A DNA stretch of 46,880 bases from Parasitella parasitica NRRL 2501 (GCA_025201805.1 MU619372.1:29987-76866); one strand, 5' to 3'. Positions 1-46,880 are shown, counted from the stretch's first letter. The notes: generated from the sequence alone by a model not told the origin. Numbers and translations: made by a program.

Positions 1-1101
1 TATATATTTAGAAAGTAATCTATGCAGATAAGAACGCATAATGATGTTTTTATTGAAATCTAGAAAGTTTTCAGCAAAAACCACAAATTTAATCGCTGAT
101 AGGCTACGATAAAGTAGCCATTTTGAAATTTACATAATATCTCTCTTCAAGACTATATTCTTTTTTTTCAGATTTCTCCATTATGAATACTATTAAATCG
201 CCATATTTAACATAGATTTTTCATACGAAATTATACCACAGTATTGTTACAGCAGGTCTTATTTATATATGACCAGTTAATCATTATTATGAAAGCTTCA
301 TTTATTCATTCTCAAGTCTCTTCGTAATTTAGGATGAGATGTATGGTTAATTATATTTATTGTTAAACTACGAACATTGCAACATTTAACATTATTTCCG
401 AGCCATTAACGATTGCCATGACAACGTAATCAAACTAATGATAGTACCCACTGTATTCTATGAATAAATACAACAATATAGTAGCTTGTATTATCTAATG
501 TTCTATTGAATATTTTCCTAAGCGCATCACGTCATTCAAATTAGACAGGAGAGATATACAACTCGTACTTCTTGTTTTTATCATGGTACTTTACAATGCC
601 TTTTCAGCCTTGGCTTTTTGCTGTAAAAGCCCATCAATTTTATGAAAATTTGAAAGGATTGAGGTATTTGTGCTCAATGTGTGCGAAACTGGTATAGATG
701 TTCACCACCTAGTTGTCGATAAAATATTTTGACATTACACTGTGATACTACCTCAAACAGCCCTAATTAAGTAGGGTCATATTGCACGTCGTTGAGCTTC
801 AAAGGTCAAAGCATTTTAAACTTTAGATAATTAAAAAAGACTGCATGGTTGACCCATTCACGAAAATCTGTGTAGGTTTCTCTAAAAATCTACAGATTTC
901 ATTTTTTGCTGCTATTTGTGTGGTAATACTATTTTTCCATGAAATTCGGTCAATCAGTGATTTTAGTTTCACATTAGGGTCTTGTTTATTCACCACTTGA
1001 CTAAATGCAGCTAATTACGTTGACATCAATCGGGGACCTCTTTTTAAATCAATCTATATAACAAAACAAGCTTTTCTTTACCCATTTTCACCCTTCACAA
1101 A

Positions 1102-2770
1102 ATGGTCTACGAATCAAAATATCCTGCCAAAAACATTCCTAAAGCTACTAGCGTTTATGATGTCTTATTCAACAACGATAATCAGGTTCCCAAGGACAAA
1201 CTTATTTACATTGATGTCGAAGACACAAGCAAACACTTGACGTATGGCCAAGTCGAAACGCAAATCCGTAAGGCTGCTGCAGGCTTTATGCGCGAATTCA
1301 ATTTGCAAAAAGGTGATGTTGTAGCCATTTGTTCTCCAAACCAAATAGACTACCCAATTGTTCTTCATGGTGCTGTTTGTGCTGGTGAGTTGTATGCAAT
1401 ATCTATTTTGGGTGTGATGTTGAACACGTCGAATTTTCATCGTAGGTGGCGCTGCTGCTGCTATCGATCAAATGTCTAGCGTTGATTTGATCGCTGCTGA
1501 TTTAGACATCGTGCAAGCTAAAATCTTGATTGTCCACTGGGATACACTTGAAAACTCTCTCGCAGCTGCCAAGATTGTGGGTCTTCCTGAATCCAACATC
1601 CTGGTCTTTGGTGATCTTGGCTTCAACAACGTCCGCACTGTAAATGAAACTATTTTGAAGGGGAATGAACTAGCTAAACCAGTGGAGTTTTCTGAACAAG
1701 AGATGATGAATAATCCTGCCTATCTTTATTTCACTTCTGGTACAACTGGTAGAAAGAAGGCTGTCATGATTACTCAAAACAACATTTTGAACAGCATGTT
1801 TCTGAAAGACGATTGGAGTATCGAAAACTTACATATCCTAGCATATACGGAATACCATCACGCCAGCTCTCTTTTTGTTGTTATGCATTTATCTCTTTAT
1901 CTTGGCTTTACCACATTTGTCATGGCTCATTATACATTCCCTAAACTGTGCGCCGCAATTGAGAAATTCAAGATCAAATTTATGGCCACGCAACCATTCA
2001 TTATTTCTGCTTTAGCAAAGGATGGCGTTGCCAATGAATACAATCTTTCTTCTCTCAAGTACGTTGTTTGCGGTGGGGCTCCTCTTGACAATTCAGTTAC
2101 GCTGACCGTTAAAAAACGTCTTGGTCTGTCGATTTTGAATGGTTATGGTATGACCGAAGTGCTCGGCTTATTTGATACAAATCCCGAAATCACTGAAGCT
2201 AATGGCATTGGTTATTTGGCTGCTGGTTTCTCTGCAAGATTAGTCGATGATGATGGAAACGATGTGCCAACTGGTGAAATGGGAGAGCTTTGGGTAAAAG
2301 GCCCTACTGTTGCTCGTGGTTACTATAGAAATCCCGAAGCAACCGCGGCTACATTTGACGCCGATGGTTATCTGCACACTGGTGACCTTTTCAAATGCGA
2401 TGAAAACGACGTATTCTTTTATGTCGATCGTTCCAAGGACTTGATCAAATATCATCTCTATCATATCTATCCTAGTGATATTGAAAATGTGTTGATGACA
2501 CATCCAAAAGTTGCCGATTGTGCTGCAATTGGCGTGTATTATCCTGAATTCACGACTGAGCTTCCTCGCGCTTATGTCCTTTTAGTAAATGGTGAAAAGT
2601 GCACCGAGCAAGTTGAAAGAGAACTTCGAGAATATGCTGATAGTCGCCTGGACAATGAGAAGCGTTTGCGTGGTGGCATTGTCATTGTTGATTCTTTCCC
2701 CCGGACCGCTTCTGGAAAGATTCAACGTCGTGTCCTTCGTCAAGAAGCCGAACGCAGTGTCCTGGCCTAA
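1102..2770 (+). CDS. 4-coumarate-CoA ligase-like AMP-binding acyl-CoA synthetase (2 exons; intron 1385-1445)
   Basis: ORFs 1102-1479 and 1472-2770 join through a GTGAGT...CGTAG intron. ANL adenylation motifs YFTSGTTGRKK, GYGMTE, GELWVKGP, YLHTGD, DRSKDLIK and PRTASGKIQRR are present. Confidence 0.9.
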
Positions 2771-4010
2771 ACTGTCAATCCTATATACCCCTTCCACATT
2801 TCATCAAAAAGTTATTTATGCATTATCGTTTTCACTACTCTTTTTAGATCAAAATTAAAAGCCCATTTTCTTATTTCAAAGCTGTTGCGGCTACTTTATA
2901 ACTAAGCACCGTGTTGATGATGATTGACAATTTTCTCTTCTGAAATACTCCTTGAAGGTCGACAATGTGCCAAACCCGGAAACAGTGGTCGCTTCCCCTC
3001 CCCCATCCTCCTTTTTTTTTAGCTGATATCCGCAAATGTAGCCCACTCTACAGGAGCAAGTCTTTTACTTGTACAACCCAGAAACTCATCTTGTCAAAAT
3101 CACTCAAGTTATAGATTATGTTTGTCTGTCAAGACAATAATTTTTAGATTATTTTGTGTCTTCCACGAGGAACCTTACGCTGATCGTTTATGATGGTTAT
3201 GTATATATTCTATAAACACATTTCCAACTGACATGGAGCATTTTATATACGTTTAATTTTATATGATACGATCCAAAAGTCTTGCATTTTAAAATGACCA
3301 TATAGGAGAAAATGCCTATTTATCTGTAGAGCCTTACCTTTTTTTTTTTTTTTTAAGGGGCTTTCCATTTTTCAAAACAAATACATATCAAGTGTCCAGC
3401 TTTTTTTTAATTACACAGTGCTTATTTTTGCAACATTTGCCTTCATACTTTCTGATCGATTTTCATCTCTTCAAAATCATGTGCTGCATTAAAATAAACA
3501 TAAAATCATCCTGTCGTAAGAGCCGACCAGGGTTTTTAAATGTTTGTAATACTGTACGATAAAAGTACTAAATCCGCGATATCAAACTGTCGCCTACATA
3601 GTCCCCTCGTTGCATGTATACAAACAGGTTCCACCTTTTATATAAAACATGGGAATTAGAATGGTCTAAGGTAATTTGCCTAATTTAACGATAATCAAGG
3701 GGGGGGGGTTGAAAAAGTAGGAAGAAAAGGTTGGCATGCTTGATAAATATAGATGCTATATAGGACAACAGGTGCAAGCGAAATGTTTAAACTTCTTCTA
3801 ACCATGGTACCAACAACAAATAAGCGGCCAAAACTTGATATGGAGATTCGGTAATAGTATAGCATACGTAAACAGAAGCGCCTGGTTGCAAAAACATTGT
3901 GAATGGGGATACACAATTCGATATTTAGGTTTACCTCATCATAATGCTCAATTACGAAGCCTCCTTTAATTTACCTTTTTCTTTCTCTCTTTCTAGCCAT
4001 TTGGAACAAA

Positions 4011-5132
4011 ATGCCCTATACAAAGACATTTCATGGGTTTATCGAGAACACTACAGATGCATTGCTCATCATTGAGGCCTGTAGGGCTGGTATATTGCCA
4101 ACAATCAACCGAAGATTGATTGAGAGAGAGCGCCATTCAATCAAATCAGGAACAATCATTGTGTTTGATGAAACCGAATCTGGTATGCTCATAATGCCAT
4201 TAGTAAGTGTATGTACAAGATGATGACAGCTAACTATATAAACAGGCATCAAGCGATGGACAGATGGCTTTCTCTGGAGCCCATCTCGCATCCTGGGAAG
4301 CTTTTTGGTGTATAGGGAGCTTGAAAATCGAGAACACAGAAAAATCAACAATGACTATAACTATTCTGCAATTAAGAAAGGCAGTAGCAATATCACAAAC
4401 GAGACAAACATATCCTTGATGCAACAAAGAGAGAGAGCGCTAGTGAGCTCATTAACAACTTCCAACACTACTTACAATTTTAAAAGGAATGGCTTGATCA
4501 AGAAAACAATTCGCATTATGGTGAATAACAACATCTTGCATATTGTCAACTACTACAGCAAGCCCGATGCACTAAATAACCTTTTAGTGACCCCTTCTGC
4601 CAGCACTGAACTTGCATGCTTACAGATCTCGGCTGATTTAATGCCACATTTACAGGGACACAATCCTCCAGAGGCTGCACACAGCAGAAAACGTAGTAGA
4701 TCATCAGATGAGTCGAACCACTCACAGCAAACGCGTCCTTATAGCAAGACATGTCGCAACTCTCTACACCCCGCTGCTCCAACTCTCTGCAAATCCACTC
4801 TGTCGTATCCTTTGTACAATCATATGAATAATAAATTGTCAACGTCACTTTTCTCAGAATCATCTGCGCCTTCATTCGACACAAGCCATTATCACTACAA
4901 TAGCAAACGCAGCAAAGCAAGCCAAGATACATTATTGCCCTCAACCACACCGTCGCCTCCTAACATTCTATCCTCGTGTGGTGATACAGCCTTATTAGCA
5001 AGTAAATTCAATCAATTTTATAACCCCTCAAGCCTGGCCATTTCTTTAAATCAAAGATCTATCAACAACAGTACTGCTAGTAACTTTGATAATACATTGC
5101 CACGTAGGACAACCGCATTCGACAACTATTGA
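4011..5132 (+). CDS. Gti1/Pac2 (WOPR-domain) transcription factor (intron 4183-4245)
   Basis: TFHGFIENTTDALLIIEAC...RRLIERER...IKSGTIIVFDETES splices to GIKRWTDGFLWSPSRILGSFLVYRE (WOPRa). GLIKKTI...HIVNYYS is WOPRb, followed by a Ser/Asn-rich tail. Confidence 0.92.
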
Positions 5133-5948
5133 GACATGAAATGTATAACCAAATCTCATTGCCTGCCTATTTTGCGTTGTACAAAATAAAGGGGCACATA
5201 CTAAAATACGGGGAAAAAAAAAAAAAATACTATGAAAACAAGTTTCTTTTTATAGTAAAAGCAGAGAGTGTTTGTATGAATTTTGGTCATTCTTTACAGT
5301 GTTTTGCAGTATAATTTTTTTTACACTTTTGGTGTCGAAAAACGGATTTTTATACAAATTTTGCACAATAGCAAACCTGAAAATAAGTTGCGCAAAAAAA
5401 AAAAAGTCTGACTTTTCATATCCTGCATGCTTGCACCTTAAAATAGGTGATCTATGTACCCTTAAAATCAACTTTGGATGTTGCTGATGTAGGCTGCAGT
5501 CCACTTCAAATAAATTCAAATGGTGACCAAACGTAGACATGGCTCCACATATCAAAGCTCTGCTGGTGATCCTGAGTGCAGGCAAAATGTTTTTTTTTTT
5601 TTTTTTTTTTTACAATACAATACAGCTGTTGGATGCTCCAGAATTTTCCAGCAATCCAACCAAACAAAACCAAGCATGACATAAATGTGCTTGATACGCG
5701 ATACATATTATGTACACGTACATTATATTACGAATGTCTAATAGCCACAGCATATACTACTCATCATTTGTTGTCAAAATATGAATAACTTTATATGTAT
5801 AATAAAAAGGGGGACATTTATGGGTTTTGATAGCATTTGGCGTGGTTTATGTGATTTGTTTTGTATGTAGTTTAAAGAAGATGTATAATATTAAGTAAAA
5901 AAATAAAACAAAAAGAAACGATTTTTTTTTTTTTCATATTAGACTCTT

Positions 5949-7041
5949 TTACTTGGATTCATCAGCAGGTTCAGGCTTGGCTTCATCTGTCTTATCAGCA
6001 TCTATTCAAAAATGGCATGTGAATACAACCATTAACTATTCAGCGAGGCCCAAGGTCCTCCTCGTGTAAAATCACACAACTTACCTTCTTGCAAATCAGA
6101 AGTCCACAAAGTAAGGTTATCTCTCAGCAATTGCATGATAAGAGTAGAGTCCTTGTAAGATTCCTCGGAGAGAGTATCGAGTTCGGCAATAGCGTCGTCG
6201 AAGGCTTGTTTGGCGAGGTGGCAAGCACGGTCAGGAGAGTTAAGGATTTCGTAGTAGAATACGGAAAAGTTGAGAGCGAGACCCAAGCGAATAGGATGAG
6301 TAGGGGCTAATTCGGTTTGAGCAATGTCTGTGGCAGACTTGTAAGCTTCATGAGCTTGGGTGGCAGACTCCTTACGGGCTTCGCTGGTGAGGAATTCAGC
6401 AAGATAACGGTGATAATCACCCATCATCTTGTAGTAAAAGACCTTGGATTCACCGCCTTGAGCATTGGGGATCAAGTCGTCGGACAAAACAGCTAAAATG
6501 TCCTTGCAGACATCTTGGAGCTCAGTCTCGATCTTTTTGCGGTAAGTCGTGATCTTTTCGACTTGAGCAGAGTTTCCCTTGCTTTCTTCCTTTTGCTCAA
6601 TAGATGAAACGATTCTCCAAGATGCACGGCGAGCACCGATAACGTTTTTGTAGGCGACAGACAAGAGATTACGTTCCTCAACAGTCAACTCAACACCCAT
6701 CTAGATAAATAAAAAAAGAAATTTTAAAATTCAAATTCGGATAATCAAATAAATCACGTTGTCGTTCCATCTCGTTCTATTTTGTTTGTAAGAGTTACCT
6801 TTGCGATTTCCTTGGTGTAGTTGACCATTTCTACAAAAAATGGTGGGGTTTTTTTTTTTTTTTTTTTTAGTATCGCATCACCTATTCAAAACACTCTGAA
6901 GAATGATTACCATCATAACGCTCGGCTTGTTCGGCAAGCTTGGCCATGTAGACGTTGTTTTCACGTTCCTAGAACGACGCACAAAGAAATGCGGTTAATA
7001 ACGTTCCAGAAACGCCGATAAATGATACTTACGGTGGACAT
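5949..7041 (-). CDS. 14-3-3 protein (exons 7041-7033, 6968-6911, 6830-6799, 6700-6085, 6001-5949)
   Basis: MST|[19 protein letters not shown]|EMVNY..., [39 protein letters not shown] and [14 protein letters not shown]; all junctions are GT-AG and in frame. Confidence 0.97.
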
Positions 7042-8967
7042 TTTTTAGGTATTTATTGAGATGGCAAGAGAAATATGTATATTAAAAGAAGAGAAAAAGA
7101 GAGAAAAAGGGGGAAAAAGAGATGCGAGCAAGGCCAAAAAAATATATAACAAAACTTCTGAGCTTGGGAGGCGTGAATCAAATCACGGAGTCCTATTCAC
7201 AATACGTCACCTGTATAACTGTTTCTAACATCTCGTTGCATCGAATCATGCTGAAAGATGCCAGCATCAGCCAATATGACGCTGAACGATGCCTTGTTTT
7301 ACACGCCAAGGTCTTTATCGATCGGGAATGACGCCTTGGACACTGTAGAAACTAGATTGAAATGAATCCAATGTGTGCTTGTTTGCTATTACTTTTTCGC
7401 ATATACTTCCAATTTCGGTAAGAGATAAAAGCATTCTATTGGTGATGTCCTCTTTGCCCCCCTTTTATCTAATGGCCTCTGGCTATTCCTTGCCTGAGAA
7501 AAAAGAAAAAAAGAAAGTTTAACCTGGGTCATTCGTGCAAACACACACACACACATACCTGATAAGAAAAATACTTTCGAGACCCCCCATTCATTACAGT
7601 GCCTAAAATACCGCTTTCCCATTTTAATGTGTAAGTTGCTCACGGTACCACTATTTATTGTGCAATAATATTGATAACTTGCTCCTATAAGTCGTGACAC
7701 ACTAAAGAGTACCTGCATTATATACATAATACATCCAAGCCCTCGATAGCCGGGATGATATCATTAAAGAGTGTCGACTGTATTATATGAAAAAAAAAAA
7801 GGTTCCCTATGGAGCATATGGTGATAGACCGTGTGTTCTGGGATACAGCAGGACGTCCGCAAAACTATTCTACTTTTATAGGAAAGCGATAAAAGACACG
7901 ATTATATTTTTATATAATACAGTTTAGGGGTCTCCCTTTTGCTGTATTTGTTAGCCAAACTTTATGTTTATTTTGTTGGTGTCATACTTGTTATTTGTGA
8001 TACAATTGTTTGATTCATGTTACTCGTATACACACGTTTGTGATGTGATTGATCAAACCATGTATCATCCACCTTTCTCCACGTACATATCACCAAACCA
8101 ATCTTCGACATTGATTATATGGCAATGTCACATTCATTGTTTGACTGAAATGCTACTGCACCCTTGCCTGCCTCTTATTAAAAACACACACACACACACA
8201 CAATCAAAGTGGCTCGAAGGTGGACAGAGCTTGGCAATCAAAAGATCCAGAATGTACGTTTAACCATACCAAAGTATAGGCAGCGAGTTTTCATGTTCTC
8301 GGCAGGCTATACATACAGGACGCAGTGCATGTGTCATCTGCCGAAGGATATACAATTCAAAGATTACAATCTATACTATATACATGCGATGGAAAGAATA
8401 AGTTACCAGCCAGCAGTGAATGACGCGTAAAACTGTATTCTCCTGGATCTTTTTAGCATACATTTGATACGTTTGTTGCAAGTCTTGTTTTCAATTAAAC
8501 GTTTACATGCAAAAACAACTGATTATGTTATGATTATCCTTGAGGCAGTTCCAAACCACGAATTCGAAAATAAACGCAAACATATACGACAAACCAAGAG
8601 AGTTTGGCCACAACCATCAAGTGATGCATAATATGCTACAATTTAGATTCAAATCGTACCTCAGGGTACCGCACCTCCAAATTGGTGATATGCAGCCTTC
8701 TCAGATTACTTGTTTTAAATGAAAATTCTCTCTTTGACAAGATCGTTTTTTGTGTAGTAGCAACGTCAAATCAAATGATATCGATGTTTAGCTGTTGCAC
8801 AAGTACCAGCCAACATACGGAATTCGGAACACTGATTCTTGCGCACATTATTGTAATATAAAAATCGACCTTTTTTTTTTTAATGGAAAAAAAAATAGCA
8901 CGGATAAAGGGATGCAGAGATCTCTTTTGTTTAATGTGTAGAAAAAAGCAAAAAGACTTGGACCGAT

Positions 8968-9703
8968 TTAACGGTAAGACTTTTGGAAACGAGCACGAGC
9001 ACCGGGACCACCAAACTTCTTGGGTTCACAACGACGGGGATCGGCTACGAGGAGAGTACGGTCATATTGGACAAGGATTTCCTTGATCTCCTTCTTGGCA
9101 GCCTCATCGACAAACTTTTGGTAGAAGGCAACAATGGCCTTGGCAAGAGCTTGACGGATGGCGTAAACTTGAGAAGTGTGACCACCACCGTTGACACGGA
9201 TTCTGATATCAGTGTTGGCGAAGCGTTCCTCACCCAAAAGAAGGATGACTTCGTAGACCTTGAACTTTAAAATCTCGGGTTCGAGGAGCTCAATGGGAGA
9301 GCCGTTGATGCGGATGAGACCGTGGCCACGCTTACAGTGAGCGACGGCAGTAGCGGTTTTCTAAGGATGTGATATGTCAACTTTCTTCTCTTCAAGAGCA
9401 GTAGCCGAAAGATGGATCAACAAAAACATTTGACACTACAAAACTATCGCCAATATTTCCAATCTTTTTATCCATGAAAAAAAAAAAAAAAAAATGTCGG
9501 TTTAACTCCAAAGCTCAAAGCACAAATAAATCAATCGACCCTCGTGCTTACATTTTACATCCAAGGCTGCATAGTTTGTGTGAATTGGTTGGTTCTCCAT
9601 GTTTGTCATGCCAATGTTTTGTTGCAATCCACTCTCTCTCTCTCCATCTACTTGATTTGGAACAGTTAATTACCTTACGACCGAATGTCTGAACAGCTTC
9701 CAT
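8968..9703 (-). CDS. RPS16: 40S ribosomal protein S16 (uS9); exons 9703-9674 and 9360-8968; probable 5'UTR intron 9903-9710
   Basis: [10 protein letters not shown]|[12 protein letters not shown]...[14 protein letters not shown]...[24 protein letters not shown]. Confidence 0.97.
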
Positions 9704-10369
9704 ACTAGGCTATACAGGAAAACACAAGAGAAAAAAAGTCAGTTACTAGGCTCCCGTCGAAACAACCATTATTCATCCATCCATCAAGTCATCCATCCCC
9801 AACACACATCTAAACTAAAGCTGTTGAATGTATATTATCGTTTATCGGTTTACAGTATATGCAAGCCATCCCACCATCCTTTATGCAGGCCCCGTTACAT
9901 TACCTAATGTGAAAAGGAGGATTTGATGTGTTGATGGCTTTGCCAGTGTTTTTGTGGAGATTTTAGATTTTCCAGTGCAGCTTACGGAAGTGTTGGTCTT
10001 TCCGGGCCGATCTTTTAATCATATGCGCCATTTTATGTCAAATAAAGGACCCAGGGCCTTGCGTTCAAAGAACACGAGAACAACTAAATCAAAATTCATA
10101 ATTTGCAGTTTAAAATGGGCAAAATTGCTAAAAAGCTGTATTGTGCATTGCTTGATGAGAAAATATCGCAATACTGTGCTTAATGGAGCCACTGTTTAAA
10201 ACGGCTGGCTATGCGGTATGTAAACAGCAAGCATTGATGGCAAAAATTGCGTTGTTATTATGATATAAATACACACATGTCTAGATATAAATAATCAAGG
10301 ACAAGTTAAATGGGAGTATGTACAGTAATAAATAAAGAGATATAGAGGCGGAAATACGGTTAAAACAAG

Positions 10370-12961
10370 TTAGAAATGAGGCACGTTGAAGGCTCGCATG
10401 GTCATGTTGACGATAGCAAATGTGCCCTCCCCAAGCACAAACCCACTTGCGACGACAACAATAAAGACTTTGCCGCCAACTGACCGATACGGCTCGATCC
10501 ATGCGCGAAGGCCGTGATGGCCTTGTTCGTGTTTGTACTTGGCTTCGTCGCAAAATTTGTTCCAGAAATGCACGGTGAGGCCGCCAATCACACGGGCCAG
10601 TGTGAAATTGGGTGGGTTGTACATGCCTATAGCAAAGGCGATGCCTTGGGGAATAAATCGGACCCATCCTTGCCTTTGACGATCGGGATATGCTTCTTTG
10701 ACCAGTACAAATGCTGCAAACAAGACAGCAAACGCAAACACAAATTCAAAAACGTGGGGAGGAAGAGGATGTCCATTGACAAGTCGGGACATGTCCAGCC
10801 AAACTTGGGCGGTAGGCACAGGGAACTCGGGGCCTGGAATATTGTATACAGCTCTATACAACAAATAGGCGCCTGTAGCAATAAACACGCTCACAAAAGA
10901 CCCGATCATTTGGCCATAGAATTGAGCCCTGGGTGAGGCGCCAAGTAGATGGCCTGTTTTGAGATCCTGCATCAAATCGCCTACAAATGAACAGTTTCAA
11001 TATACACACTTGCTTCTGATGAAACATGGAAATGCTCCATTTTTTATTTTTATTATTTTACCTGCTTGTTGTGCTCCTGCTTCCGCAATTCCACCGGCAA
11101 TCAAGTTGGCTACAATAGCACCGGGCATCAGAGTTGCAGTAATGCATTGGGATAGTTTACCAATGCCAGAGACAGGGTTCAAATCCGTCTCGCCCAAAGC
11201 ACGGACACCAAGAACACTCAGGAACATGGCAATCAGGATCGAAATAATTGTCATACCTATGGGCATGGCATCAGCACCAAAGACAGCGCGAACCATGGCA
11301 ACACACAGTATTGTAGATGCAATCAAGCCAATGGTAGCCAACTTTCCGGGGACTTGCTGGCTCAAAGGAGCATCCACTTCAACTATCTCCTCATGAAACA
11401 CTGGCTCAATCATCTCGTCTTGTACAGACTCAGCACCGTCACTAGTACTATTGTACGATCCTTCCTCCTGCATGCGGCGCATTGCCTTGACAGCAGCTCT
11501 AACAAAAACGACAATCAAAGACACGCAAGATTCAGCAATCATAACGCCCAGCGAGATCCACAAAATCCAGCCTTTGGAGCCAGTCTTCCAGTCATCTATT
11601 GGGCCGGGCGCCCAGCCTGCGTAGTACGCAACAGGTGATAACACACCCCATCCAACAACGCAGCCCAGCAGCATCGACAATGTAGTGGGCAAACCCATAA
11701 TAATGCCCTGTCCAATATAACTGAAGCTTGGCGTAAAGTACCATTGCCATGCATTGAAGTCGATCAGCTCAAAAGAGATCCAGTTGAAAATAGGAATAGC
11801 ATTGACAGCTGGTACAAAGTAGGAAGATAAAGTGTATAATGATGACACAGTGAATGAAGCTATCAGACCGCGCAGTTTCAAAGACCAGCTGTATTCAAAT
11901 GACTTTTGCACTTGCTCAGGTGCTTCGTCAGAGATAGCAGGCGCAGTGTAACTTTGCTGCTGCTGTTGCTGCTGCTCCTGCTCCTGCTCCTGCTCCTGCT
12001 GTTGTTGTTGTATCAATGGCTGCTGCTCCTCATTACTCTGGATTCTTCCAAGTCTTAATGTCGCTTTTCCCACTCTCCTGGTAATTGTGTGGTCGACCAA
12101 TGTAGGGTCTTTTCGCTGGTGAAGTAAGCTGATCATCTGAGCTGTAGCTGTGCCAGAAGGGAACTTGAGTCTCTCACGAATGATGGTCTCTTTACGCAAC
12201 GGAACGGCAAAAAACACACCGAAAAAGGCAACGCCAAGGGACCACAAAATCAACTGACGGCCGCTCAGTACTACTGCTCCGGAGGGATTATCGCTCGTTG
12301 TCATCAACTCCAATGCTGGAATCACACCCACAAAGCCTAACAAAGAAATATGCAAGGAATTGGCATACATGGCGCCTATTTNNNNNNNNNNNNNNNNNNN
12401 NNNNNNNNNNNNNNNNNNNNNNNNNNNNNNNNNNNNNNNNNNNNNNNNNNNNNNNNNNNNNNNNNNNNNNNNNNNNNTGCTGCCAAGGGCATAGTAGCGG
12501 TAGCCACAGCGGTAGTCTGCAATACCACATTTTCAATAGGCCCAAACTTGTGTTTCAGCATGTGTTGAAAAGGTTTGAACATGGCAAATCCCAGCAGCGA
12601 TGACTGCAAGGACATCATCGAGATCCATCCTGTTTGCAGGCCAAAGTACATGTTGGAGAAGCACATTAATGTGCCGATTAAAAGACCACAAGCTACTGCC
12701 CGAAACTGAAAAGTATCCCATTAGGCTTTTTCTTTTTTCCCCCCCCCTCCATGATAGCAGTGGGTTAACTTACTGTGAAATGATTTTCGTCATCTTCTTG
12801 TTGTGCTTGTAGAGTTTCATTGTTGCTTCTTTGCTGGAAAACAGTCGGATCTACGTAAACAAAAAATATGTTTGATTCTCGTAATACACTCGCAGAAAAA
12901 AAAAAGCGTTACTTTGGAATGAGCAGATCCCATTTTCTGTGCAATTGGCATCTTTGGTCAT
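10370..12961 (-). CDS. OPT-family oligopeptide transporter (YSL-like branch), multi-exon, interrupted by an assembly gap
   Basis: The spliced model reads MTKDANC...HFT|FRAVACGLLIGTLMCFSNMYFGLQTGW, ENVVLQT, LKFPSGTATA, ALGETDLNPVSGIGKLSQ, DLMQDLKTGHLLGASPRAQF and ASGFVLGEG. The start exon (12961-12913) is inferred from intron phase. Confidence 0.9.
12382..12477. other. Assembly gap (96 N) covering an exon/intron junction of the OPT gene
   Basis: Run of N. The coding frame stops at MPLAA before the gap and resumes at GFVGVIPAL after an AG acceptor. Confidence 0.99.
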
Positions 12962-13492
12962 TACGAGGATGATGATTCGATGTAGTGTGAGACCAAAAGA
13001 GTAAGGAAATGTAAAGCAGAATTTGGCCCTTTTTATATGATTTCTAAATTTTAAGGCGATGACGATTATTTTGCTGTTTCCATTGGCTAGGCATGTAGCG
13101 CGAAAGCTGCTCATTGGATCACGCAAAAAAGTTGCATTTATAAGCAAAGTTGTCTTGAAGCCGTTCACTTGGCATCATTGACGACGCTCGTCTCGATGTT
13201 TTGCATAATAAAAATGTAAATGTATCAATATAGCCGCTCTTTCTTGTAGCTTGTCTACGGCTTCGTGGGACCGTTATCTCATTACTCCTGTATATATAGT
13301 GCCATTCATTCAAGAGCAGCTGCCAAATGTTTGCTGCTTTTCAACTGCCAAACCAAGTCCGTAAGTCACCTTCCGGGGGGTGGGGGAAGGGCATGTATGG
13401 CAGTGGCTTCGCAGGGATATAATTCAACAAAAAACAACGAGGAGAATGGAATCAATAAGCTTCCTTCAACCCCCCCCCCTGAACATTTAAAC

Positions 13493-14211
13493 ATGTTATC
13501 TGCAGTAAGTCAAAAGTCGAATGGAGATACATCCTTGAATGAACAATGTGCTAACCTAAAGCACAGTCAAAACTAGCCAGAACTTCACCCGGATTATTGC
13601 AAGCTACTCGCTCATTAGCGTAAGTCGTGGACTACGAGTGTATTGACGTACGCTGACAGTACATGTATAGCACAACAGCCAATACAGCACCAGCAGCCGA
13701 GAGTAGAAAGCCCATTGAGCTGGAACTCCCCAAGATTGCTGAGGCCAGCCAGGAGCTTAGCCAGGTTTTCAAAGGTAAAAAAAAAAAAAAAAAGCGAGTG
13801 GCAGACTTCCATGATGCATAGGTATTTACTGTTGGACGTATAGTACCTCAGCGAGTGACACCTACACACAACATCCCTGTATGCAACCTTCAGATGAGAG
13901 GATATCTCCCTCAACAACTCGATTTTTACGCCGACTTTGCTCGCCGTGCAGCTTTTCATATGGGGATGCCGTGCTCTGGCACAGTGCCCTTGCCCACCCA
14001 AACCTCACGATGGACAGTCATTCGATCACCCTTTGTGCACAAGAAATCGCAGGAGAATTTCGAACGAAAGACGCACAAGCGACTGCTGCAAATCAAAGAT
14101 GCTCATCCAGAAGTAGTAGAGAGATGGCTGCAATATTTGACAATGAATGCGCCAGCTGGCATTGGTATGCGCGCAACAAAGTTTGAATTTGAGTCGCTGG
14201 GAAGAAATTAG
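13493..14211 (+). CDS. RSM10: Mitochondrial ribosomal protein uS10m (4 exons; introns ~13505-13566, 13620-13670, 13775-13843)
   Basis: S10 motif VPLPTQTSRWTVIRSPFVHKKSQENFERKTHKRLLQI. The spliced N-terminus MLSA|SKLARTSPGLLQATRSLA resembles a mitochondrial presequence. Confidence 0.88.
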
Positions 14212-14413
14212 ATGTGTATAGTATTGTGTTATTTACAATAAACAACCTGTTTTTTTTTGTTTTTTCTTGCAAATGTCATGTAGCAGCATAGTTCAGTACA
14301 ACCCATATTTTAAACACACACGTGAGGTCAAGCCTAAATGCTGCTATAAAAGAATCATACGAGTCTGTTACATTTCCCACTTGCTCTTCCTCCCGTTTTC
14401 CATTCTGAAATAC

Positions 14414-16675
14414 ATGACCCACTTTATGTCTACTGAAACTTCGGCCTACTCTTCAGCATTTCCTCCTCTGCAAGCCTTTCCATGGGCATTTCATAAGCAG
14501 TCTTCGTTCCATCATGCATCATCGCCAGCATCAGCTCCATCCACTCCGTTGGGCTTGTTGACAGCATTCGCCCCGCCAAAGTACCCCGCCTACCTCAAGC
14601 ACACCAGCTATGCCACTCTTGCCACTGACCAGTATCAACATCTGCAGCGGCAAAAGAAGTGCAGCAGCGACGACTACAACCGGGAGCTTGTGGAGATCGA
14701 TCTTCGGCTCCCACAGCACTGGAGCTTCAATGAGAGATCACGCCATTTGGAGGTGGGGTTGAACGGCTATGACTTGACATTTCATGCTCAAACGCCAGGT
14801 ATGCGTCCTACAACATCATGCAATTATTCTTCGTGGGAAACCATTGTTTATGTAGTGTTGTTTTTTTTTCTGGCGTAGGACCGGGTAAAAAGGAACTCGC
14901 AAACGCTGCCTCTATTCGCACAAATTTCCCAATGAGACCCCAATGTGGCATTTACTATTACGAAATCAACGTTGTTTCAATGGGAAACGATGGCCTCTTT
15001 GCTGTTGGTTTCTGTGACTCGGCCCATACGCTGGACAAACTGCCAGGTATTATATGTTGTGGAGGAGGAGGGGGGGGGGAGCATCATTGACATTAACCAC
15101 AAAAAATACAATAGGTGCTAGCTCTGGTTCGTTTGGATATCATGGCCAAAACGGCCACATTTATCAGCGAAACTCTACTGGAAAGCTATACGGCCCGTCG
15201 TTTGCAGCAGGCGATGTGGTTGGATGTGGCATCAACTTTTTCAACAATACTGCATTCTTTACGAAAAACGGCGTCTCCCTGGGATGTGCCTTTGATGCTA
15301 TTGAGGTTTCATCCCCACTGTATCCTTGCGTCGGCCTCAGCACGCGTGGCGAAAAGATAGCCGCTAATTTTGGCCAGCAAGAATTTGCCTTTGACATTGT
15401 GTCATACGTCAAAGTAATTTGCACATGCAGACGCATCAACACCCTCCCCCCCCCCCCCCCCCATCATTGACAGCCTTTTTTCTTACATTTAGGAGCAACA
15501 GCGAATATTGATCGAGCAAGTTTGCCATAAACATGAGAACGAAACGCCCCAAAAGAAATACAAAATTGACACAAGGGCCCAAATCGACCAACTAATCCTC
15601 CCGTATCTGGTTCACCAAGGCTACATCGGCACTGCTCAGGCCATGCAAAAGAACGCCGAGTATGTAGGCAATGCAAAGCTACAAACAGCCGAAAGCAGCA
15701 ATGATGTGACAGACCAAGACACCAGACGCAGCATTCGCAAATGCCTTATGACTGGCCATGTTGATGAGGCTATCGAGAAAACACAGACGTCGTATCCCAA
15801 TTTGCTTGCTGACAACCAGGATTTATTGTTCCAGTTAAAAACTCGAAAATACCTGGATCTGTTGATGGATGATCTCCTCGAGCCAGCTTGCGCGCAATCA
15901 CTGTGCTCGTCTGACCTGATCAGCAGCAACAGCAGCGATACAGACGACGATACATTGAGCATGCATTCTGGCAGAAGCCGCACTATGAGCACCAGCAGCC
16001 ATGACCTGCAGCACAAAGTGCTCTATGAAGAACAGCCTGTTTCATTCGGCCATTACGTGTCGCCACCGCTGCCTGTTGCCGCGTCGGGAAGACGCTTAAG
16101 TTGGGCTGCTATTGCTGCATCTCCCATGGCTGCTGCTGATTCGCATTCAGACGAAAGCCAGCAACCCTGCAGGAGAAGACGTTTATCTAGTCAAAGTAGC
16201 TATGGTCGTCGTGACAGCTACAGTAGCAGCCTGTCCCTAAACGAAGAAGAAAAAGAAGAGGAGAGCTCCAAAACCATGGCTATTGTGCGCAGGGCTATGC
16301 ACTATGGACAACAATTGCAAGATGAATATAAAAACACGAAATACTGGGACGAGCTGACGGAACCGTTTGCTCTCTTGACATTTGCAGACCCTAAATCGAG
16401 CCCACTGCGTCATTTGCTCGATGCTTCTCGTCGAGACTTGGTTGCCTCGGATTTAAACAATGCGATTCAAGGTAATTCTCTTTATTTTTATTTTTTTTAA
16501 AAAAAAGCATCTTTTTTCTCAATATAAACATATAATAGCGTATAGACATCGTGCTATGAGATCGAATCTGGAACTGGTCTTGAAGCAGGCCATTGTAACC
16601 GGTAAAGAGCTTGCCTTGTCTGGCCATGGAAAAGCGTCATTGATGCACATTCAAAATCAATTTGTGTCCAATTGA
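14414..16675 (+). CDS. RanBP9/10-like SPRY-LisH-CTLH-CRA protein (GID/CTLH complex scaffold), multi-exon
   Basis: SPRY: AASIRTNFPMRPQCGIYYYEI, LPG, SFGYHGQNG, YGPSFAAGDVVGCGINF, FFTKNG, LYPCVGL, NFGQQEFAFDI. LisH: LILPYLVHQGYIGTA. CTLH: RRSIRKCLMTGHVDEAIE. CRA: FALLTFADP...RRDLVASDLNNAI. Confidence 0.88.
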
Positions 16676-16690
16676 CAAATGGAGCGTCAT

Positions 16691-17066
16691 TCATTCGCTT
16701 CTGTCCTGCACAGTTTGTCCTTTGGGCCAAACTCCATCATCCTGCCATCCACTCACTAAAATTGGAATCTTGAGAGAGAGAGAAAAATCAATACTTGCAA
16801 CGCTAAAAAATAAATAAATATACGAAAAAATAACTAACAATATATCTCAATGATATTGGCGTTTTGAATATTTGCCGTTGGTTCACCAATTGCTTGTAAA
16901 TTGCCTTTTGCTGTGCTTCCTGCTTCAAAATTGCATCGTACTTTTCCGCAATTGCCGCCGCTTTTTCTTGACTATCAATGTAATTTTGGTTTGGTTTGGT
17001 CCATTCTTTTCTTTGTAGTTCCCAGGCTTGCAATCCTTTAGTGGGATCTTCTGATTTCACGGACAT
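16691..17066 (-). CDS. Small DUF4050/Gag1-like protein (2 exons)
   Basis: GLQAWELQRKEWT...IYKQLVNQRQIFKTPISLRYI splices to IPILVSGWQDDGVWPKG, matching the recalled DUF4050 pattern (W..R..W / IY..L / L..GW..DG.W). Confidence 0.7.
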
Positions 17067-17529
17067 GGGGAAGGGGAAGGGGGTATTCGATCAATGTGTC
17101 AACTTGGGGCCAGAGGCAACATGCAAACGATGGAAAATTTTGACTACATTGTGTGTCAGTGACTTGTTAAAGCCATGTATCCACAGACCTTATGGAGTCA
17201 TGCGTACAAATGTACGTTCAAATTGCATCTATAGCCATACAATCGACAGACATTTTGTGATTGATTTCATATTTCCAAGTGATTCAAAATCAAGGATGTA
17301 ATATTGCACATATACGAATACTGATACAAGGACATTGATCATGTAATATTGACTTTTTTTTTTTTTTTTTTTTTTCGTATCATTTAAATGGAATCATGGT
17401 TCCGAATGGTCAATGATAAAGAGTGATATTTTTATTAGCCTACGATATGGCTACTAGATACAATATACTGGCATAAAGCAGATGAAGAGTACGTACAGCG
17501 GCATTCCAGGAAGCCCCAACTCACGCAGC

Positions 17530-17829
17530 CTAGCAATAGGAGACACGTTCTACCTTTCTTTTGACATCGACAAAGACATTCAACCTGTCTGGTTGGAAAT
17601 CTCGAGTCATTATCGAGTCAGGAAATAAAACGCGATGGTTAGGCGGCAAATCCTTCTCTCTGAATACCTGCAATATATAGACGTTAACAGCTGCATGATC
17701 ATTTGCCGTCATTCGATTTTCAAAGCTACACAATGTACATACCTCGTCAGCGTTAAAGAGTTCAGGAGCATCACCATTTAGTAGAGTCTTGCCAACCAGT
17801 TTATCCCTCCATTCATCGATATTATTCAT
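17530..17829 (-). CDS. Small peptidase inhibitor I78 / potato inhibitor I-like protein (intron 17742-17668)
   Basis: MNNIDEWRDKLVGK...DE|VFREKDLPPNHRVLFPDSIMTRDFQPDRLNVFVD...V..VSYC; RV..P...T.D...RLN is the family reactive-loop pattern. Confidence 0.78.
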   Translation of the reverse strand: MNNIDEWRDKLVGKTLLNGDAPELFNADEVCTLCSFENRMTANDHAAVNVYILQVFREKDLPPNHRVLFPDSIMTRDFQPDRLNVFVDVKRKVERVSYC

Positions 17830-18650
17830 TTTTCTAGTACGAGTTTGTATCATAAGACGCAAAAGAACCAAGAAACGTTTTCGCAGTAATCAGAGAGCCT
17901 TTTAAACTGGCTGATGCCTTCCTTTTATAGCCCAGCATTTGGGTTTGTGCTTGACTTTTTTGGAGTTAATCCCGGCCGGAAACGCCTCGTTGACATGGCA
18001 GCAACCAAGCATGAAGATTACTATTCTTTAGCATCAATATTGGGATGTAGTGTGCGGGTTCTTGAAGCTGTGTTCCAGCTGTTTCGAAAGGTCTAAATAG
18101 TGTCCAGATAACCATGTCCCAGTAGATCAGACAATATGCTTTGATGCTTATTACGCTAATAGCCAACGAGTGCACTAGGTATTTAGATCATAATTTGAAC
18201 CAGTTACTCAAACATTTAATTTGGCTTGGCAAATTTCGACTGTAGTCTTAACCCTCCCCCCCCCCCTTTTTTTTTTTTTTTTTTGCTAGCAAACGATGTC
18301 TTGTGCATTTATGCACAGTCAACTTGAGTGTATCTGGGCATTCAAGTATGTGCATCTGGCTTAAATCTCCCTATCCATCGCACCCTATCTTTGATGGTAG
18401 ATCACCTTAACATGAGGAATTTCTCTTCTTTTTTTTTTCAATCTGCAATCAATCCAATCACAGCAACAGTGCTTGGGCGCCGTGGATCACTTTTTTAGCA
18501 CATTACCAATCATTAGAATTGGATTGAAGCCGGACAAGCAAAGAGAGTATAATGGGAAATGTGACGTCAAGCTAAAGGATTATTAAGCTCAAAGCAAAAC
18601 AAGTGCATATTCAAGTAACAGATTCTTTTTTTACTTTTTCAATATCTTAC

Positions 18651-21600
18651 ATGTCCACCTATTTAGACTCACGGACAAGCAACTCTAGCTCGTTTTTGTA
18701 TCAAAGCCATCCGCCCTCGTCTCCTGTAGCGAGCAACAGCAGCTTAACTCAAGTACCACAACCACCACAACCACCACAACCACCACAATCACCACAACCA
18801 CCACAACAGCAACTGCAGCAGACGCAGACGCAGACGCAGCCACAGCCACAGCCACAGCCACAGCCACAGGCAGAACAACAACCACAACAACCACAACAAC
18901 CACAACAATCACAAAAGCAGATTCCTGACGAAAAGTTCAATGAAATACACTACAGCACTAGCAGCAATAGCAATGACCATGCACTACTGGTGGATTATCT
19001 TGTGTCTCCCAGACCTTCTCCCAGTCGTGCTCCTCAACCCAATGCATCTGATGACGCTAATAGCAATGTGACCAAACGACGATCCTCTTGCTCATCCTCA
19101 TCCTCATCCTCATCCTCGAGCTCATCATCAAACACCAATCCTCTGACGATTAAGCCTATCAGGTTGAACACGGATATCAGTACCAGCAAAGAGCATCTTC
19201 TGAAAAGAGACCCGTTTCAGTTCAAGTCAAAGAGCAGTACAGCCAACGCATCATCAGCAACAGCTGCGCCTGTGTCGACTGCGGCATCGTTGGTGATATC
19301 ACCAAAGTCAGGGAAGCAGTACGAAAAGAGAAAAAGCAGCAAGCTATACAAACGAGAAAAGCTCAAAGAAGCCAAAAACGAATACGAAGAGCGCATTGAA
19401 GAGTACATTCATCAATTGACTATCGGCTGTCAGCAAAGGGATTGCAGAAACAAGTTTTGTGCTTCTGGCAGAGGTAATACATATTTCTCTCTCTCTCTCT
19501 TTTTTTTTTTTTTTTGCAGAGTTGTCTGATTATTGTTTTCTATTTTCAAATGTAGGTGGCATTATAAGCTTACAACCGCAAGCGGCACTTATTATGGCTA
19601 TTCAGCTTGCTTCAATGCCTGGCTCCAGACTCTGCGACCAAAAAAAGGAGGTCAATTTTAATTTGGAGGAAAATCAGTTCATCGCAAACCAACCTCAGGA
19701 AACAAAGCCCTTTTTGCAGTCCTTATTTACATCCGCTCCCTTCTCCGGGTTATTGCAGCGCCAGCAACGTCCATCGCAAAAGCAGCTAAAAAAATCAAAA
19801 TCACAGCAGCCGTCCAAGCCTGGAAGGGAGGCTTTTTCTGGCAAAAACCACTGGGCCACTGATGTTTGGAGGTATTTTAGTCATTTTAGCAATAGCCATG
19901 CTGATTTTGACGACAAAGAGGAACTGGAAGAGGAAGGAGGAGGAGGAGAAGAAGAGGAAGAAGAGGGAGCAAACGATGAAGAAGAGGAGGAGGAGGAGGA
20001 GAAGCATAGAGAAAGAGACAAGCAAAAGCAGCATGATGATACTATGGCCTTTTCTGACAAAAGGGCAGACAGCCATGTTGGAATGCGACACTCTGATCAG
20101 GGCGATAAAAGCTACTATCAATTGGATCATGATGATAATAGGTCTTCTGACGGCGGAGACGAGAGTTGTGGCAGTAGCTCTAGCCCAGAAGGCATGCTTT
20201 TAGCGATATCTCCATTGGCTGTGAATCTAGATTTAGCCGTGGAACATTTGCATCGAGCCATTGTTGCTCAATCTATTTCTGAACATAAAATGGATGCTTG
20301 GTGCAGGTCTGTCTTTCAGAGCTGGGAGGGAATTGGAAACAGCTTTTTGGTGCCTCAGTATCAATTTTGCATCCCCCCTTTACAGCATAAAGAAATCCAG
20401 TTCATCAACCTAGACGCGTTGACACGATTTTACCATTTGGTGATCCATCAGGACCATGAAAAAGACGCCAAAAGACAGAAAAACCCTCGCCAGGTACGCA
20501 TTATGGAAGCCATCTCGGACAGCTTTGAAACTCTATTGGATCGCATGGCATTGAATGTTGGAGCACTGGCTGATTTTGAAGCTATGGAAGATGCAGAGCT
20601 TTACCATATCCGTATGATGATTGAATGGTCTCGTTCGGTGATGGCAGTCATTCAGTGGGTTATTTGCTGCAAGGAGAAAAAGCACAAGGAAGAGCAGGAT
20701 GGACTTGCTGCTCTAGTAGTCAAGCTAGACGACATTTCTACCAAACAGAAAAGGGCCGCTACTATTGCATCTACAAGCCAAATTATTCTGACACAAAAGC
20801 TGATCCAGGTTTTGAGTAAAATTGCGCACAAAAAAAAGTCTATTATAAGGAAAATCATGCAAAATATGCTTTCAAGGTAAATATGAAGGATAGTAATTTT
20901 GACGTATACTTGATTTATAAAATTCGACACTTAGTTTGAATCCGGTTCGAATGGGGTGCATTGCGCAAGATTTACAGCAATATCTGCTGGACCATTTCCA
21001 TGTAGGGCCTTACAAGCATGGATTGGAAGATACCGTTATCATGACCATGAAGTGTCTCGAATTGATATATCAAAGCAGCATGAAGAATCCCAGCCTCCCT
21101 GTGATCCCGCCCTCGACTTTTTACAGCGCAGAGGTGTGCAAAAAGCTCAGTATCAAGAACGAATACAGAATCTGGAAACGTGTGCTTCTCTATGGCGAAG
21201 GTAGACATTCGACTTTGGTCACACGCCAAGGAGAAACAGAGCACCAACGCAGATCCCGGCTTTTCATGACAACTACGTCTACATCTACCATGTTGCCTTA
21301 TCCGTTCGAGAACGAATACCAGTTTTCTTGGTTCAGCTACCCGTTTTTGCTACCTCCTGCCATCAAGCGCAAAATTGTGCTCATAGACGCCATGTCGCAA
21401 ATGTCGCTAGAGTACGAAGATGCCTGCGTCAACCACACACTGGTTGTTCATGCTCAGAAATTGCTTTCAGAGGCTCCGCGCATGCTCAAGAATTTGGAAA
21501 TCAATCTTCGCAGTGCGACTTGTCCGTACTTGTTGCTTGAAATCCGCCGTGAATATTTTGTCAAAGATACGCTGAGCCAGATGTCTCGTAAATGGTGCGA

Positions 21601-22809
21601 TTTGAAGAAGCCGCTCAAAGTCAAGTTTATTGATGGTGGGGAAGTCGGCATGGACCAAGGCGGCGTGCAGAAGGAGTTCTTTGGCGTCCTGTTTGAAAAG
21701 CTGGTTTCGCTTGATGTCGGCCTCTTTGTACAGGATGAACACACTCGTCTTTGTTGGATTCGGCCCGTCTTGGATTATGATGTCCGCATGTTTGAGATGG
21801 TTGGTGTCATGATGGGCCTTTCCATATACAATGGCGTGATGATGAATCTGCAATTTCCAAAAGTATTATGGAAGCTGCTGGTGATGCCAAACGAAGCATT
21901 GATTGATGCAATGGCAGAAAGACATCAGTTGTTTACGCTGGGTGACCTGGAAGAAGGCTGGCCGGCTCTGGGGAGTGGCCTGCGTCAACTACTTGAATGG
22001 AGCGATGGAGAGGTGGAAGAAGTATTTTACCGAGACTATGAAATCTCCATGGACGTTTTTGGACAAGGCATTATCACTACATCTTTGATGCCGAACAAAA
22101 AGGATTTAGTTGTGCCTGTAACAAACAGCAACCGAGAATCTTACGTTCGGGACTATTGTACTTTTTTCATGTACACTGCTCAAAAAGAGCAGCTTTTAGC
22201 CATGCGTCGTGGACTATGGAGTGTTATCGGCAGTAGAGCGCTTAATTTGTGCACGGCCGAAGAATTGGAAATGGTGGCGTGCGGTCATCGCCAAGGGCCT
22301 GATGCACTAGATCTCAATATGGTCGAACTGGAAAATGTAGCTGAATATGATGATGGATACAACGTAGAACATCCCACCATTAGGTAAAGCAGCTGGTAAC
22401 CACTTTTATTGACGTGTATTAACACTACAGTCATAGACAATTTTGGTCTGTTGTGCATCACGACTTGACAAATGAACAAAAAAAGAAGCTGCTACTGTTT
22501 GTAACTGCAAGTGATCGTGTGCCTGTTGGTGGATTAAAAGAGTTGACTTTTTTTATCCAGAGAAATGGGCCAGACAGCGACAGGTACTAAGTGCTTTTTT
22601 TTTTCATGAAATATATATACAAGATATATATATATATATATAACGGCTCTATTTTTGAATACTTGATCTAACCATTCAACTTGGATAGATTACCTACCGC
22701 CCTCACTTGTTTTAGCAGGCTTTTACTCCCTGAATATAGATCACGACAAATTCTACGTGATAGATTGGTCACAGCAATCGAAAATACCAAAGGTTTTGGC
22801 CTTGTATAA
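18651..22809 (+). CDS. HECT E3 ubiquitin ligase, UBE3A/HUL4-like, with AZUL-type Zn finger, multi-exon
   Basis: YIHQLTIGCQQRDCRNKFCAS (AZUL), LLLEIRRE, DLKKPLKVKF..GE.GMDQGGVQKEFF, LLLFVTASDRVPVGG, RLPTALTCFSRLLLPEY, ENTKGFGLV*. The start codon is uncertain (see findings). Confidence 0.9.
18751..18910 (+). repeat. Coding micro/minisatellites (PQPPQ, QT, QP repeats) in the HECT ligase N-terminus
   Basis: Arrays of CAACCACCA, CAGACG and CAGCCA units. Confidence 0.9.
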
Positions 22810-23502
22810 TATATAAACATCCCAGCACATCATTATCTATGCGTAAAGGCACTCCTTCCTTTTATTATGTACGAAATAACTCTCAATTTACAATAAATTA
22901 CTGCAATTAACCTTATTCAGGGCCACAATACGCATATGATGCCTTTGAAATATGCGATAGGGTCAATTCAACCCTCCTATGCGTCTGTCATGACATGTTG
23001 AGATTTTCATGTCCATGTGGTTCGTATTACACGATGCTTTACAAATGCATATATTTAATAAGCAGGTGTCAGAGCTTTAGTTCCAAACAGTTACTACAAC
23101 ACTTTAGATGACGGCATATTTCAAAGAATATTCAAGAGCAAATTTTCCACTATTCAAAAAGAGTGTATGATATGATACAGATAGTGGTGATTGCACTATT
23201 CCTCTATACCTCCACCATGTGTCACACCACATCGCACAAACGAGGGCAAGACATGCTGGGAGCAGATGTGTTGATGAGTGGATGTCAATAAAACGCAAGC
23301 GAGGAAAAAAAGCATCTGAGTTAGTTGAACCAAAGAAGTTTTCTTTAGCTGATCCGGGAATATATAAAACTTGGATGATATATTAAGAAACTGTGAGTCT
23401 ATTTTAATGGTGCAGAAAAAAAGAAAAAAAAAATCATGTTAAATGTCCGTATTATGAGACCATAAAATTTCGTTTTTTGAACGTTTTCTGTTTTACTTGC
23501 AA

Positions 23503-23504
<2 letters not shown>

Positions 23505-23565
<61 letters not shown>
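23505..23565 (+). repeat. Poly(T) tract of about 61 nt, 10 bp upstream of the SUR2-like start codon
   Basis: Directly visible homopolymer. Confidence 0.95.
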
Positions 23566-23575
23566 CGCTATTATC

Positions 23576-24630
23576 ATGAATTCTACCATTATGAAGAATT
23601 CTAACAAATTGTTTAGCGGGCTAGGTCTTGACCCGTGGTCTGATGAATTAATGGCTATATGGGTTCCTATTGCAGTGTATTGGATTCAATGCTCAATTTT
23701 TGAAATATTGATGAGACTTCAAATCCCATTTTTTGAGCAATACCGCATTCATTCACCAGAGGATAGGATCAGGAGAAACAAGGTTGGATTTGGCAAGGTG
23801 CTTTTGATGGTGGCACTTCAGCATGTCGTGCAAATCGTACTCGGCATCGCTTTGATGAAGAATTTGGACCCTACTGCCGATCAAATGAAATATGATAATG
23901 CGATCAGTAGATATACTTCTGTTGTGCTCAACCTGCTGGCAAAACTCGGTCAACCACAAGATGCCGCTTTTAGCATTGCAAATAATGTCGCTTATTTCAT
24001 TCAGAACTATATCGTTCCTTGTGCTCAATTTTTTATTGCCATGTAAGAAAAACATTTTTTTTTTCAAACAGGTCTTGGATTACTGCTGACAGCTAGGATT
24101 AGGGTAATTGTCGACACTCATCAATATGTGCTCCATCGACTGGCACACTCCTCCACATACATGTATAAATACATGCATTCTCATCATCATCGTCTATATG
24201 TCCCCTATGCCTTTGGCGCCCTCTATAACCATCCCCTGGAAGGCTTTCTGCTAGACACATGCGGTGCTGCTATTGCATTTGAAGTTACTGGCATGTCTGC
24301 TAAAATGGGCATGTGGTTCTTTACGTTTTCTACCCTCAAGACAAGTAAGTTATGGATGGAAATTGCAAGTTCATTTATATCAACGCTGACGCTTATTTTA
24401 TTATTATAAAAGTCGGCGATCACTGCGGCTACGCTTTTCCTTGGGACCCGCTTACTGCTTTTTTTGGTAACAATGTCAAGTATCACGATATTCACCATCA
24501 AGCGCACGGCATCAAGACAAATTTTGCTCAGCCCTTCTTTACATTCTGGGATGTTCTTCTGCACACAGAATACAGTCAGGTCATGAAGGCCAAGGCTGAA
24601 GCAAAGGTCAGAAAGAATAAGGTCATCTAA
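23576..24630 (+). CDS. SUR2: Sphinganine C4-hydroxylase-like fatty acid hydroxylase (introns 24043-24102, 24345-24412)
   Basis: His boxes LHRLAH, HSHHH and YHDIHH; RLYVPYAFGALYNHPLEGFLLDT, DHCGYAFPWDP and NFAQPFFTFWD are SUR2-type motifs. Confidence 0.85.
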
Positions 24631-24992
24631 AGCTCTACTTTTCTACGACTTTAAATTTTATGCATTTCACACTATTACCATTTCCTTTTGCTTTAATCTT
24701 TTTTTTTATTATTTTTTTTTTTTTTCACTTTTCCAATATTCAAAATACATTCTGCATAGATCCTTCATCCTTTTCCCTTCTCTTTTATTTAGAAATAATA
24801 AACTTAAACCAATTACAGTAGCTAATCTCGCTGTTGCAACATATAATTTTTGACTCATACAGCAAAAGCTGTCCGGGTGATGATGCATAAATTTGGTCAT
24901 TTTTGTGCTTTGAAACCTTTATAAACAGAGATTGAGAACAGGTAGCTTTTTTTTTTTTATTTTTTCCCTCGTTTAAAATTTCTACAATTAAA

Positions 24993-25467
24993 ATGTCCAA
25001 CAACCATCGTGATGAAGAGGCTTCTCCTTTGCTCACAGGCGTTACCCATCAACAAGAAAACTGTGAGCAAAAATGGGCCCGATTCAGGAGAGAACATCGT
25101 GTTCATTTTGGCGCTGGTTGGGTTAGCACAATCGTTATTACAGCCCTTATCACTTACTTGGCGAATGCAAATAAAGAATACCCACCCGATATTTGTATAT
25201 CTGACCGTGAGCGAACCTCTGCTGTTATTCTGTCGGTGTTTTTTGGCACATTAGGTAATGCTCTCGTCTGTGATTTGTACTAGAAAACGCTACTAAATCT
25301 ACATGTAACTATACTACGCAGGCGCTGATCGCTTTTACTTGGGCTACGTTTTGCTGGGCGTGCTGAAATTACTCACAGGCGGCCTAGGTGGCATTTGGTG
25401 GACAGTCGACTTGGTTTTACTAGCTATGAATTCAATTACTGATAAAAATGGATGTCGCCTTGCTTGA
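24993..25467 (+). CDS. TM2-domain membrane protein (intron 25255-25321)
   Basis: AVILSVFFGTL|GADRFYLGYVLLGVLKLLTGGLGGIWWTVDLVLL...DKNGCRL; GADRFYLG is the TM2 signature. Confidence 0.9.
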
Positions 25468-26454
25468 ATTAAAACTTATAAAATACATTAATGTTTCACA
25501 GATACTTTGATCCTTGTTATTTCCTTGATCAAAATGTATAGAGGATAGCCTATCATTGCTAAAGCAACAGCATCTTATGTGTGTTCCATTGAAGAATTGA
25601 TCCCAAGAGAAAGCATTTAATTTCTTGAAATTGCTTCATCTTGTCGTAGCGGTTGCTATGAAATCATATAAGTAGCAATACGCAGTCGCTTGTCATGCAA
25701 CCAGAGACATCATTATAATACCATTTTCACAAAGAAAAATCGAATGATCAAGTCGGTGAATATGCTTGAAGGTTGCACATATCTTGTCGCACAAACAATA
25801 AAGTCTGTGTGTGCTCTGTAGACAGATTCACGTGGATCAACCTGCCTTGATGAATAAATTTTGCTCTTTTGAGATTCAGAATAAATAAGAGTTACTTTAG
25901 AGAGGATTCATGCCTCACATGAAATGAAATACTTTTCTCGCTAACAGCAGGAGCAGAACGTTATATATTGTTCAACAAAGGAGGGTCTTTCAGAAGAGAC
26001 CTCCAGGTACTGTAAACTTATAGATTTTGCAAGTAAGCCTTGTACTTTAAGAAAAAATACATTAAATTGTTCCAAGAGACCATCTCATCCAGAATTCTAT
26101 CAGTGAGAGAATATTCGCTGATATGCTGTGGTTATATATGGATTCAATAGAAGAATAATCTTTGACCAAACACCCGTTGATGACATTTGACATGGATTTA
26201 GAGTCTGGAAACGCTATATGAGTAACATTCTACAATTTTTATTAATTGCTTTAATAAATAAATCTTTCATTTAGTTCCATGCATTGACTCCCTAATTACT
26301 ATTATTCGAGTGATTTGACGATCCAAGCGTTTTCATTTCATTACCAAGGTTTCATCTAAACATCTCGGGTTTTAAATATGAAAATCGTTGTAAAACCTTT
26401 TTTCCACAATTCTTTCTCTTTAAAAAGAAAGGAGGCCCTTTCTATCGACATATT

Positions 26455-28239
26455 ATGGCATCAGTAAGTTGCTGATATGAATCAAAAATTATAGATTAAA
26501 AATTGACACGCTCCACCACAGCATGGCGTACCTCCAGCATTTAAAGAGAGAGGCCCTCTATCTTCTGCATCATCCATAAACGTTCCACGTCGATTTCGTT
26601 TACCAATATTGCTTCTGAGACTTTTATGTTTGGTGCCTTCGACCATAGGCGTTTACAACAACATATTCCACTCTTCCATTCACTCTGCTGAGCATTCGGG
26701 ATTGTTTGAAAGCAAAAGCACACCTTTGATTCACAGAATTGCTCTGCTATGGGTAAGAAACCACTTTTTTGTTTTGCAACTAAGCATACCAACATAATTT
26801 TAGTGTATATTGGCAGGCTACTGGAGCTGGATACTGACAACGAGCACGCTAAAAAGGTGGCTCCATCACTACGAACTTAGCAGTGCGATTGTTCGCCTCA
26901 TTACATTGACCGTCATCAACTGGTCAGTGTCTGCCTACCTTAGCTCTCACTACGGTATTGATCAGCCTATTTGGAAGTGGATGACAGTGTGCCTCATATT
27001 TTTTGTGTCCAATGTCCTCAAAATCACACTGGCAGCAACACCGAAATATTACTCTAGAGCAGAGGACATTGAAGGGCCTCGTATCAACCACAAATCTACA
27101 TTTGTTCGTGTATTGATCTTACCCTTGACTGTGGTTGTGTTCATCACCATGTTTGCGTCTTTGTACCAAGTAAGCCAAATGCGCAAGGAATCTGCAGTGC
27201 TATCAGAGCAGCGCATGGTTATGCCAGTTGCACAGCGACATCCTCAGTTGGCCGAATCGCAGGTGCGTGTAATGGTATTTGTTCTCAGCGCATGGACAGC
27301 CAAAAGCGTCGACAAGCGTAAAGTATTCCGCGAAACCACACTGAAGTTGATGCCCAAGGACAATGAACGCATTTCGTATTTCTACACATTTATTCTGGGT
27401 CAACCACCCAGCGAAAAGATAAAATCGACCATTGGGCCTCTTGTGGAACGAGAGATCAAAGACCACAACGATGTCTTGATTTTGCCCTGCTCTGATCTGT
27501 ATCAAGACCTCAGTAAAAAAGTGTATGCCGCATTCGAATGGGCAGATGACTACGATTTTGATTATTTTGTAAAGACGGACGACGATATCTTTGTTAGGTG
27601 GGACACAATTAGCAAAGAGATGGAGTTGGCTGGAAGGACACAGAGATACTGGCGAGGTTTAGCATACTGGTAAACCAATAACTACCAAGCCAAGACAGCT
27701 AGGGGGTGTGTTTTTTTTTTACTGACGATTTCATACATGTGTTTAGGAACATACCGCCCATCCGAAATTCAGAAAACAAAAACGGTGAGTTGGTGTATCC
27801 TCTGCCTATTTTTCCTCCTTATACAGCGGGAGCTTTGTATATCTTGTCGAGAGACATTGTGCATCTAGTTGCTGGCGTGAGAGGGCCCCGTATGTTTGTT
27901 AAAAACGAGGATCAAAACCTTGGTATCTGGCTGTTTCCGTTCAACATCTTGCCTATCCATGATCGTCGAATCCAGCAAATTGATGTTTGCGAGAATGACA
28001 TGATTGGGAAGCATTTTGGTGATTTTGGGGAAGCAGATGCTATTGGAGGCACCATGTATGATATGCTGGATAATCTCCGCAACGGACGCAAGATGTGTGC
28101 AGGGTTCAAGACGTCTGTTTGCGGTATGTGCTATCCCTGTCATGGTAAAAGCAATCATTGGAGAGATTGGAACTTCGATTGCGATGATAGAAAAGGCGTT
28201 ACGCTCTTAAATTTACCTCAGCTTACAGTGATGGAATAG
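26455..28239 (+). CDS. Eos1-like multi-pass N-terminus fused to a GT31 galactosyltransferase domain (4 exons, 9-nt first exon)
   Basis: MAS|HGVPP...IALLW|CILAGYWSWILT...LKRWLHHYELSSAIVRLITL (Eos1-like). GT31 motifs: F.LG, E...HNDVLIL, DLYQDLSKKV, FVKTDDDIFV, FPPYTAGALYILSRD, NEDQNLGIW. Confidence 0.82.
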
Positions 28240-29763
28240 GTTAACATTTATAATTACTTTTGTTGCATCTTTCCTTCTTGTTATCTTTTTATAGTTTATT
28301 TTGTAATATATCAAAAGCATTAGTCTTTATCATAGAGAAATAATTATACACTCTTGCAAAATGAAGATTCAAAAAGATTCTCATTTTTTTTTTTTGTTGA
28401 TCTATAGGATATGTTGCAAATTGTTCTCTTACAGTTAAAGCATTCTAGAAATATGAATTTTCCCCCGTACACATCAAGTACTATAAAAAAAACAAGCTTT
28501 GAATTCACATCTTCTACAGCCAAAAGTTATGCTCCATGCCCCCTGTTGAGCTAATGTCTAAAATCACAGACAGATCCTTCAAAGCAGGAAACATTGGCAT
28601 GATCAATATTGTATACCTTCAGTCAACAATATTTGCAATACTAGAATGGCATGTTCAATTTTACCACAGTGCTTAGATATGACTGAACGAACTCTGTGGT
28701 CACAGCTGCTTTCCTCATTTGTATTCCTTTTCATCAGAAGCATCTAGTACTTTTAAAAAGACAGTTTCCAGGAATATATAATATTTCTTTTGAGTGATAA
28801 TCTTGGGTGTGAGATATAGTCGTACACAAATATTCCCATTCTCTGTAATCGTACAAATTCAGCTTAGGGTATCCTTGGTGTCAAGAGCTACGATCAGTTC
28901 TTCGCTGAAATAGTTCCAGAGAGAATTTACTTGTTCCGATTTCTGCAGGAAACCGTTTTGCTACAAGGCTAACAAGATTTGATAATATCTGACCATCAAG
29001 CATGCTTGTTATCGTGTGGTTCTCAAGTCAGAGACAGATTAGATGAAGCAAACTGGTGAGAAGTTCTCCAGAGGTTATCTCAACGGATAGCGTTTTGACG
29101 GTAGACGCAATTGAATTGATGGTTTTAATGTTCGCAGCAACTGCATAATTTTTATCCATTGTCAAAAGAAACAAATACTCTAGCAGCTTGATTCCAGTTT
29201 CTGCAATCGTTGCAAATAAAATATTTATACAGAATTTTTCATGTTTTTATAAACTTTTTTTTTTTTTACCTTACCGCTTGAGAAAGGTTATCTATGGCTA
29301 TAATGTATCTAGTTACAATTAGTGGGACATGTCTTGAGAAAATATCTCAAAGTAATGTTAGTAACTTCTTTTATAAACTGAATCAAATATTGAAATCCCA
29401 CTCATTAGATCGCTTGAGGTTTCATTATTTTAAGGCAAATCGAGTTGGATTGAAATGATCATGTGTACAAACCTCATCACATTATCACATGAAAAGTATC
29501 AATATCGAAAACGAACAATACGGGACATAGAAAAGTGTGTCTGCGCAATGATAAGCCTAATTTTTACATAATTTATTATGCTTTTTTTGTGTCTTTATAC
29601 ACTGAATATTTGTGTATGTACGTATGACAATACGAGCTCAAATACTATAGATTTAGAAGAGTATCATCCCAAAAACCGATTGTTGTACAAGCAACATGGA
29701 GAGCAATTTATTGTTTGTTTTGGAATGAAAATAAATAATAGCATGTGAAAATAGGGGATTTCA

Positions 29764-30481
29764 TTACTTCTTGAGGGTACCAATGATGGCAGAAGGTGCA
29801 TACTTTTGAACAACATCAGGCTTATGCATCATGTTGAATTCCTCGGTAGCATCACGACCAGCATAGATGAGAATAGCCTTTTTTCCTCCAGGATGGTCAG
29901 GAAGGAAATCAGTGACGTCCAAGACTTGTCCGTTAACAACAACCCAACAGTCGTCGGGCTTGTTGTGCTTGGCAACATCTTCCAAAGAGTATTCACCCAT
30001 CTTTTTGGGTTCATCAGCTTTTTTGGCCTCTTCTTGAGGAGCAGCAGAAGGTGCTGCTGCCTCGATAGCTTTGGCGGAATTTCCACTAGCTGATGTATTT
30101 CCACCACTATTCGGCATAGAAATATCCAAGCTAATGACGCCGGGTTGATCAGGATTGACGGTAATATTGATGCCAACACCGCCGTTCAAATGTTGGCCGA
30201 TAGCGCCTAAACGCTTTTGGGCTACTTGGGTATTGTTATTGACTAATTGAGAGAACAAATGTCTGGAAGCAGTTTGGCCTGCGACACGACCAAAGACTAC
30301 ACAGCCCAAGAGAGACGAGCCACCCAGACGATTAGCACCATGTACACCACCACACATTTCACCGGTGGCAAAGAGACCTGGAATAGGTAAGCCGTTGGTT
30401 CCTTTGATTTCGGAATCAGGGGTAATCTCAACACCACCCTACGTTCAAGGAATGTTAATATATCTTCTTACACACACACAG

Positions 30482-30512
<31 letters not shown>

Positions 30513-31818
30513 CTAGACGAAAGATAAACTTACCATGGTATAATGAAGCACAGGCTGCATCAAAGCAACATAAAAATCATCAGTCATCTTGATAGGGACA
30601 TTGTGGAAGAAACGCTTGCCCCAAGGATCTTTCTCTTTGCCTTCGGCGATTCTGTTGTATGTTGCAAATGTTTGCTCCAAATGTTTGGGTGGAATGCCCA
30701 TTTCTTTGGCAAGAGCCTCGCCATTGTCAAACTTTTTCATGAGGCCACGACCAGCATAGTGGCGGCAATGCCATTCAATCTCTTTGGAGGCCGCAGTATT
30801 TAAGACTAAGCGAATAGGAAACTTGTTCTTGTTCATCATGCCCGTAACGTAATCACGATGGCCCAATTCGTCACAGAAACGCTTGCCATCAGCATCAAGC
30901 AAAAGGCCACCGCAACCGCGAAGGGCTTCTGCAGCCAAGAACTTGACCTTGGCATCGGGTTCCTTGGGATCGACTAAGCCGGTAGGATGAACTTGAACCT
31001 TCTCCAGATCAATGGTGTTGGCACCAACAGCAGCAGCCATCTTGATACCGTCGCCAGTACAATGGTCGCCGTTAGTGGTAGATAAATTGTACAGCTCAGG
31101 GCGATGTTGTTTGAGCAAAGAGTTGTCAGTGAAGTCAGCAGCATATCCACCGGTGGCAAGGATAACAGGTCCGTACTCCTTAAAGACTTGATCGGTGGCA
31201 CCCTTACCGACAAGAACATATTCGACACCGATGACATTGCCTTGAGAATCCTTAATCAAGTTCTCGACCTTGGCCTTCTTGATGATTTTGGCACGGGTAG
31301 GTTGCTTTTCCGCCAATTCTTCGAACCCTTCCATCAGGGCATAGGTGATGGTCATACCAGGGAACTGCTCCTTGCCACGGTGAGTACGAGGGAAGGAATG
31401 GCCACCCAGGCGAGAGACAAGGGACAAGTCTAACGCAAACTTGTCCTGCAGCCACTCAACAGCGGAACTAGAGCGGCCGGTAAGAACGCGAATGAGATCA
31501 GGACGAGCTAAATCACGCGCAGACTTCAATGTGTCTTGGTAGAATTGCTCGACCGAATCCTTGATGTCCAAGGCGATCTGGGTACGCGTTAAGGCACCAT
31601 TAATACCGGATGTAGCCTTGGTTGAATTGCCACTAGATGGAGACAATCATGAGTAACACACACGTATGAGAAAGTCTTAAAATTTTTATTTTCCCCTACC
31701 CAAAGAAAGGATTTTTATCAAGCAGCAAGACATTTCCGCCTTGTTCATAGACAGTGTGGGCGGCAGAGAGGCCTGAAAGACCACCGCCAACGACAATGAT
31801 TTGGTTACTGAGGGACAT
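29764..31818 (-). CDS. Soluble fumarate reductase (Osm1/Frd1-like flavoprotein) with a C-terminal cytochrome b5 domain (3 exons)
   Basis: [54 protein letters not shown]|[17 protein letters not shown]. The b5 domain has [10 protein letters not shown]...HPGG...GRDATEEF. Confidence 0.93.
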
Positions 31819-32539
31819 TGGTTTATTTGATACAAGTAAATGTAATGAACTAGAAAGGGGAGGAAGGAAAAAAAAAAAGAAAAAGAAAGAGAGATTGCAC
31901 CAGAAACAATATTTATATGCGTTTCTGGTATACCTGATTTAATGCCATAGAACCAACATTTTTACACACATGAAAAAGGCTGTTTGGTTACGAATTCAAG
32001 TCAGGTGGTGCATTCATCTTGATGCACTTTCCCACTCCACTTTTTTTTTGATATATAGTACATGTGCTAATTATTTTTCCCATTTCGCCATGTGCATCTC
32101 TCACACTAAGTAACAACCTTATTAACGATATATTTAAAGCGCTGGTGTTTGTATGATAAATAGCAACACAAATAAACAAATACAAGAACCGAAAATGGCC
32201 CATCCTCATTTTGAGACGAACATGGCACTTGTGTGCCTTGTAAATCAAAGAAACGACAGCCGCCGTAGCCACTGCTAAATATATGATGAATACAACAAGA
32301 CATGCTTTAAACATGTAGTAAGGTTTAATTTGATGAAAAAAAAATTATGCATGATTATGGAAAAAAAAACAAAAAAAAAGAATGTACAAAGGAGAGTGTT
32401 ACACAAATGAGTGGGAATGGTGGTAAATGAAAGGTTGGGTATATATATTGTAAAAAAATTTGTTACGAATTACAAAAATTGGCATAAAAAAGTGTGTCGT
32501 ATACAGGTTATATGGGCATAGAGGAAAGAAAAAGAAATA

Positions 32540-32641
32540 GTATAGGTGTTTTGAGCATAGGTGTTTTGAGCATAGGTGTTGTAGGCATAGAGGTGTTGTA
32601 GGCATAGAAATGTTGTAGGCATATAGGTATTGCAGGCATAG
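32540..32641. repeat. Degenerate 15-17 bp tandem repeat (GCATAG(AG)GTGTTKTRR, about 6.5 copies) immediately after the kinesin stop codon
   Basis: gtataggtgttttga|gcataggtgttttga|gcataggtgttgtag|gcatagaggtgttgtag|gcatagaaatgttgtag|gcatataggtattgcag|gcatag. Confidence 0.9.
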
Positions 32642-32651
32642 TAAATGAGTG

Positions 32652-34341
32652 TTATTTGCTTAATTTATCCAACGGATATAGTTTGTCAATGTTCTTTATC
32701 CAGTCGCTCATATCCGATTTTGAATGGGCTTGCAAAATGTAGGCATTGTTGTTTGTGTACAAGGAAAATACGTTATTACGCTATAATAAACACTTGAGTA
32801 TTTTCTGTCATTTTGTGATGTAACCAGCGAGTAACTCACCTTGATCATCTGCTCCAGTGCGCGATTATGATCAACTCTGACAGTTGAGATATTGATAATG
32901 CCCTTCTCTTCTTTCATTGATTGACTTGAGTAAATGTAAATATATGGCCTTATATTATTATTTTTTGTGCATAAAGGTTAGTCATTGTAAATTACAAATA
33001 GCGGGTCCAAATAAGCTTATACCTTCGCAAAACGAACCATCTTTTGACCCATTTATCATCCAGCGCGTTTTCTTGATAGGTTAGATATCCCGTTTTAGTA
33101 GCATTGTCACTAATCAATATCGCATTAATTATCTGGAGGCGCAAAAACTATGTTTAAGTCTTACAATTCGGTCACGAGCTTGACTTCCGATATCAGCTTG
33201 GACGAATTCCATGCTTCTTTTTGTATCAAATCCAAGTCTTGCATACCAGGGATAGGTGGATCCTGAGTAAGGATAATCTATTAAAAAAAAAAACGTATGA
33301 TGGTTAGATTACTGTTACACCAACGGCCTGCAATTATATCATGCATACATCCTTGTCTGTTCCCCATTTACTATTCCAAATCGTTAATACTTTTTGGATC
33401 AGATCGGATTGCTTGGGCTGCAAGAAAGTGCCAGAAGATTTGCCAAGAGACTCTTTATCTGCATTCATGGATCCATGGCTTGTTTGTGATCGAGCAGTAT
33501 GCAACATGAGCGTCTGGGTTGTGTCCGCTACTTGATTTTTTCTGCAAATGCGTTCTTGAATGTGTCGGAAATCATTAATCAACGAAACACCACGAGGACG
33601 CCATGAGCCCAAAGACTCTTCTCCAGGCACGTATTTCGTGGCTGTATTCAACCGCCACAATTGGCTAACCCGGCGAGTCATTGGAGAGCGAAGGTGAATC
33701 AAAAAGACGCCACTGCATTTGTCCAAGCTTTTGTGTGATCCCAAGAGCTTTCGAAGACGAAAGTTGGATGTATCTCGGCCCTGAATACGCACAGCAATGT
33801 CCATACTACACGGGATGGCCTTGGAGCATTTCTCCACTTCAATCTCCCATTTTAAATTGAGCAGAATGCGATTGTTTGAAGCTGTCAATTGATTGAGAGT
33901 CGGGCAATCGTGTTGCGACGAATCCCACGATCCTTCAGCAACGAGGACGCTGGTGCCATCAGTATTGTATTGGACTTTTTGGCGTGATAATAAGCGGATA
34001 CCGATATCTTCATGTGTAGGCGAGTTGATAATGCGACCTTTGGAATCCATGAATCGGACTTGGCCGATTGTTGCCTTGGAAACTTTGCTCCAGAGTAACT
34101 GCCGCCCAGACGTGTGTGACAAAGTAATGCAGATGCGACGCTGCAAACCTTGTCGCAAGCTGAAGACGCCTCGATCGTGTGGATTTTGAGATTCCACTTG
34201 AACAGGCACATATTCACCGTTTGGCATCAGCTCACAAATCTGAATCCAAGCAAGGACATCATGTCTCTCGGTAGCCAAAAGTTCTTCTTCGGGACGACGA
34301 TCTATGCTCGATGGTCCTTGCTGTGGTTGCTGTAGCTGATT

Positions 34342-34374
<33 letters not shown>

Positions 34375-37300
34375 TTGCTGCTGCTGAGGATTTTGTTGCT
34401 TAGAAGCCAACATTTCTGCTAAACGAGGTTTTTCACGTTGATCATCCCAGCGTTCGTAAGCGGACAATATCTTTGGCTGTGCAATGCCATACACCTCAAA
34501 AGCAATCATCTTATGCAGCAAAATGTCTTTTGTAACTTTAGTAACAACGATAGATAATGTTTGGCTGTAATCAAGCGAGATGTTACTGTTGCTGCCAAAT
34601 CCACTGATGGGATCAGTAGCAAACAGTTTGTCAGCCGAGGAATAAGGTGCGATGCCACCAAACGAGGAGAGACGATACTGCACATGGAGTTGAGTGAATT
34701 CAGCCTCATTGAGTCCAATAAGCTCCAACAATCGAATTTCAAAGAGCAACTGCTGACCGACTTGCAATGCATCATCATCCTCAGCAGTTTTTTCAGCCTG
34801 TAGTTCATTGGCATCCGATTGTTTTGCAGCAAGATACTTGGATGCTGTGCCCGATCGAGCTATTGGAGACACCAACAACTTCAGCTTACCTTTGACTTGG
34901 CCAGTGATTCGACACAAGATCTCGACGCAGCTTTCATACGCTTGTTGCTTACTGTTCAAATTGCGTACAGACACCGAAGCGCTTCCCACAAACGAATACT
35001 TTGGGCATGGCAATTCGTAGAAAGAATCTTCCCAATTGAAGTGCTTGCGATACTGAGGTTTGTCGACGAGGTCACGAAGGTTTCTCATCTTGTGCAAACG
35101 AGCCTTCAGCTTGTCAAGCGACCAAACATAGATGGCCTGGTTCTTGTGGTCGATGACACGAATACCAACACAAGGCTTGGGGCTGCTTATTAACGTCTCG
35201 TCTTGCTGGTCGTCTTGGTCAAACTGCTGCAGACTGGATGTTTCTTCCCAGTGAGACTTGAGCTGTGCGTAATCTTCTTCAATGACTGTAAACTGGTAGA
35301 CGACATTCTTTTCCAATTCACGGGATATGATGTTGGCTTCTTTTAATAAAACAGCGTGCGTCAAGACCACTTCTGCCATGGTGACATGGTGAAGTCGCTT
35401 CCAGCGCTGAAAGACGGTTTGAACGAGTTTTTTTTGATGAGGCGAGTAGACAGATGCGCCGCTGGTTGCGCTATTATAATCAGCTCCCATTGACGACATG
35501 CGGTGCAGTTCAGCTTCGTAAAAACTGCGCTGAAGATCTAATTCCTTTTGATGCTTTTTCTTGACCTCTTTGAATTTTTCCTGCAAAGGAGACTGAACCA
35601 CCAATGTTGCGTCTGTGTAGATACTGCCGTCATCAGTCACTGTAGCTGCTGTGGACAATCGGCGTAAACTGCTTGAAGCAGACTCATCATCGGCGAAATC
35701 TGTGCGGCTATCTGCTCGGCTGTCCGTGCGAATGCGTCTTGAATTGCGGATTCTGCCAAGATTGCCCCATAATTTCTCGATTTCTTCGTCTGACAATGTT
35801 TTGACATTCTCTTCCAAGGCATAGTGATTGCGCATAGCTTCCAAGCGAGCGTAATTCCAATCCATAACATCCGAATTCACGATACCGTTGCTGAGGTCGG
35901 CGCTTGTGATGTTATCATCTTCTTCTGAGCTAAATAAGCCTAGCGACGAGCGATCTGTGCAAGAGCTAGCAGTAGTAGCTCTCAAGGCATCGTTTCTCTC
36001 TCTGCGTACTTCTTCTGGATGGTTGAATCGAAATATATGATGGTGCCCCAAAATAATGCGATATCCATTTTTGAGACGACGGGGCTCGCTGATGCGTATG
36101 CCGTTCACCATAGTCATGGCTTCCTTATGGTTTGGATACAATGTCACTGTATTGTCAGGACCTGCTTCGAACCAACAGTGCTCGTCTTGGATATTGGAGC
36201 CACTGAGTCGAATCTCACAATCGACGCTACTCTCTTGTCTGCCAACACGAGTCTTGCCTGCTTTGATTTGATACATGAGGCATTCTGACATGAGGGGGTC
36301 TTCGTTGAGATTGACAATGAACGGAATGGTCTTGGGCATGTAAATACCCATGTTGCTTTTGTCGATGGTGATACCCAGCTCCTTCAATGTCTTTTCTCGG
36401 TCTGAATGAATCTGTTGCGTGCGTTTCAGCTTCTCTTCCCAGGTTTCGTTGAGATTGGCAAGCAGCTTTTCTGAGCTTTGCAGCTGGTCTACGATTTCTT
36501 GTTTGGTCATTTCCTTTGTGTTGCCTTGATCGTCTTGGATAATAAGCACTTGGTTCGCATTCTTGATGGCTGAATGAGTTGGTATTGGAGTTAGCGGCCC
36601 GTCTATGCCAGTGCTTGTGCTTTCCTGTCTGAAGGCACTGGAGGCAGTTAATTCGTCGACTACCTCAGGAGCATGCACTCGCAAGCGATCACGAAGCGTT
36701 GCCAGCTCTTCTTTCAACTCGCGAATCATCTTGGCGTTAGGGTCTTCATTGACCACTGCCTTGTTTTGAATCTTCTTTGCCTGATCAGCATATCTTAGCG
36801 TACTCAATGTCTCGTCGTAGTCTGCTGGTGAAATCGCAGCGATCATGGCAGTTTTAGAATTTCCACCCAACGAGTCTTTGAGCAACCAAGTCAGTACTGA
36901 ATCGCGATATGGGATAAAGACTTCCTTTTGCTTCTTGCCGCTCTTTTTAGGTGCTGCATCTGCAATTGACTGATCTGCTAGGCCAGAAATGACTTTTCCG
37001 AGTGTTGTTAATGATCGATTGATGTTGGCACCCTCTTTCAAACGAGCGCCAGTAGCGCCAGTGCTGTTTGCACGTTCGCTACCAGCCAAATCGACCAGAC
37101 TGTGTATATGCGTGCGTTTACGCGGACGATTAGACACTAGAATGATTATATAAGACATTTTGATTTTACCTGATACGAGCTACTTTTTCAGTCTCTTGCT
37201 TTGTGGTTTCATCTAATCTTGTCTGTGTTAAAAACAGCGTAAATACGGCATGAGATCTGGAGGAGGTCTCGTTCATGTTTGTCGCCGCAATGGTGCGAGC

Positions 37301-38030
37301 TTTGTTGCCTTCGTCCATCAGGTGATTGATGTCATCGAACGATCGCACAACTAGGCGAGACAGATCTTCGACGTAAGGTCCAAGCGATGGATGCTCACGG
37401 ACTTTGAGGTTGCCCTTGTTTTTGGGGTTCAATAGATCACGCACTTTTTCATTGTAGATTTCGATGTAAGAGACTTCCAATCGGTATGTAAGGTTGGTCT
37501 CGCTGTTTTTTTGGATGCGGTTGAACAATTCCTCGCAGGTTTTTGGTATGATACCTTTATCTTCGCCATAACCCATCTAAACAAGTAAAGAATGAGGTCT
37601 CTGTGTGTGTGTATGTGTGTGCTTATTGAAGGGTGGTAGTTACCATTGAGTACGACTTTCCTGAGCCTGTTTGGCCATCTATTGTAATTCCAATTTATTA
37701 GGACATGTTTGAATGTATTGAATTGCACTTACAAGCAAAAATACAGCAATTATAGCCATCGAATGCATGGTTGAGCAGATCTTCACCAAGATCATTGTAA
37801 ACCATTTCTTGATCTGCATAAGTTGGGTCATTTTTATCTGCAGACCAATAAGACTTATCGAATGTAAATGCTTTCACATCTTCCATATCACGATTTCCTT
37901 TGTGATCTGGTGGTTTAGTGATGATTGTTTGATCCCCTTCCATTCGAATTAGACATGTAGCTCCGCGCGCAATTTCTCTAGAGTTTAACGGTCGGCATCG
38001 AACAACAACTTTGATGTTTCCACCACTCAT
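32652..38030 (-). CDS. unc104: Kinesin-3 (Unc104/KIF1 family): motor, FHA, stalk and C-terminal PH domain; multi-exon
   Basis: [30 protein letters not shown] (small exon), [41 protein letters not shown] and the FHA region [12 protein letters not shown]...FRFNHP. The spliced PH domain reads KTGYL...[16 protein letters not shown]...DWI...SK*. Confidence 0.95.
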
Positions 38031-38200
38031 TCTGTATAAAATATGTGAGTTGGCTGGATATGATATTTTGTTGGCTTCTTGGATGCATACTTTACTAAAT
38101 TTCACTTGGGTTTCTAAAAAAATATATATATTTGTCGTTATATTGTTGTATCAAATTCAAATTTTCTTCAAAGAACAATGGTTTGGAGTTGTAAATACTG

Positions 38201-38257
<57 letters not shown>
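38201..38257 (+). repeat. Poly(A) tract of about 57 nt (poly-T on the kinesin sense strand) upstream of kinesin
   Basis: Directly visible homopolymer. Confidence 0.95.
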
Positions 38258-38259
<2 letters not shown>

Positions 38260-38657
38260 GAAAAAGGGGAAAAACCACAAAAAATAATGCTACAGCGAAA
38301 TTAGGTATTTAATTAACAGGAAAGAGGGGGGGTGGATAGAGGTGACACAGTGCCAAATGACACTTTTTGTTAAAATTAGCTCACGATACACAACGCTTTG
38401 TAACAGATTGATGAGAGATCAAGAGCTTTCATTTATTATCGAGCTATGCAGGTTTCTTTAAGATATACATTGCTATGTTGATTGATAAGGTATTTTTAAG
38501 CATACTGGTTTATTATCATGGCCTTGAGACTTCTGTATGTATATTACGTTCATTCTTCCAACACAATGACAACAAGCACCAGTATTGAATGAGCAAGTGC
38601 AGCGATTTGATGGTATCAACACAGCTTTATTAACATTATTATTATTAGCAATGATTT

Positions 38658-40905
38658 TTAATCAACCTCAGAGTCATCAGAGCTACTGCTAGCATTTGAG
38701 TTGAAATTGAACAGTTTCTTATCATCAACCCATTTAGTTAGCACTGCAGGCGCAATATCCAAGCCGTTAAAAATTCGTCTTGTTTTCGCCTTTTCGTGCA
38801 GCTCCATCTTATCAAACTTGCTTTTATCAAAGTCGCTCAAGGCTGTGGAGCCGTTTTCGTCCACAAACGCTGTGATTGTATCAGACAAGTTTTCTCTCAT
38901 TCTGCGCAACTCAGCGGCACCGTCAGGGTTGCTCAATGACATGAATAATGGCCTCAGGGAGCTGTAAATGTCCATACTATTTTCGAGCACCAAGATGCAA
39001 GCGTATTGGATGAATGGCAAGGCAACCCACACAAGCAGTGAGAGTTCAAAAGAGTGCGAGTAGTCATGGATATACAAGTACAAGAACAACAAAAACGAGT
39101 AGAGACTGTACAATGCAGGCATACCAACTAACGCTACTAATATCTTCCAGGTTGCAAGCACATCACGCGCCGCAATTTTGACAGAGGATCCTGCTAGTGC
39201 CTCTGTTTACATCACATGAGCAACTGCATAGCACACAATTTTCGATTATATTAAAATAAAAATGGTTTACCTTCTTGCTTTTTTTGGCTGATCATGAGCG
39301 ATAAGATAATCAGTGGTGAGTTGATCAAAAGCCTATAATGCAAATGCGTTAATACTTTTTGCGTTTTTCTCTTTTACATGCATCAGGTAATACTTACGAA
39401 GGAAAACCGAAAATAGCCAAGAAAATGAGCTTAATGATACGAGATACCAAAATGGGGGCCGCAGAATATGCAGTATATTGTGTTCTGGCCACTTGGTAGT
39501 CTCGCAAGCCAAAATACTTTAGCGTGTTGTTGTAGGCTTTGATTCGATGAGCAAGGTCAACCAGCCGGAGATCTTTTTCGAAATAACTGTAGCCCAGCAG
39601 GAATCTTCGATTTAATTCAACAACCTGATCGATGGTCAATTTATGTTCTGATGCAGGCCTATACAGACGACGTGCAGTAGCAATAATCTATTCAATATGT
39701 CTTTCAATACCGCCTTCAAGTCCTAAATTATTCGCAAATACCATGAGTGTATCGTAGTTGGGTGCATTTACTGTGACACTTTTGAGCCCCTCGTATCCAG
39801 ATTCTAGCACTTTGGATATAGCGGCATGCTTGGAGGGTCCGCCTTTAATATAATCCTCTACTAAACCAGGCTCAATCGAGATAGGAACACCATAGGAAAC
39901 AACTGCGCGTGATCGAAATCGATGAGGATGAAAGTAATTGAGACCAACAGGCACAATTTTGATTTTGAGGTTCTTGTTTTCAGCCATAGCACTCAAAGCC
40001 ATGATGGCAAAGCCAGCTTTTTTTTTTTTCTGTATTAGGGCGATACTTGATAAACAAATAAGGAGACAACGAGCTCTTACCTTTGAGTGGAAGCATTTCT
40101 GATCTGTCATGGCTGCCTCCTTCTGGGAAAATTACAATAGATTCATTCTGGTTTAATCTTTCATGCACCTTTTCATACAGTACGCCTTGGTCGACATGGG
40201 GAATGATTTTGTATGTGGGCGAATGAGAAATGTGGTCAATAGCCTCTGGTGTCAACTCTGTCTTCAATCGCAGCTCTGTGTCGGATACCACCTCGACAAC
40301 CTCAAACGAAAGTGATCGGGAGAGTACAATCATATCTCTGGGCGTTACTTGAGACTTGAAGAGGGTGTCCTTGCCATGTAATACAGCAGCAGATTCTTTG
40401 TTCGCTAATAGCTGACCTTTTCCTTTTGTAGCGAGATCTTGCGGGCGAATGACAGGAACTAAGTATCCACACGGAATCGTTTCAATATCAAACCACTTTA
40501 AGCTGCTGTTAATAGAGACTTACTTGCTTTCAGCGCATGGGCAGCCGTTCCAATAATTTTGCGCTTGAAAGAGGCTTCTGCCATCAAGGGGGAGAATCTG
40601 CGAGGATTGGAGATGATCACCATTCCTGGGTCGACAAATCTACAGCATCACAAATTAAACACTCGGTACTGTGATAGTTCAAAATAGCTCTTACTTACTG
40701 ATTTGCATGTGGAGCAACAATGAAAATACATGGATCTTCCTTGGGCACATTGTGAGCACCACTTTTATCTTGAGATTAATTTTCATCTGATAAACATGAG
40801 GTCCTGCCTGTAAATTGTACATTACCTCACTTTGATTTCTTTAAAGAAGACATCCGTTATAAGCTTAAACAGCAGCTTTATGCCGTCGTATGCGTCTTTT
40901 GTCAT
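38658..40905 (-). CDS. Glycerol-3-phosphate/DHAP O-acyltransferase (Sct1/Gpt2 family), multi-exon
   Basis: FFKEIKV|SGAHNVP...IVAPHAN|QFVDPG (HxxxxD), IFPEGGSHDR...LPLK|AGFAIMAL, IVPVGLNYFHPHRFRSRAVV, RDVLATWKILVAL. Confidence 0.92.
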
Positions 40906-42215
40906 CTCGAAAATAAGCAATGAAGGAGGAGAGAGGAGAAAAATCACGTCAAGTTTATGAAATTTATAGCTTTTTTTTTTTTTCTTCACATGGAAAAGGG
41001 TGGGCTTGAAATAGTTGTGGCACAAAATGCAATGATTATAAAGGAGATATACGTATATACCATGAACCAAAGCTATTTTTATAACTGCCACAGCAAACTC
41101 TTGTATACGTATTACAAAACAACTTCTGCATTTGTCATCAAGCGCCATATATTGTTTAAAATTTGACTTTTAGGATTTAAAATAAAGAAGGCAACACTAA
41201 AACACAGTTACAATTTGATGATATTTGGTTGATATTTATTTGACAGAAACATGGATGTATATCTGACTTACTAGCAAGAACAGTGTATTGATGAGTAACA
41301 TATGCGCTGTTCATTTAGTATGCCAGAAGGGTAAGTGTACAGACTTTTTATATATTAAGGTTTCCAGTTAGAATCTCCACATGAAGAACTAAATATGAAT
41401 AAGATAGAATCTAGTGTATCAAATTACACACATACTTAATAATTACACAAGAGCCATAACTCTGGAGGGCTGTATTAAAAGATGCGAACACTCTCTGTAT
41501 AATCTTGTTGCTGATCCACATTAAATAATGCTTTTGTGCAAACAAGGTTTCTACCCGAGATACAGAATGATAGCCGCTCCAGATGATGATTGATGCAGTT
41601 TTTATCATCATATCAGAACAATACATTTGGTATAATGTCGGAATTTGAGACAATGATATATTCTTTCAAGTATGATGAATTCGAATACTCTCCGTTGTTG
41701 TAATTATGCTTAAATAATAAAGAACCCGATTTCATAGCATATATGTCAATGGTACGTACACAGAAAAATCTGCTACACAAATTTGATTCAACTATGAATA
41801 TCAAATGCTCATTTTTTAAGACAATTAAGTCAATGTACCCACAATGAAGAGTGATTCTTTGGCATATATATTCCATATTGGCTTTTATTTGAATTAACAC
41901 TTTTACTTAATATGATAAATATCTGAAATAGGATTATCAATCTCTTATGTCTACTTTCATGGATCTTTTGTGCAAAATTTTAATTTGTGTATATATCTGA
42001 TTGAAAAACGAAATAATAAAGAACCTATTTTATCTCAAAAATCTTCTCATATAAAATGGAACCTACTTTTACATCTCTTGTCGTACAATAGCTTTGACAC
42101 TCAACTTCAAAACAATATAAATAGCAGATCATATGTCAAATTGAATAAATCTCATCTTTTAACTGATATATATTTGCCTTATTGAATTTACAATTGTCAC
42201 GACATTCTGAACATG

Positions 42216-42370
42216 TGTCGTGTGCAGAGATGTGTTGCTCTGATAAGTGTATGATAAGTGTATAAAGTATAAAATAAGAGATGAAAGATAGATGATGTTT
42301 ATTCTTTTGTATTTCAATTGATATTTATAATAACTAAAAGTGTACACAAAAAGTCTGCGTGTACCTGACA
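42216..42370 (-). mobile_element. Solo LTR (155 bp) of a Ty3/gypsy family, with 4-bp TSD CATG
   Basis: TG...CA ends (TGTCAGGTAC...CACACGACA on the minus strand). CATG at 42212-42215 and 42371-42374. TATAAATA and AATAAA on the minus strand. Roughly 80% similar by eye to the LTR at 45496-45649. Confidence 0.9.
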
Positions 42371-42437
42371 CATGACACAACTACGAAATTAAGAATAATT
42401 TCAAAACATCTCACGTTAATCAAAATTAAAAAATTGA

Positions 42438-42508
42438 TGCGTATACGGGGAATCGAACCCCGGTCGCCCGCTTGGAAGGCGAGCATTCTGCCACTAAACT
42501 AGACACGC
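42438..42508 (-). tRNA. tRNA-Gly (anticodon TCC), intronless
   Basis: GCGTGTCTAGTTTAGTGGCAGAATGCTCGC-CTTCCAA-GCGGGCGACCGGGGTTCGATTCCCCGTATACGCA; cloverleaf, A and B boxes, and a downstream T6 terminator. Confidence 0.95.
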
Positions 42509-43245
42509 TTTTAGCGATTTGTTACATGCGTATTTTTTCTGTTTTCAACTCACAATATACTATTTGTCAAAAAGGCAACTCATTTTCACGTGATGTTTAT
42601 GAAGAGTCAAGTAATACGTATTTTTAAATTGATTTGAATGCATGTTTATTCTGGAGTCTCAAGTGTTCTGAGGTGAAGGTCAATCTAAATTTAGCCTCTT
42701 ATTTTGGATTATATAATTGTTTTGCCGATGGCTAAATGTTGAAGTTCATGGTTACATTTTGATCTGGGGCATTTATTTTTACTTTGAAATGGAGATTTGA
42801 CAGTTCGATTTGACAGTTTATGATACTTTGAAATTTAGAAAGTAGACATGTAGATGTAGATAGACATTATGAAATCGTATAAAAACGATCATTTTATTTT
42901 TAATAAACCATATCGAATTTTTCTTTCTTTTACACTTTAGTTACTATTGTTATTTTTTCACATTAATTTAACACCAACTACCCTAGATCTTGATTCATTT
43001 TCTCGATGTACAATTTAAATAGCTCTTACAGTCTCCCTATTTACAAACAAATTTATATCACTTTGACTTACCTGCTCACTTACGAAGGTAATCATAAAAG
43101 AGAACTTGACATTTATCAGTTTGTGACAGATGTAAATTGTTTTTGCTGGTGCTAATTGATCATCCGCATGTGATCAGAGTCTGAGCCAATGGAAGCTACG
43201 TTCCTGAATCTGATGTTGAACTCTGGGAACATCTCATCTTAGATA

Positions 43246-44087
43246 TATATATGGAATTATGCGTCATACTTGAAATAAATCGAACTTTCTTACGTTTAAA
43301 ATTCTGTCGTATATAATTATTTGCTATTCTATCGCTGAGATACTATACCATCCTAGTTATTCGACATAATATACACTTAAACAACAGCAAAATAGTCTAA
43401 TTAGTCTCGGCATTGACCTGTTTACTGCAAGTGATCTTTCCAACACATCGCTACAAATGTTAAAAATCTGTACCGCAGAGTATCAAAAGATGATACACGT
43501 TTGTGCTGGTAAATTGTGAAATGAGTTGGTTTTTTTTATGAAGCAATTTGTTCTCCTAAGTTCGAATTGCCGAGATGAAATGTTTGTACAGAGGATATTC
43601 GTATTTGATTGAAGTAGTTGTTCCTAAGGGTTTACTGTTTTTCTGTGATCTGTTCTTCAATTGGAATAGGCAACAATTAATGAAAGCAAATTACGAAAGA
43701 AAAGCTCAATGTTTATTTGAAGATCAACTTCTACTTTTAGCATCTCAGGTACCAAAAGTTTTTGGACAGACTACTTGTGTACCTTCTCATGTCACGTGCT
43801 TCCTTTTTTGGTACTCTGACCATAATTACTCACTTCACGTATCAAACGTGATACTCTGCGGTGCGGGTTTTGTGAAATTGGTAGCGATGTTTTGGAAAGA
43901 TCTTGCAGTGAACAGGTCAATCCCGAGACTAATTAGACTGTTTTGCTGTTGTTTATGCGTATATTATGTCGAATAACTAGGATGGTATGGTATCTCAGCG
44001 ATAGAATAGCAAATTAGTATATATGACAGAATTTTAAACGTAAGAAAGTTCGATTTATTTCAAATATGAAGCATAATTCCCTATATA
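43246..44087. mobile_element. Non-autonomous foldback/MITE-like DNA transposon with ~240-bp terminal inverted repeats (arms 43246-43485 and 43849-44087) in a TA context
   Basis: The left arm TATATATGGAATTATGCGTCATACTTGAAATAAATCGAAC...CCGCAGAGTATCA is the reverse complement, with scattered mismatches, of the right arm ending GCATAATTCCCTATATA. The ~360-bp spacer has no recognisable transposase. Confidence 0.85.
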
Positions 44088-44421
44088 CACTCACTGATAA
44101 TAAATCAACAACCACGGTCACTATTTGTAGTAAATTTAAGAAAAATGAACATATCCTATCTACTTTCAAATTCACGTATCTCTACTATACAGTACTAAGA
44201 TATCCTTCTATAACTTTTACAATGGCTTTACAAGAACGCGATTCAAATATTGTTAAAAGAGTGCAAACTTCTGACTATGATATTGGACGAGTAATTGGGT
44301 TGCATGAGTACGGTGTTCAAGTTCCGCTATCGCCAAGTCCACTGGCATCAAGGAAGGTACTGTGAAGGGTCTGATATACAGATACAAGCACAATGGCTCG
44401 GCACTTCCAGCACAAAGACCT
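44088..44421 (+). mobile_element. 5' fragment of a Tc1/mariner element with a frameshifted transposase N-terminal HTH (ATG 44222)
   Basis: TA|CACTCACTGA... is a Tc1-like terminus. MALQERDSNIVKRVQTSDYDIGRVIGLHEYGV /frameshift/ SSAIAKSTGIKEGTVKGLIYRYKHNGSALPAQRP is a paired-like HTH, cut off at the adjacent LTR. Confidence 0.72.
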
Positions 44422-44882
44422 TATCAGGGATCTACGGCCTTATTAGATAATCAGGGACAGAGTACTAAGAGAAGATATGCAGAAGTTTATTTCAAATAAG
44501 GAGGCTATGATTTAATAAGGGAAAGGTGGAGAAAGATAAGAAGATTGCTAGGGATATTTAATAAGGGAATTCGATGAGGAGATCTCACGAAGAAAACTCT
44601 TCTTTGCTGGTCAAAATGGCCTCTATTTATACTTTTTTGCGAGCTGTCTAGTTCACTGAAATGTGAACTAGACTATTTACTATAACGTGAATCAATTAGG
44701 TAAATAGGATATCGTGGATCAATAAGTCAATAGTATAATGTGGATGAGTAAGGCAAGAATGACAGTGTGAATCAGAGAGGCAAGAATGCAATGTGGATTG
44801 ATTAGGGAAGAACGAGGTGATATATATTTTTAGATCAAGATGTATAATTGTTTGGGCTTGAAGGCTCGACAGGGTCATGACA
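44422..44882 (-). mobile_element. Probable solo LTR (~460 bp) of a second, unrelated retrotransposon family
   Basis: Ends T(A)TCAGGGA...TCATGACA (degenerate TG...CA inverted termini). The minus strand has TATAAATAGAGGCC followed by AATAAA. It begins exactly where the Tc1 ORF is cut. No TSD is visible. Confidence 0.6.
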
Positions 44883-45371
44883 AAAGAACCCCAAACTTGA
44901 TTATAATTGTAATTTCATAACGCTTTTATTTTTACTTTTTTTTTATTTCGTAAATCTTTCAAATTTACTGCATGTAATATGTATGATACGCTGCGGTGCT
45001 TGTTCGTGAAATATTTAGATAGATTTTGGGTACTTTCTAACAAATATACAAGGTGTACGAGGAATGACCTAATATGTTTGGTGTTGCAATAATGTTCTTG
45101 ATAAATTATAGATTTGCGAAGAATCTCAGCAATATAGACCAAATGGATAAAGTATGCTATAAATTATTTAGACGAAAGAAAACCCCTTTTTTATTTAAGC
45201 CATGTGTCGTTTTGACATGTAACCGCTAAAACAATATTTATCATTTAAAACCTTGATTCATTTTTTGTAAAGTCCGTTCAGGAACATCTTCTTATTATGG
45301 TAATTTTCGATTCAAATCCCGAAAATATGGCAGCATCACAAAATTCACTTATACCCGTAACATGTAACAAA

Positions 45372-45442
45372 GCGTGTCTAGTTTAGTGGCAGAATGCTCG
45401 CCTTCCAAGCGGGCGACCGGGGTTCGATTCCCCGTATACGCA
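45372..45442 (+). tRNA. tRNA-Gly (anticodon TCC), identical to the copy at 42438-42508
   Basis: Same 71-nt sequence; T5 terminator at 45446-45450. Confidence 0.95.
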
Positions 45443-45495
45443 TTATTTTTCTCTCGTTAACGTTAGACGTTCTTGAGTAAAGACATGTCAGATAC

Positions 45496-46880
45496 TGTCG
45501 TGTGCAGAGATGTGTTAGTTTTGTGCTGCTTTATTAAGTGTATATAAAATATGAGTAAGAGATGAAAAGATCGATCTTTATTCTTTTGTATTCAAATGAT
45601 ATTTATAATAACTAAAAGTGTTACACACAAAGTCTGTGTGTACCTGCCACTACCACCCTCCCAAAAAAAAGTACAGGTGGACCAGAAAAAGAAAAATTAT
45701 TTAGCTCTAGCAACACGAGGAATATACCAAGATTTCTGTGGTTTTGACCCATCATAACGAACAGCATGCAGACGATCAGTGTGTACCCAAGAGTTATAAA
45801 TTTTTCCATCAATCTCTTGAATTTGGTATGTGTTGTAATCAAGATTGTACTTCAAAATCACATATATATGGACCCATCCAGTTAAATTCCAAGCCTTTTT
45901 TTTATTCATGTCGTAATAGCACGTAATCACCCACTGCAAATGTCTGAGATTTGCCATTTTTCAAAGCAGCATCCCATCGAGCTTTGTCTTTTGAGGCCTG
46001 CAGTATCATCTGCTCTTTTGCTTCAAATCGTTTTTCTCGAAGATCCCTCATACGAGTTAACACGTCTTCCGCTACGAGTTCAGGATCTTCTTCTGTAAAT
46101 GGATCTAAGAAAGGACGACGAGAATCACCAGGTAACACTGGTTCTTGACCATACACCAAAAAGAAAGGGCTATATCCAGTAGTAGCGTGCTTTCGAATCC
46201 GGCAAGAGAACAAGGCAGAATCAACATATTCATCCCAAGAGTGCACCATACCTTTAACATATTTTGTCAGCATATGTTTGAATGTTTGGTTAAGCCTTTC
46301 GCACTTTGAGTTTGTTCTTGGATGAAACGCGGACGTAAACATGTGTTTTGATCGAATTTTGTGCATGTACTGCTTCAGGATTTTGCTCAAAAAGTTGGCA
46401 CCACGATCCGATACCAGCTCGACAGGACACCCAAACTTCACTACTATCTCTTCATATAAAAATTTCACAATCTCAGCAGCAGAAGCGGAATTCAACGCAC
46501 GAGCAATGGGCCAGTTTGTAGCGTAGTCAACCGCCATAATTATCCATCGATTGCCATTGTTCGTAAGAGGAAGTTCGCCAATGAAGTCAATATGCCAACG
46601 CGCAAATGGGGCTGGAACCTCTAACGGTTTCATTGGAGCGTGATGAATCGCTTTTTCAGAGCGCAAATGGAGCTGGCATTCAGGGCAGGTTTTTAGCCAG
46701 TAATTAATATCCTTTCGCATTGAGGGCCACCATACCCGTTGCTTCATCAAGTGATACACAGTTAGCTGTCCCGAGTGACCAAATCCACGATGAAAATCTT
46801 CGATAAGATCAGCACGGCGAGCAAATGGTATGAATTTCAGTTTTGAAGCTTCTCTACTACTAGCTGTTGGTTCTGGGTTT
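45496..46880 (-). mobile_element. 3' part of a Ty3/gypsy LTR retrotransposon: integrase, PPT (45650-45662) and 3' LTR (45496-45649); continues beyond the window
   Basis: On the minus strand the integrase is last in pol, followed by GGGAGGGTGGTAG (PPT) abutting the LTR TGGCAGGTAC...CACACGACA. Confidence 0.93.
45697..46880 (-). pseudogene. Retrotransposon integrase (HHCC, DDE, GPY/F) with a premature stop at ~45902 and a frameshift at ~45865
   Basis: FHRGFGH...CPECQ, WHIDFIG, VSDRGANF, HPRTNSKCERLN, TGYSPFFLVYG, then LRHE*KKGLEFNWMGPY /frameshift/ VILKYNLDYNTYQI...VHTDRL...ARAK*. No chromodomain. Confidence 0.88.

What the first reader, a model, noticed from the sequence alone, without database searches (positions are those of the whole stretch)
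42212..45662. Ty3/gypsy family that appears to target the 3' side of tRNA genes: two independent insertions 53 and 67 bp downstream of two tRNA-Gly genes
Seen in the sequence: both tRNA genes have an LTR of the same ~155-bp family just past their terminator. The solo LTR at 42216-42370 is 67 bp 3' of the minus-strand tRNA and in the same orientation. The LTR at 45496-45649 is 53 bp 3' of the plus-strand tRNA and in the opposite orientation. The insertions look independent: different distance, different relative orientation, different flanking bases, diverged LTRs, and the solo has its own CATG TSD. I saw no other copy in the window. Established: yeast Ty1 and Ty3 insert upstream of Pol III genes, and downstream targeting is known from dictyostelid elements such as TRE3. 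Inference: a tRNA-3'-targeting LTR retrotransposon in a Mucorales fungus, which I do not recall being described; n=2 at a single locus.
Basis: partly seen in the sequence, partly recalled or inferred. Interest (0 to 1): 0.85.

Follow-up and report, generated by a model that had tools for sequence, protein, structure and literature searches.

The report
LTR retrotransposons landing just downstream of tRNA genes
In this Mucor-like fungus, a group of Ty3/gypsy retrotransposons inserts almost only into a narrow strip about 35-75 bp past the 3' end of tRNA genes (and once past a U6 gene), a habit so far described only in social amoebae.

Summary

- **What is in the window.** Both tRNA-Gly(TCC) genes and both ~155-bp LTRs sit where stated, 67 and 53 bp past the tRNA 3' ends. 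Each insertion has its own 4-bp target-site duplication (TSD): CATG and ATAC.
- **Genome-wide pattern.** The LTR family occupies about 37 places in the 32.8-Mb genome. In 26 of them it lies 12-186 bp downstream of a tRNA gene (median 54) and never upstream. At least 16 isotypes are hit, in both orientations. One further copy lies 31 bp downstream of a U6 snRNA gene.
- **Related families.** Two related LTR families, B and C, show the same habit.
- **Sample chosen without regard to LTRs.** Of 56 tRNA genes picked by tRNA score alone, 29 carry such an LTR downstream and none carries a real one upstream.
- **Proof of transposition.** A filled and an empty paralogous site show a precise insertion with TSD CTAC.
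- **Element anatomy.** LTR, a primer-binding site matching initiator tRNA-Met, gag, protease, reverse transcriptase, integrase, polypurine tract, LTR. There is no chromodomain.
- **Other genomes.** Mucor circinelloides and one other related assembly show the same arrangement.
- **Prior literature.** Downstream targeting is described for the dictyostelid elements Skipper-2 and TRE3. A Rhizopus genome paper noted only that Ty3/gypsy elements co-localise with tRNA genes.

The host factor that guides integration is unknown. Earlier notes of this scan on other DNA of this genome report LINEs upstream of tRNA genes; none shown to me covers this downstream family.

The parts
42079..42204 (.). Solo LTR of related family C (126 bp, TGTCGTACAAT...TTGTCACGACA). 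Its flanks are CTCT/TTCT. Before the family-A LTR arrived it lay about 74 bp past tRNA-Gly(-).
   Evidence: BLAST of this stretch finds copies 55-99 bp downstream of four other tRNAs and at the U6 locus. Sequence read.
42212..42215 (.). Left copy of the 4-bp target-site duplication CATG of the solo LTR.
42216..42370 (-). Solo LTR of family A (155 bp, TG...CA). The element sense is the minus strand. It lies 67 bp past the 3' end of tRNA-Gly(-), in the same orientation.
   Evidence: Contigs of four public runs bridge its left junction.
42371..42374 (.). Right copy of the TSD CATG.
42405..42414 (-). Downstream box 1 (GTGAGATGTT) in the spacer, 24 nt past the tRNA end.
42438..42508 (-). tRNA-Gly(TCC) gene.
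   Evidence: ARAGORN; Rfam RF00005, 55.3 bits.
42518..45363 (.). The interval between the two tRNA genes. It is built of repeats that also abut the 5' side of unrelated tRNA genes, ending 8-10 bp from the tRNA 5' end. These are separate, upstream-inserting element families and not part of the LTR family.
   Evidence: BLAST against upstream flanks of 41 tRNAs.
45372..45442 (+). tRNA-Gly(TCC) gene.
45462..45471 (+). Downstream box 1 variant (GTTAGACGTT), 20 nt past the tRNA end.
45492..45495 (.). TSD ATAC of the long element. Its partner lies outside the window at L010:2616-2619 (contig C136:85902-85905).
45496..45649 (-). 3' LTR (154 bp) of a minus-strand family-A element, 53 bp past tRNA-Gly(+), in the opposite orientation. 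The 5' LTR is at C136:85787-85901 (L010:2501-2615) and differs at 3 of 115 readable bases.
45650..45662 (-). Polypurine tract GGGAGGGTGGTAG, directly 5' of the 3' LTR in element sense.
   Evidence: Sequence read.
45697..46880 (-). 3' part of pol: integrase (Integrase_H2C2 and rve in ORF 45902-46759), then a GPY/F-type C-terminal region broken by two frame changes (an A-run near 45925 and an AT-run near 45862), then a short tail ...KSWYIPRVARAK. There is no chromodomain. The element runs off the window's right end.
   Evidence: Contigs of four other runs differ by 4 letters at 45862.

Best explanation
A group of closely related Ty3/gypsy-order LTR retrotransposons (LTR families A, B and C, 126-155 bp, termini TGTCGT...ACGACA, 4-bp TSD) integrates selectively into a strip about 35-75 bp past the 3' end of RNA polymerase III genes. 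Its primer-binding site matches initiator tRNA-Met and its integrase has no chromodomain. The full range of distances is 12 to about 190 bp. The targets are all kinds of tRNA genes and at least one U6 gene, and the element can land in either orientation.

Shown: the element anatomy, the TSDs, the side and distance distribution, repeated independent hits at the same tRNA, one filled/empty site pair, and the same arrangement in two related genomes.

Inferred: the integrase is tethered by a protein of the Pol III transcription complex that marks the terminator end of the gene. The candidates are TFIIIC on the B box, or Pol III itself with its termination factors. My rough odds are one third each, with the rest going to a positioned downstream nucleosome or another factor. 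The tether would place the intasome on the first accessible DNA beyond the terminator. The short conserved integrase tail (...WYIPRxARAK) is the best candidate for the contact.
For: - **Family places.** The family-A LTR hits at least 58 segments in about 37 places. In 26 places a tRNA lies next to it and the LTR is always on the tRNA's 3' side. The median distance is 53.5 bp and the interquartile range 40-66.5.
- **U6.** A complete solo LTR with TSD CTCT lies 31 bp past a U6 gene scoring 85 bits against Rfam. A family-C LTR lies behind it.
- **Sample chosen by tRNA score only.** 15 tRNAs carry family A, 12 more carry family B or related LTRs and 2 more carry family C only. That is 29 of 56 downstream against 0 real upstream. 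The sign test at the stage (27 against 1) gave p = 2e-7.
- **TSDs.** Twelve perfect 4-bp TSDs, all different.
- **Filled versus empty site.** L050 carries a family-B LTR with TSD CTAC 65 bp past tRNA-Lys. Its paralogue L049 has a single CTAC and no LTR.
- **Repeated hits.** The window's element landed 3 bp from an older family-B solo LTR that has its own TSD, CACA. New LTRs sit inside the first 9 nt of older ones at L012, L013 and L019.
- **Anatomy.** The PBS matches 12 nt of the genome's initiator tRNA-Met 3' end. Retrotrans_gag, zf-CCHC, aspartyl protease and RVT_1 are found, then Integrase_H2C2 and rve. Ty3 is the best match among solved structures, E 5e-27.
- **Other genomes.** In Mucor circinelloides an IN plus LTR lies 105 bp past tRNA-Val. 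In a JGI assembly, LTRs lie 66 bp past tRNA-Asp and 23 bp past tRNA-Ala.
Against: - Ten of the 37 places show no Pol III gene in view. About half are the far LTRs of long elements or abut assembly gaps. At least L014, L018 and L031 look like true exceptions.
- The assembly is fragmented and full of N runs, so no complete copy could be read and the copy counts are lower bounds.
- No de novo integration has been observed. Four other public runs all carry the window's solo LTR, so no polymorphic empty site was found.
- The tether is pure inference.
- No B-box-like sequence was found around the U6 gene. This speaks against TFIIIC as the only landmark, though it rests on a single locus.
- Single copies of more distant relatives in Lichtheimia, Parasitella and Rhizopus microsporus were not next to tRNAs.
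Confidence: 0.88

Rival explanations
1. DNA-sequence-directed insertion. The integrase recognises a DNA feature of the tRNA 3' flank rather than the Pol III machinery. The feature could be the two conserved downstream boxes (GTGAGACGTT, or a TGTGGTGTGTGTAGA-like box) or the T-rich terminator region.
For: The boxes occur at +15 to +32 in 42 of 71 tRNA loci. They are orientation-specific and absent from upstream flanks. In every box-bearing locus the LTR lies distal to the box, sometimes only 1-5 nt beyond it.
Against: Many LTR-bearing loci have no box, for example L006, L007, L011-L013, L017, L019, L063 and L067. The U6 spacer has none. The distance from box to LTR varies from 1 to about 40 nt. 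The 12 TSDs share no consensus.
Confidence: 0.07
2. Random integration followed by selection. Copies survive only in harmless places, and tRNA 3' flanks happen to be such places.
For: The genome is compact. Other element families pile up on the 5' side of the same tRNA genes, so tRNA surroundings are evidently tolerated.
Against: Selection alone cannot explain the strict one-sidedness (29 downstream against 0 upstream), the narrow 35-75 bp peak, or nested hits a few bp apart. It also cannot explain why the family is absent from the upstream flanks, which tolerate other elements.
Confidence: 0.03
3. Co-duplication. tRNA genes were copied together with an adjacent LTR, so the association reflects a few old events.
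For: Some tRNA paralogues share flanks: L049/L050, L068/L069 and L060/L061.
Against: At least 16 isotypes are involved, with unrelated spacers, different TSDs, both orientations and three LTR families. The L049/L050 paralogue pair differs precisely by the LTR plus one TSD copy.
Confidence: 0.01

Closest known systems
Skipper-2 (formerly DGLT-P) of dictyostelid social amoebae. A Ty3/gypsy chromovirus found 7-136 bp downstream of tRNA genes (Spaller et al. 2016, PMC5006619).
   Same: It is an LTR retrotransposon of Ty3/gypsy order. It is found in a window of tens of bp to about 140 bp past tRNA genes. It lives in a compact genome where other elements take the upstream side.
   Different: Skipper-2 carries a diverged (group II) chromodomain in a 99-192-aa integrase extension, and many Skipper elements lack a canonical PBS. 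The element here has no chromodomain. It has only about a 25-aa tail after the GPY/F region and a canonical 12-nt initiator-tRNA PBS. The host is a fungus, not an amoeba, so the habit probably arose independently.
TRE3 non-LTR retrotransposons of Dictyostelium. They insert 40-150 bp downstream of tRNA genes (review PMC5911963).
   Same: The same side and a similar distance window. TRE3 coexists with upstream-targeting TRE5, as the LTR families here coexist with upstream repeats.
   Different: TRE3 is a LINE-type element without LTRs or integrase, and it inserts in one orientation relative to the tRNA. It uses the internal or an external B box as landmark. No external B box was seen here.
Ty3 of Saccharomyces cerevisiae, and other fungal Pol III-targeting Ty3/gypsy elements (Tj1, Tca8/beta, Tyl3, Ylt1, Tyl6).
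   Same: Ty3/gypsy order and an initiator-tRNA PBS. The integrase has no chromodomain. Ty3 is the best match among solved structures (7q5b). The targets are Pol III genes, including non-tRNA ones.
   Different: All of them insert upstream, 1-30 bp from the transcription start, through TFIIIB. Ty3 makes 5-bp TSDs. The element here inserts only downstream and makes 4-bp TSDs.
[quoted passage not shown] 2009, PMC2699053).
   Same: The same fungal order, the same element class and an association with tRNA genes. Integrase homologues occur in Rhizopus.
   Different: That paper gives one sentence and a chromosome-scale figure, with no side, distance, TSD or element description. The single R. microsporus copy examined here was uninformative.

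Membership tests
Ty3/gypsy (Metaviridae) LTR retrotransposons | LTRs with TG...CA termini flanked by a short target-site duplication | tested here: met
   Twelve LTR insertions with perfect 4-bp TSDs.
Ty3/gypsy (Metaviridae) LTR retrotransposons | Gene order gag - protease - RT - RNase H - integrase, with the integrase last and next to the PPT and 3' LTR | tested here: met
   gag, zf-CCHC, PR and RVT_1 occur in that order after the 5' LTR in L037. Integrase_H2C2 and rve lie directly before the PPT and 3' LTR in the window. RNase H was not readable in this genome because of N runs, but homologues carry RT_RNaseH fused upstream of the integrase (P0027, P0044).
Ty3/gypsy (Metaviridae) LTR retrotransposons | tRNA-complementary primer-binding site next to the 5' LTR | tested here: met
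   TGGTAGCATCTG lies 2 nt after the 5' LTR. It equals the complement of the last 12 nt (with CCA) of this genome's initiator tRNA-Met.
Ty3/gypsy (Metaviridae) LTR retrotransposons | RT or IN phylogeny placing it inside the group | tested here: inconclusive
   No tree was built. The support is that Ty3 Gag-Pol is the best PDB match (E 5e-27) and that Integrase_H2C2 is present.
Chromoviruses / Skipper-2 | Chromodomain, canonical or group II, at the integrase C-terminus | tested here: not met
   Pfam finds no Chromo in the window's C-terminal pieces or in the intact homologues P0001, P0004 and P0010. The protein ends about 25 aa after the GPY/F region.
Pol III gene-targeting retrotransposons (functional class) | Copies concentrated at a fixed side and distance from Pol III genes of many kinds | tested here: met
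   26 tRNA places and 1 U6 place out of 37, all downstream, median 54 bp. 29 of 56 independently sampled tRNAs are occupied.
Pol III gene-targeting retrotransposons (functional class) | De novo integration depends on an active Pol III complex or a defined partner protein | not testable with these tools
   This needs integration-site profiling and protein-binding experiments.
TRE3 (Dictyostelium) | Non-LTR (LINE) structure with APE/RT and a poly(A) tail | tested here: not met
   The element has LTRs, a PBS, a PPT and an integrase.

The most novel reading that the evidence does not exclude
Mucor-type fungi have evolved, independently of dictyostelids, a complete 'tRNA gene as landing pad' system, with different retroelement families each owning one side of the gene. 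The downstream LTR families would reach their strip through a new tether: a short C-terminal integrase peptide (...WYIPRxARAK) instead of a chromodomain. That peptide would bind a factor at the terminator end of Pol III genes, possibly the same factor that recognises the conserved, previously undescribed downstream boxes (GTGAGACGTT and TGTGGTGTGTGTAGA-like) found 15-32 nt past most tRNA genes.
Probability: 0.2. Interest if true: 0.85.

Novelty: new variant of a known kind. Interest (0 to 1): 0.66.

Why it matters
Every fungal retrotransposon known to aim at Pol III genes (Ty1-Ty4, Tj1, Tca8, the Yarrowia elements) lands upstream. The 2018 review (PMC5911963) states that downstream insertion is found only in dictyostelids. 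A fungal Ty3/gypsy lineage with strict downstream specificity and no chromodomain would be a further independent origin of this strategy, after TRE3 and Skipper-2.

It also occurs in a group (Mucor) with workable genetics, RNAi mutants and long-read assemblies. The question of what marks the 3' side of a Pol III gene for an integrase therefore becomes testable.

Practically, about half of the sampled tRNA genes carry these LTRs, which explains many assembly breaks. The LTR presence/absence sites could serve as strain markers in Mucorales. The conserved downstream boxes may point to an unknown element of tRNA gene architecture in these fungi.

Tried and rejected
- **Empty sites in other strains.** Four runs from four studies all carry the left junction of the window's solo LTR. 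Contigs break at the tRNA and LTR repeats, so the right-hand insertion could not be judged. No polymorphism was shown.
- **Primer tRNA by exact 13-mer.** The search found only element copies. The primer was then identified through the initiator-tRNA anticodon arm, and the true match is 12 nt.
- **Low-threshold ARAGORN on the ten places without a tRNA.** It gave only implausible calls with giant introns, so they were rejected. The Rfam gathering search on the same loci found only the U6 gene and a distant tRNA-Asp.
- **B-box-like pattern around the U6 gene.** Nothing was found.
- **A complete element.** None could be read. The interior of the window's element and most other copies are interrupted by N runs.
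- **Remaining sampled tRNAs.** I did not try to obtain them another way.
- **More distant relatives.** Lichtheimia corymbifera (L089, L091), Parasitella (L092), Rhizopus microsporus (L093), Circinella (L095) and two ENA contigs (L094, L096; L094 ends in a fold-back assembly artefact) were examined. None had an adjacent tRNA or enough flank. One copy each says little either way.
- **Other ideas set aside.** A single non-autonomous element bounded by the two window LTRs is rejected, because each LTR has its own TSD and the right one continues into pol. An inverted segmental duplication of tRNA plus LTR is rejected, because the tRNAs are inverted while the LTRs are direct.
Full report
**Observation.**
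- ARAGORN finds exactly two tRNA genes in the window, both tRNA-Gly(TCC): 42438-42508 on the minus strand and 45372-45442 on the plus strand.
- The stretches 42216-42370 and 45496-45649 are direct repeats that are 82.5% identical. They begin with TG and end with CA.
- The left one is a solo LTR flanked by CATG on both sides.
- The right one is followed, on the minus strand, by the polypurine tract GGGAGGGTGGTAG and an open frame with Integrase_H2C2 and rve domains. It is therefore the 3' LTR of a minus-strand element that runs off the window.
- The distances to the tRNA 3' ends are 67 and 53 bp. The relative orientations are 'same' for the solo LTR and 'opposite' for the element.
- The exception: a related 126-bp solo LTR (family C, TGTCGTACAAT...TTGTCACGACA) lies at 42079-42204, 11 bp from the solo LTR.

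**The window's long element.**
- The window is contig C136:29987-76866 of a 32.8-Mb, 450-contig assembly.
- The element's 5' LTR is at C136:85787-85901 (L010:2501-2615). It is followed by ATAC, the same four bases that precede the 3' LTR at 45492-45495. This is one insertion with TSD ATAC.
- Its two LTRs differ at 3 of 115 readable positions.
- Three bases beyond it lies an older solo LTR of a sister family (family B, L010:2623-2777) with its own TSD, CACA.
- Each tRNA-Gly gene has therefore been hit at least twice, independently, within the same short strip.

**Genome-wide test.**
- The 154-bp LTR matches at least 58 segments in about 37 places. I fetched the flanks, called tRNAs with ARAGORN and placed the LTR hits with BLASTN.
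- In 26 places a tRNA gene lies beside the LTR, and in all 26 the LTR is on the 3' side of the tRNA.
- The nearest-edge distances are 12, 35, 35, 36, 37, 38, 38, 46, 48, 49, 49, 50, 53, 54, 55, 57, 59, 62, 65, 67, 69, 72, 75, 93, 104 and 186 bp. The median is 53.5 and the interquartile range 40-66.5. The 186 shrinks to 55 once family C is counted.
- At least 16 isotypes are involved: Gly, Lys, Ser, Asn, Leu, Ala, Ile, Pro, Glu, Arg, Trp, Val, His, Thr, Gln and Phe.
- Both orientations occur, 9 same and 17 opposite, which is not significantly biased (p = 0.17).
- One more place (L034) has a complete solo LTR with TSD CTCT 31 bp past a U6 snRNA gene (Rfam 85 bits against a gathering score of 44). 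A family-C LTR lies just behind it.
- I allowed that as much as 0.9% of the genome lies within 200 bp downstream of a tRNA. That uses all 1435 raw candidates as if they were genes. On that basis a count of 28 of 37 places has a binomial p of about 6e-50. The true count is 27, which does not change the conclusion.

**A sample not chosen through the LTR.**
- The Rfam tRNA model, run on the whole genome, returned its 63 best-scoring tRNA genes.
- Fifteen of them have a family-A LTR 13-200 bp downstream, by coordinates alone.
- I fetched 41 of the other 48.
- Twelve of these 41 carry a family-B or related LTR, starting 36-242 bp downstream. Two upstream hits are not real: one is the spacer shared with a neighbouring tRNA's 3' side and the other is a 44-nt match at E = 8e-4.
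- Family C adds two more tRNAs.
- In total, 29 of 56 sampled tRNA genes carry an LTR of this group downstream, and none carries one upstream.

**Direct evidence of transposition.**
- Twelve insertions have perfect 4-bp duplications, all different: CATG, ATAC, CACA, ATTA, CATC, AAAT, CTGG, CAAT, CGTG, TGTG, CTAC and CTCT.
- Two paralogous tRNA-Lys(TTT) loci have nearly identical flanks. L050 carries a family-B LTR between two CTAC copies, 65 bp past the tRNA. L049 has a single CTAC and no LTR.
- At L012, L013 and L019, new LTRs sit inside the first 9 nt of older ones. This is what is expected if the insertion point is measured from the tRNA gene and not from any sequence.

**Anatomy of the element.**
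- No complete copy is readable, because the assembly has many N runs inside the elements.
- From separate copies: the 5' LTR is followed, after 2 nt, by TGGTAGCATCTG. This is complementary to the last 12 nt, including CCA, of this genome's initiator tRNA-Met.
- Next comes an open frame with Retrotrans_gag, a CCHC zinc knuckle and an aspartyl protease, and then RVT_1 (L037).
- At the other end lie Integrase_H2C2 and rve, a GPY/F-type C-terminal region, the polypurine tract and the 3' LTR.
- In the window's copy, the frame is broken twice in the integrase C-terminal region, at an A-run and at an AT-run. Contigs of four other runs differ in length by 4 letters at the AT-run.
- Intact homologues end about 25 residues after the GPY/F region with a conserved tail...SWYIPR(I/T/V)AR.... 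They have no chromodomain.
- The best match among solved structures is the Ty3 Gag-Pol polyprotein of the Ty3 intasome entry 7q5b (E 5e-27).

**Host and relatives.**
- All named integrase homologues come from Mucorales: Rhizopus, Lichtheimia, Parasitella, Circinella and Mucor.
- Two host genes of Mucor circinelloides match contig C31 of this genome, collinearly, at 74-85% DNA identity. 'A Mucorales fungus' is therefore right, and it is probably a Mucor relative.
- In M. circinelloides, an integrase fragment plus LTR lies 105 bp past tRNA-Val (L090).
- In a JGI assembly whose integrase is 94% identical over the matched part (38% of the query), LTRs lie 66 bp past tRNA-Asp and 23 bp past tRNA-Ala (L088).
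- Single copies of more distant relatives in Lichtheimia, Parasitella, R. microsporus, Circinella and two ENA contigs were not next to tRNAs or lacked enough flank.

**Exceptions.**
- Ten of the 37 places show no Pol III gene.
- L010 is the far end of the window's element.
- L002, L004, L008 and L015 are LTRs attached to internal sequence whose other end is not assembled.
- L022 and L025 abut a contig start or an N run.
- L014 (TSD CAAT), L018 and L031 look like real off-target solo LTRs.

**How it most likely works.**
- The strict side, the narrow window, the lack of a target consensus, the free orientation and the inclusion of U6 point to a tethered integrase. It would be held by a protein that marks the terminator end of Pol III units, and it would cut the first accessible DNA beyond that end.
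- The U6 insertion is 31 bp past the gene's end, close to the tRNA values, although U6 is longer and no B-box-like sequence is seen around it. This slightly favours a landmark at the terminator (Pol III or its termination factors) over the B box and TFIIIC, but it rests on a single locus.
- The conserved C-terminal tail is the obvious candidate contact. None of this is shown.

**Rival explanations.**
- Recognition of a DNA motif is unlikely. Two conserved boxes do exist in the spacer (see below), but many occupied loci and the U6 locus lack them.
- Survival by selection cannot give a one-sided, 40-bp-wide peak.
- Co-duplication is excluded by the different spacers, TSDs, isotypes and orientations.

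**Comparison with the literature.**
- Spaller et al. 2016 (PMC5006619) describe Skipper-2, a dictyostelid chromovirus found 7-136 bp downstream of tRNA genes. They call this preference previously unobserved for an LTR element.
- The review by Cheung et al. 2018 (PMC5911963) lists all fungal Pol III-targeting elements as upstream. It states that downstream insertion is found only in dictyostelids (TRE3, Skipper-2).
- Ma et al. 2009 (PMC2699053) say that R. oryzae Ty3/gypsy elements 'often co-localize with tRNA genes', without giving side or distance.
- Four further full-text searches found no description of downstream targeting in Mucorales or any other fungus. The library does not hold most subscription journals.
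- I therefore rate this a new variant of a known kind. The strategy is the same as that of Skipper-2 and TRE3, but the kingdom differs, there is no chromodomain, the PBS is canonical, and the tether is probably different.

**Earlier notes of this scan.** Notes on other pieces of this genome report LINE-like elements just upstream of tRNA genes. My flank comparison agrees that unrelated tRNAs share upstream repeats ending 8-10 bp from the gene. I did not test what those repeats are.

Noticed in passing
window 42405-42414 (-) and 45462-45471 (+); loci L048-L087 and others: Two short, orientation-specific boxes lie 15-32 nt past the 3' end of tRNA genes, beyond the first T-run. Box 1 is GTGAGACGTT (18 of 71 loci: Lys, Thr-AGT, Gly, Asn, Arg-ACG). 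Box 2 is TGTGGTGTGTGTAGA-like (24 of 71: Trp, Cys, Phe, Gln, Ile, iMet, His, Ser, Pro, Asp, Tyr). Box 1 is absent from the upstream flanks on both strands and from the reverse strand of the downstream flanks. Box 2 has one reverse-strand match in the upstream flanks and none elsewhere. Shuffled flanks give 0.2-0.4 matches on average. The boxes are kept per isotype in other Mucor genomes; tRNA-Val has box 1 inverted both here and in M. circinelloides. Their function is unknown.
   Followed up: partly
window 42518-45363: The whole 2.9-kb interval between the two tRNA-Gly genes consists of repeats that also abut the 5' side of unrelated tRNA genes, ending 8-10 bp from the tRNA start. Window 42518-43122 resembles the upstream flanks of L081/L064, 44984-45363 those of L060/L085, and 43122-43485 plus 43838-44087 those of L048/L051. 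Of 41 sampled tRNAs, 32 share upstream repeats. These are probably separate upstream-targeting retroelements, as earlier scan notes suggest.
   Followed up: partly
window 43246-43431 and 43902-44087: A 186-nt inverted repeat, 94% complementary, with 470 nt between the arms. It lies inside the upstream-repeat stack. It may be two copies of an upstream element inserted head to head, or a foldback element.
   Followed up: no
L088:17723-18793, L089:5878-7252, L096:10844-11833: DNA transposase genes (DDE_Tnp_IS1595, Tc3/DDE_3) lie near the LTR elements in several Mucorales contigs. These regions seem to collect transposons of several classes.
   Followed up: no
L045 (G000:C2:321459-324471): One of the three initiator tRNA-Met genes, which is the element's own primer tRNA, carries a short (~95 bp) related LTR 54 bp downstream.
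   Followed up: partly
L094:9220-9300 (ENA contig ctg156439): The contig turns into its own reverse complement inside the 3' LTR of a related element. This is a fold-back assembly artefact.
   Followed up: no
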